The notes beneath the pieces are model-generated. The model saw only the letters and a list, made by a program, of their open reading frames with translations. It was not told the origin of the DNA and did not search any database. A program made the translations under genes and the position numbers. From Alphaproteobacteria bacterium (GTDB lineage Bacteria; Pseudomonadota; Alphaproteobacteria; Bin95): DNA of 64,000 nt. The stretch is taken from contig OZ219787.1 in NCBI GenBank assembly GCA_964291285.2, forward strand, positions 1,792,001-1,856,000. The letters run 5' to 3'. Below, one piece after another: positions 1-64,000 of the stretch. The number at the start of each line of letters is the position of its first letter. Positions within the stretch are counted from its first letter, which is position 1.

Positions 1-396
1 GGCCGCGAGCGCGGCATCGGCGGCGGCGGCGCTGGTGGCCGCAACGGCGGCGACGGCGTGGCCGTCATAGAGCGCCTTGCCGCGCGCCATGGTGTTGCCG
101 GACATGTCCTTGAAGTCCGCCGGGCCTTCTCCGACGAAGGCTTCCTCGCTGGTGATCTCCGGCATGTCGGCGGCGGTCATCACCGCCTTGACGCCGGGGA
201 CCGCCTCGGCCTTCGAGGTGTCGATGGAGCGGATGCGGGCATGGGCGTGCGGGCTGCGCAGCACCTTGCCGACGAGCTGGCCGGGAAGCTGGAAGTCGGC
301 CCCGAACTGGGCGCGGCCGGTGACCTTGTCCACGCCGTCCGGGCGGATCGGCCTCGTGCCGACAACCTTGAGGTCGGGGGTTCCGTCAGGCGCCAT
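1..396 (-). CDS. Xanthine dehydrogenase/CoxL-family molybdopterin-binding large subunit, N-terminal part (runs off window start)
   Basis: Manual translation from ATG 396: MAPDGTPDLKVVGTRPIRPDGVDKVTGRAQFGADFQLPGQLVGKVLRSPHAHARIRSIDTSKA; directly follows the 2Fe-2S subunit. Confidence 0.88.
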   Translation of the reverse strand, partial: MAPDGTPDLKVVGTRPIRPDGVDKVTGRAQFGADFQLPGQLVGKVLRSPHAHARIRSIDTSKAEAVPGVKAVMTAADMPEITSEEAFVGEGPADFKDMSGNTMARGKALYDGHAVAAVAATSAAAADAALAA

Positions 397-397
397 G

Positions 398-877
398 TCA
401 GGATGCTCCTCTCATGTCGGCGGCCGTGTCGAGCACGGCGCGGATGATTTTATCGTAGCCGGTGCAGCGGCAGAGGTTGCCGGCGAGCCAGTAGCGCGCC
501 TCCTCCTCCGTCGGGTCCGGGTTGCGCTCAAGCAGCGCCCTCGATGCGACGAGGAAGCCCGGCGTGCAGATGCCGCATTGCAGCGCCGCATATTCCAGGA
601 ATTTCTGCTGCAGCGGGTGCAGTTGGTCCCCGTCGGCCATGCCCTCGATGGTCTGGATGGCGTGGCCCTCGGCCTCGACGCCCAGCATCAGACAGGAGCA
701 GACGAGACGATCGTCGACCGTGATCGAGCAGGCGCCGCAGTCGCCCGTGGCGCAGCCTTCCTTGGTACCGGTCAGGTGCAATTCGTCGCGAAGCACGTCG
801 AGCATGGTCTGCTCCGTGTTGCAGAGGAACTCGACCGGCTCGCCGTTGATCGTGGTGGAAATGTGATGTTTCGCCAT
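398..877 (-). CDS. (2Fe-2S)-binding small subunit (CoxS/XdhC-like)
   Basis: GTKEGCATGDCGAC and QCGICTPG...GNLCRCTGY motifs. Confidence 0.95.
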   Translation of the reverse strand: MAKHHISTTINGEPVEFLCNTEQTMLDVLRDELHLTGTKEGCATGDCGACSITVDDRLVCSCLMLGVEAEGHAIQTIEGMADGDQLHPLQQKFLEYAALQCGICTPGFLVASRALLERNPDPTEEEARYWLAGNLCRCTGYDKIIRAVLDTAADMRGAS

Positions 878-886
878 GGTTTCGGC

Positions 887-1753
887 TCAGGCTCCCGCGC
901 GCTTGAAGGCAGTGGCGGCCGCGCGGCGCGCCAGCACGCCCGCGACCTTGGTGCGGTATTCGATGGTGCCGCGCTTGTCGGAAATCGGACTGCAGGCAGC
1001 CTGTGCGGCGGCGTCGAGCGCAGCAAGCGCCGCATCGTCGAGCCTGCTGCCGACCAGCGCCGCAGCCGCGTCGGAGACAACCAGCACGGTCGGCGCGACG
1101 GCTCCGAGTGACACTTTTGCTGCTGTGCAGGTGCCGCCCTCATCCAGCGTCACGCAAACGCCGGCACCGACCACGGCGATGTCCATTTCCGTGCGCGGAA
1201 TGAAGCGCAGATAGGCGTCGCCTGTGCGCGCCGGCTTCGGCGGCAGCTTGACCGCAACCACCATCTCGCCCTTGGCGAGCGAGGTGCTGCCCGGCCCGGT
1301 CGGGACCTCTTCTACCGGAACCTCGCGCTCCCCGTTCGGCCCGGCGATGACGACCGTCGCGCCCGCCGCGACCAGCGCCGGCACGGAGTCCGCAGCCGGC
1401 GAGGCATTGCAAAGATTGCCGACGAAGGAGGCGCGGCCCTGGATCTGCGTCGAGCCGATCAGTTCGACCGCCTCCACGATGCCCGGCCAATCCCTGGACA
1501 GCGTGGCGTGCTCACCCGCCTCGGCGCCGGAGACGGACGCGCCGATCCGGTAGCCGCCGCCCTCGGTCGTGATCGTCCTGAGTTCGGGGATCCGCTTGGT
1601 ATCGACGATCAGGTCCGGCTTCAGAATGCCGGAGCGCAATTGAACAAGGAGGTCCGTGCCCCCCGCCAGCACCCTGGCGACGCCGCTTGCGTTCGCCAGC
1701 AACTGCACCGCTTCGGCCACCGTCGTGGGCGCAGCGAAACTCGGTGCGTACAT
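887..1753 (-). CDS. FAD-binding medium subunit (CoxM-like) of a molybdenum hydroxylase
   Basis: AGGTDLL, QIQGRASFVGNLCNASPAAD, PISDKRGTIEYR motifs. Confidence 0.95.
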   Translation of the reverse strand: MYAPSFAAPTTVAEAVQLLANASGVARVLAGGTDLLVQLRSGILKPDLIVDTKRIPELRTITTEGGGYRIGASVSGAEAGEHATLSRDWPGIVEAVELIGSTQIQGRASFVGNLCNASPAADSVPALVAAGATVVIAGPNGEREVPVEEVPTGPGSTSLAKGEMVVAVKLPPKPARTGDAYLRFIPRTEMDIAVVGAGVCVTLDEGGTCTAAKVSLGAVAPTVLVVSDAAAALVGSRLDDAALAALDAAAQAACSPISDKRGTIEYRTKVAGVLARRAAATAFKRAGA

Positions 1754-1927
1754 CCTTCCTCCTCAATCTCGCATGGTCGCGCAAACAGGCCCACTGACGC
1801 GCCATCGGAGCCGGCAGACCTCTCGGATACAGCCATTCTAGAGCCATCCGCCCCCCTTTGGCGAGAGCGCAGCGTCGATAAGTCGCCTCGGCCCGGATGC
1901 TGACCGATTGAAGTGATATAGGGGGTA

Positions 1928-2428
1928 TCAAAAGTCAATAATTACAGGCGTGTGCCCGCAATTCTCGATGAACCGCACAAGGTCTTCGGGAGCAATGGCC
2001 GTGGTGCGGTCATTCCTGAGCGGGTGGTAGTTGAGTGGCGAGATTTCGAGCATCCGGGCCTGCAGCACCGGCTGCACGCGCTGTTCGCGGTCATTCATCA
2101 GGGCAAAGGGTGTGACGGCGCCAGGCAGGATGCCCAGCACTTCCATGAGGCGCTCCGCCGAGCCGAAGGAAGGGCGTCCCGCGCCGATGCGCCCGCCAAG
2201 CTCCTTCAGGTCGACCCTCGCATCCTCCAGGCAGACGACCAGCCAGTAAGCATTCTTCCGGTTCTTCAGGAACAGATTCTTGCAATGGCCACCAGCGATG
2301 CCGCCGCGCAACTCCCGGTTTTCGTCCACCGTGAACACCGGCGCGTGGCAGACGGTGCTGTGGCCGATGGCGAGCTCGTCGAGGCGGGCGAAAAGGTCGT
2401 CCGGCGTGGCGGGCACGGAGGCCGTCAT
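1928..2428 (-). CDS. YbaK/ProX (PrdX-like) aminoacyl-tRNA editing domain protein
   Basis: GHCKNLFLK, PGAVTPFAL, NYHPLRND motifs. Confidence 0.9.
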   Translation of the reverse strand: MTASVPATPDDLFARLDELAIGHSTVCHAPVFTVDENRELRGGIAGGHCKNLFLKNRKNAYWLVVCLEDARVDLKELGGRIGAGRPSFGSAERLMEVLGILPGAVTPFALMNDREQRVQPVLQARMLEISPLNYHPLRNDRTTAIAPEDLVRFIENCGHTPVIIDF

Positions 2429-3828
2429 GCCGTTGCTGCGGCTGCGACGGCGAGCGCCGCGGCATCGTGGCGCGGCAGGTCCATCAGCACGACCTTCAGG
2501 CGCCCGGCGGCGGCCTTGCCGACCGCGTCCGCCGCGAGTGCGTCGTATTTGGAGAGCAGCGCCGCCTCGCGGCCGGGATAGCCGGGCGCGCCGGAGGGGT
2601 TGAGGGTTTCCGACCGCTCCACGCGCCCGTCGGGCCCGGCGACCTCGACCCAGCCGGGATAATCGGCCGGATAGAGGCCGTCGAGTTCGGCGTCAGGTAC
2701 CAGTTCGATCCGCCGGGCAAGTTCCACCAGTTCCGGGTCATTCAGCCGCTCGTCGGTATATTGCGCCGGCAGCGCATTGCCGTCCGCGAGCGCCGCGGCG
2801 ATGGTGAAGCGCGCACTCATCTGGCCGTTGAGTGCGGTGCCGGGCTCGTAATCGAAGCCGCACTGGACATCCACGACCCGCGGCAGGCCGGCGCGGACGA
2901 TCTCGTCCGGCTCCGGCATCCGGCCGAGGCGGTCGCGGATTTCCCTCGCGGCATCGACATAGGAGTGCAGGGAACCGCAGCAGGAATAGGGCTTGAAATA
3001 GACCTGCTCGACGGCCCATTCCCTGTCGAGCCCTTTCAGCAGCCGTTCCGGCTCTGCGGCATCGGAGAAGGCGTCGAGGAAACCGCCGTCATCGGTTTCC
3101 AGCACGCTCGCCGGCCCGGTGAAGCCCATCGCCGCCAGTTCCGCCGCCATGACGCCCGCATGGGCGGCGCGTCCGGGATGCAGGCGTTTGCTCATCGCGC
3201 CGTCCGCATTGAAGGCGAACAGGCCGGAGCCCTGAGTTGCGCCGAGGCCGAGCGCCCAGGCCGTCGCCTCCTCGTCGAGTCCGAGAAGCACCGCGCCTGC
3301 AGCCGCCGCTCCGAGCGGGCCGCATACGCCCGTCAGGTGCCAGCCGCGCAGCCGGGCCGCGTTCGGGTCGAGCGCGCGGGAGGCGCGCACCATCACCTCG
3401 TAGCCGGCGACGACCGCTGTTTCGAGGGCGTTGCCTGCGGAGTCCAAACGCTCGCCGAGCGCCAACGCTGCCGGGACGACCACCGCGCCCGGATGGAGTT
3501 TGGCGATGAAGTCGTCGAGTTCGAAGGCATGGGCCGCCACGCCGTTCACGAGTGCTGCGTCAGCAGGTCTGAGCGACGGTCCTGCCTCTCCCCACACGGT
3601 AGCGAGGCCTTCGGCGTTTCCCGGTGCGCCCGATCCCTGACGTGCCCAGGCCAGCGCCGTTTCGGCCCAGAACTCCTGCCGACCATGCAGCGCAGCGCCC
3701 ATTGTGTCGAGCAGAGCGAGGCGTGCGGCGTAGCGGGTGCTTTCCGGCAGCATTTCCGGGCGCAGGCCTACGAGCCAGCGGGCGAGTTCGGCGGTCAGTG
3801 CGGGCTTTTCGTTGCGGTCGCGCGGCAT
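2425..3828 (-). CDS. MmgE/PrpD family protein
   Basis: NGVAAHAFELDD, LHPGAVVVPAALA, KRLHPG, FKPYSCC; start taken at MPRDRN (3828). Confidence 0.9.
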   Translation of the reverse strand: MPRDRNEKPALTAELARWLVGLRPEMLPESTRYAARLALLDTMGAALHGRQEFWAETALAWARQGSGAPGNAEGLATVWGEAGPSLRPADAALVNGVAAHAFELDDFIAKLHPGAVVVPAALALGERLDSAGNALETAVVAGYEVMVRASRALDPNAARLRGWHLTGVCGPLGAAAAGAVLLGLDEEATAWALGLGATQGSGLFAFNADGAMSKRLHPGRAAHAGVMAAELAAMGFTGPASVLETDDGGFLDAFSDAAEPERLLKGLDREWAVEQVYFKPYSCCGSLHSYVDAAREIRDRLGRMPEPDEIVRAGLPRVVDVQCGFDYEPGTALNGQMSARFTIAAALADGNALPAQYTDERLNDPELVELARRIELVPDAELDGLYPADYPGWVEVAGPDGRVERSETLNPSGAPGYPGREAALLSKYDALAADAVGKAAAGRLKVVLMDLPRHDAAALAVAAAATA

Positions 3829-3961
3829 GGGACTGGCTCTCCGGAACACGGGACGGCCTGCCGGGAGGGTTCCAACGGCGGCGTTTTCCGGCAAAGAATG
3901 CAGGAATCGCGGTCCGGTCGCAAACCCGCCGGCCGCCTCGCACACACGGGAGAACATGCCC

Positions 3962-5155
3962 ATGCCGGGTCCGTTCGACGGCCTGAGAGTGATCGACCTG
4001 ACGACCGTGGTCGTAGGGCCCTACACCAGCCAGTTGCTCGGCGACCTGGGCGCCGATGTCATCAAGGTCGAGGCGCCGGAGGGCGACCTTTCGCGGCTGG
4101 TCGGACCGCACCGCAACCCGGGCATGACATCGCAATGGATGCATGTGAACCGGAACAAACGCAGCATCGTCCTCGACCTCAAGACCGAAGGCGGCAGGCA
4201 GGCTATGGAAGGCCTGATCGGCACGGCCGATGTCTTCGTCCACAATATGCGCCCGGAGCCGCTGGCGCGCCTCGGTCTCGACTATCCGCGGGTCGCCGAA
4301 GTCCGGCCGGACATCGTGTTCTGCAATATCTGGGGGTTCGGGCGCAGCGGCCCCTATGCCGGGCAGGCGGCTTTCGACGATGTGATCCAGGCCGGCGCCG
4401 GGCTTGCCGCGCTGGAAGGCTTCGCGACCGGCCAGGCGAAATATGTGCCGATGCTGATTGCCGACAAGACGACGGCGCTGTTCGCGGCGCTGGCGGTTTC
4501 CGGCGCGCTGTACCACCGTCTGGCGACCGGGGAGGGGCAGGAGGTCGAGGTGCCCATGTTCGAGAGCATGGCCGGGTTCGCCATGGTGGAGCATCTCTGG
4601 GGCGAAAGCTTCGTGCCGGCCCTGGACCGGGTGGGCTCCGAGCGGCATGCGACGCCGAAACGCTGGCCGATCGCCACGAAGGACGGCTTCATCTGCGTGC
4701 TGGCGACTTCCGACAAGCACTGGCGCGCAATGCTCGAGGTCGCCGGTCGGCCGCAGCTGATGGATGACCCGCGCTACGCAACCCGTCCGGCCCGTTTCAG
4801 GCACCGCGACGAAATCAACGCTGAGCTCGAAAGCTGGATGGCGGAAAAGACCACCGAGGAATGGGCGGGGCCGTTGTCGGAGGCGGGCGTGCCCTGCATG
4901 CCCGTGCAGAGCCTTGAGCAGGTGGTCGCGGACCCTCATTTGGCCGAAGTCGGCTTCTGGCACGAGATCGACCATCCGAGCGAGGGCCGGCTTCGGCTGA
5001 TGGCGCCTTCGTTCACGCTCAATCGCTCGCCCGCCTCGATCCGCCGGCCGCCGCCCCACCAGGGGGAGCACACGCGGGAAGTGCTGGCGGAAATCGGCTT
5101 CGACGACGCCGGGATCGAGGACCTGCTGACCTCCGGCGCAGCGATGGCGGAGTAA
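3962..5155 (+). CDS. CaiB/BaiF (class III) CoA-transferase
   Basis: GLRVIDLT, LGDLGADVIKVE, NRNKRSIVLDLK motifs; start 3956 or 3962. Confidence 0.93.
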   Translation: MPGPFDGLRVIDLTTVVVGPYTSQLLGDLGADVIKVEAPEGDLSRLVGPHRNPGMTSQWMHVNRNKRSIVLDLKTEGGRQAMEGLIGTADVFVHNMRPEPLARLGLDYPRVAEVRPDIVFCNIWGFGRSGPYAGQAAFDDVIQAGAGLAALEGFATGQAKYVPMLIADKTTALFAALAVSGALYHRLATGEGQEVEVPMFESMAGFAMVEHLWGESFVPALDRVGSERHATPKRWPIATKDGFICVLATSDKHWRAMLEVAGRPQLMDDPRYATRPARFRHRDEINAELESWMAEKTTEEWAGPLSEAGVPCMPVQSLEQVVADPHLAEVGFWHEIDHPSEGRLRLMAPSFTLNRSPASIRRPPPHQGEHTREVLAEIGFDDAGIEDLLTSGAAMAE

Positions 5156-5182
5156 TGTAGTCGCAGTGCAGGAGTTGGGGCC

Positions 5183-5743
5183 ATGATGCAGGACGTGCCG
5201 GCAGGGCATATCGCCGCCATCGTCACCGACCTGGAGATGACGGCACCGCCCGCCGACCCCGGGCCGGCCGCGCCGTTGGTCAGGTGGCGTAACCCGGACC
5301 TCGATGCGTACCGCGCGCTGTTTCGCGAGATCGGCGAGGACTGGCTCTGGTTCTCGCGCCTCTCGCTCCTGGACGAGGCGTTGGCGGCCATCCTGCACAA
5401 CCCGCAGGTAGAACTCTATGCGGGCTCGGACAATGAGAGCATCGTCGAGCTCGATTTTCGCGAGCGGGGCTCGTGCGAGGTCGCGTTCTTCGGCCTGGTG
5501 CCGTCCATGACCGGCCGCGGGGAGGGGCGCCGGCTGATGGCGGCGGCGCTCGCCCTGGCGTGGCGGGAGGACGTGGGCAGGGTCTGGCTGCATGCCTGCA
5601 CGCACGACCACCCGGCGGCGCTACCCTTCTATCTCTCCTGCGGGTTCCGTGCCGTGCGCCGGCGCATCGAGGTCGAGCCCGACCCGAGGCTTGACGGGCG
5701 GATCGCGCCGCAAGCTGCTTCGCACCATCCCGTCATCCGTTGA
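5183..5743 (+). CDS. GNAT family N-acetyltransferase
   Basis: FFGLVPSMTGRGEG acetyl-CoA motif; WLHACTHDHPAALPFY. Confidence 0.85.
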   Translation: MMQDVPAGHIAAIVTDLEMTAPPADPGPAAPLVRWRNPDLDAYRALFREIGEDWLWFSRLSLLDEALAAILHNPQVELYAGSDNESIVELDFRERGSCEVAFFGLVPSMTGRGEGRRLMAAALALAWREDVGRVWLHACTHDHPAALPFYLSCGFRAVRRRIEVEPDPRLDGRIAPQAASHHPVIR

Positions 5744-5832
5744 ATGTGACTTCCAAGGGCCGCATTGCGCAGCATGGCCGGAGTCTCCTAAACCGGCCCC
5801 GGACTGGCATTTCCGAACCGGAGAAGAACGAC

Positions 5833-6621
5833 ATGCAGATTTCCATGACCGGGCGCACGGCGCTCATCACCGGCGGCAGCGACGGCATGGGCCGGGCGAT
5901 GGCGCTGAAATTCGCAGGCGCCGGCGCGTCGGTCGCCATCGCCGCCCGCCGCCAGGGGCCGCTCGACGAGGCGCTGGCCGCGCTGGAAGCGGTTGCGCCG
6001 GGCCGCGCGGCCGCCTTTTCCGCCGATGTCAGCAGGGTCGAAGACTGCGAACGGATCTACCGCGATACCGTGGTGCGGTTCGGCGCCGTGGACATTCTGG
6101 TCAACAATGCCGGGACGTCGCAGACCGGCAAATTCGAGGAGATCGACGACGCGACCTGGCAGGCCGACCTCGACCTCAAGCTGTTCGCTGCGATCCGGCT
6201 GTGCCGGCTGGCGCTGCCGGACATGAAGGCGCGCGGCTGGGGCCGGATCGTCAATGTGCTGAATGTGGGCGCGAAGGCGCCGCAGGCCGGCGGCGCGCCG
6301 ACGGCCGTTTCGCGGGCGGCGGGAATGGCGCTTACCAAGGTGCTGGCAGGCGAGGGCGCACCCCACGGTGTGCTGGTCAACGCGCTGCTGACCGGGTTTA
6401 TCCGTTCCGGCCAGTGGGTCCGCCGGCATGCGGACGCGGCCCCGGACACGGACTTCGACAGCTGGCTCGCAGGGATGGCGGGCACGCTCGGCGTTCCGCT
6501 CGGGCGCTTCGGAGAAGCCGAGGAGTTCGCCAATATCGCCTGCTTCCTCGCCTCCGACGCCGGGTCCTACATCACGGGCACGGCGATCAATGTGGACGGC
6601 AATCGCAGCCCGGTCGTCTAG
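5833..6621 (+). CDS. Short-chain dehydrogenase/reductase
   Basis: TGGSDGMG, DILVNNAG, YITGTAINVDG. Confidence 0.9.
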   Translation: MQISMTGRTALITGGSDGMGRAMALKFAGAGASVAIAARRQGPLDEALAALEAVAPGRAAAFSADVSRVEDCERIYRDTVVRFGAVDILVNNAGTSQTGKFEEIDDATWQADLDLKLFAAIRLCRLALPDMKARGWGRIVNVLNVGAKAPQAGGAPTAVSRAAGMALTKVLAGEGAPHGVLVNALLTGFIRSGQWVRRHADAAPDTDFDSWLAGMAGTLGVPLGRFGEAEEFANIACFLASDAGSYITGTAINVDGNRSPVV

Positions 6622-6659
6622 CCGGGCTTTCGGCGGCAAGACGCCCGGCCCGGCGCAGC

Positions 6660-6795
6660 TTGCATTCCGGGGCGGGCGCGCGTAAACAGCGCGCGATTTC
6701 GCACGCGGGCCGCGGCCGACAAGGCCGGTCCGGTTCCTTCCCGAGGGAAGGCGACGGCCCGTGTCAGGACAAACCGGAACAAGAAAGGCGAGCCG
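6660..6795 (+). promoter_or_regulatory. Putative sigma70 promoter and structured 5' leader of rpsB
   Basis: TTGCAT (6660)-17 bp-TAAACA (6683), then a GC-rich hairpin-containing leader; rpsB leaders are known S2 autoregulation sites. Confidence 0.5.
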
Positions 6796-7830
6796 ATGGC
6801 CGTGCCGACATTCACCATGCGCCAGCTTCTGGAAGCCGGCGTCCATTTCGGACATCACACCCGACGCTGGAACCCCCGGATGGCGCCATACATCTTCGGG
6901 ATCCGCAACGGCATCCACATCATGGACCTCCAGCAGACGGTCCCGATGCTCTACCGCGCACTGGAAGCGGTTTCCCATGTCGTGGGCGAGGGCGGGCGCG
7001 TCCTGTTCGTCGGCACCAAGCGCCAGGCGCAGGAAACGGTGGCCGAAGCGGCGCGGCAATGCGGGCAGTATTTCGTCAACCACCGTTGGCTCGGCGGCAT
7101 GCTGACGAACTGGAAGACAATCTCCAATTCGATCAACCGGCTGCGCGACCTTGAGGAACAGCTGGCACAGGACAATATCGGCCTGACCAAGAAAGAGTTC
7201 CTGCAGCTTCAGCGCGAGCGCGACAAGCTGGAGCAGACGCTGGGCGGCATCAAGGAGATGGCGGGCCTGCCCGATATCCTCTTTGTCATCGACACCAACA
7301 AGGAACACATCGCCGTCGCCGAGGCCCGCAAGCTGAATATCCCCGTCGTCGCGGTGCTGGACAGCAATTCCGACCCCGACGGCGTGGAATTCCCGGTGCC
7401 TGGCAATGACGACGCAATCCGGGCGATCTCGCTCTATTGCGAGCTGGTCACGAGCGCAGTGCTCGACGGCATCGAGCGTGAAATGGCGGCGTCCGGCCAG
7501 GACATCGGCGAGTTGGAGGCGGCGCCGCAGGAGCAGGCCGCAGGTCCAGAGGGCGAGCCGGAAGAGGCGTCTGCCGATACCGCCGAGGCGCCCGAGGCCG
7601 GACAGGCCACAGAGGCTCCCGAGCCTGCGGAGGCTCCCGAGGCCGCAGAAGCACCGGTGACCGCGGAAGCTCCAGAGGCTCCCGAGGCTATGGAGGTTTC
7701 CGAGGCTGCAGAAACTTCCGAACCTGTGGAGGCTCCTGAGGTTGCAGAGGCTTCCGAGGCCGCGGAGGCCGTGGCGGTGGACGATACTGCCGAGAGCGCC
7801 GGCGAGGCTGGCGAAGAACAGACGAACTGA
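6796..7830 (+). CDS. rpsB: 30S ribosomal protein S2 with long acidic C-terminal extension
   Basis: [38 protein letters not shown]. Confidence 0.99.
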
Positions 7831-7851
7831 CCGCAAGAAAGGCGAACACCG

Positions 7852-8772
7852 ATGGCTCAGGTGACGGCGGCGCTGGTCAAGGATCTGCGCGAGCGGACCG
7901 GCGCCGGCATGATGGACTGCAAGAAAGCGCTGACGGAAAACGGTGCCGACATCGAGGCGGCCTTGGACTGGCTGCGCAAGAAGGGGCTGGCTGCAGCGCA
8001 GAAAAAGGCCGGCCGGACGGCGGCCGAAGGACTGGTCGGCATGGCGCTGGAGGACGGACGCGGTGCGCTGGTCGAGCTCAACTCAGAGACCGATTTCGTG
8101 GCGCGCAACGAAGGCTTTCAGGCGGCGGTCGCGAGGCTGGCCGCGCTCGGGCTGAGCGTCGAGGGCGGTCTGGATGCCCTCAGGGGAAGCGAGATCGAAG
8201 GACAGACCGCCGAGGAATATGTCACCGGCCTGATCGCCACCATCGGCGAGAACATGAACCTCCGCCGCTACGCCACGGTCAAGGTCGGGCAAGGTGTCGT
8301 GGCAGGCTACATGCACAGCGCGGCGGCTCCGGGCCTCGGCAAGATCGGCGTCCTGGTCGGGCTCGAATCTTCGGGCGACAAGGAAAAGCTGGCCGCGCTC
8401 GGCAAGCAGATCGCCATGCATGTGACCTCCGCCAATCCCCGCTGGGTCTCGCGCGACGACGTCGATGAGTCGGCGGTGGAGCGCGAGCGCGCCATCCTCG
8501 TAGACCAGGCGAAGGCTTCCGGCCGACCCGACCATGTGATCGAGAAGATGGTCGAAGGGCGGATGCGCAAATATTACGAGGAGGTCGTGCTTGCCGAGCA
8601 GGCCTTCATCATGGACACCGACAAATCTGTGGCCAAAGTGCTGGAGGAAGCTGCGGGCGATATCGGCGCGCCGGTATCCTGCACCGGCTTCGTGCGCTTC
8701 GCTCTGGGTGAGGGCGTGGAACGCGAAGACAAGGATTTCGCCGCAGAGGTGGCCCAAACGCTCGGGGACTAA
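7852..8772 (+). CDS. tsf: Elongation factor Ts
   Basis: LRERTGAGMMDCKKAL, ELNSETDFVARN. Confidence 0.99.
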   Translation: MAQVTAALVKDLRERTGAGMMDCKKALTENGADIEAALDWLRKKGLAAAQKKAGRTAAEGLVGMALEDGRGALVELNSETDFVARNEGFQAAVARLAALGLSVEGGLDALRGSEIEGQTAEEYVTGLIATIGENMNLRRYATVKVGQGVVAGYMHSAAAPGLGKIGVLVGLESSGDKEKLAALGKQIAMHVTSANPRWVSRDDVDESAVERERAILVDQAKASGRPDHVIEKMVEGRMRKYYEEVVLAEQAFIMDTDKSVAKVLEEAAGDIGAPVSCTGFVRFALGEGVEREDKDFAAEVAQTLGD

Positions 8773-8797
8773 CACCCGGGCCCCGACGGGAGAGTTC

Positions 8798-9514
8798 ATG
8801 GCGCAGGAACCCCGTTTCCGCCGCGTTCTGCTCAAGGTTTCCGGCGAGGCCTTGATGGGCGGTGAAGAGTTCGGCATCGCACCTTCCACAATGCGGCGCA
8901 TCGCGGGCGACATTGCCGAGGCAAGGGCGCTCGGCGTCCAGGTGGCGGTCGTCGTCGGAGGGGGCAATATCTTCCGGGGGGTGAATTCCTCGAAAATCGG
9001 CGTCGGGCGCGTTGCGGGCGACAACATGGGGATGCTCGCCACGGTCATCAACGCGCTCGCGCTCCGCAGCGCGCTGGAGGACGCCGGCGTCGAGGCGCGC
9101 GTGCAAAGCGCGATCCCGATGCACACGGTCTGCGAACAGTTCATTCGCGAGCGCGCCGACCGCCATCTCCGCCGTGGCCGGGTTCTGGTTCTGGCGGGCG
9201 GCACCGGCAACCCGTTCTTCACCACCGATTCCGCCGCAATATTGCGGGCGAGCGAGCTTGGCTGCGACGCGGTGCTCAAGGCGACGAAGGTGGACGGCGT
9301 CTATTCCGCGGATCCCGAACAGGAGCCCGATGCCGAGCGCTATGACGCACTGACTTACAACGAAGTTCTTGAGCGCGACCTCAAGGTCATGGACGCCTCT
9401 GCCGTTGCGCTGGCGCGGGACAACAGCATTCCGATTCTCGTCTTTTCGCTGCATAATGCGGGTTCGTTCGCCCGCGCACTGACGGGCCGCGAGGCATCGA
9501 CGGTGATCCGGTAG
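8798..9514 (+). CDS. pyrH: UMP kinase
   Basis: RVLLKVSGEAL, GGGNIFRG, GTGNPFFTTD. Confidence 0.98.
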   Translation: MAQEPRFRRVLLKVSGEALMGGEEFGIAPSTMRRIAGDIAEARALGVQVAVVVGGGNIFRGVNSSKIGVGRVAGDNMGMLATVINALALRSALEDAGVEARVQSAIPMHTVCEQFIRERADRHLRRGRVLVLAGGTGNPFFTTDSAAILRASELGCDAVLKATKVDGVYSADPEQEPDAERYDALTYNEVLERDLKVMDASAVALARDNSIPILVFSLHNAGSFARALTGREASTVIR

Positions 9515-9529
9515 GAAAGCGAGGCTCTC

Positions 9530-10090
9530 GTGTCCGAAGACCCCGATATCGACGATCTGGAGCGGCGCATGAACGGCGCCATCGAGGCGCTGAAACGTGA
9601 ATTCGCAGGGCTGAGAACCGGCCGGGCAAGCATATCGCTTCTCGAGCCGCTGACTGTGGAAGCCTACGGTTCGGAAATGCCCATCAACCAGGTGGCGACG
9701 CTCGGCGCACCGGAGCCGCGCATGCTGACGGTGCAGGTCTGGGACAGGGGCAATGTGAAGGCGGTCGAGCGGGCCATTCGTGAATCGGCTCTGGGCCTCA
9801 ATCCCGCTTCGGACGGCCAATTGATCCGGGTGCCGATCCCCGAATTGAGCGAAGAGCGCCGGACGGAACTCGCGAGGATCGCTCATCGCTATGCAGAGCA
9901 GGCGCGGGTCGCGGTTCGCAATGTGCGCCGCGACGGCATGGACAAGCTCAAGCGTATGGAGAGGGCGGGGGACCTTTCCCAGGACGAACAGCATCTATGG
10001 TCCGAAGAGGTGCAGGAACTGACTGACCGCTTCGTCAAGGAAATCGACAGCGCCGTCGACGCCAAAGAATCCGAAATCATGCAGGTGTGA
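9530..10090 (+). CDS. frr: Ribosome recycling factor
   Basis: [25 protein letters not shown]. Confidence 0.98.
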
Positions 10091-10833
10091 CCGTCATGGC
10101 GGTCGAAACACGGGCGTTTCCTGCGCCGCTTGCGCTGCCTCGCCATGTCGCGATCATCATGGATGGTAACGGGCGTTGGGCTTCGGCGCGGAGCCTGCCG
10201 CGCGCGGCAGGTCATGCGCGCGGTGCGGAGGCGGCTCGGGCAGCGGTAAAGGCCGCGACCGAGTTCGGCATTGAGATACTGACGCTCTACACTTTTTCTT
10301 CCGAGAATTGGCGCCGGTCGGCGGAGGAGGTGGACGACCTGCTTGGCCTGCTGCGCTACTATCTCGGCAGGGAGCTCGATGACATGCACCGCAACGGCGT
10401 GCGGCTGCGAATGATCGGGGAGCGGGACCGCTTGCCCGCGGACCTCCGCGAACGCATCGCCCATGCCGAGGCCCTGACTGCCGGTAATGACGCCATCCTC
10501 GTGCAGGTCGCGGTCAGCTATGGCGGCCGCGACGAGATAGTGCGCGCCGCCCGACGCCTGGCCGAGGAGGGAGCCGCAGGCAGGCTCCGGTCCGGCGATA
10601 TCGACGAAGCCGCCTTCGCGGCCAGGCTGGACACGGCCGGCATACCCGACCCCGACCTGATGGTGCGCACCGGCGGCGAGATGCGGATCAGCAATTTCCT
10701 TCTCTGGCAGGCGGCATACGCGGAATTTTTCTTTACCGACCGGCTGTGGCCGGAGTTCGCCAAAGCCGACCTGGAAGCGGCGCTTACCGCATTCAGCCGA
10801 CGCGAGCGGCGTTATGGCGCCCGCGCTGCCTGA
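10087..10833 (+). CDS. uppS: Undecaprenyl diphosphate synthase
   Basis: [34 protein letters not shown]. Confidence 0.98.
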
Positions 10834-11596
10834 CGAGACCTTCCGGCGCCTGGTCGCGGCCGTTGTCCTGATGCCGGCTGCGATTCTGGCGGTATGGGCC
10901 GGGACGCCGTTTTGGGAAGCCTTATTGTTCGCCGGTGCGCTGATCGCCGGGCGCGAGTGGGTTGCGATGGCCGAGCCGGAGGCGGCGAGGGCGGTTGCGG
11001 CGATACCCGCGGCCGCCACGGCTCCTGCCCTGTTTTCGGCGCCGGCAGTCTTGCAGGCGGCGGTTGCGCTCGGGGCAGCCCTTGCGACCGGTTTGCTGCT
11101 CAAGCGGAAGGCGCTGGGGGCGGGGGTCCTCTATATCGCGCTTCCGGTCATGTGCCTCATCGCCCTCAGGAGCCCGGAATTCGGCGGTCTGGAACTCGTT
11201 GTCTGGCTGTTCGCCGTTATCTGGGCAGGGGACATTGCCGCCTGGTGGACAGGACGCAGGGTCGGCGGCCCGAAGCTGGCTCCGTCCTGGAGTCCCGGCA
11301 AGACCTGGAGCGGCCTTGTCGGAGGGCTTGCCGCTGCCGGTGTCGCCGGCGCTGCGGCTGGCGCCGCTTTTGATGCGCCTGGAGGCGCGGGCGGCGGCTT
11401 CGCAGCCGGCGTGTTCGTTGGAGGAGCAGGAGCAGCCGGCGACCTGTTCGAAAGCGCCTGCAAACGCCGGTTCGGCGTCAAGGACAGCGGCCGCCTGATA
11501 CCCGGACATGGTGGGCTGCTGGACCGTGTCGACGCTCTTTTGGCGGGAGCTGCCGCCGTGATGCTGCTCACGGTTTGCGGATGGCGATGGACATGA
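10814..11596 (+). CDS. cdsA: Phosphatidate cytidylyltransferase
   Basis: SPGKTWSG, GDLFESACKRRFGVKDSGRLIPGHGGLLDRVD. Confidence 0.96.
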   Translation: MAPALPDETFRRLVAAVVLMPAAILAVWAGTPFWEALLFAGALIAGREWVAMAEPEAARAVAAIPAAATAPALFSAPAVLQAAVALGAALATGLLLKRKALGAGVLYIALPVMCLIALRSPEFGGLELVVWLFAVIWAGDIAAWWTGRRVGGPKLAPSWSPGKTWSGLVGGLAAAGVAGAAAGAAFDAPGGAGGGFAAGVFVGGAGAAGDLFESACKRRFGVKDSGRLIPGHGGLLDRVDALLAGAAAVMLLTVCGWRWT

Positions 11597-12783
11597 CGGC
11601 GAAGCGGGTGGCGATACTGGGTGCAACCGGTTCGGTAGGCGCAAATACGCTTTCTGTCATCGGTGAACATCGGGAGCGCTTCCGGGTCGTCGCCCTGGCG
11701 GCGGGAAGGAACGCCGACCTTCTTGTGCAACAGGCCCGCGATTTCCGGCCCGGGTTCGTCGCCATCGCGGATCCCGGCAGCTATGCCGCGTTGAAGGCGG
11801 GGCTGGCCGGAACCGGCATCGAGACGGCGGCCGGCCCGGAAGCCGTAGTGGAAGCCGCCAGGCGCGATGCCGAATGGGTCATGGCGGCAATTGCCGGTGC
11901 GGCGGGTCTGGAATCGACGCTCGCGGCTGTCGAGCGCGGCGCCATTGTCGCTCTGGCCAACAAGGAAAGCCTGGTATGCGCGGGCGAGCTGATGATGGCG
12001 GCGGCGCGCGCCTCCGGAAGCACGATCCTGCCGGTCGATTCCGAACACAATGCGATCTTCCAGGTTTTCGATACGCAGTGCCGGGACGCGGTTCGGCGCC
12101 TGATTCTGACTGCTTCGGGCGGGCCTTTCCGGTCAGCCAGCCGGAAAGAAATGGCTGCCGTGCGTCCCGCCGAAGCCCTCAAGCACCCGAACTGGGATAT
12201 GGGCGCCAAGATAACCATCGATTCGGCGACCATGATGAACAAGGGCCTGGAGCTTATCGAAGCCCGTCATCTGTTCGCGATGTCCGGCGACGCCATAGAC
12301 ATTCTCGTCCACCCGCAATCCATCGTGCATTCCATGGTGGAATATGCCGACGGATCGGTGCTGGCGCAGCTGGGCACGCCCGACATGCGCACGCCGATAG
12401 CCGTCGCGCTTGCCTGGCCCGAACGGCTGTCGTTGACGGGTGAGCGCCTCGATCTTGCAGCGATAGGCCGTCTCGACTTCGAGCCGCCCGACCCCGAACG
12501 GTTTCCGGCCCTTGCGCTTGCCCGCCGGGCTCTGGAAAGGGGCGGCACGGAACCGGCAGCGCTCAGCGCCGCAAACGAAGTGGCGGTTGCGGCATTCCTG
12601 TCGGAACGGATCGGCTTCCTGCAGATCGCCGAGATTGCGGGCGGTACCGTCGCTGCCATGGGGTCGGGCCGGCTTGCGGGTCTGGACGATGTGCGGTCCG
12701 CCGACCGGGAGGCGCGGGAAGTGGCCGGGAGGCTGGTTGACCGGGCATCGGGCGCGAAGCTGCCCCGGGGAGGCGCCGGTTGA
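11593..12783 (+). CDS. dxr: 1-deoxy-D-xylulose-5-phosphate reductoisomerase
   Basis: ILGATGSVG, LANKESLV, PVDSEH, HPNWDMGAKITIDSATMMNKGLE. Confidence 0.98.
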   Translation: MTAKRVAILGATGSVGANTLSVIGEHRERFRVVALAAGRNADLLVQQARDFRPGFVAIADPGSYAALKAGLAGTGIETAAGPEAVVEAARRDAEWVMAAIAGAAGLESTLAAVERGAIVALANKESLVCAGELMMAAARASGSTILPVDSEHNAIFQVFDTQCRDAVRRLILTASGGPFRSASRKEMAAVRPAEALKHPNWDMGAKITIDSATMMNKGLELIEARHLFAMSGDAIDILVHPQSIVHSMVEYADGSVLAQLGTPDMRTPIAVALAWPERLSLTGERLDLAAIGRLDFEPPDPERFPALALARRALERGGTEPAALSAANEVAVAAFLSERIGFLQIAEIAGGTVAAMGSGRLAGLDDVRSADREAREVAGRLVDRASGAKLPRGGAG

Positions 12784-13883
12784 GCTTCCTCTGGGAATAT
12801 CTGGTCCCGTTTCTGGTGCTGTTGAGCGTGCTCGTGTTCGTGCACGAGTTCGGTCATTATTGGGCGGCGCGGCGATGCGGCATCAGGGTGGAAGTCTTTT
12901 CCGTCGGGTTCGGCCGCGAGCTCTGGGGCTGGACCGACCGGGCCGGAACGCGCTGGAAGGTCGCTCTTATTCCGCTTGGCGGCTATGTGCGCATGTTCGG
13001 CGAGGTGGACGGCGCACGCACGCTGACACCCGAAGAGCACGCCGTCGCGTTCGGCAACAAGTCGCTCGGTCAGCGGGCATTCGTTGTCGCGGCGGGTCCC
13101 GCGGCCAACTTTCTGTTTGCGATCATCCTTGCCGCCCTCATGTTCATGACCTACGGGCAGCGGCAAACCAGCCCCGTCGTCACCGAAGTGGTGGAGGGCA
13201 GCGCCGCCGCATCGGCTGGTGTCCGCGCCGGCGACCGGTTCGCAGAACTCGACGGCGAGACGATTGCGCGGTTCGAGGACCTGCAGCGAATTGTGCGGCT
13301 CAGTCCCGGCCGGCCGCTGGAAGCCGTCGTGATCCGCGACGGCGCGGAAACGTCGTTCACGATCACGCCGGCGGTCGAGCAACAGACCGACAGCCTCGGC
13401 AATGTGCATGAGTTCGGGCTGCTCGGTGTGCGCGGCAGGGCGACGGAGACCGTGCGCCTTGGACCCGGAGAAGCCTTGGGCGCGGCTGTCGATTACACTT
13501 GGACCATGACCGTGACCATTCTCGTCTTCGTCGGCGAGATGATCGAGGGCCGTCGTTCCACCGACGAACTCGGCGGGGTGCTGCGCATCGGCCATCTCGC
13601 GGGCGAGGTCGCGAAGATCGACTTCTCGGCCTACCTGCATTTCATGGTGTTATTGTCAATCAATCTCGGTCTCATCAACCTGTTCCCGATTCCGCTTCTG
13701 GACGGCGGGCATCTTGTCTTCTATGCAATTGAGGCCGTTCGGGGCCGTCCACTCGGACAGAAGGCTCAGGAAATCGGGTTCAGGATCGGCCTGGGTCTGG
13801 TCGTGGCATTGATGTTGTTCGTAACCTGGAATGACTTGGTGTACTTTCAGGTTGTGGCATTCTTGGAACGTGTCGTCGGATGA
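12780..13883 (+). CDS. rseP: RIP metalloprotease RseP
   Basis: HEFGH, PDZ segment, NLFPIPLLDGGH. Confidence 0.97.
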   Translation: MSFLWEYLVPFLVLLSVLVFVHEFGHYWAARRCGIRVEVFSVGFGRELWGWTDRAGTRWKVALIPLGGYVRMFGEVDGARTLTPEEHAVAFGNKSLGQRAFVVAAGPAANFLFAIILAALMFMTYGQRQTSPVVTEVVEGSAAASAGVRAGDRFAELDGETIARFEDLQRIVRLSPGRPLEAVVIRDGAETSFTITPAVEQQTDSLGNVHEFGLLGVRGRATETVRLGPGEALGAAVDYTWTMTVTILVFVGEMIEGRRSTDELGGVLRIGHLAGEVAKIDFSAYLHFMVLLSINLGLINLFPIPLLDGGHLVFYAIEAVRGRPLGQKAQEIGFRIGLGLVVALMLFVTWNDLVYFQVVAFLERVVG

Positions 13884-13903
13884 CGCCGTCGATGGGGGAT
13901 TCC

Positions 13904-16216
13904 ATGGGCAGATGGCGAGTTGCACTTGCCGCATGGGCGCTGGCCGCCGCTATGGTGCTGCCGTTGGCGGTTGCCAACGCCCAGACGGGCGGCACCGTCC
14001 GCGATATCGAGGTCGTCGGCGCGCAGCGCGTGGACGCTGAAACCGTCCGTTCCTATATGCGCCTGCAGCCGGGCGATGTCCTGGGGCCGAGAACCATCAG
14101 CGATGCCCTGAAGAGCCTCTTCGAAACCGGCTATTTCGCCGATGTCAGCATCGACATGCGCGGCGATGTCATGGTGGTGACAGTCGCCGAAAACCCGGTC
14201 GTCAACCGTATTGCGTTCGAGGGAAACAGGCGGATCGACGATGAGACGCTCGGCCCCGAAGTGCAATTGAAGCCGCGCCAGATCTTTACCCGTTCTGCGG
14301 CGGAGCGCGATGTCAGGCGCATTCTCGAAATTTACCGGCGGTCGGGCCGTTTTGCGGCGAGTGTCGAGGCCAAGATTATCGAACTTCCGCAGAACCGCGT
14401 GGACGTCGCCTTTGAGATCGACGAGGGAGAACAGACCCTCATCGAGAAGATCGTGTTCATCGGGAACAGGCAATTCAGCGACAGCGACCTGATAGGCGAG
14501 ATCAGCAGCAAGGAAGCAGCCTGGTATCGCTTTCTCTCGAATGACGATGTTTACGATCCGGACCGCGTGGCGTTCGACCGCGAACAGCTTCGCACCTTCT
14601 ACCTTTCCAACGGTTATGTCGATTTCCGGGTGGCTTCGGCAGTCGCCGAGCTGACGCCCGACCGGGACGGCTTTATCCTGACTTTCACTGTGGAGGAAGG
14701 TCCGCAATATACCTTCGGCGCAGTCTCGCTCGAAAACCGGTTGACCGACATTCCGGACTTCCGCTTGTTGTCTTTCCTCCAGCCCCGCACGGGAGAAATC
14801 TACGACAGCGAAAAGGTCCGTGAAACGGTGGACGCTCTGGTCGATGCGGTAGGCGCTTCGGGATTTGCGTTTGTCGATGTCCAGCCGCGCTCGACAATCC
14901 GCAGGGAAGAACGGGCAGTCGACCTCGTATTCCTCGTCGATGAGGGACCGAGAGTTTACGTCGAACGCATCGATGTCGAAGGGAATCTGCGTACGCTTGA
15001 TCGCGTTATCCGGCGCGAATTCGGTATCGTGGAGGGAGACGCTTTCAACAGCTCGAAAATTGCCCGGGCGACCCGCCGGATTCGGAACCTGGGGTATTTC
15101 AGAAAGGTCGATGTTTCGAACGAGCAGGGAAGCCAGCCGGACCGGACGAAAGTCAAAGTGGAAGTCGAGGAAACCTCCACCGGGGAATTCTCCGTGGGAG
15201 CCGGCTATTCCAGCGAGAGCGGCGCGCTGTTCAATGTCAGGCTTGCGGAACGCAACCTGCTCGGGAAAGGCCAGGAGCTGGCGCTGGCCGCCACGGTATC
15301 CGGGCAGCAGAACGAGATCGACCTGTCATTCACCGAACCCTATTTCCAGGACCGGCCGATCTCCGTGGGCGCGGACCTGTTCAGGATCACGCGGGAGGAC
15401 GACAACACGACGATCGACACACTGGAAACCACCGGCGGCCGCCTACGGGTCGGCTACAGACTGTCCCAAAACTGGACCCAGCGGTGGCGCTATACACTGA
15501 GCCGGCGTGTCGAGGAACAACCCGGCACCGCAAGCGAAGACTCGACCCTGTTGTCGGCGGTCGGACAGGAAGTGACGTACGACACGCGCGACAACCGGTT
15601 CAACCCGACGACCGGCAGGGTCCTGAGCATCGGCAGTGACCTGGCGGGCCTCGGGGGCGATGCGCGTTTCCTGCGCACCGATGTCAGGGCGTCGCAATAT
15701 CTCCCGGTGTCGAAACGGCCGGCCGTGACGCTGGCGCTGTCGGCGCGGCTGGGGGCCATCGCCGGCCTCGGCAAGGATGTCGAAGGGCCCGACCGCTACC
15801 ACCTCGGTGGCCGGACCTTGCGGGGCTTCGATTTCGCCGGTGTCGGCCCCAGATGCAAGACAGACAATCCTCCCCGCACGAGTTCCGACACCTTCCCGGA
15901 CTGCGTCTCTGACAACGCATTCGGCGGAAATTATCTCGCCACTGCGACAGTCGAAGCGATCTTCCCGCTCGCCCTGGCCGAGGATACGGGAATCCAGGGC
16001 CGGCTGTTTGCCGAATTCGGTACGCTCACAGGTATCGACACCGAGGTCCCGAGCGCCAGATTCATCGACGACTCCTCGATACGCGGCTCGCTCGGCTTTG
16101 GCATATCCTGGACGACGCCGCTCGGGCCGCTTCGCCTCGATTTTGCCTGGCCCGTCGTGAAGGAAGACTTCGACAAGGACGAAACGATCCTGTTCAGCAT
16201 CGGGCACCAGTTCTGA
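13904..16216 (+). CDS. bamA: Outer membrane protein assembly factor BamA
   Basis: POTRA repeats, LRGF motif, C-terminal Phe; alternative start 13880. Confidence 0.97.
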   Translation: MGRWRVALAAWALAAAMVLPLAVANAQTGGTVRDIEVVGAQRVDAETVRSYMRLQPGDVLGPRTISDALKSLFETGYFADVSIDMRGDVMVVTVAENPVVNRIAFEGNRRIDDETLGPEVQLKPRQIFTRSAAERDVRRILEIYRRSGRFAASVEAKIIELPQNRVDVAFEIDEGEQTLIEKIVFIGNRQFSDSDLIGEISSKEAAWYRFLSNDDVYDPDRVAFDREQLRTFYLSNGYVDFRVASAVAELTPDRDGFILTFTVEEGPQYTFGAVSLENRLTDIPDFRLLSFLQPRTGEIYDSEKVRETVDALVDAVGASGFAFVDVQPRSTIRREERAVDLVFLVDEGPRVYVERIDVEGNLRTLDRVIRREFGIVEGDAFNSSKIARATRRIRNLGYFRKVDVSNEQGSQPDRTKVKVEVEETSTGEFSVGAGYSSESGALFNVRLAERNLLGKGQELALAATVSGQQNEIDLSFTEPYFQDRPISVGADLFRITREDDNTTIDTLETTGGRLRVGYRLSQNWTQRWRYTLSRRVEEQPGTASEDSTLLSAVGQEVTYDTRDNRFNPTTGRVLSIGSDLAGLGGDARFLRTDVRASQYLPVSKRPAVTLALSARLGAIAGLGKDVEGPDRYHLGGRTLRGFDFAGVGPRCKTDNPPRTSSDTFPDCVSDNAFGGNYLATATVEAIFPLALAEDTGIQGRLFAEFGTLTGIDTEVPSARFIDDSSIRGSLGFGISWTTPLGPLRLDFAWPVVKEDFDKDETILFSIGHQF

Positions 16217-16752
16217 TGCGAAGACTGATAGCGGTATGGCTGCTGTGTCTCTGCACGGCGCCGGTTCTGGCCGAGGTGCCGCAATCGGTCGTCATCGTCG
16301 TCGATACCAACAGGATCATGCGCGAGGCCAGCGCGGCGGTTGAGATCGCCAGGCAGGTGGAAACTCTGGGAACGCGCTATGGAAACGATTTCAATGCCGC
16401 CGAGGCGCGCTTGCGACAGGAGGACCAGTCGCTGAAGGACCAGCGCGGCCTGCTCTCCAAGGAAGCGTACAAGGCGAGGGTGAAGGAGTTGCGCGAGCAA
16501 CTCGTGAAGCTTCGCAGTAACGCCCAGCGCCAACGGACCTTGCTGGACCGGGCGCGCGCCCAAGCGCTGCGCAAGGTCCAGCTGCAGCTGCAGGGCGTGG
16601 CGCGCGAACTGGCCGCGAAGCTCGGTGCGAATATTGTAGTGCAGAAGGCCGCCCTGGTATGGGCGGACGAGAAGGCCCTGGAGTTCACCGAGGACGTTCT
16701 GAATCGCTTGAACGAGGTCCTGCCGAGTGTAACCATTGAAGTTTCGGAGTAA
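16216..16752 (+). CDS. skp: OmpH/Skp periplasmic chaperone
   Basis: Signal peptide, VVDTNRIM, coiled coil; position directly after bamA. Confidence 0.85.
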   Translation: MRRLIAVWLLCLCTAPVLAEVPQSVVIVVDTNRIMREASAAVEIARQVETLGTRYGNDFNAAEARLRQEDQSLKDQRGLLSKEAYKARVKELREQLVKLRSNAQRQRTLLDRARAQALRKVQLQLQGVARELAAKLGANIVVQKAALVWADEKALEFTEDVLNRLNEVLPSVTIEVSE

Positions 16753-16786
16753 GCGGCAAAATTCCGGCGGCGGGCGGCGAGGGCAT

Positions 16787-17242
16787 ATGACGACTGACGA
16801 CGCCGATATCGCGGAGATCGGCGAGGTGATGGCGACGATTCCCCATCGCTATCCCTTCCTCATGATCGATCGCGTGACCGAAATCCGGCTGGGTGAAAGC
16901 GCGGTCGGCATCAAGAATGTTTCCATCAACGAGATGCATTTCCAGGGACATTTCCCGTCCAAGGCCGTCATGCCGGGCGTCCTGCTGGTCGAGGCGATGG
17001 CGCAGACGGCGGCCGTGCTCGTCGTGAAGACGATGGGCGACCATGTGCGGGGCAAGCTGGTTTATTTCATGACCATCGACAATGCGCGCTTCCGCCGGCC
17101 CGTCGTGCCGGGCGACCAGGTGCGCGTGGAAGTCGCGGTTCGCCGCCACCGCGGCGCGGTGTGGCGGTTCCGGGGCGAAGCCAAGGTCGACGGGGTCCTC
17201 GTGGCGGAGGCCGAATACAGCGCGATGATCCAGGGGTTGTAA
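16787..17242 (+). CDS. fabZ: 3-hydroxyacyl-ACP dehydratase
   Basis: IPHRYPFLMIDRV, FQGHFP, MPGVLLVEAMAQ. Confidence 0.98.
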   Translation: MTTDDADIAEIGEVMATIPHRYPFLMIDRVTEIRLGESAVGIKNVSINEMHFQGHFPSKAVMPGVLLVEAMAQTAAVLVVKTMGDHVRGKLVYFMTIDNARFRRPVVPGDQVRVEVAVRRHRGAVWRFRGEAKVDGVLVAEAEYSAMIQGL

Positions 17243-18048
17243 TGGCGCGCTCCATACACCCGAGCGCCGTCGTCGAGGAGGGAGCGACGATCGGAGAAGG
17301 CGTAGAGGTCGGGCCTTTCTGCCATGTGGGCGGAGAGGTCGAACTGGCTGAAGGCTGTATTCTCCACTCCCATGTTGCGGTGGCGGGGCGCACGGCGATT
17401 GGCCCGCGCACCACGATCTTTCCTTTCGCTTCGGTCGGGCACCAGCCGCAGGACCTGAAATATGCGGGCGAGCCCTCGGTGCTGGAAATCGGCGCGGACA
17501 ACATCATCCGCGAACACGTCACCCTGAACCCGGGCACGAAAGGCGGCGGCATGCGCACCGTCGTCGGAGACCGGAACCTGTTCATGATGGGCGCGCATGT
17601 GGCGCATGATTGCCGCGTGGGCAACGGATGCGTGCTGGCGAACAACGCCACGCTCGGCGGGCATGTGGTCCTGGAGGACGGGGCCATTGTTGGCGGCCTC
17701 GCAGCCGTTCACCAGTTCGTCCGCATCGGCCCCTATGCGATGATCGGCGGCCTGTCCGCCGTCGTGCAGGACGTCATTCCCTACGGCATGGTATTCGGCG
17801 ACCGCGCGACGCTGCGGGGCCTCAACTGGATTGGCCTGAAGCGCGCGGGAACCGACCGCGAGACCCTGTCGCGGCTCCGAAGGGCGTTCCGGCAACTGTT
17901 TGACGGCGAGGGCCCGATAGGCGAGCGGCTCGACGCCGTTTCGGCGGAACATGGAGCCGATCCCATGGTTCGCCGCATAGTCGAGTTCATGGGCGCCGAA
18001 TCGGACCGCGGCCTCTGCTTGCCGGAAAGTTCCGGGGATGCAGCCTAA
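17242..18048 (+). CDS. lpxA: UDP-N-acetylglucosamine O-acyltransferase
   Basis: Hexapeptide repeats, PQDLKY, HVAHDC, HQFVRIG. Confidence 0.97.
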   Translation: MARSIHPSAVVEEGATIGEGVEVGPFCHVGGEVELAEGCILHSHVAVAGRTAIGPRTTIFPFASVGHQPQDLKYAGEPSVLEIGADNIIREHVTLNPGTKGGGMRTVVGDRNLFMMGAHVAHDCRVGNGCVLANNATLGGHVVLEDGAIVGGLAAVHQFVRIGPYAMIGGLSAVVQDVIPYGMVFGDRATLRGLNWIGLKRAGTDRETLSRLRRAFRQLFDGEGPIGERLDAVSAEHGADPMVRRIVEFMGAESDRGLCLPESSGDAA

Positions 18049-18874
18049 GCTGGCGATTGTCGCCGGCGGCGGATCGCTGCCGCTTGCACTGGCCGAAGCC
18101 TGCCGCACATGCGGACGGCCCTATTTCCTGCTCGGGCTGGACGGATTTGCGGAACCGGACCGGCTTGAAGATCATCCGCACCGCTGGGGCCGGATCGGCG
18201 CCGTGGGACGGGTCATCGCGACGGTCCGCGAAGAAGGGGCGGCGGAGGTGGTGTTCGCCGGGCATGTCCGGCGCCCGTCGCTGGCGTCGCTCAGGCCCGA
18301 CCTCTTCACGGTTCGCCTGCTTGCCCGGGTCGGCGCGAAGGCGCTTGGCGATGACGGGCTGATGCGCCATGTGGTGAAGGCGTTCGAAGCCGAGGGGCTT
18401 CGTGTGGTCGAGGTGTCGTCCATCCTGGCCGACACACTGGCCCTGCCGGGCCCGCTCGGCGCCCTGGCGCCGGACGAAACCGCGCTGGAGGATATCCGCC
18501 GCGGCCTGGAAGTGGCCGAGGCGCTTGGACGCGCCGACGCCGGCCAGGCGGTGGTCGTGCAGCAGGGAATCGTGCTGGCGATAGAAGCGGCGGAAGGCAC
18601 CGACCGGATGATCGCGCGCGCCTCCCGCCTCAGGCGGGAAGGGCCGGGCGGGGTGTTGGTCAAGGTCGCGAAACCCCAGCAGGACCGGCGCATGGACCTG
18701 CCGGTGATCGGCCCGGACACGGTCGAGGCCGCCGCCGCTGCCGGGCTGCGGGGGATCGCGGTCGAGGCCGGCGGCGTGCTGGTCCTGGACCGGGAGGCGG
18801 CGATCCGGCGCGCCGACGAAAAGGGATTGTTCGTCACCGGCGCGGAGCCCGGTGCCGGAACTCCGCGCCGGTAG
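18038..18874 (+). CDS. lpxI: UDP-2,3-diacylglucosamine diphosphatase LpxI
   Basis: IVAGGGSLP, GQAVVV, EAAEGTD, KPQQDRRMDLPVIG. Confidence 0.95.
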   Translation: MQPKLAIVAGGGSLPLALAEACRTCGRPYFLLGLDGFAEPDRLEDHPHRWGRIGAVGRVIATVREEGAAEVVFAGHVRRPSLASLRPDLFTVRLLARVGAKALGDDGLMRHVVKAFEAEGLRVVEVSSILADTLALPGPLGALAPDETALEDIRRGLEVAEALGRADAGQAVVVQQGIVLAIEAAEGTDRMIARASRLRREGPGGVLVKVAKPQQDRRMDLPVIGPDTVEAAAAAGLRGIAVEAGGVLVLDREAAIRRADEKGLFVTGAEPGAGTPRR

Positions 18875-18884
18875 GCCTGACGCC

Positions 18885-19271
18885 TCAGGCGGGCGTGAAG
18901 CAGGGCACCTTCTGGCCGCCTTCCGCTTCGACGAAGACCAGCCTGACCTTCATGCCCACGGCCAGGCTGTCGAAGTCGCAATCGACGAAATTCGTCATCA
19001 CGGTGATGCCTTCGTCCAGCCGCACATAGCCGATGGCGTATTGGGGATCGGACCGGCGCATGATCGAATAGGTGTAGATCTCGCCGGTTCCCGCCGCCTC
19101 TACCGTCTCGACATTGCCGGAGAGCGTGAACGGGCTGATCTTGCGCGGATACCAGAAGAACTGTCCGGTATCGCCGCAGCGCGGCAGCATCAGCCTGCCT
19201 TCGTTGCACGCCTCCCAGAAGTCCTGGTGCTCGACATTGGCCGGCGGCGCCGGAATCTTGCGGGCGCTCAT
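18885..19271 (-). CDS. Zn-ribbon/OB-fold (DUF35-type) protein, thiolase partner
   Basis: FWEAC...GEIYTYS...VRLDEG; ATGA overlap with the thiolase stop. Confidence 0.88.
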   Translation of the reverse strand: MSARKIPAPPANVEHQDFWEACNEGRLMLPRCGDTGQFFWYPRKISPFTLSGNVETVEAAGTGEIYTYSIMRRSDPQYAIGYVRLDEGITVMTNFVDCDFDSLAVGMKVRLVFVEAEGGQKVPCFTPA

Positions 19272-20446
19272 GCGTCGGCCCTCCCGAGAATCGTTGTCGA
19301 ACTGCCCATGCGGGTGCCGAGGGAGCCGCCGGTGCCATGGGCGAGCGCGAGCCGGCAATCCTTCACCTGGACGGCGGGATGAGCCTCGTCGCGCAATTGG
19401 CGCACGGCCTCAAGCACCTTGGTGAGCCCGCCGCGGTTCATCGGGTGGTTGTTGCAGAGGCCGCCGCCGTCGGTGTTGAAAGGCAGCTTGCCGGTGCCCG
19501 CGATCAGGTTGCCGTCCGAGACGAAGGCGCCGCCCTTGCCCTTCTCGCAGAAGCCCAGGTCCTCGATGGTTTCCAGCACCGTGATGGTGAAGCTGTCATA
19601 GATGGACGCATAGTCGATGTCGCCCGGCGCGACGCCGGCTTCCTCGAACGCCTGGGCGCCCGACCAGCGCGCGCCGGTATAGGTCAGGTCCACCTGGCCG
19701 GACATCAGGTTCTTCGGCGCTTCGCCGCAGCCGAGCACCTTGACGCAGTCGCGCTTGAGCGAGGCCGCGACCTCGGGCGCCACCACCACGAACGCGCCGC
19801 CGCCGTCGGAGATCACGCAGCAGTCGAGCCGGTGCAGCGGGTCCGAGATCATCGGCGAGTTGACCACCTCGTCCACCGTCACGACCTTGCGCAGCATGGC
19901 GTGCTCATTGTGCTGGGCGTGGTGCGAGGCGGCCACCTTGATCCAGGCGAGCTGCTCGCTGGTGGTGCCGAATTCGTGCATGTGCCGGCGCGCGGCCATG
20001 CCGTACATGTTCACCACGGTGGGTCCGTAGATGAACTCGAACGGCACGTCGGGCGAAGCGTCGCCGTAATTGCGGGGCGCCGTGCCGGTCGCCATGCCTT
20101 CGGAGCGCGGCCGCCCGGCGAGCGTGATAAGCGCTACCTTGCATTTGCCCGCCGCTATCGCCTGGGCGGCGTGGCCGACATGGAGGACATAGGACGAGCC
20201 GCCGACATCGGTGGCGTCCATGTGCCGGACGTTCCTGAGGCCCATGTATTCGATCATCGACAGCGGGCCGAGGCCCGGCGCGTCGCCTGCGCAGTAGTAG
20301 GCGTCGACGTCTTCGATCGACAGGCCGGCGTCATCGAGCGCGCCCCTGGCGCTCTCGGCGTGGAGTTGGGCGACCGACGTATCGACCGCCTTGCGGGTCG
20401 GATGCTCGTAGATGCCCGCAATAAAGGCTTTGCCCCTTGTGTGCAT
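19268..20446 (-). CDS. SCP-x type thiolase-domain protein
   Basis: DCCVISDGGGA, IYDSFTITV, NTDGGGL, AHGTGG. Confidence 0.92.
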   Translation of the reverse strand: MHTRGKAFIAGIYEHPTRKAVDTSVAQLHAESARGALDDAGLSIEDVDAYYCAGDAPGLGPLSMIEYMGLRNVRHMDATDVGGSSYVLHVGHAAQAIAAGKCKVALITLAGRPRSEGMATGTAPRNYGDASPDVPFEFIYGPTVVNMYGMAARRHMHEFGTTSEQLAWIKVAASHHAQHNEHAMLRKVVTVDEVVNSPMISDPLHRLDCCVISDGGGAFVVVAPEVAASLKRDCVKVLGCGEAPKNLMSGQVDLTYTGARWSGAQAFEEAGVAPGDIDYASIYDSFTITVLETIEDLGFCEKGKGGAFVSDGNLIAGTGKLPFNTDGGGLCNNHPMNRGGLTKVLEAVRQLRDEAHPAVQVKDCRLALAHGTGGSLGTRMGSSTTILGRADA

Positions 20447-20515
20447 GCGTGGTTCCATTGTTGACGGAGCGGAATCGGGTGACAGCCCGCAGCCTATTCC
20501 GCCGCGCGCCGGCCC

Positions 20516-21610
20516 TCAAGGCACGATGCGCTCCCGGCGAAACTGCCGCAGGAGGTCGACCAGCATGTCCTCCGTGTCCATGCAGTCCTGGAAGCCGAAC
20601 TGCCGCGCCTTGATCGTGCTGACGACGGCCGGGTTCGGGCGCTGGCCGTAGCCGAAGATGAAGTCCGCGAACTGCCAGGACGGCACGATCTGCTCCAGCC
20701 GGTAGGGCCGCAGTCCGTGGCGCGCGACCATGGCGTCCCAGACCGGCCCCTTGTCCGCCATGACGCGCCTCAGCGAGCAGGGAAAGGGCTGCTCCACCGG
20801 CATCTCGAAGACTTCCGCCACGCGGGGCCACAGATTGTGCCAGACATAGCAGTCGCCGTTCGCGATGTTGAAGGCTTCGCCGCCGGCCGCAGGCGTCTCC
20901 CCGGCCCAGGCAGCGGCGCGGGCAAGCAGCCGGGCATCGGTCGCCTCCTGGATGCGCGGTTCGCCGCCGGGAAAGCGGAGCGGCATGCCGAGCTCCTTCG
21001 AGAGCGCTGCGTAGGCCGCCACGCAGGCAAGCGCGTTCATGTTGGAGCCGATGGCGACCCCGAAGACGACCTGCGGACGGAGCGCGGTCCAGCTCCAGCC
21101 GGCGCCGGCGGCCCGTTCCTTCAGCCAGTCTTTCTGGTCGTGGTAGAAGTTCGGTCCCCAGTAGCGCGGCTCGCGCTCCTTCGCCGGCGTCTTGAACGGC
21201 CCGTGATGGGTGCCGTAAGCCTTCGTCCCCTGCAACAGCGTGACATGCCGGAGGCCGGGCGAGGACGCCTCCACGGTCTCGACCGCATTGCGGAGCATGG
21301 CGAGGTTGGTCTCGGCATGGTCGGGGTCGCGCCAGCCGCTCGCAACATCGGCTTTTTCATGGACCGCGGCATAGACGATATGGGTGATGTCGCGAAGGTC
21401 CGAGAGCCCGGCTTCACAGGCGGCCCGGTCGCGCAGGTCGACGGGGCGGAACTCGGCCCCGGTCGGAAAATCGGGGGATCGCCGCGACAGGCCGATGACC
21501 CGCCAGCCCGGCAGCGCGTCGAAATGCTCCACCATGGCCCGGCCGACCGTGCCGAGCGCGCCGCAGACGAGCACGGTCCCCGCGGCCGCTTCCCCGGTCC
21601 CGCTAGCCAC
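20516..21610 (-). CDS. NAD(P)-dependent epimerase/SDR (PRISE-like)
   Basis: VCGALGTVG, GLSRR, LLQGTKAYG, PNFY; GTG start inferred. Confidence 0.85.
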   Translation of the reverse strand: MASGTGEAAAGTVLVCGALGTVGRAMVEHFDALPGWRVIGLSRRSPDFPTGAEFRPVDLRDRAACEAGLSDLRDITHIVYAAVHEKADVASGWRDPDHAETNLAMLRNAVETVEASSPGLRHVTLLQGTKAYGTHHGPFKTPAKEREPRYWGPNFYHDQKDWLKERAAGAGWSWTALRPQVVFGVAIGSNMNALACVAAYAALSKELGMPLRFPGGEPRIQEATDARLLARAAAWAGETPAAGGEAFNIANGDCYVWHNLWPRVAEVFEMPVEQPFPCSLRRVMADKGPVWDAMVARHGLRPYRLEQIVPSWQFADFIFGYGQRPNPAVVSTIKARQFGFQDCMDTEDMLVDLLRQFRRERIVP

Positions 21611-21634
21611 GCCGCTGCAGCCCGCCTGCAACGG

Positions 21635-22057
21635 CTATGCGATGATGTCCGCCGCGTATTCCTCGGCAGCCTGGCGCGTTACCTCGATGAATTTCTTGGT
21701 CCCGAGCACGATGGCCTTTCTCGACACGCCGCCGTTCAGGAAGATGTAGTAGTCGCAGAGCAGCAGGGAGGCGTCCTTGGTGACTGCCGCGCGGGTGATG
21801 ATGTAGCGGTCGTTTATCAGGTTGACGCATTCCAGCTTTTTCCGGAGCGGCACATTGTCTTTCAGCGGAAAGAGCACTGCGAGATGGATGGCGTCCTGTT
21901 GGCTCGGCAATGTCGCGATGCATTTCAGCCCGCTCTCGGTAATGACGGAATCCCCGTCGCCGTCCTGCTCGCAGTCCATATAGGCCGCGTCGTAGAGGGT
22001 GTGCAGGAAATCGCGATTCAGGATCTGGGGCGTCACAAGGTCGTCGTACATCGCCAT
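21635..22057 (-). CDS. Hypothetical protein, YbjN/type III chaperone-like
   Basis: 140-aa acidic ORF (MAMYDDLVT...); family assignment tentative. Confidence 0.55.
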   Translation of the reverse strand: MAMYDDLVTPQILNRDFLHTLYDAAYMDCEQDGDGDSVITESGLKCIATLPSQQDAIHLAVLFPLKDNVPLRKKLECVNLINDRYIITRAAVTKDASLLLCDYYIFLNGGVSRKAIVLGTKKFIEVTRQAAEEYAADIIA

Positions 22058-22364
22058 CGTCCGGCGCCCCATCCGGTTCCGGGCTCCCAGAGGACCGGAC
22101 CATATGCGCCCGGTCGGTCGGGCGCAAGACGGATGGGGGCGCACAACCGGGTGCGCACCGCGCAGACGCCGGCATGTGCGCGCGGACACGCGGCATGCGT
22201 CATGCCTCCATATCGTCACGCCCGGCAGCCAACGGTGTCGAAATGGGGCGAGGACAAACAAACATCGTCACCCCGGCCGCCGAATCTGGACCGGACAGCA
22301 GTGGCTCGGGGGCGGGATGATGGTTGGGGGGATCGATATTTTTACTTTTTGTTCCCGATACCGC

Positions 22365-22393
22365 TTGACATAAGAGAAAATAAACTTATATAG
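22365..22393 (+). promoter_or_regulatory. Putative sigma70 promoter in an AT-rich patch
   Basis: TTGACA at 22365; TATATA/TATAGA 16-18 bp downstream. Confidence 0.45.
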
Positions 22394-22655
22394 AAGCCGG
22401 AGAGGCGGCATCCGGAGCCGCTTCCTGGGTGCCGCGCGGCCGGCGGCGCCAGTTTCGAAAAACCCCTGAGAAACCCACGGGAGACGTGCGCCCGCCGCAT
22501 CGCGCGCGCAATCAGGTGCGCGAACCGCGCCGGCGCAATCGCGCGCCCCCGCGCCCGCGCGAAACGCGCGCGGCAAAGCGAGAGCCGCTCCCGGGTCGGC
22601 AAGGAGACTGGAATGACCGCAACCGACCCCCGCCCCGGAGACCGCGCCCGAGGTG

Positions 22656-22720
22656 CGGACCATGACAAAACATGACATCCCGCAGCCGGACCATGACAAA
22701 ACATGACACATCATGACATC
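22656..22720. repeat. Phased CATGACA heptamer array
   Basis: CATGACA at 22661, 22671, 22692, 22702, 22712; 22-bp direct repeat CGGACCATGACAAAACATGACA at 22656 and 22687. Confidence 0.9.
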
Positions 22721-22940
22721 CCCGCAGGGTCCCGGAGCTTTTGGACAGGGGCGGGGCGCCTGCGCGTTCTCAACTGGCGGTGCCGGGCCGGGAGAAGGGC
22801 GGCTCACGACCGGAAGGATGCCCTCCCGGTCCCGGGCGATCGTCCTGCGGAGCACGCTGTGATGTCCGGTTTGCGACGGTGCTTGTGGAACCCGCCGCAA
22901 ACCGGCAGGATAAGGAAGGAACGAAAGGGAGGGACCCCGA

Positions 22941-24110
22941 ATGAACCTGCGTATGCTTGCCGCGGCGGCGGTAGTCGCCGGTATGGCGGCTCCGGCCTTT
23001 GCGGCCGACCTGCCCAAGACCGTGACGCTCACGGCCTACGGCACCACCTCGTCCGGCTATGCCCAGTCCATCGCCATCGGCGCCATGCTCAAGCAGAAGC
23101 ATGATATCGAACTGCGCGTGATCCCGGGCAAGAACGACGTCTCGCGCATGATCCCGGTGAAGAGGAAGCGGGCGCATCTCTGTGCTTGCGGCATCTCTTC
23201 GTACTTCAATCAGGAGGGCGTGTTCATGTTCGGCTCCAAGGACTGGGGGCCGATGCCGATCCGCAACCTCTACAACAACACCAAAGGCCCGCACGGGCTG
23301 ATGCCGGTTGCGGCGGGCGATGCGGGAATCAAAACCGCCGCCGACCTCAAGGGCAAGAATATGGCGTGGGTCAAAGGCGCGCCGGCGCTGAACGTCAACC
23401 TCGAAGCGTTGATGGCGTTCGGCGGCGTTACCTGGGATGACGTCAACAAGGTCGAATTCCCCGGCTGGAAGCAGGCGGTGGACGGCGTGATCGGCGGCCA
23501 GGCCGACGCGGTTATGGTCTCTACCATGTCGCCGCATGTGAATCGCCTGATGGCATCGCCGCGAGGCAACTGGTGGATCAGCCTGCCGGCCGACGACAAG
23601 GAAGGCTGGGCGCGCTCCATGGCAGTGGCGCCCTGGTGGAACTACAACCGCGTCACGCTCGGCATCGGCCTTGAGAACAATATCACCGGCGAGAAGGGGT
23701 TCGACGGCCAAGTCTATCCCTATCCGATCGTGATCGGGCTCGCGGGCGATCTGTCCGACGACTTCACCTACGCCATGACCAAGGCTGTCATGGAGGGCTA
23801 TGAAGGCGAAGGCGGCTACGGGACGCTGAAGGGCACCCAAGGCTACCAGCTTTCCGAGCAGAACCTTACCTGGGTGTTCCCCTATGCCGCCGGGTCGATC
23901 CGCTACTACAAGGAAGCCGGCCGCTGGGGCGCTGCCGAAGAAGAGTACAACAACGGGCTTCTGAAGCGCCAGGACGTGTTGATCGGCGCGTGGAAGACCT
24001 ATTACGCGGCGAACAAGGACATGGAAGACGATGAGGCATACCTGGCCGGCTGGATCAAGGCGCGCGGAGATGCGCTGAGGGCGGCAGGCATGGACGCACC
24101 GTTCTCGTGA
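22941..24110 (+). CDS. TAXI family TRAP transporter solute-binding protein
   Basis: Signal peptide, TAYGTTSSGY, ADLKGK; adjacent fused permease. Confidence 0.88.
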   Translation: MNLRMLAAAAVVAGMAAPAFAADLPKTVTLTAYGTTSSGYAQSIAIGAMLKQKHDIELRVIPGKNDVSRMIPVKRKRAHLCACGISSYFNQEGVFMFGSKDWGPMPIRNLYNNTKGPHGLMPVAAGDAGIKTAADLKGKNMAWVKGAPALNVNLEALMAFGGVTWDDVNKVEFPGWKQAVDGVIGGQADAVMVSTMSPHVNRLMASPRGNWWISLPADDKEGWARSMAVAPWWNYNRVTLGIGLENNITGEKGFDGQVYPYPIVIGLAGDLSDDFTYAMTKAVMEGYEGEGGYGTLKGTQGYQLSEQNLTWVFPYAAGSIRYYKEAGRWGAAEEEYNNGLLKRQDVLIGAWKTYYAANKDMEDDEAYLAGWIKARGDALRAAGMDAPFS

Positions 24111-24223
24111 TCCTCCGTGGCAGGAAACTGCCGACCTGAACCGGAAACTGACCCGCCATGCACCGCGCATGGCGGGTCCTTCCATGACCCGAACCAGGCT
24201 TGCGAACCGAAGGCTTACTCACC

Positions 24224-26254
24224 ATGACACAGCCCGAGCGGGAGACGGCGCTCAGTCGCGAGGCGGGAGAAGCGGTCGAACGGGCCGAGGCATCGGTCAG
24301 CCGCCACCGGGAGCTTGGACCGGTCTGGATGGCCATTCTGGTCACGGCGTCCAGCCTGTCGGTTCTGGCTTCGATTTACTTTATTTTCAACATCCATCTG
24401 ATGATCGATGTCGAAATTTTCGGGGAAGAAACCGAATATTATTACTTTATGTTTGCCATGCTTTTGCCGCTGGTTTTTTTACTTTACCCGCCTTGGAAAG
24501 ATGTCGGACCGATGGACAGGGTCCCATGGTACGACATATTGCTTGCGTTAATCGTGTTCGCCGTTTCGCTCACGTTCGCGGCGCACGGCGAGGAAAACCT
24601 GCTTGAGGGGTGGGAATACGCCGCGCCGGAATGGGCGGTCTACGCCTCCTATTTCATGTGGCTGATGGTGCTGGAAGCCACCCGCAGGGCGGGCGGCATG
24701 CCGATCTTCGTCATCTGCCTCGTCGTCTCGCTCTACCCGGCGCTCGCCGAACATGCGCCCGGCTTCCTCGAAGGCCAGTCCGAGACGCTGGAAGTCACCG
24801 CCAGCTTCCACATGTTCGGCACGGAGAGCGTCATGGGCATCCCCATGCGCGCCTTCGCCTCGCTGGTGGTCGGGTTCCTCATCTTCGGCGTGGCGCTCCA
24901 GTTCACCGGCGGCGGCGCCTTCTTCCTCAACCTCGCCTTCGCCCTGCTCGGGCGCTTCCGCGGCGGGCCGGCCAAGGTGGCGATCTTCTCTTCGGGCCTG
25001 ATGGGCTCGATGAGCGGCTCAGTCATCACCAATGTGCTGACCACGGGCGCGCTCTCGATCCCGGCGATGAAGCGGGTCGGTTTCCGGCCGGCCTATGCGG
25101 GCGGCGTCGAGGCGTGCGCATCGACGGGCGGCGTGCTGATGCCGCCGGTGATGGGCGCCACCGCCTTCATCATGGCGACCTTCCTGGAGATTTCCTACGC
25201 CGTGATCCTGGTGGCGGCGATCATCCCCTCGCTGCTCTACTATTTCAGCCTGTTCATGCAGATCGACGCCTATTCCGCGCGGTTCGGCCTCGAGGGCTTG
25301 CCCAAGTCCGAAATGCCGAAGGCGCGGCAGGTCATGCGCGACGGCTGGCACTTCATCTTCGTGCTGGCGCTGCTGATCGTCATGCTGCTGGTGATGCAGC
25401 AGGAAGCGCAGGCGCCCTATTACGCCGCGGCCCTGCTGATCGTCATCAACCAGGTGCGGGCGCACGACCGCTGGAACCTTGAGCGGTGCAAGCAGTTCCT
25501 GATCGGCATCGCCAAGCTGTTCACGGAGCTTGCGGGCATTCTGGCGGGCGTCGGTCTTATCATCGGTGCGCTGATGCTGACCGGCAAGGTCGGCAACCTG
25601 TCGCTGGAGCTCGTCACCCTCGCCGGCGATTCGATCTTCGTGCTGCTGGTGATGGGCGCGCTGACCAGCTTCATCCTCGGCATGGGGATGACCGTGACCG
25701 CGGCATACCTGTTCCTCGCCATCGCGCTCGCGCCCGCGCTGACCGCCAGCGGACGCCTCGACCTGCTCGCCGTGCACCTCTACATGATGTACTGGGGCAT
25801 GATCTCCTTCATCACGCCGCCCGTCGCGCTCGGCGCCTTTGCGGCCGCGACCGTTGCGCGCGCCAACCCGATCACCACCGGCTTCGAGGCGATGCGGCTC
25901 GGCGCGATCATCTATTTCGTGCCGTTCTTCTTCGTGCTGAACCCGGCGCTGATCGGCCACGGCACGACCGTTGAGGTCATCACCGTCTGCGGGCTTGCCT
26001 TTGCCGGCGTCATCCTGATTTCGGGCGCGCTGCAGGGCTACCTGATCGGCATCGGGACGCTCACCGGCAATCCGTTTGCGGCATGGCCGATCCGCTTCGC
26101 GCTGTTCCTGTCCGGCCTGTTGCTGGCCCTGCCCGGCGGCGAGCTTACCGGCTACACGCACACGCAATTGCTGATTGCCGCTGCAGTCCTGGGAGTCCCC
26201 GCCGCGAGCGCGGCATGGCTGCTGAACCGGCGCGCAGCGGAACAAGCGGCTTAG
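24224..26254 (+). CDS. TRAP transporter fused 4TM/12TM permease
   Basis: GGPAKVA, ASTGGVLMPPVMGA, SFITPPVA. Confidence 0.93.
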   Translation: MTQPERETALSREAGEAVERAEASVSRHRELGPVWMAILVTASSLSVLASIYFIFNIHLMIDVEIFGEETEYYYFMFAMLLPLVFLLYPPWKDVGPMDRVPWYDILLALIVFAVSLTFAAHGEENLLEGWEYAAPEWAVYASYFMWLMVLEATRRAGGMPIFVICLVVSLYPALAEHAPGFLEGQSETLEVTASFHMFGTESVMGIPMRAFASLVVGFLIFGVALQFTGGGAFFLNLAFALLGRFRGGPAKVAIFSSGLMGSMSGSVITNVLTTGALSIPAMKRVGFRPAYAGGVEACASTGGVLMPPVMGATAFIMATFLEISYAVILVAAIIPSLLYYFSLFMQIDAYSARFGLEGLPKSEMPKARQVMRDGWHFIFVLALLIVMLLVMQQEAQAPYYAAALLIVINQVRAHDRWNLERCKQFLIGIAKLFTELAGILAGVGLIIGALMLTGKVGNLSLELVTLAGDSIFVLLVMGALTSFILGMGMTVTAAYLFLAIALAPALTASGRLDLLAVHLYMMYWGMISFITPPVALGAFAAATVARANPITTGFEAMRLGAIIYFVPFFFVLNPALIGHGTTVEVITVCGLAFAGVILISGALQGYLIGIGTLTGNPFAAWPIRFALFLSGLLLALPGGELTGYTHTQLLIAAAVLGVPAASAAWLLNRRAAEQAA

Positions 26255-26301
26255 GGCGGAACCCTTTCGGGTTAGAACTGCTTCGTTCGTAGAGCACCAA
26301 C

Positions 26302-26406
26302 CGTCACCCCGGTCGGAGCGCAGCGGAGAGCCGGGGTCCATCTCCCGGTGTTCGCACCAGGCCGAACCGATCGAGGTTGGGCCCCGGCTCGCAGGCCGGG
26401 GCGACG
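26302..26406. repeat. Inverted pair of REP-like palindromes (BIME-like)
   Basis: CGTCACCCCGG...CCGGGGTCCA (26302-26340) and GGGCCCCGGCTCGCAGGCCGGGGCGACG (26379-26406). Confidence 0.65.
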
Positions 26407-26576
26407 AATGAGGTCAAGACCGGATACTACCCGGCAAAGGCGGTCGTTCCAGTTGGAAGGGATCGTGCTCCAGGGCGGTGCCGCGCCTCATACCGGCGCG
26501 CGCAATGCGGGAGTCATGTCCTGGGGGGTGTTCTTTTCCGCCCTCCCCCTGTCTCGGTGTTTTTTCCTGAGTGGGG

Positions 26577-26609
26577 TTGCATTTTTCGCAGTATGTTCTA
26601 TATTGGTTC
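26577..26609 (+). promoter_or_regulatory. Promoter overlapped by alphaproteobacterial LexA (SOS) box
   Basis: GTTC-TATATTG-GTTC at 26595-26609 matches GTTC-N7-GTTC; TTGCAT (26577)-16 bp-TATATT (26599). Confidence 0.7.
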
Positions 26610-26819
26610 CAAACCAACCATTCGAGGGAACCGGAAGAGGCCATGACCTGACGGTGAAAGCGGCGGTGCCGCTCCTGCAGAAAGCGAACGCGCGGTGGCC
26701 ATGGGGCGGCTGCACAACAGGGCAGGTGCGCGCGCCGGGCCGCGATTATTCATCGGAGTTCGAGTGTTGGCGGGGCCGGACGGCGCAATGTTCATCGCAA
26801 CGGGACGGGGAAGGGAGAC

Positions 26820-27260
26820 ATGAGGGATATGAAGGACATGACGGTGGTGCGCAGGCGAGGCCATGCGGTCGGCGAGCATCTCAGGCGCCGCGCGGTCGCG
26901 GCGGTGCTGGAGAGGGGGATGACCATGCGGGCCGCGGCGCGTCTCTACGAGGTGAGCGACAGCAGCATCTGTGTCTGGGTGCAGCGTTTCCGCGAGCGCG
27001 GCCATGTCCGGCCCGACAGGCAGGGCGGCGGCGGCGGCGTCTCGCGGATCGAGCCGGAGCGGGAGCGGATCTTCCGCATCCTGAAGGCGCGGCCGGCATT
27101 GTCCATCGACGGGCTGCGCAAGGCGCTCGCCGCCGAGGGCGTTACCTTCAGCTGGGCAACGGTGCAGCGCTTCCTGAAGCGCCACGGCCTCGAACGCAAG
27201 AAGCGTCTCGCGGCCGCAAAGCTCGTCCGGGATTCCCGGCCGCGCGGGGGCGGGCGGTAG
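26820..27260 (+). CDS. Stand-alone HTH protein homologous to IS630 transposase OrfA
   Basis: LRRRAVAAV...RAAARLYEVSDSSICVWVQRFRERG...ATVQRFLKRHGL.RKK; no DDE ORF follows. Confidence 0.7.
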   Translation: MRDMKDMTVVRRRGHAVGEHLRRRAVAAVLERGMTMRAAARLYEVSDSSICVWVQRFRERGHVRPDRQGGGGGVSRIEPERERIFRILKARPALSIDGLRKALAAEGVTFSWATVQRFLKRHGLERKKRLAAAKLVRDSRPRGGGR

Positions 27261-27301
27261 TGGCGGCGCCCCTCTTTCTTCCTTTCCGCCCGCCCCATCC
27301 C

Positions 27302-27538
27302 CCTCATCCTGAGTAGCGACCGCGTCAGCGGGCGCGTATCGAAGGGCGGCCCCGTCCGGGACAAGTTCGAGACAGGCTCCTTCGACAGACTCAGGACAGG
27401 TTCTTTCGTCACCCCGGACTTGATCCGGGGTCCAACTCCGGCTCTCTCGGCGGGCACGGGCGGCCCAATCCCGTCTCGAACGGCTAGCGGCGGACGCAGA
27501 CAGTCCGGGATGGCCCCCGGATCAAGTCCGGGGTGACG
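27302..27538. repeat. Cluster of alphaproteobacterial REP-like palindromes
   Basis: CCTCATCCTGAG...TATCGAAGGG; CTTCGACAGACTCAGGAC; inverted pair CGTCACCCCGGACTTGATCCGGGG (27407) / CCCCGGATCAAGTCCGGGGTGACG (ends 27538). Confidence 0.75.
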
Positions 27539-27665
27539 TTTGAGGCAGGCCGAGGCTGTTTCCCGTCGGACGGGCAACGAAACGCCCGACAAGTCCGATT
27601 TCTTCACACGCCCGCAAGCGGGGGGGGGAGGTTTCCGGCGGCCGGCGGCATCGGGTCCGCCGGTA

Positions 27666-27839
27666 TCAGCCGGATGCGGCGACGAGGCCGACGATGAACC
27701 CGATCACGCCGATGACGGTGATGACGGCTCCGCCGACCCTGGCCTGGAGGCCGTCATCCGCCCCGAATCCGATCCGCATGGCGACGATGCCCAGTATCGC
27801 GACCAGGGCGGACATGACCAGACCGAGTGCGGTGCCCAT
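27666..27839 (-). CDS. 57-aa small membrane protein (not in ORF track)
   Basis: MGTALGLVMSALVAILGIVAMRIGFGADDGLQARVGGAVITVIGVIGFIVGLVAASG; AAGGA RBS upstream; GC-rich third codon positions; two hydrophobic segments. Confidence 0.7.
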   Translation of the reverse strand: MGTALGLVMSALVAILGIVAMRIGFGADDGLQARVGGAVITVIGVIGFIVGLVAASG

Positions 27840-27862
27840 CGGGTGTTCCTTTGCCTTGCGCC

Positions 27863-28717
27863 CTACTGCGCCGACATGCCCCTGAGCCGTTCGGAGCGTC
27901 GCCGCAGCAGTTCGACGGTGGTCAGCAGGCAGATCGAGATGACCACGAGGATGGTCGCGACGGCGAGGATCGTCGGGCTGATCTGCTCGCGCAGGCCGGT
28001 GAACATCTGCCAGGGGAGTGTCTTCTGGCCGGCGGAGCCGACGAACAGCACCACGACCACCTCGTCGAAGGAGGTGATGAAGGCGAAGAGGCCGCCGGAG
28101 ATCACGCCGGGCAGGATCAGCGGCGCCTGCACCTTGAAGAAGGTCCGGACCGGATTGGCGCCGAGATTGGCGGCGGCGCGCGTCAGGCTCCGGTCGAAGC
28201 CGACCAGCGTCGCCGTCACCGTGATGATGACGAACGGGATGCCGAGCGCCGCATGGGCCAGCACGACACCGACATAGGTGCCCTGGAGGCCGATGCGCGA
28301 ATAGAAGAAATACATGCCGGCCGCGGAGATGATGAGCGGCACGATCATCGGCGAGATCAGCACCGCCATGATCGCGCCCCGGAACGGCACATGGCTCTGC
28401 GACAGGCCGATGGCGGCGAGCGTGCCGAGGCTCACCGAAAGCAGGGTCGCGACAGGCGCGATCCGCACGGAATTGTAGAGCGCGTTCTGCCAGTCGATGT
28501 TGGTAAAGAAGTCGTTGTAATTCACCATGCTGTAGGCGTCGGCCTCAAGAGCCAGCATTCCCGGCGTGAAGGTGAAATAGGGAAGCGGGTTGAAGCTGAG
28601 CGGGACGATGACCAGCAGGGGGAAGATCAGGAAGAAGAAGACGAGCACGCAGATGGCCCGGAAGCCCCAGTACCAGGCCTTCTGGCCGGTCGATGCATAT
28701 GGCGGCAGTGCGGCCAT
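27863..28717 (-). CDS. Polyamine-type ABC transporter permease (PotC-like)
   Basis: ISPMIVPLII, AAANLGA, FAFITSFDEVVV. Confidence 0.93.
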   Translation of the reverse strand: MAALPPYASTGQKAWYWGFRAICVLVFFFLIFPLLVIVPLSFNPLPYFTFTPGMLALEADAYSMVNYNDFFTNIDWQNALYNSVRIAPVATLLSVSLGTLAAIGLSQSHVPFRGAIMAVLISPMIVPLIISAAGMYFFYSRIGLQGTYVGVVLAHAALGIPFVIITVTATLVGFDRSLTRAAANLGANPVRTFFKVQAPLILPGVISGGLFAFITSFDEVVVVLFVGSAGQKTLPWQMFTGLREQISPTILAVATILVVISICLLTTVELLRRRSERLRGMSAQ

Positions 28718-28722
28718 GTCCG

Positions 28723-29991
28723 CTATCCCAGCTTCACATTGTCGATGCCGACGATCCGGTCGTAGAGCCAGTAGAGGACCAGCACGACCACCAGCAGGAT
28801 GACGCCCAGCGCCGCGGCGAGGCCCCAATTGAGGCTCGACGAGATGTGGTAGGCGATCCGGTTGGAAATGAAGGTGCCCGAGGTGCCGCCGACCAGTTCG
28901 GGCGTGATGTAGTAGCCGATGGCGAGGATGAAGACGAGGATCGAGCCGGCGCCGATGCCGGGCACGCTCTGCGGGAAATAGACCCGCCAGAACGCGGTCC
29001 AGTCCGTTGCGCCGAGCGACTTGGCGGCGCGCATGTAGCTCGGCGGGATCGTGCGCATCACCGAGTAGAGCGGCAGGATCATGAACGGCAGCAGGATATG
29101 CGTCATCGCGATGATCGTGCCGGTCTGGTTGTTGATCATCGCCAGCCGCCCGTCATCGGCGACGAGGCCTATGAAGACCAGCGTGTCGTTGATGACGCCC
29201 TGTTGCTGAAGCAGCACCTTCCAGGCGGAGGTGCGGACCAGCAGCGAGGTCCAGAACGGCAGCAGCACCAGGATCATCAGCATGTTCGAGGTGCGCATCG
29301 GCAGCGTGGCCAGCAGGAACGCGACCGGGTAGCCGATCAGCAGGCAGGCGACCGTGATGACGACGCTCAGCAGCAAAGTGCGCTCGAACAGGAAGATGTA
29401 GATCCGTTCGTTCTCGGGCCTCGCCTCAATGCCGGTTGCGCCGAGCTTGGCATCGACGGCGTTGAGGAAATAGCCGGACGTGTAGGCGCTCGAAAACCGC
29501 TTGATCGTGGCCCAGGTCTCGGGATCGGCCCAGCTTTTGTGGATCTTGGCGAACTGCGCGGCGAGGTCGCCGTCCTCCTCCATCCTCTTGACCCGCCGCC
29601 CGGTCTTGCGCAGCAGGCTGGCGACTCCCGTCTGCTCGTAGTTGAGCCGGGAGCCGAGCTTGGTATGCGCCTTGGCGGCGACCGCGGCGAGCAGGTCCTG
29701 GTGAAGAGCGGCGAAGACCTTTTCGCCCGGCGGTTGGCCGGAGGCGTCGTCCCAGTCCTCCAGCGCCGCGACGGTGAGCGGCAGCGTATCCGGCACGATC
29801 GCGTTCTCGACCGAACGGAACAGCATGTCCGCGATCGGCGCTGCGAAGGTGACCAGGATGAAGATCAGCAGCGGCGCGATCAGCATGAGCGCGCGCAGCT
29901 TCTGCAGGCGGAGCGCGCGGGCGAGCGACTGCCTCAGCGGCCGGCCGTCTGCCGCCAGGATCGGCCCCGAGACGTTTTCGCCGTTCGCCAT
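28723..29991 (-). CDS. Polyamine-type ABC transporter permease (PotB-like)
   Basis: LLPFWTSLLVRT, HILLPFMILPLY, AAKSLGA. Confidence 0.93.
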   Translation of the reverse strand: MANGENVSGPILAADGRPLRQSLARALRLQKLRALMLIAPLLIFILVTFAAPIADMLFRSVENAIVPDTLPLTVAALEDWDDASGQPPGEKVFAALHQDLLAAVAAKAHTKLGSRLNYEQTGVASLLRKTGRRVKRMEEDGDLAAQFAKIHKSWADPETWATIKRFSSAYTSGYFLNAVDAKLGATGIEARPENERIYIFLFERTLLLSVVITVACLLIGYPVAFLLATLPMRTSNMLMILVLLPFWTSLLVRTSAWKVLLQQQGVINDTLVFIGLVADDGRLAMINNQTGTIIAMTHILLPFMILPLYSVMRTIPPSYMRAAKSLGATDWTAFWRVYFPQSVPGIGAGSILVFILAIGYYITPELVGGTSGTFISNRIAYHISSSLNWGLAAALGVILLVVVLVLYWLYDRIVGIDNVKLG

Positions 29992-30029
29992 TGGACCCCG
30001 CGCGCCCTCTCTCGAAGGCCGGAAAGGGT

Positions 30030-30051
30030 GGAGGGGCCCCGGGGCCCCTCC
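30030..30051. terminator. Perfect 22-bp palindrome between binding-protein and permease genes (partial terminator or mRNA-stabilising stem)
   Basis: GGAGGGGCCCCGGGGCCCCTCC. Confidence 0.55.
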
Positions 30052-30063
30052 TTCAGGACGCCT

Positions 30064-31161
30064 CTACTTGGCGAGCCAGGTCTGGAACTTCGCGTCGATG
30101 TCGTCGCGATAGTCCGCCCAGAACTCGTAGTTGTAGAGCAGCGTATTGCTCATGTTGCTCGGCTCGTTCGGCATGTGCGGGGCCATGTCGATGCCGAGCG
30201 TCGCGTGCTTGCCCACCAACGGCGCCGAAGACGCGCGCGCCGGACCGTAGGAGATGAATTTCGCCTGGTCCGCAAGGCGCTGGGTGTCGGTGGCGAAGTT
30301 GAGATAGTGCAGCGCGCGCTTCTTGCGCTCGTCGCTCAGGTTCGCCGGGACGATCCACCCGTCGAGGTCGAACACCTGGCCGTCCCAAAGCATGGCGACC
30401 GGTTGCTTGTCCTCTTCGATGAGCTTGAACAGGCGCCCGTTATAGGTCGAGCCGATCACGACCTCGCCGTCCGCCAGGAGCTGCGGCGTATCCGCGCCGG
30501 CGGACCACCACACGACCTGGTCCTTGATGGTGTCGAGCTTGGCGAAGGCGCGCGCCTGGCCTTCCTCGGTCGCCAGCAGGTCGTAAATGTCCGCCATGGC
30601 GACGCCGTCGCACATCAGCGCCCATTCCATGTTGTTGATCGGGCGCTTCTCGAGGCTGCGCTTGCCCGGATAGTTCTCCAGGTCGAACACGGCGCAGACA
30701 TCCTTGGGCGGCGTGTCGCCCACCATGTCGGTGCGGTAGCCGAAGGTCGTCGAATAAACGATCTGCGGGATGAAGCAGGGCGTCACGAGGAAGTCGCCGA
30801 AATCCTTGGACGCGGGCGTGCCGTCGGGCGCCGCCGCCAGCATCGAGTCCACGTCGACTTCCATCGCGAGGCCTTCGTCGCAAAGCCGGATGGCGTCCGA
30901 GGCGACCACATCGACCACGTCCCAGGTCGTGTTGCCCGCTTCTGCCATGGCGCGAAGCTTGGCGACCGCTTCCGCCGCGCTTTCATCGTTGATGATGTTT
31001 ACGCCCGGATTCATTTCCATGTACGGCTTGTGGTAGGCGTTCATCTGGGACGCCGAGTAGGCCCCGCCCCAGGACACGATGGTCATGTCCTCCGCCTGCG
31101 CCGCGCCGGCCATCGCCGCGGAGGCGACTGCGCCGGCTGCAAGGAAAGTTCTGAGTCTCAT
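30064..31161 (-). CDS. ABC transporter substrate-binding protein (PotD-like)
   Basis: Signal peptide, VSWGGAYSASQ, WDVVD, YNGRL. Confidence 0.92.
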   Translation of the reverse strand: MRLRTFLAAGAVASAAMAGAAQAEDMTIVSWGGAYSASQMNAYHKPYMEMNPGVNIINDESAAEAVAKLRAMAEAGNTTWDVVDVVASDAIRLCDEGLAMEVDVDSMLAAAPDGTPASKDFGDFLVTPCFIPQIVYSTTFGYRTDMVGDTPPKDVCAVFDLENYPGKRSLEKRPINNMEWALMCDGVAMADIYDLLATEEGQARAFAKLDTIKDQVVWWSAGADTPQLLADGEVVIGSTYNGRLFKLIEEDKQPVAMLWDGQVFDLDGWIVPANLSDERKKRALHYLNFATDTQRLADQAKFISYGPARASSAPLVGKHATLGIDMAPHMPNEPSNMSNTLLYNYEFWADYRDDIDAKFQTWLAK

Positions 31162-31242
31162 GTGGCGTTCTCCCTTGTTTACCACTCGTTCAGTCCAGTC
31201 GCGGCGTAACGGGGAGACAGCGGCGCCGCCCCCGTTTTCGGG

Positions 31243-32337
31243 TCACGCCGCATCCAACGCTCTACAATCGTTGGTGAGCCATCCTATGGGGGTTGTTTCA
31301 CCCACCCTCAGCATTGAGTGCTTGGCGGAATTCGGGATCTTGACGATGAAGTCGTCCCGCCCGGCGACCTCCATCCGGCAGCGGATGTGATCCCCCAGAT
31401 AGATCAGTTCGACGACCCTGCCCTGGAGCTGGTTCGGCGCCGAGGGTTCGGCGATCAGCACGCGTTCGGGCCGGATCGACAACATCGTCCGGAAACCGAC
31501 CCCCTGGCAGTTGACCGCCAGCGCGCCGATCTCCTCGGCCCCGTCCAGATGGACGCGCGCTTCCTTGTCCGCAAACGCCGTTACCATGCCGTCGAGCTTG
31601 TTGTTCTCGCCGATGAACTGCGCCACGAAAGCGTTTTCGGGCCTCTCGTAGAGGTCTTCCGGGGTCGCGAGCTGCTGGATCACGCCGTCGTTGAAGACCG
31701 CGATCCGGTCGGACATCGTCAGGGCTTCCGACTGGTCATGCGTGACATAGACGACGGTGACGCCCAGCCGCTCGTGCAGGTGCTTGATTTCGTACTGCAT
31801 ATGTTCGCGCAGCTGCTTGTCGAGCGCTCCCAGCGGCTCGTCCATCAAAACGAGGTCGGGTTCGAACACCAGGGCGCGCGCCAGCGCCACGCGCTGCTGC
31901 TGGCCGCCGGAAAGCTGGGCCGGCCGGCGCCCCGCGAACTCGGTGCCGCCCATCTGGACCATGTCCAGCGCGCGCTCAACTTTCTCCTGCACTTCCGCGC
32001 GGCTCATCCGGCGCACCTGCAGCGGGAACGCCAGGTTCTCCGCGACCGTCATGTGCGGAAACAGCGCGTAGTTCTGGAAGACCATTCCGATGCCGCGTTT
32101 GTGCGGCGGAATGTTGTTGATCGGGCGGCCGCCAAGGCTGATCTGGCCGTGCGTGGCCACCTCGAACCCGGCCAGCATCATCAGGCAGGTGGTCTTGCCG
32201 GAACCCGAAGGGCCGAGCATCGTCAGGAACTCGCCGCGCGCGATTTCGAGATTCAGGTTCTTCACGACTAGCGTTTCGCCGTCGTAGCTCTTCTGAACGC
32301 CGTCAAACGCGACGAAAGCGCGGTCTCGGTCCGTCAC
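31243..32337 (-). CDS. ABC transporter ATP-binding protein (PotA-like)
   Basis: [29 protein letters not shown]; GTG start inferred. Confidence 0.94.
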
Positions 32338-32497
32338 GGTGTCTCCTGTAGCCGACAGTTGCGAGCGGACGCTAACACAAACGGAGCGGCAATCGATAGG
32401 GGGCTTGAGATATTCGACCGCCCGGCGGGGTTTCGCCTCCCTGCGGTTGCTGCTATTCGCCCCGGGTCCGCAACCCTCAAGCGAAGGAGTTTCCGGA

Positions 32498-32740
32498 ATG
32501 GCCCAGCAACTCCTCCACCTCGTTTTCGGCGGGCGCCTGGTGCACCCCGACGGAACCGAATTCGCAAACCTCAAGGCCCTGGATATCGTCGGCATCTACC
32601 CCAACTACGCCGAGGCCGCCAGGGCGTGGCGCGGCAAGGCGCAAGGCACGGTGGACGATGCGCACATGCGCTACTACGTCGTGCACCTGCACCGCCTGCT
32701 GGACCCGGACAACCACGAACACGCGGAAGGACATTGCTGA
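32498..32740 (+). CDS. DUF4170 family protein
   Basis: QLLHLVFGG...DIVGIYPNY...WRGKAQGTVDDAHMRY...HLHRLLDP. Confidence 0.85.
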   Translation: MAQQLLHLVFGGRLVHPDGTEFANLKALDIVGIYPNYAEAARAWRGKAQGTVDDAHMRYYVVHLHRLLDPDNHEHAEGHC

Positions 32741-34386
32741 TGGACGGCGGGGAGGCGCTGGCGGAGACGCTTGCAGCATGGGGCGTGGATGCGGCCTTTG
32801 CGGTTCCGGGAGAAAGCTACCTTCCCGTCCTCGCGGGGCTGCAGCGCCGGGCGAATGCGATCCGCCTCGTCACGCCCCGCCATGAATCGGGCGTCACCTT
32901 CGCCTGTACGGCCTATGGCAGAATTGCCGGCAAGCCGGCGGTCGGCCTCGTCAGCCGCGGTCCCGGCTCTACCAATGCCTCCATCGGCCTGCATGTCGCC
33001 CGACAGGATTCCGTGCCGGTGCTGCTGGTGATCGGCGACGTGCCGACCGCCTCCAAGGGACGGGAGGCGTTCCAGGAAATCGACTACCACAAGATGTTTT
33101 CCGGCATAGCGAAAGCGGTGTTCGAGCCGGAGACGGCGGCGGAGGTGCCGGACAAGGCGGCCCGCGCGCTCGAACTCGCCATGGAGGGGCGGCCGGGACC
33201 TGTCGTACTGGTCATGCCCAAGGACATTTCGGACGGCGACGCAGGCGCGCCGGCCGTGCCGCAGCCTGTCCCGCGCGCTCCGGTACTTCCGGACGCCGAA
33301 ACCATTGCCGGGGCGGCGCGGCTGATCGATGCCGCCCGCCGCCCGGTCGTCATCGCGGGAGAACTGATCGCGTTCGAGGGGGCGGAAGCCTCGCTTTCCG
33401 GATTCGCTGCAGCCAGCGGCGCGGCCGTAACCACCGCCTATCGGTGCCAGGATGCGATCGCCAATGACGAGCCGGCCTATATCGGTCATCTGGAGATCAA
33501 CCGCGACAGCTTTCAGGAGCAAGGCTGGGAGGAGGCGGATCTCGTCATCGCGGCCGGTGCGCGTCTGGACGGCATCACGACCCGCGACTTTTCGATGGTC
33601 CGGGACGATCAGACGTTGATCCACATTCATCCCGACGCCGCGGTCCTGGAGCGCTGGCCGTCCGGAGCAGCGATCCGGGCCGATGCAGGGCCCGCACTGG
33701 AGGCGCTCTCCGCCGCCGTTGCGAACGGCAGTCCGGGCCGTCTCGATTGGCGGGCGGACCTGAACAGGGCCTACCGGGATTTTTCGGAGCCCGGCGGCGT
33801 TCCCGTTCACGGTCGCGTCGATCTCGCGGAAATCACTGCCGAAACCCGGAGGCAATTGCCGTCCGATGCGGTGGTCATCACCGACAGCGGCACCTTTGCG
33901 CGATGGGTGCATCGGTATTTTCGGTTCGCCGGACCCCGCACCCAGGCAGGGCCGATGGCCGGCGCGATGGGCTACGGCGTGCCCGGCGGCATCGGCGCCG
34001 CGCTCGCCCGGCCACGGTCTCCGGTCGTCGTATTCGTCGGCGACGGCGGCTTCCTGATGACGGGGCAGGAGGCCGTGACGCTGGTGCAGGAACGCCTGCC
34101 GGTGAAGATCATCGTCTGCGACAACAATGCGTGGGGGTCGATCCTCACCTCGCAGCAGTCGCGCTACGGCGAGGCCGGAGTCTTCGGCACGAGGCTGGAA
34201 AGCCCGGATTTCGAGGCGGTCGGCCGCGCTTACGGCCTCCATGCAAGCCGCGTGCGGGAGACGGGAGAGTTCGCCGGCGCCTTCGCGGCCGCGCTTGCGC
34301 ATCCGGGGCCGGCGCTGATCCACCTCGAACTCGACGAGCGCGATATCTCGCCCTTCACCGGCGCCTCGCAGTCATACCGCGTCTGA
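32740..34386 (+). CDS. Thiamine pyrophosphate-dependent enzyme (acetolactate synthase-like)
   Basis: VPGESY, RHESG, RGPGSTNA, GAMGYGVP, GDGGFLM...NN. Confidence 0.93.
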   Translation: MDGGEALAETLAAWGVDAAFAVPGESYLPVLAGLQRRANAIRLVTPRHESGVTFACTAYGRIAGKPAVGLVSRGPGSTNASIGLHVARQDSVPVLLVIGDVPTASKGREAFQEIDYHKMFSGIAKAVFEPETAAEVPDKAARALELAMEGRPGPVVLVMPKDISDGDAGAPAVPQPVPRAPVLPDAETIAGAARLIDAARRPVVIAGELIAFEGAEASLSGFAAASGAAVTTAYRCQDAIANDEPAYIGHLEINRDSFQEQGWEEADLVIAAGARLDGITTRDFSMVRDDQTLIHIHPDAAVLERWPSGAAIRADAGPALEALSAAVANGSPGRLDWRADLNRAYRDFSEPGGVPVHGRVDLAEITAETRRQLPSDAVVITDSGTFARWVHRYFRFAGPRTQAGPMAGAMGYGVPGGIGAALARPRSPVVVFVGDGGFLMTGQEAVTLVQERLPVKIIVCDNNAWGSILTSQQSRYGEAGVFGTRLESPDFEAVGRAYGLHASRVRETGEFAGAFAAALAHPGPALIHLELDERDISPFTGASQSYRV

Positions 34387-34480
34387 CCGCGGCGCAGTCG
34401 GGAGGGCCTCTTCTTGAAGCGGGACTCCCGCTGTTCTAGCGTGCGGCGCCCAGGTTCGAGGCCCGAGGGGGGAAGCCGGC

Positions 34481-34903
34481 ATGAGCATCCGCATCGAGAC
34501 TCTCGACGCGTTCTTCAATCCGAAATCCGTGGCCATCGTCGGTGCCTCGTCCAACTTCACGAAGATCGGCGGCCGGCCGGTCCACAACATGAAAATCTCG
34601 GGCTATGGCGGCAAGGTCTATCCGGTCAATCCGGGCGCTGCCGAGATCCAGGGCTTGCCGGCCTTCCCGGCCGTGGGCGACATTCCGGACGCCGTCGATA
34701 TGGCGGTGATCGTCGTGCCGATGCCGCATGTGGAACCGGCGGTGACGGCCTGCATCGAGAAGGGCGTGAAGGCCGCCATCGTGCTGTCCTCCGGTTTCGC
34801 CGAGATTTCCGAGGACGGCGCGCGCGCCCAGCGCCGTTTGGCCGATCTCGGCGCCGAAGGCGGGCTCCGTATCATGGACCCCAATGTAACGAGATATTTT
34901 TAA
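34481..34903 (+). pseudogene. Truncated acetate/acyl-CoA ligase (ADP-forming), CoA-binding domain only
   Basis: FFNPKSVAIVGAS...YPVNP...SSGFAE...GLRIMDPN, then abrupt switch to AT-rich sequence at ~34885. Confidence 0.8.
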
Positions 34904-35387
34904 CCTTCTATACGGACTTGATTTTACTGGTTTTTTCTGGCCTCCGGCAAATCAAGCCTGTTTTCAGATAGCGGCCCGAGACCGGATCGATCCGAAAAGA
35001 GGCGTTGCCGGCTCGCGCATGCCGACAAACGGTCCATCGCCCGAAGGGCATGACGATGATTCCGCTGCGGGATGACAACCCGGCCCGTCTCCCGCCGCGC
35101 GCGTGTAACGCCGTCGAGGCGTTCGGCGAGCGGACGGGCAAGCCGGGACTGGCCGTACATCCGCGGACACCGGTCCGAATGCGCCGGGCGGCAATCGTGT
35201 GGCGGCCGTGAGCTTCGGAGCGTGCGCATCCGGCGTGTCGGCGGTTCGGGGCAGGGCTGGCGCGCATGTCCGGGGTGGTGGAAATCCCCTGACCGATCCC
35301 TTTGCAAGGCAGGCCGGCGGTCTCCAGAGTGACGCCGGTTGCCGGGCCGTTGCGGGCGGCGCCGGGAAGGACCTGGAGGAGAGCGGG

Positions 35388-35490
35388 ATGGGCGCGACCG
35401 AACCGGAATTCATGGGCACGCGGCATGTGGCGGCGCGGCTCGGGCTCTCGCCCCGCACGCTGGGGGCTGCCGGGTGAGCGGGGGCGCCCA
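35388..35490 (+). pseudogene. Frameshifted excisionase/AlpA-like (HTH_17) remnant
   Basis: GGAGGA RBS; MGATEPEFMGTRHVAARLGLSPRTL, with RVSG continuing in another frame. Confidence 0.5.
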
Positions 35491-35670
35491 AAGGGTAGCC
35501 AGAACGGCGCAAGCATGAGAAGGAAGAACGACAAGCCTGACTTGACTGCGACCGCCACCGTCCCGGTCAATCCCGGCTGACCGAAAACCAGGTGCCCGGA
35601 GCCACGCCCAAGGCTGGTCGCGACTTGCCGAACCCCCTGGACAGAATCACTGAAATCCGCAATCTTCGTT

Positions 35671-37609
35671 GAGGCGTGTGCGCTGTTTGGAAGTTCTTTC
35701 TGAGCAAGGCATTGCGGAGGGTCTGGATTTTTCTTACCCCGTCAGGATGGCTGATTTCCGGGGTTTTTGCGGTTTGGAGGGAAAGGTTTTGTGGATTTCC
35801 ACCCCATGGCCGTGCGCGGGCTGGTTTTCGGGCGCGTCGCGTTGAGGCGCGGGACTGAGTAGAAGGTGTCGCCATCGGGCCTGCGGCCCTTGTTCCATCC
35901 ACCGGCGCTGGTTGGGAGAACATGATGGCGACAGCGGAGAAGTTAGCCTTTTCGTGGTGGTCTGTGGAGGGCCTTGCGGACCTTGAGCGTCTGCGTGTGG
36001 TGCTCGACACGCTTCCCGACGAGAAGGTTGTGGCTGCGCTTGAGGCGGGTCGCGGTCGCGGGCGGAACGACTATCCGGTACGGGCGATGTGGCGTGCGTT
36101 GATCGCGGGGATCGTGTTCCAGCATGCCTCGATGCAGTCGCTGCTGCGTGAGCTGGGCCGCAACCCGGCATTGCTTGAGATTTGCGGGTTCGAGGCGCTG
36201 CCCTTGCAGGGTGCGCCGGTGGTGGCGCTTTGCGCGGGGCGGGTGGTGAGGTATCCGGCGCCGTTGCGCTCGACGGTGCCGGGCGCCTGGAACTTCTCGC
36301 GGTTCCTGGGGCGCGTGGTGCGCCTTGAGGACGAGCGCGGCCTTGTGTCGGGGATGATCGGGCGTCTGCGCGCCTCGCTGTTCGAGGAGTTGCCGGACTT
36401 CGGTCGCCATCTCGGGTATGACGGCAAGGCGGTGGCGAGCCACTCGACGGGCCGGGTTGCCGGGGCCAGGGGGCAGACCTCGGACCCCGATGCGGACTGG
36501 GGCAGGCACGAGACGGGCGGGGTGAACGCGAAGACCGGCGCGGTGTGGAAGAAGGTGAAGTCGTGGTTCGGCTACGGGCTGCACCTGATCGCCGACACGG
36601 ACCACGAGGTTCCTGTGGCCTTCGAGGTGACGCGGGCGTCGGCATCGGAACCCGGGGTGCTGTCCGGGATGCTGGAGGAGTTGTTCGCCGAGGCGCCGGA
36701 GATGGCCGGGCGCTGCGCCGATTTCAGCGCCGACCGCGGTCTCGACAACGCCCGCCTGAAGGCGCGGTTGTGGGACAGGTGGCATATCCGCCCGCTGATC
36801 GACACGCGCCTGATGTGGCGGGCGGAGAAGAAGGAGCCGGGCCATGACCCGGCCCGGCCGATCACGCGACCGCTGTTCCCCGGGCGCGCCGACGTCATCG
36901 TTCATGACGAACGCGGCCGGGTGTCCTGCGTGTGCCCGCAGACCGGCGAGGTCCGCGCCATGGCCTTCCAGGGGTTCGAGGTCGGGCGCGGCGTCTGCGG
37001 CACGCTCAAATACCGCTGCCCCGCAGCCGCCTTCGGCTTCGAGTGCAAGGGACGCCGGGCCTGCCATCGGGCGGGTGGGGTGAAGTCCGGCGAATACGGC
37101 CGCATCCTGCGCGTCGACCTCGACAGCCATGACCGGCGTATCTTCACGCCCACGCCCTAGGGCAGCCCGTCATGGCGGCGCGGATACAACCGGCGCACCG
37201 CCATGGAGCGGATCAACGCCCGCCTCGACCGCAGCTTCAACTTCGAGACCCATTACATCCGCGGACGCGCGAAGATGAAGACCCGCATCGGGCTGGCCCT
37301 GGCGGTCATGATGGCCATGGCGCTTGCACAGGCCCGCGCCGGACGCGTCGCACGCATGCGCTCCCTGGTCGGCCCGGCGCCATACCTCGATACCGGCTGA
37401 CCCCTCAGCCGACTGCCGACAACGCTGACCCAACCCGCCGGACCCCGGCATACGGACAAACGCGACCGAAGGCCGGCGATGCTGCCGGGCTGGGCCGCTC
37501 AAGTTCGAAAAGCAACCGCGGCGACCGCCTCGAACGCCGGAACAAACAACATCAACACCCGGACCCAACGTCCCATCCGACCGGAAAAACCCCACAGCGC
37601 AAATTTCTC
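35671..37609 (+). mobile_element. DDE insertion sequence (IS5/IS1182-like), copy 1
   Basis: Near-identical to 54807 and 59283 copies; imperfect TIR GAGGCGTGTGCGCTGT / ACAGCGCAAATTTCTC. Confidence 0.9.
35922..37400 (+). pseudogene. Transposase of copy 1 with TGG>TAG nonsense codon at 37158
   Basis: Other copies read PTPWGSP through this codon. Confidence 0.9.
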
Positions 37610-37667
37610 TCCGGTTGAGCGGCGCTTCCGGTATTCTATTCGATGCGATACTAGGTCGGAGAAGACG

Positions 37668-38765
37668 ATGCCGCAGGACACAGCAGGCCTCGACAGGCCG
37701 AAATGGCTCGGCTATCTGCAACTTGCCGTCATTCTCGGCGCGATCGCTGTTGCGCTCTATCTCGCCCGGGCTCCGGAACGGGTCGAGCGTATCGACCGGT
37801 CGGCGCTGGCGGCTGAGGAAAGAAGACTGATCGTCAGCATCGTTCGGCCGGAGCCGACCGAACGGGCGCTCACCCTCCGTCTGACCGGCTCCGTCGTGCT
37901 GAAGGAGCGGGCGACCGTCATGTCCGAAGTCGTCGGGCGCGTTGTCTGGGTCTCGCCGGACTTCGCGCCCGGCGGGTCGATAGATGCGGATGAAGTCTTT
38001 ATCAGGATCGATCCCGAAGAATATGAGCTCAAGGTCGAACAGGCCCGGTTGGAGGTCGCGGGTCTTGAACACGAAATAAGCGGGCAGGAGGTCCGGAACG
38101 AAGACACAGCGGGCACGGCCCTGAAGCTGGAGAAGGCGCTCGTGGAGCTGCGGCTGGCGGAGTTGCAGCTTCGCAGGACGGAGATTTCCCTTCCCTTCGA
38201 TGCCCGTGTGATCTCTTCTAGCGTCGAGGTCGGCGAACTTGCAGGACCAGCGGAAAAGGTTGGCGAGGCTGCGGTGCTGGGTGTAGTCTATCGCCCGGAA
38301 TCGATTCGCGTGACCGCGCCCATCGAGCAACGGGACCTCAAGCATCTCTCGCCTGTCGTCGGGCGAACAGCCAAAGTCCGCACCAGGACAGGAGTCTACA
38401 GGGCGAACGTCGCGGGAGTTTCCCCGGTCGTGGCGCCGACAAGCCGGCTCGCGTCGGTTTTCCTGAAGTTCTCGGACGACCTGCCGGTCGCGCGCCGGCC
38501 GCTGCCCCACACTTTCGCCGAGATCTCCATTGAGGGCCCGGCGCATCGGAATGTCTATGTGCTGCCCGAAGCGGCCTCACAGGCGAACGAACGCGTCTGG
38601 GTTGTCAGGGACGGCGCGCTGAACTCGGTCGAACCGCAAGTGCTGGGCCGAATCGACGGCGGATGGGTGGTGCAAGCCTTCGACGCGGGCGACGGCGTCG
38701 TTATCGGCACCTTGCCGGCAGCCCGCGAGGGTCTTGCCGTAACCGCCGCGAAACCGCAGGAATAG
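37668..38765 (+). CDS. RND efflux periplasmic adaptor (membrane fusion protein)
   Basis: N-terminal TM segment, EVVGRVV, RTEISLPFDARV; adjacent RND permease. Confidence 0.88.
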   Translation: MPQDTAGLDRPKWLGYLQLAVILGAIAVALYLARAPERVERIDRSALAAEERRLIVSIVRPEPTERALTLRLTGSVVLKERATVMSEVVGRVVWVSPDFAPGGSIDADEVFIRIDPEEYELKVEQARLEVAGLEHEISGQEVRNEDTAGTALKLEKALVELRLAELQLRRTEISLPFDARVISSSVEVGELAGPAEKVGEAAVLGVVYRPESIRVTAPIEQRDLKHLSPVVGRTAKVRTRTGVYRANVAGVSPVVAPTSRLASVFLKFSDDLPVARRPLPHTFAEISIEGPAHRNVYVLPEAASQANERVWVVRDGALNSVEPQVLGRIDGGWVVQAFDAGDGVVIGTLPAAREGLAVTAAKPQE

Positions 38766-38775
38766 GGGGCGGCGC

Positions 38776-41700
38776 ATGAGCAACATGGACGATGGAGGCG
38801 GCTCCGGCGGGACCGGAACGCCTGTGCAGCGGGGCCCGATCGCCTGGTTTGCGGCAAACCCCGTCGCCGCGAATCTGCTGATGGTCTTCCTGATCGTCGC
38901 CGGCGCAATCGCCGGTTCGCGGCTCGCGGTCCAAGACCTCCCGGAGTTCGACCAGCGGCGCGTCTCCATCATGATTCCGATGCCCGGCGCCTCGCCGACA
39001 GAAGTGCACGAGGACGTCGTCCGCCGGGTTGAGGAAGCGATTATCGGCATATCCGGCGTCAGCCGGGTGGTCAGCACGGCGAAGGAAGGCATCGGCCTGA
39101 TCGATGTGGAACTGGAAGTCTTTGCCGACAACGCAATGGTGCTGAACGATGTCACACGTGCCATCGACGCCTTGGAGAATTTCCCGCCGCCAAACGCCGA
39201 ACCGCCCGAAATCAAGCTGGTCCGGTGGAGAAACGATGTCGTAACGATCGCGGTGTCTTCCGGTGCGGTGACCGAAAACCAGCTTCGGCTTGCGGCAGAA
39301 AGCCTGCGCGACTCGCTGCTGGCCCTACCGACCGTGTCCCACATAAGGGTGGAAGGCACGCGCGACCGGGAGATCACGATAGAGCTGAACGAGGAGGACC
39401 TGCGGCGAAACCGGCTCCAGATATCTGACGTCAGGCAGGCAATCAGTCGGGATTCTCTCAACCTGACCTTCGGAGAGCTGCGGACCGAAGCAGGCGGCGT
39501 TGTGCTGCAGGTGGTCGCGAAGCGGGAGCATAGTGCGGAGTTCAAGGATATACCGCTCATTACGCGGCTCGACGGAACGGTGGTGACGCTCGGCGATGTC
39601 GCCAGGATTCGCGATGGTTTCGTCGATGAGAATGTTCTGACGGAAACGGCCGGCGTGCCGGCGGTATTCCTGCGGATAACCGCGACCGGCAGGCAATCGA
39701 CCAAGGAAATGAGGAACACTGTCGTGGAGTTCCTTGGCGGTTACAGCCCGCCCGCGCATGTTTCGGTCAATATCTGGGACGACAAGGTCGAGGCGACCGT
39801 CGAGCGGTTGACACGGATCTTCGCCAATTCCGCGATCGGCGCGGCGCTGGTGTTCATCTGCCTGGTCGCGGTGCTCGACCTCCGGGTGGCGTTCTGGACG
39901 ACTTTCGGCATTCCTCTGGCCTTCATCGGGTCGCTGATTTTCTTCGCCCCGGCCGGCCTGACGCTGAATATGGGCACCCTGTTCGCGTTCTTCCTGATGG
40001 TCGGCATTGTGGTGGATGATGCCGTTGTCGTCGGGGAGAGCATCGCCACGGAACGGGCCCGGACCGGCTCGGCGCTGGCCGCGGCGATTTCGGGCGCGAG
40101 GGCTGTGGTCGGGCCGCTGGTCGTCGGCGCGGCCACGACGCTGATCGCGCTGGTTCCCCTACTGTTCGTCACCGAGGGCGGATGGCAGATCATGAGAATG
40201 ATTCCCTATGTGGCGCTGTTTGTGCTCATCATATCGCTGGTGGAGGCGTTCCTCATCCTGCCGGCGCATTTGGCGTATGACAGGCCCTGGAGCGCGCCGC
40301 CGCTGAGCGGCTGGCAGGGGGCAGTGCGCGGCTGGCTCGACGGCGTCCGCGACAGCGTGGTGGCTGCAACCGTTTCCTGGTCGGTGCGCCATGTCTGGAT
40401 GGCGGTTGGAATCGGCATCCTCGTCGTTGTCTGCGCAGTGCTGCTTGTGCGCTACCACGAGGTACGGGTCCTGTTCGCGGAGGAGAGGACGGACATTAGC
40501 AACTCGGTCCAGGCGGAGTTGCGCCTGCCTGCCGGATCGCCGTTCGAGGCGACGCTTGCCGCCGCCGAGCGCTTCAGGGATGCGGCCAAGGGTGTGAACG
40601 ACGATCTGGGGGGGGCAGCGATCAAGTCTGTCAGCATGGTCGTCGGGAAGATCCTGTCCACTTGGCCCAGGGATGACGCGGTCAGGGGCGAACATGTGGC
40701 GACGGTTAAGGCGCACCTTTACCGCCGTCCCGTCCGCGATGCCGCGCCCGCCGAAGTGGAGCGCGCGTGGCGGGCCCGCATCGGCGATATTTCGAGCTTG
40801 GAACATGTGGAATATGTGTTGACCCGAGGCAAGATCAGGCCGAACCTAGCCTATTCGATCCGACATAATGATCGGGAGTTGCTGCAGGGGGCCGCGCAAA
40901 AACTGCGCTCGGCGCTCGCTGCGATACCCGGCGTGTACGGTGTTTACGACAGTCTCTCGCCCGGCAAGCGTCAGCTCGAGATAGAAGTGACGCCGGCCGG
41001 CAAGGCGGCCGGGCTTTCGCCGGCGCTGCTGGGAGCGCAATTGCGCGCCCGGCTTCATGGCGCCGAAGCGCAGCGCATCCAGCGTGGCCGCGAGGAAATC
41101 GAGGTCGTCGTCAGATATCCCTCGGAACGCCGCCGGAGCCTGAAGGAACTGGCCGGGATGCGCATAGACCGGCCCGGCGGGGGCGAGATTCCGCTCTTCC
41201 TGGCGGCCACGCTCACGGAAAAACAGGAGTTGGCCGAACTGACGCGGATCGACGGCAAGCCGGCGGTCTTTATTGAGGCGAGAGCCGACGCCGCAGTCAT
41301 TACGCCGATCCAGGCCCGCAGGCTTATAGAGGACGGCGTCGTGCGGGAACTGCGCGCCGCGCATCCCGGCATCGCGGTGGAGAGGGACGGCGGCGCTCGA
41401 AACGAACGGCGGGTGCTGGAAACGCTGGCTACCCTGGTGCCGCTTGCGCTGATCGCCATGTATGCGGTCATGGCGGCGTTCCTGCGCAGCTACTGGAAAC
41501 CGCTGGTCGCCGCAGCCGGAATCCCGGCCGCCTTCGCCGGGGCGGTGCTGATGCACTGGATACTCGGCTGGGACTTCAACTTCATGTCGATCTTCGGGAT
41601 CGTCGCCGTCTCAGGCGTCGTCGTGAACGATGCGCTGGTGCTGCTCGACCGCTACAACATCATCCGCCGGGAGAACGACGCCCTGCCTGCGATCGCCGCC

Positions 41701-41916
41701 GCGGCGGCCGCCACGCGCCACCGCTTCCGCGCCGTGCTGCTCACCAGCCTGACGACGGTGCTCGGCCTCTCGCCCCTGCTCTACGAGCGCAGCGACGCCC
41801 TGCTCTTCCTGGTGCCGTTCGTGGCAAGCATGCTGGGCGGGCTCGTGCTGGCGGGCATGTTCGTCCTGTTCCTCCTGCCGGCGATGGTCATGATCGCCGA
41901 CGGCAGGCATGAATAG
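38776..41916 (+). CDS. RND efflux permease (AcrB/AcrD/AcrF family)
   Basis: 1046 aa; GIVVDDAVVVGE, GVVVNDALVL, RFRAVLLTSLTT. Confidence 0.95.
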   Translation: MSNMDDGGGSGGTGTPVQRGPIAWFAANPVAANLLMVFLIVAGAIAGSRLAVQDLPEFDQRRVSIMIPMPGASPTEVHEDVVRRVEEAIIGISGVSRVVSTAKEGIGLIDVELEVFADNAMVLNDVTRAIDALENFPPPNAEPPEIKLVRWRNDVVTIAVSSGAVTENQLRLAAESLRDSLLALPTVSHIRVEGTRDREITIELNEEDLRRNRLQISDVRQAISRDSLNLTFGELRTEAGGVVLQVVAKREHSAEFKDIPLITRLDGTVVTLGDVARIRDGFVDENVLTETAGVPAVFLRITATGRQSTKEMRNTVVEFLGGYSPPAHVSVNIWDDKVEATVERLTRIFANSAIGAALVFICLVAVLDLRVAFWTTFGIPLAFIGSLIFFAPAGLTLNMGTLFAFFLMVGIVVDDAVVVGESIATERARTGSALAAAISGARAVVGPLVVGAATTLIALVPLLFVTEGGWQIMRMIPYVALFVLIISLVEAFLILPAHLAYDRPWSAPPLSGWQGAVRGWLDGVRDSVVAATVSWSVRHVWMAVGIGILVVVCAVLLVRYHEVRVLFAEERTDISNSVQAELRLPAGSPFEATLAAAERFRDAAKGVNDDLGGAAIKSVSMVVGKILSTWPRDDAVRGEHVATVKAHLYRRPVRDAAPAEVERAWRARIGDISSLEHVEYVLTRGKIRPNLAYSIRHNDRELLQGAAQKLRSALAAIPGVYGVYDSLSPGKRQLEIEVTPAGKAAGLSPALLGAQLRARLHGAEAQRIQRGREEIEVVVRYPSERRRSLKELAGMRIDRPGGGEIPLFLAATLTEKQELAELTRIDGKPAVFIEARADAAVITPIQARRLIEDGVVRELRAAHPGIAVERDGGARNERRVLETLATLVPLALIAMYAVMAAFLRSYWKPLVAAAGIPAAFAGAVLMHWILGWDFNFMSIFGIVAVSGVVVNDALVLLDRYNIIRRENDALPAIAAAAAATRHRFRAVLLTSLTTVLGLSPLLYERSDALLFLVPFVASMLGGLVLAGMFVLFLLPAMVMIADGRHE

Positions 41917-41968
41917 GGCAGAACAGGCCGACCTCGGGGGGCATAACAAGGTTTGGCGAAACGCCGTT

Positions 41969-42063
41969 GAGGCGTGTGCGCTGTTCGGCAGTCCTTTCTG
42001 AGCAAGGGGCGCCGAATGGGATGAGATTTTTCTTACCCCATCGGCGTGTTTGATTTCTGCCGG
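41969..42063 (+). mobile_element. Degenerate left end of the same DDE IS family
   Basis: GAGGCGTGTGCGCTGTT...CTTTCTGAGCAAGG...ATTTTTCTTACCCC matches the 35671 left end. Confidence 0.75.
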
Positions 42064-42264
42064 ATCCGGCGCGCCGCCCAGTGCGGTTTGCGCGATTTCC
42101 ACTATCGGGACATCGTGCGCACGGAGGATGAGGCGGGCGAGTGGATCGAGGTCCATGACGGGCCGAAGGTCCGGCGGCGCTATCCGTTCAGCTATCCTGC
42201 GCAAGCCTGTAGAGACGTGGACAAGAGGGGTGCCGATTCTCACCAAAGGAGCCGGCGATTCTCA

Positions 42265-42354
42265 GTGCGCCGTGGAAAGGCGCGTTATCCCAGTGGGTGC
42301 GAATCCCGCCCAACCCTTGTCGCTTCGGTTGGAAGCAACCAGAGCGGCTTACGG
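42265..42354 (+). ncRNA. 5' fragment of a group II intron
   Basis: Begins GTGCG; GTGCGCC-GTGGAAA-GGCGCG hairpin, GGGTGCGAATCCC and GGAAGCAACC resemble domain I; no RT ORF or domain V present. Confidence 0.6.
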
Positions 42355-42427
42355 GTAAAAGTTCCGTCGGGCCGTGGAAGTCCTCCGGCTGATTGAACAG
42401 GAAGCCCGGCACCAGAGAGGATTTTAC

Positions 42428-42524
42428 CCTAAATCCGGCAGTTGAGGATGGCGGGGCCTTGCCGAATTCCTTGTAGTCTGCGGGTATGAGCGGCTTTTCA
42501 GGGGCCGAAGAGGCTCACCCTTTG
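42428..42524 (+). mobile_element. Truncated IS1380 copy (left end only)
   Basis: CCTAAATCCGGCAGTTGAGGATGG...GAGGCTCACCCTTTG near-identical to the reverse complement of 50112-50208. Confidence 0.9.
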
Positions 42525-42762
42525 CCGTGAAACAGATTCGGTCGAGGGGCGCGCGGAGCGGTTCCAACGCCGTGTTGCGGCGTTGGCGGGTATGGCCGGG
42601 ATCGGCTCGGCGGAGACGAGCGGTGGACTTCCCCGATGTGGCCCTTGGCGGTCCCGCGTTGCCGTCTGGCGTGTTTCAGGGGGCTCAGGCGGCGTTGAGT
42701 TCTGGCGCGTTGACGGGTGCGATGTAGCCGTATCGTCGGAGCATGCGGATCCATCGGGGGGC
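42525..42762 (-). mobile_element. IS110-family remnant (transposase C-terminus and right end)
   Basis: APRWIRMLRRYGYIAPVNAPELNAA* (42685-42762) resembles IS110 C-termini; end TTTCACGG-CAAA joins the IS1380 CAAA. Confidence 0.6.
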
Positions 42763-43383
42763 GGGTGTACGTCTGATTTGCCGTGAAAATGGTTGGGGAT
42801 CGGGCGCACAAAACCCCTCCCCGCCAAAGCACTGCTCCCGAGGCGTCCGATACTCGCCATCTGCGGCGCCCGTCTTGCGGACCGTGACCGGTAGGCAACC
42901 CCGTAAAAGCCCGAAGTCCCGCCCGCGCGGCCGGCACCTGTTTTCATGATACGGGGTGGCCGACCCGCCCGGCAATGGACGTTTTGCCGTGAAAATGGTT
43001 GGGGATCGGGCGCACAAAAACCCCACCCCGCCAAAGCACTGCTCCCGAGGCGTCCGATACTCGCCATCTGCGGCGCCCGTCTTGCGGACCGTGACCGGTA
43101 GGCAACCCCGTAAAAGCCCGAAGTCCCGCCCGCGCGGCCGGCACCTGTTTTCATGATACGGGGTGGCCGATCCGCCCGGCAATGGACGTTTTGTGAGATT
43201 CATGCTCTTGCGCTGGCGTGCCGTTCCCAGAAGTCGTCGAAGCGGTTGCTTTCGACGGCGCAGCGCAGGGCGATGATGGCGTTGGCGCCGTCGACGGTCC
43301 AGCGCATGCCGCCTTGCTTGAGGCGGGCGCCGACGATGTTCTTGCAGCCTCCCTCGACCACGCCGGAGGCAACGCACAGGCCC
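42763..43383 (-). mobile_element. ISKra4-family right-end remnant interrupted by the mini-element dimer
   Basis: GLCVASGVVEGGCKNIVGARLKQGGMRWTVDGANAIIALR...FDDFW (43200-43383); removing 42781-43193 restores GGGTGTACGTCTGATTTGTGAGATTCA. Confidence 0.75.
42781..43193 (-). mobile_element. Head-to-tail dimer of a ~207-bp non-coding mini-element
   Basis: Units 42781-42986 and 42987-43193 differ at about 3 positions; TTTG (CAAA) at every junction. Confidence 0.9.
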
Positions 43384-44078
43384 ACCGCCGTCGTTTCGTC
43401 CGGGAACACCCTGTTCCAGTCCCCGAAGGGCTGGTTTGCGGTGATCGGCAGGGATCGCCGCTCGTAGCGCGCCGAGATGAGTTCGAAGAGGACGCTGGTC
43501 TCGGCCCGGTCCTTCTGGACATAGGCGATGTCGTCGAGGATCGGCAGGTGGTAGCGGTCGAGCCTGGCCAGCATGGCTTCCAGAGCGAGCTCGCGGCGCG
43601 CGACCTGCATGCGCTGCACCAGATCGGTGGTGCGGGTGAAGAAGACACGGTATCCGTTCTCGACCGGGGCAAGGCCGATGGCGGACGCCAGATGGCTCTT
43701 GCCGACGCCTGGCGGTCCGAAGATGAGGCAGTTGGCGCCCTGGTCGAGCCAGGCGTCGCCGACGGCCAGGGCATTGACCTGTGCCTTCGAGATCATCGGC
43801 ACGACGCTGAAGTCGAAGGCGTCGAGGGTCTTGCCCGGGATCGGCCTGGCTTGCCTGAGATGGCGTTCGATGCGCCTGCGGTCGCGCTCGGCGAGCTCGT
43901 GCTCGACGAGGGTTGCGAGGAAGCGAGCGGCGGTCCATCCCTCGGCGTCGGCCCTCTTGGCGAAGCTCTGCCAGAGCTGGTTGATCGTCGGCAGGCGCAG
44001 ATCGGTGAGCATCGGGGAGAGCTTGATGGCGTCGACCTTGTTGGGATCGGCGGCGATCCTGTCCCGGTTGTCGGTCAT
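43384..44078 (-). pseudogene. istB: IS21 helper ATPase IstB, C-terminally truncated and fused in frame to ISKra4 tail
   Basis: GPPGVGKSHLA, LDDIAYV, LFELISARYER, ITANQPF. Confidence 0.85.
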
Positions 44079-44494
44079 ACCACGCCTCCCGCGTCGAGCA
44101 GGGTGCCATAGCCGGCAAGGAGCGGCCTGGCGATGCGGATGCTGGGCATGCTCCCCGGGTGCGGTGCGAAGCGCGCCTTGAGCTTGTCGAGATCGGGGAG
44201 CCGGTCGGCATTGAGGGCCTTGTCGATGGAGTGGGCGAGATCGGCCTCGCAGTTCTCCTCGTGGGCGAGCGCCAGGAGGGCGACCGCGAGCCGGCAGGCC
44301 CGGCGCTCGCCCACCCGCTCCAGGGCCGTCTCGAAGCAGCGCCGGCAGGCCTCGCGCCGGAACAGCGCGTCGCGATAGACCGGGTTCAGGAGCGCCATCG
44401 GCTTCTTCTTCAGCGAGTGGATGACGTGGCGGTAGTTGACGACATGAGCGTTGGGGCCGGTAGCGCCGGCGCGTCCGCGCGGCAGGGTGAGCAT
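44075..44494 (-). pseudogene. istA: IS21 transposase IstA C-terminal remnant
   Basis: TLPRGR...HVVNYRHVIHSLKKKPMALL...YRDALF; ATGA overlap with istB. Confidence 0.85.
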
Positions 44495-44518
44495 ATGGGT
44501 ACTACCAACGGCGCTGGT

Positions 44519-45578
44519 TCAGAACCCATTGGCCCATTTTCGGGTTCCGATGGAGGCGATGCGTTCTGGTTGTGAGACGAGATTGTTCCAGGCCTGGCAG
44601 CAGTGATCGAGTATGTCGTCGTAGTTCTGGAAGACGCGGTTCGAGAGCCGGTTTTCGCGCATGAACTGCCAGACATTCTCGACAGGATTGAGCTCGGGGG
44701 ACCGGGGCGGGAGCGGCATGAGGGTTATGTTGTCGGGCACTTGGAGGGTCGAGGAGGTGTGCCATCCGGCCCGGTCGAGCATGACGAGGGCATGGGCTCC
44801 GGGTTCAACGGTGAGGGCGATCCCGGCGAGGTGGGCGTTGAGTGCCTCCGTGTTGGCGTGGGGCATGACGAGGCCGGCGGCCTTGCCCTTATGCGGGCAT
44901 ATGGCGCCGAAGATGTAGGCCGGGATGGTTCTCTGGTCCTTGGGGGCTGACGGTCGGGTGCCGCGTTTCGCCCATCGCCGGGTGATCTTGTTCTTCTGCC
45001 CGACGCGCGCCTCGTCCTGCCACCAGACTTCGACCTCGACGCCGTCACCGAGTGCAGCGCGGATGTCCCTCAGGCGGTCGGGGAAGTTTTTTTGAACGCC
45101 GCCAACGCAGCTTCGTCCCGGGCATAGTGGCGCGGGCGCGCAGAGAGCCTGGCGTAGCCCATGCGACGCAACTCCTGTCCGACCGTCGTCACCCCCAGCG
45201 ACACGCCGAACTGCTCGCTGAGCCATGCCGCCAGGTCGCAGCGCCGCCACCGCACCACGCCGTGGATCGCCGGGTCCGGACCACTCTCCACTACCGCCGC
45301 CAGGGCCGCGCGCTGTTCCTCGCTCAGTTTGTAAGCCGGACCCGGAGCCTTGCGGTTCACCAGGCCCGCCGGACCCGCCACGTTGAAGCGCAGCACCCAG
45401 TCCCGAATGATCTGCAGCCCCACACCCGCTACCGCGCCGCGTCCAAACGACGATGACCGTCGTAGATCAGCGCCAGCGCCAGAAGACGACGGCTCTGTCC
45501 CCCGTCCCGGCTCCGCTTCGCAAGACCACGCAAGGCAGCCGCATCGAAATCCCCCCGCAACGGGATCGCCGCTCCCAT
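44519..45578 (-). pseudogene. IS630 transposase (orfA/orfB) with extra frameshift near 45435
   Basis: WWQDEARVGQK, LDRAGWH, SPELNPVENVW; A7 slippage site at ~45086-45093 between orfA and orfB. Confidence 0.88.
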
Positions 45579-48512
45579 CACAAACGTCCATTGCCGGGCG
45601 GGTCGGCCACCCCGTATCATGAAAACAGGTGCCGGCCGCGCGGGCGGGACTTCGGGCTTGTACGGGGTTGCCTACCGGTCACGGTCCGCAAGACGGGCGC
45701 CGCAGATGGCGAGTATCGGACGCCTCGATCGTGTCCCGAGCCGTGGTGTAAGAGCCTGGCGCCCGTGGCGGTGTCCGGCGGGTAGGGCCGGTAGGCTCAG
45801 GCTGCCACGGCGGGCAGCTTGACGGTTGCATTGTCGCTCACGGGAGCGATGGATTCCAGCGTTACGTATCTGGCTCTCTGGACGGCCCATTCGTCGTTCT
45901 GCTCGAGCAGGATGGCACCGATCAGGCGGGTGATGGCGTTCTCGTTGGGGAAGATGCCGACGGTGTTGGTGCGCCGCTTGATCTCGCCATGGAGGCGTTC
46001 GAGCGGGTTTGTGGAGTGCAGCTTGGCGCGATGCGCGGCCGGGAAGGTCATGTAGGCGAGAACATCGTGCTCGGCCTCGTCCATGATGGCGGCGAGCTTC
46101 GGCGCCTTGGGCCTGAGCTGGTCGGCGACCTGGCGCCACTGGGCGGAGGCGCTGTCTGCATCCTCCTGGGCGAAGGCGGTGGTGACGAAGGCGGAGACGA
46201 CGCGCCGGCCCTGCTTGCCGGCATGGGCGAGCAGGTTGCGCATGAAATGCACGCGGCATCTCTGCCATGTGGCGCCGAGGATGCGGGTCGCGGCGGCCTT
46301 CAGGCCCTTGTGGTCGTCGGAGATCACCAGCTTGACGCCGCGCAGGCCGCGCCGGGCGAGCGAGCGCAGGAAGTCGGTCCAGAAGGTCTCGGCCTCGGAC
46401 GCGCCGATCGCCATGCCGAGCACCTCGCGCCGGCCCTGGTCGTTGACCGCCACCGCGATGGTGACCGCGACCGAGACGATGCGCCCGGCCTCGCGCATCT
46501 TCACATAGGTCGCGTCCAGCCACAGATACGGCCAGTCGCCCTCCAGCGGCCGGTCGAGGAAGTCGCGGATCTTGTCGTCGATCTCGCCGCACAGCCTGGA
46601 CACCTGGCTCTTGGAGATGCCCGACATGCCCATCGCCTGCACCAGGTCGTCGACCGAGCGGGTGGATACGCCCTTGATGTAGGCCTCCTGGATCACCGCC
46701 GTCAGCGCCTTCTCCGCCATCCGCCGCGGCTCAAGGAAGCCCGGGAAGTAGCTCCCCTTGCGCAGCTTCGGGATCTTCAGCTCGACCGTGCCGGCGCGCG
46801 TCTCCCAGACCCGGTCGCGGTAGCCGTTGCGGTGCGTGATCCGGTCCGGCGAACGCTCGCCGTGCCCGGCGCCCGCAAGGCCCTCAACCTCAGACTTCCT
46901 GACCTCGTGACGATGTTTGTTGCGGGCGGCGTTCTGGGAACTTTTTGAGTTCGGTTCATTTTTCGTCTGTTTCGGCTGATTTTCGCTGGCTGCCGTGTCC
47001 AGGTTCGGGTATTTTAATTTGACACTGGATACGAGATTTCAACCATGTCGATTACCCTTCCCCTGAGCCCTCCGGAGGCGGTTCCGATCGGCAGCAGTTG
47101 TTTCGCCATTCTGATTTCGGACGACAGCTTCACCTACTTCTCCAACCTCGTTCCCTTTGACAGCCACGCCGCCGATGACCGCGCGGCCATGCTGTTGCGG
47201 ATCGGCCGCCTGGCTGCGATCAGCGCGGTCTCGCGGCAGGATCTGGCCGACGCTTTCGGTGTCTCGCGTGCAACGGTCCAGCGCGCACGACGGCGCTACC
47301 TGGCCGAGGGCGAAGCGGAGTTTCTGAAGCCCCGGCGCGGTCGGGGACCTTCGGTGTTCACGCCGGAGCTGGCGGAGAAAGCGACGGCGTTGCTGGAAGG
47401 GGGCCTGAGCGGCTCTGCGGTGGCCCGAGTTCTCGGCGTGTCAGCGCCGTCGGTCAACAAGTGGCGGCGGCAGGGGGTGATCGGCAACGCGGAGGCGTGT
47501 CGGGAGCGCGGCAGCGCGGCAGTGGCGGTGCCGCCTGACGCGGGTGGGGCGCCCGAGGGCAGTGTCGATGACGAGAGTGCCGGTGCCGCCGGGCCGGCGA
47601 CGGCAGCGGGGCTGGAGGCGCAGACGGATCGCAGCGCGCGCGACCGGCGGGACCGGCAGGCGCCGATGGGGCGCGCGACTTGCGATGTCCGGGCTCGGGT
47701 GTTGGCCAGCTGCGGGCAGGCGGGACCGGTCGAACCGCAGTTCACCGCCGCCGCCCGCGGCGTGCGCTTTGGCGGCGTTCTCGCCGCCCTGCCGGCCCTG
47801 CTGAAGGAAGGCCTGCTCTGCGAGACCGGCCTCCTGCCGTTGCTGTCGAAGGGCTACTACGGCCTGCCCACGATCCTGCTCTTCCTGGCCTTCATGACCC
47901 TGGCGCGGGTGCGCAACCCCGAGAGCCTGCGCTACCAGGCACCGGGCGAATGGGGTGCGGTTCTCGGTCTCGACCGCTGCCCCGAGGTCAAGACGCTACG
48001 GCGCAAGATCGGGCTCATGGCCAACGACGAAGCCAGCGTGCAGGCGTGGCAGCTCGCTCTTGCGAGACGCTGGCAGGAGGAGGAGCCCGAGCTCTGGGCG
48101 ACGCTGGCCGTTGACGGGCACGTCAAGGTCTACGCCGGCCGCAAGGGGCGCCTGCCCAAAAACACTTCGTCTCGCGCGAGAAGCTGTGCCTGCCGGCGAG
48201 CACCAGCTACTGGATCAACGCCTTGGGCGGCAAGCCCCTGCTGTGCCTGCACAAGCCGCTGGACCCGAAGATGGTCGCCGCGATCGAATCCGACGTGGTG
48301 CCGGCGTTGCAGGCGCTCGGGATCGTCGACGCCGGGACAGCGGACCTGACCGCCGGGCAGCCCGGCCAGCCCGTGCTCACACTGGTCTTCGACCGCGAGG
48401 GCTGGAGCCCGGAGCTGTTTCGCCGGCTGGCCAGGCGCGGCATTGCCTGCCTGACCTGGCACAAGAACTTCAGGGGCGGGGACTGGCCGGCCGAGGACTT
48501 CAGTGCGATGAT

Positions 48513-50208
48513 CCTAAATCCGGCAGTTGACAGGCTTGATCGCTGTCTCGGGGTAGTGTGAACGGCCGGATTTGGGCGTGGATTTCAGCACGTGGTCGCG
48601 GCCCTGGGTGGCGGCAGCCAGGGTTGACGCCCCGGTTCGCGGCCATGGAGGTATTTCCTGAGCGCCTCGGCGAGGATGCGGCGCCAGCGATCCCCGGCGC
48701 TCAACTGCTCCGCAGTTTGCGTCAGCGACCGGAAGAAGCCGGCGATCCGGCGCAGCGCCGCCATCACCGTCTTGCGACGCCCGTGATGGGAGGTCACCGT
48801 CAGCCGGGTCTGGCCGGCGTGGTGGGTCTGGCGGGCAACCCCGTGCAGGAGCAGCGGCCGGCTGGTGATCGCCTCGCGGTGATGGTCGGGGTCGGCGAGG
48901 CGCACGAACAGGCTCCACCAGTTGTAGATGAGCGCGACCAGCCGGGCCATGTGCCGGCAGCGCGTCAGGTCGCGCGTGGTGAAGCCGCCCCAACCCCACT
49001 GGTTCTTCAACTCGTCGAAGCCGTTCTCCGCGTCCGCCCGGTCGCGGTAGAGCTGGGCCAGCGAGCGTATCTCCAGGTCCAGCGAGGTCGCCAGCACCGC
49101 GAACTCCCACACCCCGGTGCCGGGCTGCGCCTCGGTCCAGAACAGCTCGCCCTGGGCCTTGTCGCCACGCGTCAGCGCCAGCGTCGCAGGAAGCCGCCGG
49201 CGCAGCACCACAACCCGGCGCGTCCGGCTCCAGCCCTGCAGACGCAGATCGGCCCCGATCCCCGACCAGCCCTGGCCTGCATCCTCCCAGCCGTCCCGCG
49301 CCATCAGCCGCTCGGCAAGCCGGCGCGCCCCCTTCGTCAGGCGCAGCTTGAACAGATAGTCCGGACCCGCAGCCTCGCACGACGCCATGTTGGCCTCGCT
49401 GCCCCAGTCCTTGTCGCCCCGCACCAGACGCGGCCAGCGATCCCGCCCAAGACGGTCGAGCAACGCCCACAAGGACGGCGCCGCGCGCCTCGAATGGTGA
49501 TGGTTGCCCGGCGCCACCTCGACATCCAGAACAAGCCGCGTGCCCGCCATCAGGAACGCATGGCAGGCGTGCGAGGGGCGGCCCGGCTTCTTCGGGTTGT
49601 AGCTCACAACCGCTCCCTCCTGACGACCGTAAAGCGCCTTGATCGTCGTGTCGCAGTCCAGAACCCACGGCTCCCTCAGCAGCGGACGGACCACCTCGTC
49701 CAGATGGCCCTGAAGCCACGATGTGCCGACATCCGCACCGATCCGCTCCAGACCGCGCCGCACCGAATCCTCGCTCGCAACCTTGTCCATACCCAGCAGC
49801 GCAGGGTTCACCCCGTCGCCGCGCAGCGACGTGATGTGCGCATAGCGGGACTGCCCCGCCAGAACCGACAGAAGAACCGTCCCCAGGACATCCCGCTTCG
49901 ACGGCGCGTTCGGGCTCGTGTAGTGCAGCGGGCAGTCCGCAACCAAAGCGTCAAAGCGACCGCTTACCTTCAGGTATTCCGAGAAAAACGCCAGATGCCC
50001 CAGCGGCGTCACCGCCGCATCAGGGTCCCATTCCACATGAACCGCGCCGCCGAAGGTGTCCACCTTCACCGACGCTCGGGCGACATCCCGCACAGCGCCA
50101 GGATAATCACCCAAAGGGTGAGCCTCTTCGGCCCCTGAAAAGCCGCTCATACCCGCAGACTACAAGGGATTCGGCAAGGCCAAGCCATCCTCAACTGCCG
50201 GATTTAGG
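48513..50208 (-). mobile_element. IS1380-family element, intact
   Basis: 18-bp TIR CCTAAATCCGGCAGTTGA; 5-bp TSD ATGAT (48508, 50209). Confidence 0.92.
48585..50150 (-). CDS. IS1380-family transposase
   Basis: LDCDTTIKALYGRQEGA, VRGDKDWG, YRDRADAENGFDELK. Confidence 0.9.
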   Translation of the reverse strand: MSGFSGAEEAHPLGDYPGAVRDVARASVKVDTFGGAVHVEWDPDAAVTPLGHLAFFSEYLKVSGRFDALVADCPLHYTSPNAPSKRDVLGTVLLSVLAGQSRYAHITSLRGDGVNPALLGMDKVASEDSVRRGLERIGADVGTSWLQGHLDEVVRPLLREPWVLDCDTTIKALYGRQEGAVVSYNPKKPGRPSHACHAFLMAGTRLVLDVEVAPGNHHHSRRAAPSLWALLDRLGRDRWPRLVRGDKDWGSEANMASCEAAGPDYLFKLRLTKGARRLAERLMARDGWEDAGQGWSGIGADLRLQGWSRTRRVVVLRRRLPATLALTRGDKAQGELFWTEAQPGTGVWEFAVLATSLDLEIRSLAQLYRDRADAENGFDELKNQWGWGGFTTRDLTRCRHMARLVALIYNWWSLFVRLADPDHHREAITSRPLLLHGVARQTHHAGQTRLTVTSHHGRRKTVMAALRRIAGFFRSLTQTAEQLSAGDRWRRILAEALRKYLHGREPGRQPWLPPPRAATTC

Positions 50209-51602
50209 ATGATCGTTCCCATTCACGGACCCGCGGCGAACGCCAGCGCCACCATGCTGCTGGCCGAGAAGCCGGTGACGTTGAAGAACGGCTTCAGGGT
50301 GCGCCAGATCCGCCGCCTGCTCGACAACGGCCGTCAGGTTCCGCTGGTCACCACCGATCCGCACAAGCCGGTGGCGGAGGCCGCAGGCGCCTTGTTCTCG
50401 CGCTGGTCGCAGGAAAACTTCTTCAAATACATGCGCGACGAGTTCAATCTCGACGCCCTGCCGACCCACGAGATCGAGCCTCTCGCTGCCGATACCATGG
50501 TCGTCAGCCCGCTGCGGCGGGCCTACGACAAGGCAATCCGCCGCCTCGACCACCAGCTTGGCCGCCTGCGCAACCGCATCGCCGACGCCGCCCACAGGAA
50601 GCAGCCGACGGGCGAACTCAAGAGGGAACTCAGGGACCTCGAGGGCGGCCGTGAGATTGTCAGATCCAGCCGCAGGGAGGTGCCCACGCACTGCCGGGCC
50701 GGCGACCTCGACGAAGCCGGACAGCTCAATGCCTTGCCCTCACGCGAGCGCCTCCTACTCGACATCATCCGCATGATCGCCTACCGCGCTGAAACCCGCT
50801 TGATGCTTCCCGTCATGCAGGCGCAGGGCCACAAGCCCCACCCACGGAAACTGCTTCAGGCACTCTTCACCGCCGATGCCGACATCCTGCCGGACCCTGC
50901 CAACGGCGTCCTGCGGGTCCGCATTCTCGGCCTCGCAAATGACGCCTGCGACCGCCAGATCAAGCCTCTTCTGGCCGAACTCAACGCCACCGAAACGCAC
51001 TTCCCCGGCAACCGTATGCGCATGGTCTACGAGGTCGGCATAACCCCAAAATCCGCGCGCACCGGTGCCAAACAAAATTAGCAGAGGTCAGGAAGTCTGA
51101 ACCTCAAGCGCCATCAGACGCGCGGCCGTGAACCCGATCATCTCGCGAAGCAGATCGGCGTCGGAACTCTTCTCCAACAGCGCCCGCAGGGTCATCATGT
51201 CGGTGGTGGTCATCGTGGTACTCCTCCGGTCGGATGGACTGTGGAAGCCCAACCCTACCGGCACCGCGATGGTCATCCGCTATGGATAAGTGGCCCGCCG
51301 CCGCCAGACTCCAGACGGTCGCGGCGGCGGGCCACTTACCCACAGCTACCGATGGTGGCTCCAGCTCCTACACCACGCCTGGGGGCACGACCGACGCCTC
51401 GGGAGCAGTGCTTTGGCGGGGTGGGGTTTTTGTGCGCCCGATCCCCAACCATTTTCACGGCAAAACGTCCAATTCAACCCGCCCACCTTGAATCAGAAAC
51501 CGAACCGGAAGGGAAGCCTCTTCGTATCCGTTCGGGTTCCGGGGGATGAGGATTGGGTTATCCGCTTGTCGGCATTTTCACACCGGGGCGACGGTTGTGC
51601 TT

Positions 51603-52484
51603 CTACCGATTGAGGGTGCGTTGCCAGTCTTTTCGCAGTGTGCGGAGCCAGATGTCCTTTTTCGGCTGGTCTCGTTTGTTGTGCCTGTCGTAGCGTCCCC
51701 GGCCCTGGGTGGTCCCGACGCGGGTCCAGCCCGATGCGCGGTATACGGCACCGGTGTAGCGGGGCGTTTCGACGAAGGTCTCGATGAGCACCGGCGTGAT
51801 GTTGTAGCGCCCGGTCCAGTCGATGGGCAGGCGGCGGCGCACGATGGCGAGGATGTGCGAGCCGAGGTTGGGGATCTCGATCCAGGGCAGGATCAGGAAG
51901 CGCGGGTTGTCGACGACGAGAGGAAGGTTCTTTTCGCGCAGTTCGGGCGTCCATCCGATGAAGCGGTCGCGCGGGGCGAGCTTCCATGCGGCGGTGGAGA
52001 AGCCGAGCATGGCGACGGGCCAGCCGTTGCGGTCGTGGACGGCATAGCGCATCTGGGCGCCGACCAGTGTCTTGTGTCCGAGATAGTGGTAGCGGGCGAT
52101 GAACTCGTTCCAGAGCCTGCCTTCGCGGGTGCTGTGCACGACGGTGCGGAAGTCGAGCGGGCGGACCTCGTCGAGGGTCGTGGGCGCCGGGAACAGCGGC
52201 GGTTCGGTGTCGGGTCCGAACTGGACCGGCCTGGGCCGGTGCTGCCGCCCCCTCGGCGGCGGCAGCTCGATGAGCCCGTCCTTGTGCATGGCGAGCATGG
52301 CGACACGGGCCATCATGTCCTTCAGTCCGCCGTCGGGCTTGAGCCAGCCGATGCGCCGGCAGAACTCGATCGACAGGGCGCGGCGGGAGAGCGGGGCGGG
52401 ATCGGCGATCAGGGCACGCAGCAGCGCCATTTCATCTTCGGTGAAGTCGCGCCCGTAATAGCGACACTCGACCGCGCCGGTCAT
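51603..52484 (-). CDS. DUF4338 (DruA-like) domain protein
   Basis: WNEFIARYHYLG, LAPRDRFIGW, NPRFLILPW, ETFVE...YRASGW...GTTQGRGR. Confidence 0.82.
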   Translation of the reverse strand: MTGAVECRYYGRDFTEDEMALLRALIADPAPLSRRALSIEFCRRIGWLKPDGGLKDMMARVAMLAMHKDGLIELPPPRGRQHRPRPVQFGPDTEPPLFPAPTTLDEVRPLDFRTVVHSTREGRLWNEFIARYHYLGHKTLVGAQMRYAVHDRNGWPVAMLGFSTAAWKLAPRDRFIGWTPELREKNLPLVVDNPRFLILPWIEIPNLGSHILAIVRRRLPIDWTGRYNITPVLIETFVETPRYTGAVYRASGWTRVGTTQGRGRYDRHNKRDQPKKDIWLRTLRKDWQRTLNR

Positions 52485-54646
52485 CCCGCCGCCGCGAGTT
52501 CGCGCCGGCGCGCCTCGCTCATCGACCACGGCAGCCAGGGCGAGAGGTCTTCCGGCGGCTCGCCGCCGTTCTCCGCGCACGCGGTCAGCCATTCACCGAG
52601 CCAGCGCCGGACGTCGATGCCGTTGATCGCCAGCGTGCCGGCCACCGAGTACATCGTTGCCGTGAACCCGGCGCCTTTCTCGCTGTCGGAGCCGAACGAG
52701 AGCCGTCGCCCGATGACCGCGAAGCGCAGGGAGAGTTCGCCGCGGTTGTTGTCCATGGGCACGAACGGCTTGTCGACGAAGACGCACAGCCCCTCGCGGT
52801 GCTTGAGGAGCGAGCGCAGCGGCCTGGCCCTGCGCGCCCTGTCCGTCAGCCCGGCCAGTTCCGCTTCGGCGGCCGCGAACAGCTCGTCGACCGCCTTCTT
52901 CAGCCTGGCGTGCGCGACGTCGAACGCCGGCGTCTGGCGTTCGAGAGGGTGAGCGGGGTCGTAATGCTCCAGCCGCGCCTCGTTGAGCCGGTAGATCTCC
53001 GCGATCCGCTCGATCCATCTCTGGCACCAGCGCCTGAGCCGCACCCGCCCGGCCGCGCCGTCGATGAACGAGCGCCTTTGGTGCGCCCAGCACCATTGCA
53101 GGATCACCTTGCCGGCGAGTTCGCGGGCCAGCTTTCTGTAGGCGCTGAACCGGTCGCAGACCAGAACCACGATGCCCTGTGTCGAACCGAACAGCTTCAT
53201 CGCGACCTCGGCGCTGCGCGAGGGATCGATGTGGTAATAGACCGCGTCCGGGCTCACCGAGGTCCACAGCCAGGCGCGGCTCGACCGGCCTTTCTCGCGC
53301 CAGGCCTGAACGCGCCAGGATGTTTCGTCGGCATGGCGCAGGGCCGCGGTGTTCTGGTGCGCAAGGATCGCCTCGGCCAGCGGCTCGAACAGCGGCACGA
53401 AGCGCTTGATGCTGTCGGCCAGGGTGCCCGGCGAGATCGTCAGCCCCATGTCGGCCAGCCAGGCCGCGACCCGATGCAGCGGCCGGCAGCAGACGAACCG
53501 TTCGTAGAGCATGCACGTCCAGACGCTGATCCCGTAAGGCGTGGTCTCGAACAGTCGCACCGCCGGCGGCGCGGTCACCTCCCGCGGCGCGGAGGCGCAG
53601 TCGCAAGCCCGGCGCCAGCGCGACCGGACGATGGTGCGCTCGCAGGCCTCGACATCGATCTCGAAGAGGGTGGTGCGCCGCTCGCCGTTGGCGACATAGG
53701 GCTTGCCGCAACGCGGGCAGATCCGCGCATCTTCCGGCGGGTCGCGCGTCTCCTTCTTCTTCCTGAGCCCGGGGCGCCGGGTGCGGCCGTGCCCGGCGGT
53801 GCCGCGCTGCTGGCCGCGCTCGCGCCCGGTGCCCGGCTTCTTCTGCCGCTCGCTCCTGCTGCCGTAGAGCGCCTTCGACAGGACGCTGCGGGTCGAGCGC
53901 AGCTTGTCGAGGTCGCCTTCCAGCTTCTCGACCCGCGCGGCCAGCGCGGCATTCTCGCCCTTCAGATCCCGCACCTCGGCGCGCAGCCCGGCATTCTTCT
54001 CCCGCAGCGACCCGATCAGCTCCGTGGCCCGCACGACCGCCGCCCGCAGCCGGTCGTTGCGCGCGCGCAGCCACGCGATCGTGCCCTCCCCGGCCTTCAC
54101 CAGCCGCCTGGCCGCGGCGAGATGCCGGTCGAACCGCCTGCGCAGAGATTCGGCCACGCGCTCGCCCTCGCGGTGTACCTTCGCGAGCCGCGAGCGCTCC
54201 CGGTCGATGTCCTGCTTCAACCAGTTGATCTCGTCCCGGTGGCGCGCCTCGACCCGCTCCCGGTGCTCGTGAGACCGGCGCAACGAGAGGTAAAGACCGG
54301 CGATCTCGTCGTCCTGATACTCGACCCTGCGCTCCAACGCCTTCATGGCCCGCGACGCGGTCCTGGTTACGGCCAACTTGAGCTTGAACCGGCAAGTCTC
54401 AAGCTGCCTCTCCAGAGAACGCACGCGCGTACAGGCGTCCCTCTCCGACCAGCGCAGTTCCTCGCGGCGCAACTCCGCCACGCGTGCGCGACCCCGTTCC
54501 TCCTCGATCCGCGCCTCTGCCTCTTCAAGCACAGACGCCCAGTCGAGCGGCTCGCACGCCGGCATCACCATGGGAGGCGACCACAAGGTGTCGCCCCCCT
54601 CGGCCAGCGTCAGGTCGGTGCAGAAATCCGCGTCGAAAACCGCCAT
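52481..54646 (-). CDS. tnpC: IS66 transposase with long N-terminal coiled coil
   Basis: YGSRSE, CPRCG, HADETSW, CDRFSAY, CWAHQRR, PMDNNRGE. Confidence 0.92.
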   Translation of the reverse strand: MAVFDADFCTDLTLAEGGDTLWSPPMVMPACEPLDWASVLEEAEARIEEERGRARVAELRREELRWSERDACTRVRSLERQLETCRFKLKLAVTRTASRAMKALERRVEYQDDEIAGLYLSLRRSHEHRERVEARHRDEINWLKQDIDRERSRLAKVHREGERVAESLRRRFDRHLAAARRLVKAGEGTIAWLRARNDRLRAAVVRATELIGSLREKNAGLRAEVRDLKGENAALAARVEKLEGDLDKLRSTRSVLSKALYGSRSERQKKPGTGRERGQQRGTAGHGRTRRPGLRKKKETRDPPEDARICPRCGKPYVANGERRTTLFEIDVEACERTIVRSRWRRACDCASAPREVTAPPAVRLFETTPYGISVWTCMLYERFVCCRPLHRVAAWLADMGLTISPGTLADSIKRFVPLFEPLAEAILAHQNTAALRHADETSWRVQAWREKGRSSRAWLWTSVSPDAVYYHIDPSRSAEVAMKLFGSTQGIVVLVCDRFSAYRKLARELAGKVILQWCWAHQRRSFIDGAAGRVRLRRWCQRWIERIAEIYRLNEARLEHYDPAHPLERQTPAFDVAHARLKKAVDELFAAAEAELAGLTDRARRARPLRSLLKHREGLCVFVDKPFVPMDNNRGELSLRFAVIGRRLSFGSDSEKGAGFTATMYSVAGTLAINGIDVRRWLGEWLTACAENGGEPPEDLSPWLPWSMSEARRRELAAAG

Positions 54647-55057
54647 GCGCGAGACCGTAGCGCATGCGCGAAGTAGTTACCAGTCAGAAAATCCGTGGAG
54701 GCATACGATCCCCCGGAACCCGAACGGATACGCCTCTTCATGAGTCAAAAACCAGCACCGCTGGTATGACTCGTCGCGATATCGAATATTTTTAATCGTC
54801 ATTGTTGAGGCGTGTGCGCTGTTTGGAAGTTCTTTCTGAGCAAGGCATTGCGGAGGGTCTGGATTTTTCTTACCCCGTCAGGATGGCTGATTTCCGGGGT
54901 TTTTGCGGTTTGGAGGGAAAGGTTTTGTGGATTTCCACCCCATGGCCGTGCGCGGGCTGGTTTTCGGGCGCGTCGCGTTGAGGCGCGGGACTGAGTAGAA
55001 GGTGTCGCCATCGGGCCTGCGGCCCTTGTTCCATCCACCGGCGCTGGTTGGGAGAAC

Positions 55058-56536
55058 ATGATGGCGACAGCGGAGAAGTTAGCCTTTTCGTGGTGGTCTG
55101 TGGAGGGCCTTGCGGACCTTGAGCGTCTGCGTGTGGTGCTCGACACGCTTCCCGACGAGAAGGTTGTGGCTGCGCTTGAGGCGGGTCGCGGTCGCGGGCG
55201 GAACGACTATCCGGTACGGGCGATGTGGCGTGCGTTGATCGCGGGGATCGTGTTCCAGCATGCCTCGATGCAGTCGCTGCTGCGTGAGCTGGGCCGCAAC
55301 CCGGCATTGCTTGAGATTTGCGGGTTCGAGGCGCTGCCCTTGCAGGGTGCGCCGGTGGTGGCGCTTTGCGCGGGGCGGGTGGTGAGGTATCCGGCGCCGT
55401 TGCGCTCGACGGTGCCGGGCGCCTGGAACTTCTCGCGGTTCCTGGGGCGCGTGGTGCGCCTTGAGGACGAGCGCGGCCTTGTGTCGGGGATGATCGGGCG
55501 TCTGCGCGCCTCGCTGTTCGAGGAGTTGCCGGACTTCGGTCGCCATCTCGGGTATGACGGCAAGGCGGTGGCGAGCCACTCGACGGGCCGGGTTGCCGGG
55601 GCCAGGGGGCAGACCTCGGACCCCGATGCGGACTGGGGCAGGCACGAGACGGGCGGGGTGAACGCGAAGACCGGCGCGGTGTGGAAGAAGGTGAAGTCGT
55701 GGTTCGGCTACGGGCTGCACCTGATCGCCGACACGGACCACGAGGTTCCTGTGGCCTTCGAGGTGACGCGGGCGTCGGCATCGGAACCCGGGGTGCTGTC
55801 CGGGATGCTGGAGGAGTTGTTCGCCGAGGCGCCGGAGATGGCCGGGCGCTGCGCCGATTTCAGCGCCGACCGCGGTCTCGACAACGCCCGCCTGAAGGCG
55901 CGGTTGTGGGACAGGTGGCATATCCGCCCGCTGATCGACACGCGCCTGATGTGGCGGGTCGAGAAGAAGGAGCCGGGCCATGACCCGGCCCGGCCGATCA
56001 CGCGACCGCTGTTCCCCGGGCGCGCCGACGTCATCGTTCATGACGAACGCGGCCGGGTGTCCTGCGTGTGCCCGCAGACCGGCGAGGTCCGCGCCATGGC
56101 CTTCCAGGGGTTCGAGGTCGGGCGCGGCGTCTGCGGCACGCTCAAATACCGCTGCCCCGCAGCCGCCTTCGGCTTCGAGTGCAAGGGACGCCGGGCCTGC
56201 CATCGGGCGGGTGGGGTGAAGTCCGGCGAATACGGCCGCATCCTGCGCGTCGATCTCGACAGCCATGACCGGCGCCTCTTCACGCCCACGCCCTGGGGCA
56301 GCCCGTCATGGCGGCGCGGATACAACCGGCGCACGGCCATGGAGCGGATCAACGCCCGCCTCGACCGCAGCTTCAACTTCGAGACCCACTACATCCGCGG
56401 TCGCGCGAAGATGAAGACCCGCATCGGGCTGGCCCTGGCGGTCATGATGGCCATGGCGCTTGCACAGGCCCGCGCCGGACGCGTCGCACGCATGCGCTCC
56501 CTGGTCGGCCCGGCGCCATACCTCGATACCGGCTGA
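55058..56536 (+). CDS. DDE transposase (IS5/IS1182-like), 492 aa
   Basis: YDGKAV, SDPDADWG, WFGYGLHLIAD, ADRGLD, RTAMERINARLD. Confidence 0.92.
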   Translation: MMATAEKLAFSWWSVEGLADLERLRVVLDTLPDEKVVAALEAGRGRGRNDYPVRAMWRALIAGIVFQHASMQSLLRELGRNPALLEICGFEALPLQGAPVVALCAGRVVRYPAPLRSTVPGAWNFSRFLGRVVRLEDERGLVSGMIGRLRASLFEELPDFGRHLGYDGKAVASHSTGRVAGARGQTSDPDADWGRHETGGVNAKTGAVWKKVKSWFGYGLHLIADTDHEVPVAFEVTRASASEPGVLSGMLEELFAEAPEMAGRCADFSADRGLDNARLKARLWDRWHIRPLIDTRLMWRVEKKEPGHDPARPITRPLFPGRADVIVHDERGRVSCVCPQTGEVRAMAFQGFEVGRGVCGTLKYRCPAAAFGFECKGRRACHRAGGVKSGEYGRILRVDLDSHDRRLFTPTPWGSPSWRRGYNRRTAMERINARLDRSFNFETHYIRGRAKMKTRIGLALAVMMAMALAQARAGRVARMRSLVGPAPYLDTG

Positions 56537-56721
56537 CCCCTCAGCCGGCCGCCGACAACGCTGATCCAACCCGCCGGACCCCGGCATACGGACAAACGCG
56601 ACCGAAGGCCGGCGATGCTGCCGGGCTGGGCCGCTCAAGTTCGAAAAGCAACCGCGGCGACCGCCTCGAACGCCGGAACAAACAACATCAACGTAAGCGG
56701 TGCGGGGGAGGCACCCGGCTT

Positions 56722-58341
56722 TCAGCTTGACGGCGTCTGGAAGTTCCAGGGCAGGAGTTCGTCGATGCGGCTGTTGGGATGACCTGCCGCGATCTTTTCG
56801 AGCGTGATCTTGAGCCAGGCGTAGGGCTCGACACCGTTCATCTTCGCCGTCTCGATGAGCGAGCCGATGCGGCCCCAGGAGCGCGCGCCCTCGTCGTGGC
56901 CGGCGAACAACGCATTTTTCGCGGTGAGCTTGATCGGCCGGATCCGATTTTCGACGAAGTTGCTGTCCATCTCGACGCGCCCGTCGTGCAGGAAGACCAG
57001 CAGCCCGTCCCACTGGTTGGCGATGTAGGTCAACTTCTCGCCGAGGCGGGACTTGGGCGAGACGCGCGAGCGCTGCTCGTCGAGCCACACCCCGAAGGCG
57101 TTCACCAGCGGCGCGGACCCGGTCCAGCGGACGAACTGGCGCGTCGCCGGCTCCTCACCCCGGATCCTGTCCTCGATCCTGTAGAGCTGCGCGATGCGCT
57201 CCAGTCCGGCCTTCGCGATCGGCGAGCGGCTGCTGTCGAACACCGTCTCAAGGCCGCGCCTGGCGTGTGCCCAACAGGCACAGAGCGTCAGCGCCCCGCC
57301 CGGGCGATCCGCCCGGCCGAGCCGGTTGTGGCCGGCATAGCCGTCGACCTGCACCGATCCCTGGAAGCCCTCGAGGAGCTTCTCGCCATGCTTGCCGCTG
57401 CGCCCGGGCGCATACTCATACGCCACCCCCGGCGGGTCCGCCCCGGACCAGGCCCGCTGGTCGCGCACCATGGTCCACAGATAGCCGGTTTTGGTCTTGC
57501 CCCGGCCCGGGTCGAGAACCCGAACCGTGGTTTCGTCCAGACCCAGGGTGCTCGACGTCTTCAGCGCCGTCTTCAGGCGCTCATACACGGGGCGCAAGTG
57601 GAACGCCGCCTTGCCGACCCAGCCGGCCAGCGTCGAGCGGTCCAGTTGCAGCCCCGAGCGGGCATAGATCCGGGCCTGGCGGTACAGCGGAAGGTGGTCG
57701 GCATATTTGGAGATCAGGACATGGGCGATGGCGCCTTCGGTCGGCAGCCCACCCTCGATCAGCCGCGCCGGCGCCGGCGCCTGGGTAACGCCTTCCTCGC
57801 ACTTGCGGCAGGCGTATTTCGGGCGCACCGTGACGATCACCCGCAACTGCGCCGGCACGATGTCGAGCCTCTCGGCGCGGTCCTCGCCGATCTTCACCAT
57901 CTCCCCGCAGCCGCAGGGGCACAGCGTGCTCTCCGGCTCGATCACCTGCTCGATCCGTTCCAGGTGCTCCGGCAAATGGCCGAGATTGCGCTCCGGGCGG
58001 GGCTTCCTCGGTGCGCGCGGCGGCGACGGATTGTCGGCCGCGGCCTGTGCTTCCCCCTCCGCAGACGCGCCCTCCAGCTCCTCGAACGCCAGCTGGCGCT
58101 CGTCCGCCGACAGCTTCTCCGACCTCTTGCCATACACAAGGCGGACCAGTTCGAGGTTCAGATGCTCCAGACGGCGGATGCGCGCCGACAGCGCCTCATT
58201 CTCACCCGCGAGGCAGACCTTCTCTTCCGTCAGCGTCCTGTTCTCGGTGCGAAGCGTCTCCAGCGCCGCAAGCGCCTGCCTCGCAGCAGACGCCTGTTCG
58301 GGCGTCAGCGTGTCGAGGTCCATCTCCGCAAGCGCTGCCAT
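56722..58341 (-). CDS. tnpC: IS66 transposase
   Basis: YGKRSEK, KYADHLPLYRQ, LDETT, CWAHARR, LLPWN. Confidence 0.95.
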   Translation of the reverse strand: MAALAEMDLDTLTPEQASAARQALAALETLRTENRTLTEEKVCLAGENEALSARIRRLEHLNLELVRLVYGKRSEKLSADERQLAFEELEGASAEGEAQAAADNPSPPRAPRKPRPERNLGHLPEHLERIEQVIEPESTLCPCGCGEMVKIGEDRAERLDIVPAQLRVIVTVRPKYACRKCEEGVTQAPAPARLIEGGLPTEGAIAHVLISKYADHLPLYRQARIYARSGLQLDRSTLAGWVGKAAFHLRPVYERLKTALKTSSTLGLDETTVRVLDPGRGKTKTGYLWTMVRDQRAWSGADPPGVAYEYAPGRSGKHGEKLLEGFQGSVQVDGYAGHNRLGRADRPGGALTLCACWAHARRGLETVFDSSRSPIAKAGLERIAQLYRIEDRIRGEEPATRQFVRWTGSAPLVNAFGVWLDEQRSRVSPKSRLGEKLTYIANQWDGLLVFLHDGRVEMDSNFVENRIRPIKLTAKNALFAGHDEGARSWGRIGSLIETAKMNGVEPYAWLKITLEKIAAGHPNSRIDELLPWNFQTPSS

Positions 58342-58392
58342 GGCCCGCTCGATAGCACAGTGTCGGGGAGCCGGGGGCCCCGATCCGCTGAG

Positions 58393-58746
58393 TCATTCCG
58401 CCTCAGCCGGGGCCCGGACGGACAGCGCCCGAACACGACGCCAGTCCAGCCCGCAGAACAGCGCCTCGAACTGTGCATGGTTCAGCGTCATGACACCGTC
58501 GCGGATCGCAGGCCACACGAAGCCCTGATCCTCCAGACGCTTGTAGACCATCACCAACCCGGTCCCGTCATGGAAGACGAGCTTCAGCCTGTCGCTTCGT
58601 TTTGCCCTGAAGAGGAAGACCGTTCCCGTGAACGGGTCCTTGCGCAACACGCTCTTCACATGCGCAACAAGGCCGTCGTGCTGCTTCCTGAAGTCCACGG
58701 GCTTCGTCGCAACGACGATCCGCACACGGTTCGATGGGAAGATCAT
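58393..58746 (-). CDS. tnpB: IS66 accessory protein TnpB
   Basis: ATKPVDFRK, FLFRAKRSDRLK, YKRLE. Confidence 0.95.
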   Translation of the reverse strand: MIFPSNRVRIVVATKPVDFRKQHDGLVAHVKSVLRKDPFTGTVFLFRAKRSDRLKLVFHDGTGLVMVYKRLEDQGFVWPAIRDGVMTLNHAQFEALFCGLDWRRVRALSVRAPAEAE

Positions 58747-59129
58747 GACGCCGCGTTCAGCGCAGAAACGATCTCCGCCAACCGTCCCGCCGGCACGGCC
58801 GCGTCCAGACGGACCGTAACCCTGTCCATAACGACTTCCAGACGCGCGCCGCTCGCCTCACCGACACCGCTACCCTCCGCCCGGACAACCAGCGGCGCAA
58901 ACGCCACTTCCGCCGCAGGCAAAACAAGCCGACCTTCCCGCGCCAGGCGACGCCAGCCCGTCAACTGGTTCGCATGGACGCCATGTCTGCGCGCAACCTC
59001 GCGAACCGTCGCACCCGGCTCCAGCGTCTCCGCCACAATCCGCGCCTTCAAATCATCCGGCCAGCGACGACAACCGCCTCCAACCGGAAGCACTTCTACG
59101 CTCCTGAGTGTCTCAACTGAGCCCAACAT
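58743..59129 (-). CDS. tnpA: IS66 TnpA HTH protein
   Basis: RRWPDDLKARIVAE...VARRHGVHANQLTGWRR. Confidence 0.9.
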   Translation of the reverse strand: MLGSVETLRSVEVLPVGGGCRRWPDDLKARIVAETLEPGATVREVARRHGVHANQLTGWRRLAREGRLVLPAAEVAFAPLVVRAEGSGVGEASGARLEVVMDRVTVRLDAAVPAGRLAEIVSALNAAS

Positions 59130-59282
59130 TGTGAAACTCACCTCCTGCTCAAATCACAGAAGGGGAATCCCAAATCACGCCTTCAACTGGAAGGTGGCTC
59201 AGCCGCCCCGCTTACACATCAACACCCGGACCCAACGTCCCATCCGACCGGAAAAACCCCACAGCGCAAATTTCTCACTGTT

Positions 59283-61221
59283 GAGGCGTGTGCGCTGTTT
59301 GGAAGTTCTTTCTGAGCAAGGCATTGCGGAGGGTCTGGATTTTTCTTACCCCGTCAGGATGGCTGATTTCCGGGGTTTTTGCGGTTTGGAGGGAAAGGTT
59401 TTGTGGATTTCCACCCCATGGCCGTGCGCGGGCTGGTTTTCGGGCGCGTCGCGTTGAGGCGCGGGACTGAGTAGAAGGTGTCGCCATCGGGCCTGCGGCC
59501 CTTGTTCCATCCACCGGCGCTGGTTGGGAGAACATGATGGCGACAGCGGAGAAGTTAGCCTTTTCGTGGTGGTCTGTGGAGGGCCTTGCGGACCTTGAGC
59601 GTCTGCGTGTGGTGCTCGACACGCTTCCCGACGAGAAGGTTGTGGCTGCGCTTGAGGCGGGTCGCGGTCGCGGGCGGAACGACTATCCGGTACGGGCGAT
59701 GTGGCGTGCGTTGATCGCGGGGATCGTGTTCCAGCATGCCTCGATGCAGTCGCTGCTGCGTGAGCTGGGCCGCAACCCGGCATTGCTTGAGATTTGCGGG
59801 TTCGAGGCGCTGCCCTTGCAGGGTGCGCCGGTGGTGGCGCTTTGCGCGGGGCGGGTGGTGAGGTATCCGGCGCCGTTGCGCTCGACGGTGCCGGGCGCCT
59901 GGAACTTCTCGCGGTTCCTGGGGCGCGTGGTGCGCCTTGAGGACGAGCGCGGCCTTGTGTCGGGGATGATCGGGCGTCTGCGCGCCTCGCTGTTCGAGGA
60001 GTTGCCGGACTTCGGTCGCCATCTCGGGTATGACGGCAAGGCGGTGGCGAGCCACTCGACGGGCCGGGTTGCCGGGGCCAGGGGGCAGACCTCGGACCCC
60101 GATGCGGACTGGGGCAGGCACGAGACGGGCGGGGTGAACGCGAAGACCGGCGCGGTGTGGAAGAAGGTGAAGTCGTGGTTCGGCTACGGGCTGCACCTGA
60201 TCGCCGACACGGACCACGAGGTTCCTGTGGCCTTCGAGGTGACGCGGGCGTCGGCATCGGAACCCGGGGTGCTGTCCGGGATGCTGGAGGAGTTGTTCGC
60301 CGAGGCGCCGGAGATGGCCGGGCGCTGCGCCGATTTCAGCGCCGACCGCGGTCTCGACAACGCCCGCCTGAAGGCGCGGCTGTGGGACAGGTGGCATATC
60401 CGCCCGCTGATCGACACGCGCCTGATGTGGCGGGTCGAGAAGAAGGAGCCGGGCCATGACCCGGCCCGGCCGATCACGCGACCGCTGTTCCCCGGGCGCG
60501 CCGACGTCATCGTTCATGACGAACGCGGCCGGGTGTCCTGCGTGTGCCCGCAGACCGGCGAGGTCCGCGCCATGGCCTTCCAGGGGTTCGAGGTCGGGCG
60601 CGGCGTCTGCGGCACGCTCAAATACCGCTGCCCCGCAGCCGCCTTCGGCTTCGAGTGCAAGGGACGCCGGGCCTGCCATCGGGCGGGTGGGGTGAAGTCC
60701 GGCGAATACGGCCGCATCCTGCGCGTCGACCTCGACAGCCATGACCGGCGTATCTTCACGCCCACGCCCTGGGGCAGCCCGTCATGGCGGCGCGGATACA
60801 ACCGGCGCACCGCCATGGAGCGGATCAACGCCCGCCTCGACCGCAGCTTCAACTTCGAGACCCATTACATCCGCGGACGCGCGAAGATGAAGACCCGCAT
60901 CGGGCTGGCCCTGGCGGTCATGATGGCCATGGCGCTTGCACAGGCCCGCGCCGGACGCGTCGCACGCATGCGCTCCCTGGTCGGCCCGGCGCCATACCTC
61001 GATACCGGCTGACCCCTCAGCCGACTGCCGACAACGCTGACCCAACCCGCCGGACCCCGGCATACGGACAAACGCGACCGAAGGCCGGCGATGCTGCCGG
61101 GCTGGGCCGCTCAAGTTCGAAAAGCAACCGCGGCGACCGCCTCGAACGCCGGAACAAACAACATCAACACCCGGACCCAACGTCCCATCCGACCGGAAAA
61201 ACCCCACAGCGCAAATTTCTC
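59283..61221 (+). mobile_element. DDE IS copy 3, in tandem with copy 2
   Basis: 6-bp TSD ACTGTT (59277, 61222). Confidence 0.92.
59534..61012 (+). CDS. DDE transposase (IS5/IS1182-like), 492 aa
   Basis: Near-identical to 55058-56536. Confidence 0.92.
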   Translation: MMATAEKLAFSWWSVEGLADLERLRVVLDTLPDEKVVAALEAGRGRGRNDYPVRAMWRALIAGIVFQHASMQSLLRELGRNPALLEICGFEALPLQGAPVVALCAGRVVRYPAPLRSTVPGAWNFSRFLGRVVRLEDERGLVSGMIGRLRASLFEELPDFGRHLGYDGKAVASHSTGRVAGARGQTSDPDADWGRHETGGVNAKTGAVWKKVKSWFGYGLHLIADTDHEVPVAFEVTRASASEPGVLSGMLEELFAEAPEMAGRCADFSADRGLDNARLKARLWDRWHIRPLIDTRLMWRVEKKEPGHDPARPITRPLFPGRADVIVHDERGRVSCVCPQTGEVRAMAFQGFEVGRGVCGTLKYRCPAAAFGFECKGRRACHRAGGVKSGEYGRILRVDLDSHDRRIFTPTPWGSPSWRRGYNRRTAMERINARLDRSFNFETHYIRGRAKMKTRIGLALAVMMAMALAQARAGRVARMRSLVGPAPYLDTG

Positions 61222-61423
61222 ACTGTTGAAGTTGGGCTTGACATATTGGAGGCGGGCAGCTCAAATTGAGTGGCCTCAGGTCGGGGGGAACTTCCGCGTT
61301 TTCGGGCCGGGTCGACGATGGACTTGAAGTTCAGCAGCGAGGTTGTCTCTGATGTAGTTCCGGTGCATCGGCGCGCCTGTAACGCAAGTCCTGTCCGGCG
61401 GTTTTCGTGGCCGATGCATGTAT

Positions 61424-62952
61424 GGGGCTGTTGAAAAGGCTCGATGTCTGTGACTCACTGCATCGATATCTTGTGTTCGAGGAAAGAGAGCCACCAGATG
61501 TTGGGTCACAAGAGCCGCGATCAGTTGGAACTTTTCATCACGGGCTCGCTTCGGCAGCTGGTGCCCGAGGATCATGTTCTGGCGCGCGTAGCCCGAGTTT
61601 TGGACCTTGGCTGGCTGCGCGAGGAAGTGGCGGAGTGCTATTGCGCGGACAACGGCCGGCCGGGCATCGACCCGGAAGTTGCGGTGCGGCTGATGTTGGC
61701 CGGTCTGCTGCTCGGGATCGTTCACGACCGCAGGCTGCTGCGGGAGGCGCAGGTCAACCTCTCGATCCGCTGGTTCATTGGCTACGGTCTGCACGAGCGT
61801 CTTCCCGACCATTCGAGCCTGACCCGGATCCGCCAGCGCTGGGGCGAGGAACGCTTCCGGTCGATCTTCCGGCGTACGGTGACGGCCTGTCTGGAAGCGA
61901 AGATCGCCATGGCCGATGTCGTGCATGTCGACGCGTCACTGATCCGCGCCGATGTCAGCTGGGAGAGCTTGGTCGAGCGTCATGCTGACGAGGTGATGGC
62001 AGAGAACCGTGGCGGAGAGGAGATCGAGGCGGAGAAGAAGGGCCGGCAGAGCGGCAAGTACAAGAAGGTGAGCCGCACCGATCCGGATGCGAGCATGGCG
62101 ACCACGTCGCGCAAGCAGCGTCTTGAGCCTTGCTACAAGCAGCACACGGCGGTCGACGACATGAGAGGCGTGGTTCTCGATGTCGCCGTGACGACCGGCG
62201 AGGTGAACGAGGGCGATATGATCGAGGCCCAGCTCGACGAAGTTCGCAGGATCTCGGGTCGCGAGATCGGAACGGTGACGGCCGATGCCGGCTACGCCTA
62301 CGCCAAGGTCTATGCCGGTCTTGAGCGCCGCAGCATCGACCCGGTGATCCCGGCCAAGAAGGAACCGATCAAGACCCGCGTCCCCTTGCGCCGCTTCCGT
62401 TACGATGCCAGGCACGACATTCTCAAATGCCCACGCGGGAAGATCCTGCGTCCGCAACGGCGCGTAAAGCATGGCCGTTTCTTCTACTCCAGGTCCAAGG
62501 ACTGCAAGCGTTGCCCACTCAAGGGTGACTGCCTGTCGAAAGGACGCGTCAACAAGGCGGTCGTCGTCGGCGACCATTATCCGGCGCTGCTTCGTGCACG
62601 GCGCCGACGCATACGCTGGAGCGACGAGGATCGGCGGCTGTATCGGCGTCACCGCTGGCGCTCGGAGGGCTTCCACGGCGAAGCCAAGACCTGGCACGGT
62701 TTGAGCCGGGCCGTCCGCCGCGGCCTCGACAACATGAAGATCCAAGCCTACCTGACAGCGGCGGCGATCAACCTCAAGCGGCTCGCGGTCCGCCCTTCTT
62801 GCCACCCTGTCGGCCATCTGGACGGCTCGGACGGTCGCTTCGGGCCTCTTACGGGCCCGTCACGCCTGACCCGTCCCCAATGTGCCGGCGACCGCCGAAG
62901 CAACGGGATGAGGCGAGAACCGCGCGACAAGACTGAGTTCTTCAACAGCCCC
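61424..62952 (+). mobile_element. IS1182-family element
   Basis: TIR GGGGCTGTTGAA / TTCAACAGCCCC; flanked by duplicated ATGTAT (or TGTA if the TIR extends one base). Confidence 0.9.
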
Positions 62953-63081
62953 ATGTATTCAGTTCTTGCAGAAACACTTCGCTGTTTTTCCCCCGCCCTG
63001 TCGACGATGCCCTACGCCGCGCTTCCGGATCGCATGACGAATGGCTGGCGTATCTGCGTTGCTGCAACGCCATGGCGATAA
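61498..63081 (+). CDS. IS1182 transposase; reading frame runs past the right TIR (possible 3' frameshift)
   Basis: GRPGIDPE, PDHSSL, HVDASLI, TDPDA, ADAGY, EGFHGEAK, INLKRL. Confidence 0.85.
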   Translation: MLGHKSRDQLELFITGSLRQLVPEDHVLARVARVLDLGWLREEVAECYCADNGRPGIDPEVAVRLMLAGLLLGIVHDRRLLREAQVNLSIRWFIGYGLHERLPDHSSLTRIRQRWGEERFRSIFRRTVTACLEAKIAMADVVHVDASLIRADVSWESLVERHADEVMAENRGGEEIEAEKKGRQSGKYKKVSRTDPDASMATTSRKQRLEPCYKQHTAVDDMRGVVLDVAVTTGEVNEGDMIEAQLDEVRRISGREIGTVTADAGYAYAKVYAGLERRSIDPVIPAKKEPIKTRVPLRRFRYDARHDILKCPRGKILRPQRRVKHGRFFYSRSKDCKRCPLKGDCLSKGRVNKAVVVGDHYPALLRARRRRIRWSDEDRRLYRRHRWRSEGFHGEAKTWHGLSRAVRRGLDNMKIQAYLTAAAINLKRLAVRPSCHPVGHLDGSDGRFGPLTGPSRLTRPQCAGDRRSNGMRREPRDKTEFFNSPMYSVLAETLRCFSPALSTMPYAALPDRMTNGWRICVAATPWR

Positions 63082-63163
63082 GCGCTCGCGCGTTCGATGC
63101 GCGAAGGCGCGGCCTCCGGTTTGCGTGCCGCGTGGGTAGAACGTCTTGACGACCAGCGGCGGC

Positions 63164-64000
63164 ATGCCCGGACATTCCGGTTCTGAGCTGACGAAACTGC
63201 TCGAAACCGTCGATATCGGTCGCAGCAGGACGGTCGGGGAGGAAGGCCCTGCGCCGGAGACCGCCGACCAGTATGCCGCCCATATCATCTGGACGGCCAG
63301 CAAGCCGCTGCTGCCGAAGCGGCGCTATCTCATTCATTTTGCCAATGTCTCAGCGGTTGCGCAGGTCACCGAGATCGTTCACCGGATCGATACGGATACG
63401 CTGGAGCATATGGCTGCAAGGACCCTGGGTCCCGAAGAGATCGGCTATTGCAAGCTGTCGCTCGACCGGCCTGTTGAGTTGGATTTTGCCGCCGACCGCA
63501 GGGCGGGCGTGTTCAGCCTTGCCGACCTGCTCACCGGCGAGGAAGCGGGCACGGGCGCCATCGAATTCGCGCTCCGCCGCGCGACCAATATCGTCCGGCA
63601 GGAGTTGAAGATCGACAAGGCGGCGAGGTCGCACGCTCTCGGGCAGCGCCCCTGCGTGTTATGGATGACCGGCCTGTCCGGGGCGGGGAAATCGACTGTC
63701 GCCGACCGCGTGGAACAGAAGCTCCATGCAAGCGGCAGGCGCACATATCTTCTGGACGGGGACAATGTCCGGCTCGGGCTCAACAGGGACCTCGGTTTCA
63801 CCGAGCGCGACCGGGCCGAGAACGTCCGCCGCGTGGCCGAGGTCGCGAAGCTGATGGCCGATGCGGGGCTGATCGTGATCGTTTCCTTCATCTCCCCATT
63901 CAGGTCCGAACGCAGCATGGCGCGCGACCTGATGGAGGAAGGCGAGTTCCTGGAGATATTCGTGGACGCGCCGCTTGCGGTCTGCGAGACACGCGACCCG
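63164..64000 (+). CDS. cysC: Adenylyl-sulfate kinase fused to CysN domain III (degenerate CysNC), runs off window end
   Basis: Manual translation: [52 protein letters not shown]. Confidence 0.85.

Follow-up and report, generated by a model that had tools for sequence, protein, structure and literature searches.

The 207-base repeat described here is a real mobile element that carries both ends of an insertion sequence (IS) of the IS110 family, and it is probably an internal-deletion derivative of a full-length element, IS110-Y, that would move it by giving both the recombinase and the bridge RNA in trans. The repeat was studied in a window of 64,000 nucleotides (the whole stretch of DNA analysed, positions 1792001-1856000 of contig C3) within a 6.1-Mb genome of 68% G+C assembled in five contigs. 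An earlier note, made from the letters of the window, had proposed a non-autonomous IS110-family element, and this classification was borne out by the finding that the unit has both termini in common with IS110-Y, which encodes a DEDD recombinase.

Tandem Repeats Finder detected one tandem array in the window (42777-43193, period 207, 2.0 copies, 98% matches), and together with the repeat search it confirmed the previous description of two near-identical direct copies and a third one that is inverted and split (Table 1). In the dimer the element is oriented along the minus strand of the window, and each copy spans from AAAC.. to ..TTTTCACGGC. Copy a is preceded by one extra A (43192) and by the flank C (43193), while copy b is followed by AAA and then by the end of an IS21 element. 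The third copy is broken after unit position 148, positions 140-148 being the 9-bp target duplication that flanks the 5.66-kb insertion. As had been stated, there is no credible ORF, i.e., the reading frames that overlap the dimer (42498-43154 and 42685-44211) gave no Pfam match, and the unit, with its 205-207 nt, has no recombinase gene of its own. The supposed lack of inverted repeats was correct for the termini, for which the repeat search of the window reported none, but an interrupted sub-terminal inverted repeat does exist, with one arm at left-end positions ~29-47 and the other in the final ~12 nt of the right end.

The neighbourhood of the dimer is an IS graveyard that includes an IS21 IstB, IS630 fragments, a Mutator-family gene and a split Transposase_29 gene. 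The adjoining gene, previously considered part of an ISKra4 element, is the IstB of the IS21 family, and no second copy of the dimer-bearing IS21 element was found in the genome. Sequence comparison confirmed that the unit has its last 12 nt in common with 42521-42532. The IS110 remnant reported at this place is also real, although it corresponds to 42521-42763, which encodes aa 393-417 of IS110-Y (96%, tblastn), while the stretch 42428-42524 comes from one end of a DDE_Tnp_1_4 IS.

Table 1. Features of the window around the dimer and the third copy of the unit.
Feature	Position	Strand	Description
DDE_Tnp_1_4 IS left-end scrap	42428..42524	(+)	97 nt; not IS110
IS110-Y 3' remnant	42521..42763	(-)	last ~25 codons, right-end non-coding region, terminus TTTCACGGC
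Unit copy b	42780..42984	(-)	205 nt; right copy in element orientation
Promoter-like TTGCCG-18-TATCAT	42946-42975	(-)	copy b
Dimer junction	42982..42985	(-)	four A between CACGGC (right end, copy a) and CGTCC... (left end, copy b)
Unit copy a	42986..43191	(-)	206 nt, AAAC...CACGGC; left copy in element orientation
Promoter-like TTGCCG-18-TATCAT	43153..43182	(-)	left-end ~11-40 of copy a
IstB (IS21 family)	43200..44078	(-)	dimer ~15 bp inside outer end of the IS21 element
Third copy, first piece	45582..45727	(+)	unit positions 3-148; inverted relative to the dimer
Insertion splitting the third copy	45728..51392	(.)	5.66 kb; ends match multi-copy IS256-type ends
Mutator-family gene	45797-46720		inside the 5.66-kb insertion
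Transposase_29 gene	47045-48349 and 50209-51081		pieces separated by the DDE_Tnp_1_4 IS, inside the 5.66-kb insertion
Intact DDE_Tnp_1_4 IS copy	48585-50208		within the 5.66-kb insertion
Third copy, second piece	51393..51461 (repeat match to 51471)	(+)	unit positions 140-207; inverted

Evidence of mobility came from the copy number and the insertion sites. The BLASTN search for further copies that the earlier note had suggested gave 40 hits in the genome, far beyond chance, and these form 31 arrays or fragments at 29 loci (two fragment pairs among the 31 are single copies split by other insertions). Nine of the arrays are tandem dimers, and eight of these nine are located within copies of IS-A, a 2.5-kb IS that has the dimer near its right end. 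Eight copies of IS-A carry the dimer, one carries a monomer and three are empty. We found comparable situations in IS-B (one filled site and at least six empty) and in IS-C (one filled, three empty). The empty site has the form C-A(n), with n = 4, 3 and 5 in the three families, and in all of them the filled site reads C-AAAA-unit-CACGGC-A(n-1). There is no target duplication at these three filled/empty sites, a single insertion adding three A, and the right halves of three further targets follow the n-1 pattern too. All the independent left junctions (13/13) consist of a C followed by two to four A. The unit behaves therefore as an insertion, as had been claimed, at a C plus A-run and with no duplication. 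The features of a classical MITE, i.e., terminal inverted repeats and target-site duplications (the latter at the three filled/empty sites), were not found.

A parent element with the same ends was among the predictions of that note, and we located it as broken pieces in the same genome and as intact copies in the metagenome-assembled genomes (MAGs) of relatives. We have named IS110-Y this 1,769-bp IS110-family element with the termini of the unit. It has a left non-coding region of 355 nt, a protein of 417 aa and a right non-coding region of ~165 nt. The protein (DEDD/Transposase_20) contains PF01548 and PF02371 and scores 262 bits with NF033542 (cut-off 140). Its ends, C:AAA(A)-C-NNN-CATGG ... 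TGTTTCACGGC:AAA (the colon marks the junction), are the same as those of the unit, whose termini C:AAA(A)-C-NNN-CAT.G ... TTTCACGGC:AAA match both of them, and even relatives at ~61% protein identity retain right ends of the type ..TTCACGGC:AAA. In total, 110 relatives were found in MAGs and 78 loci were kept; intact 1,769-bp copies are present in related MAGs, one of which has 36 copies.

In the genome of the window, the left end and the N-terminal 290 aa are preserved at C2:1199943-1201141, where the gene is then cut by another IS. This piece corresponds to the fourteenth PF01548 hit (C2:1200311); its left end lies ~330 nt upstream of the start codon and begins with the same 12 nt as one subfamily of units. 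The C-terminal 203 codons and a right end finishing in TTTCACGGC are found at C4:270936-271712, with an identical version on C5, and there are two right-end scraps, one at C1:836453-836749 and the one already described in the window. A tblastn search of this genome with an intact relative as query found no complete copy of IS110-Y. Another candidate for parent, the resident IS110 element with 13 copies of 1.14 kb, was discarded because its ends (..CTCTCC) are unrelated to those of the unit. On plasmids, tblastn gave no named IS matching the IS110-Y transposase; the relatives detected have <60% identity and are annotated as "IS110 family transposase."

The alignments of the unit with its parent indicate which parts were kept. 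An nhmmer profile built from 18 units (seven genomes) placed unit positions 1-56 on positions 1-56 of the IS110-Y left end, and unit positions 50-100 on the non-coding region of the right end. For comparing unit bodies with the parents the shared 12-nt terminus was removed, and the bodies still aligned to the right-end non-coding regions with z-scores of up to 9.9. Two units of one MAG gave z 5-10 against the right-end non-coding regions of four parents, and the body of the window unit z 3.3-3.9 against those of three. Left-end positions 60-215, included as a control, showed no homology to unit bodies (z -1.6 to 2.3). Because of these nhmmer matches and z-scores, the unit is, as judged by alignment, the first ~52 bp of the left end of IS110-Y joined to the last ~155 bp of its right end, and can be derived from it by one internal deletion.

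The part that would have been deleted is the one in which IS110-Y carries guide-like segments. The first of them, at left-end positions ~136-172 of the parent, has the sense of the left target plus the A-run, and differs between lineages as the targets do. Thus, the segment ATGACAAAAC is found with the target logo gAC:AAAA (36 copies), AGATATAAAC with ..CATAT:AAA, AGATCTAAAC with ..CATCT:AAA and ACGCCAAAAC with ..GCC/CCC:AAAA (three full-length copies). The number of A also agrees, guides with three A going with left junctions of three A and guides with four A with junctions of four. This co-variation comprises four lineages, in two of which all the copies are in one repeated target family and are hence non-independent. 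The second guide-like segment, at ~227-238 (CGCGGCAAA..), corresponds in sense to the right end plus the A-run. In IS621, according to the available part of the published account (PMC11208160), both the left target guide (LTG) and the left donor guide (LDG) pair with bottom-strand DNA, and the target loop comes before the donor loop. The IS110-Y segments agree in sense and order with an LTG followed by an LDG as described there, and from their sequences we infer that they act as bridge-RNA guides. Both fall within left-end positions ~60-260, which are absent from the unit, and therefore the unit would most likely need recombinase and bridge RNA in trans.

In the targets of the units, position -1 is C in 13/13 left junctions and position -2 is C in 8/13, compared to 21% of the C-AAA sites in the genome (binomial P ~0.002). 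At this position -2, A was found in 26/31 independent full-length insertions of the ATGAC lineage vs. only 4/13 units (Fisher p = 0.0011), and C in 0/31 vs. 8/13 (Fisher p = 7e-6). Taking the resident guide ACGCC as reference, the 5-nt match of unit targets was not enriched (mean 2.0 vs. 2.17 at random C-AAA sites, P ~0.8); only positions -1 and -2 fit this guide, position -3 being mostly C where the guide has G.

Tandem junctions have the arrangement right end-A-run-left end, which is the form expected of a circle junction. The resemblance of the dimer junction to an IS110 circle junction, already pointed out in the earlier note, is thus confirmed in form, as a proxy for the circle. In this genome the inner junction has four A in both of the independent dimers, compared to the three A that a single insertion adds. 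Full-length IS110-Y elements also form tandems. In the MAG with 36 copies, three left flanks are the right end of another copy and four right flanks are the left end of another copy, with three or four A at the inner junctions. At another locus (L045), a full-length IS110-Y directly abuts a unit, a second unit lies 30 nt further on, and another dimer of the same genome has three A at its junction. Insertion at the right-end junction of a resident copy (..CGGC plus A-run) would give four A; three would be expected from insertion at the left junction or from a circle that recombines by homology. The A counts at the outer junctions do not fit completely, and we derived no conservative strand-exchange scheme that accounts for the n-1 rule as well as for the four A of the dimer junction. 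In the available parts of two recent preprints, tandem growth at IS110 loci is ascribed to half-matches with the bridge RNA (10.64898/2026.08.14.744561; 10.64898/2026.08.31.748434).

Units were also detected in other genomes, with 70-86% identity, 196-222 nt and the same termini. Among 40 other genomes searched four contained them, all of the same genus (4/16 inside the genus and 0/24 outside), and they were present as well in three of the five MAGs that hold IS110-Y. No IS110-Y transposase was found at E <= 1e-30 in the four unit-bearing genomes of the genus, which may have lost the partner or may use a different enzyme. One of these four has five copies of the unit, all between CATGAC motifs, sites that would fit the ATGAC guide of another lineage.

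Putting these data together, we consider that the unit keeps the two termini, right end CACGGC and left end C-NNN-CAT, that together with the A-run between them would make up the donor site, and would have lost the transposase gene and left-end positions ~60-355, with the guide-like segments that the parent carries there. A full-length IS110-Y in the same cell would supply the DEDD recombinase and the bridge RNA, and the complex would take the ends of the unit as donor and a C plus A-run as target, inserting the unit with no duplication. A dimer would be generated by the insertion of a new copy next to a resident one, whose right-end junction (..CGGC plus A-run) is similar to the target; a circle recombining by homology with the resident copy would lead to the same result. 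Since the partner IS110-Y is broken in the genome of the window, the copies found there are probably immobile now.

Other explanations have been considered. Many copies of the unit are located within other IS and have been multiplied along with them (nine copies via IS-A), and the flanks are partly shuffled, as could happen if the unit were an immobile structural or REP-like repeat, or a landing pad for IS, spread by the duplication of larger segments. This is hardly credible given that identical sites exist both precisely filled and empty in three IS families, and that there are 13 distinct left flanks, every one of them a C plus A-run. Elements of the IS200/IS605 and IS91 types have no inverted repeats, generate no duplications and can appear as tandem copies. 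An IS200/IS605-type "peel and paste" single-strand element (PATE), or an IS91-type rolling-circle element, would agree with insertion 3' of a short motif with no duplication, and the junctions are offset by one base, as if single strands were cleaved at fixed points. Still, both termini and ~200 nt are common with an IS110-family element, and the Y1 transposase (PF01797) expected as partner of an IS200/IS605-type PATE had 0 matches in this 100%-complete genome (the control was positive in 6/14 known genomes), which makes this origin very improbable.

The alternative defended in the earlier note was an "RNA-only" element with its own promoter and guide (bridge/seek) RNA that would need the recombinase alone in trans. 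The promoter-like motif on which it was based is certainly there, once per unit (two sites vs. 0.1 expected from shuffles), and IS1111-type elements encode their seekRNA in the downstream non-coding region according to the available part of the literature (PMC11187229). Across genomes, at 70-86% identity, several blocks of the body and the -10 part of the motif are conserved, but the -35 part is not. The "structured tract" found no thermodynamic support, the fold of the window unit having z = +1.05 (172/200 shuffles fold at least as well; other strand +0.99). With RNAalifold on 18 units the covariation term was only -0.72 kcal/mol. Some co-variation does appear in the derived structure, with 13 pairs changing on both sides vs. 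7.6 +/- 1.8 in shuffles (3/500 reach 13), a test in which the structure was derived from the same sequences, and most of it falls in a single hairpin that precedes the -10 motif (5/7 pairs, vs. 3/21 in the long helix). Rfam 15 gave five weak matches in 40000-53000 (E <= 1), none near its gathering score, although Rfam may hold no bridge-RNA model; the only one on the unit was bxd_2 (20.6 bits vs. a gathering score of 80). The claim that the unit keeps a guide RNA is not supported: the body originates from the right-end non-coding region and not from left-end 60-215, the segments that co-vary with target and donor are in the lost part of the left end, and the body is no more complementary to the donor junction of the unit than shuffles are (3 matches >=7 nt vs. 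2.6). We consider this alternative unlikely. Unlikely too is that the unit is a passenger module, like MITEPpu9/ssr9, whose body is a regulatory small RNA (for example, acting on transposase expression) with ends that hitch-hike. The conservation of the right-end non-coding region between parents and units, the promoter-like motif directly upstream of the body and the precedent of ISPpu9, with tandem copies and minicircles in the part of that work available (PMC12288879), speak for it; against it, the body has no evident complementarity to the left end of the parent (control z near 0) and the support for structure is weak. In the one public RNA run located, available as contigs, none of the contigs spans 42774-43181, a gap that in data of this type does not speak against a transcript.

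Trans-mobilisation by IS110-Y is our preferred reading. The right-end non-coding region may have, judging from its conservation, a function of its own, as RNA or in protein binding: ~155 nt of it are retained by the parent and by all the mini-elements, behind the promoter-like motif of the left end. A more speculative extension, to which we give only a small probability, is that this region works as a second RNA or as a recombination module acting in cis, and that the dimers serve as ready-made donor sites for an RNA-guided rearrangement driven by the mini-element. If the inner junction of the dimer is equivalent to the circle junction, the bridge-RNA complex could recombine dimers with distant C plus A-run sites, and this would produce the shuffled flanks of the units.

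In nature, bridge recombinases come from IS110 elements. The case described here suggests that IS110 ends, with nothing else, can be maintained and increase in number as a ~206-nt parasite of the full-length element, reaching 29 loci in one genome, and that units can be present in genomes no longer holding the enzyme. The unit would provide a natural map of what is required in cis (~52 bp of left end and ~155 bp of right end), the lineage series a set in which the left-end segment changes together with the target, and the many natural tandem junctions data that bear on the position of the strand cut. Units of this kind are invisible to gene-based IS finders and would inflate the repeat content and rearrangement potential of the genomes that carry them.

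Among known systems, IS621 and the IS110 group resemble IS110-Y, as far as the available account goes, in the recombinase with PF01548 and PF02371, the long left non-coding region and the absence of duplication (PMC11208160). The core is an A-run in IS110-Y and CT in IS621 (PMC11208160). Unlike IS621, IS110-Y has a right non-coding region of 165 nt and an interrupted sub-terminal inverted repeat of ~12 nt, features that have been listed for the IS1111 group. Artificial mini-IS of ISEc11/ISEc21, with 50 bp of left end and 46 bp of right end around a cargo, were moved with transposase and seekRNA in trans according to the part of the study available (PMC11187229). They are like the unit in having short ends in cis and protein and RNA in trans, with left ends of similar size (50 vs. 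~52 bp), but they are laboratory constructs for which a right end of 46 bp was sufficient, while the natural unit keeps ~155 bp. Expanded IS110 loci (bioRxiv 10.64898/2026.08.14.744561) also have tandem non-coding repeats or modules next to resident copies; loci entered that survey only if they had a recombinase gene, and in its available portion dispersed recombinase-less copies are not described.

The closest relative is MITEPpu9 (the ssr9 module) of ISPpu9, an IS110-family element of Pseudomonas putida KT2440, published in 2025 (PMC12288879), and the only other natural recombinase-less element of IS110 type that we found in the literature, whose supplementary files may hold more. From the available part of that publication, both are short, transposase-less and placed between IS110-family left- and right-end boxes, both are found directly downstream of the full-length IS and also alone, with tandem duplicates in some strains, and for MITEPpu9 its authors also propose movement by the IS machinery in trans. 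MITEPpu9 includes the gene of an abundant sRNA, ssr9, and its minicircles have been detected, while the unit is known here from its sequence. On the other hand, the unit, in contrast to what is reported of MITEPpu9, can be derived by one internal deletion, has many more copies (29 loci) and occurs also in parent-less genomes, and its targets are C plus A-run rather than AG in REP sequences. By analogy, and within what that account covers, the unit is the same kind of thing as MITEPpu9.

In the window's genome (G000), at the window dimer itself (42780-43193) and at C1:515238, C4:507047 and C4:501353, the junctions of the transposase-less unit show an asymmetry of one base. The left junction carries four A, and the right one has the A count of the empty site (the same C-A(n) target without the unit) minus one, which makes a net gain of three A per single insertion. 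Both dimers, in contrast, have four A at their inner junction.

The flanks of the units are shuffled in G000, with a common left flank found next to differing right flanks and the reverse. The units at C1:795049, C4:462049 and window position 45582 share their left flank, while the right flank of the one at C1:795049 is also that of the unit at C2:383187. This is the pattern expected if unit copies had recombined with each other, or dimer junctions with distant sites. At C3:1519993-1520060 there is a partial, diverged and inverted copy of the unit right end, head-to-head with a left end; the unit at this place is in turn interrupted by an insertion of ~1.7 kb.

Both the units and their parents, the full-length IS110-Y elements, contain an interrupted sub-terminal inverted repeat, with one arm at left-end positions ~29-47 and the other in the terminal ~12 nt of the right end. 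The left-end arm reads as the right terminus in reverse complement, except for ~5 additional bases in the middle of the arm. The parents have TGAAACAG in this repeat and the units TGAAAA, a difference that is present on both arms.

A second, unrelated IS110 element, just ~1.14 kb long, has 13 copies in G000 (L031-L043, e.g., C1:248452). Its reading frame continues right up to the element boundary, so that the flank determines the length of the open frame, between 355 and 495 aa. Several copies are hosted by a similar GC-rich palindromic (REP-like) sequence.

Other genes in the window
Feature	Position	Strand	Pfam match	Remarks
AcrB/AcrD/AcrF-family RND transporter gene, 1046 aa	38776-41916	+	PF00873, E 6e-122	directly upstream of the IS cluster
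ORF with a match to the Druantia DruA family, 329 aa	51603-52592	-	PF14236, E 2e-36
IS66-family transposase ORF	52481-54646			adjoins the DruA-family ORF

In G010, another genome of the same genus, all five units (L123, L127, L129, L131 and L132) are flanked by CATGAC repeats, with the layout ..CATGAC|unit|AAAACATGACA.. at the site. The target of the unit is far more specific in this genome than in G000.
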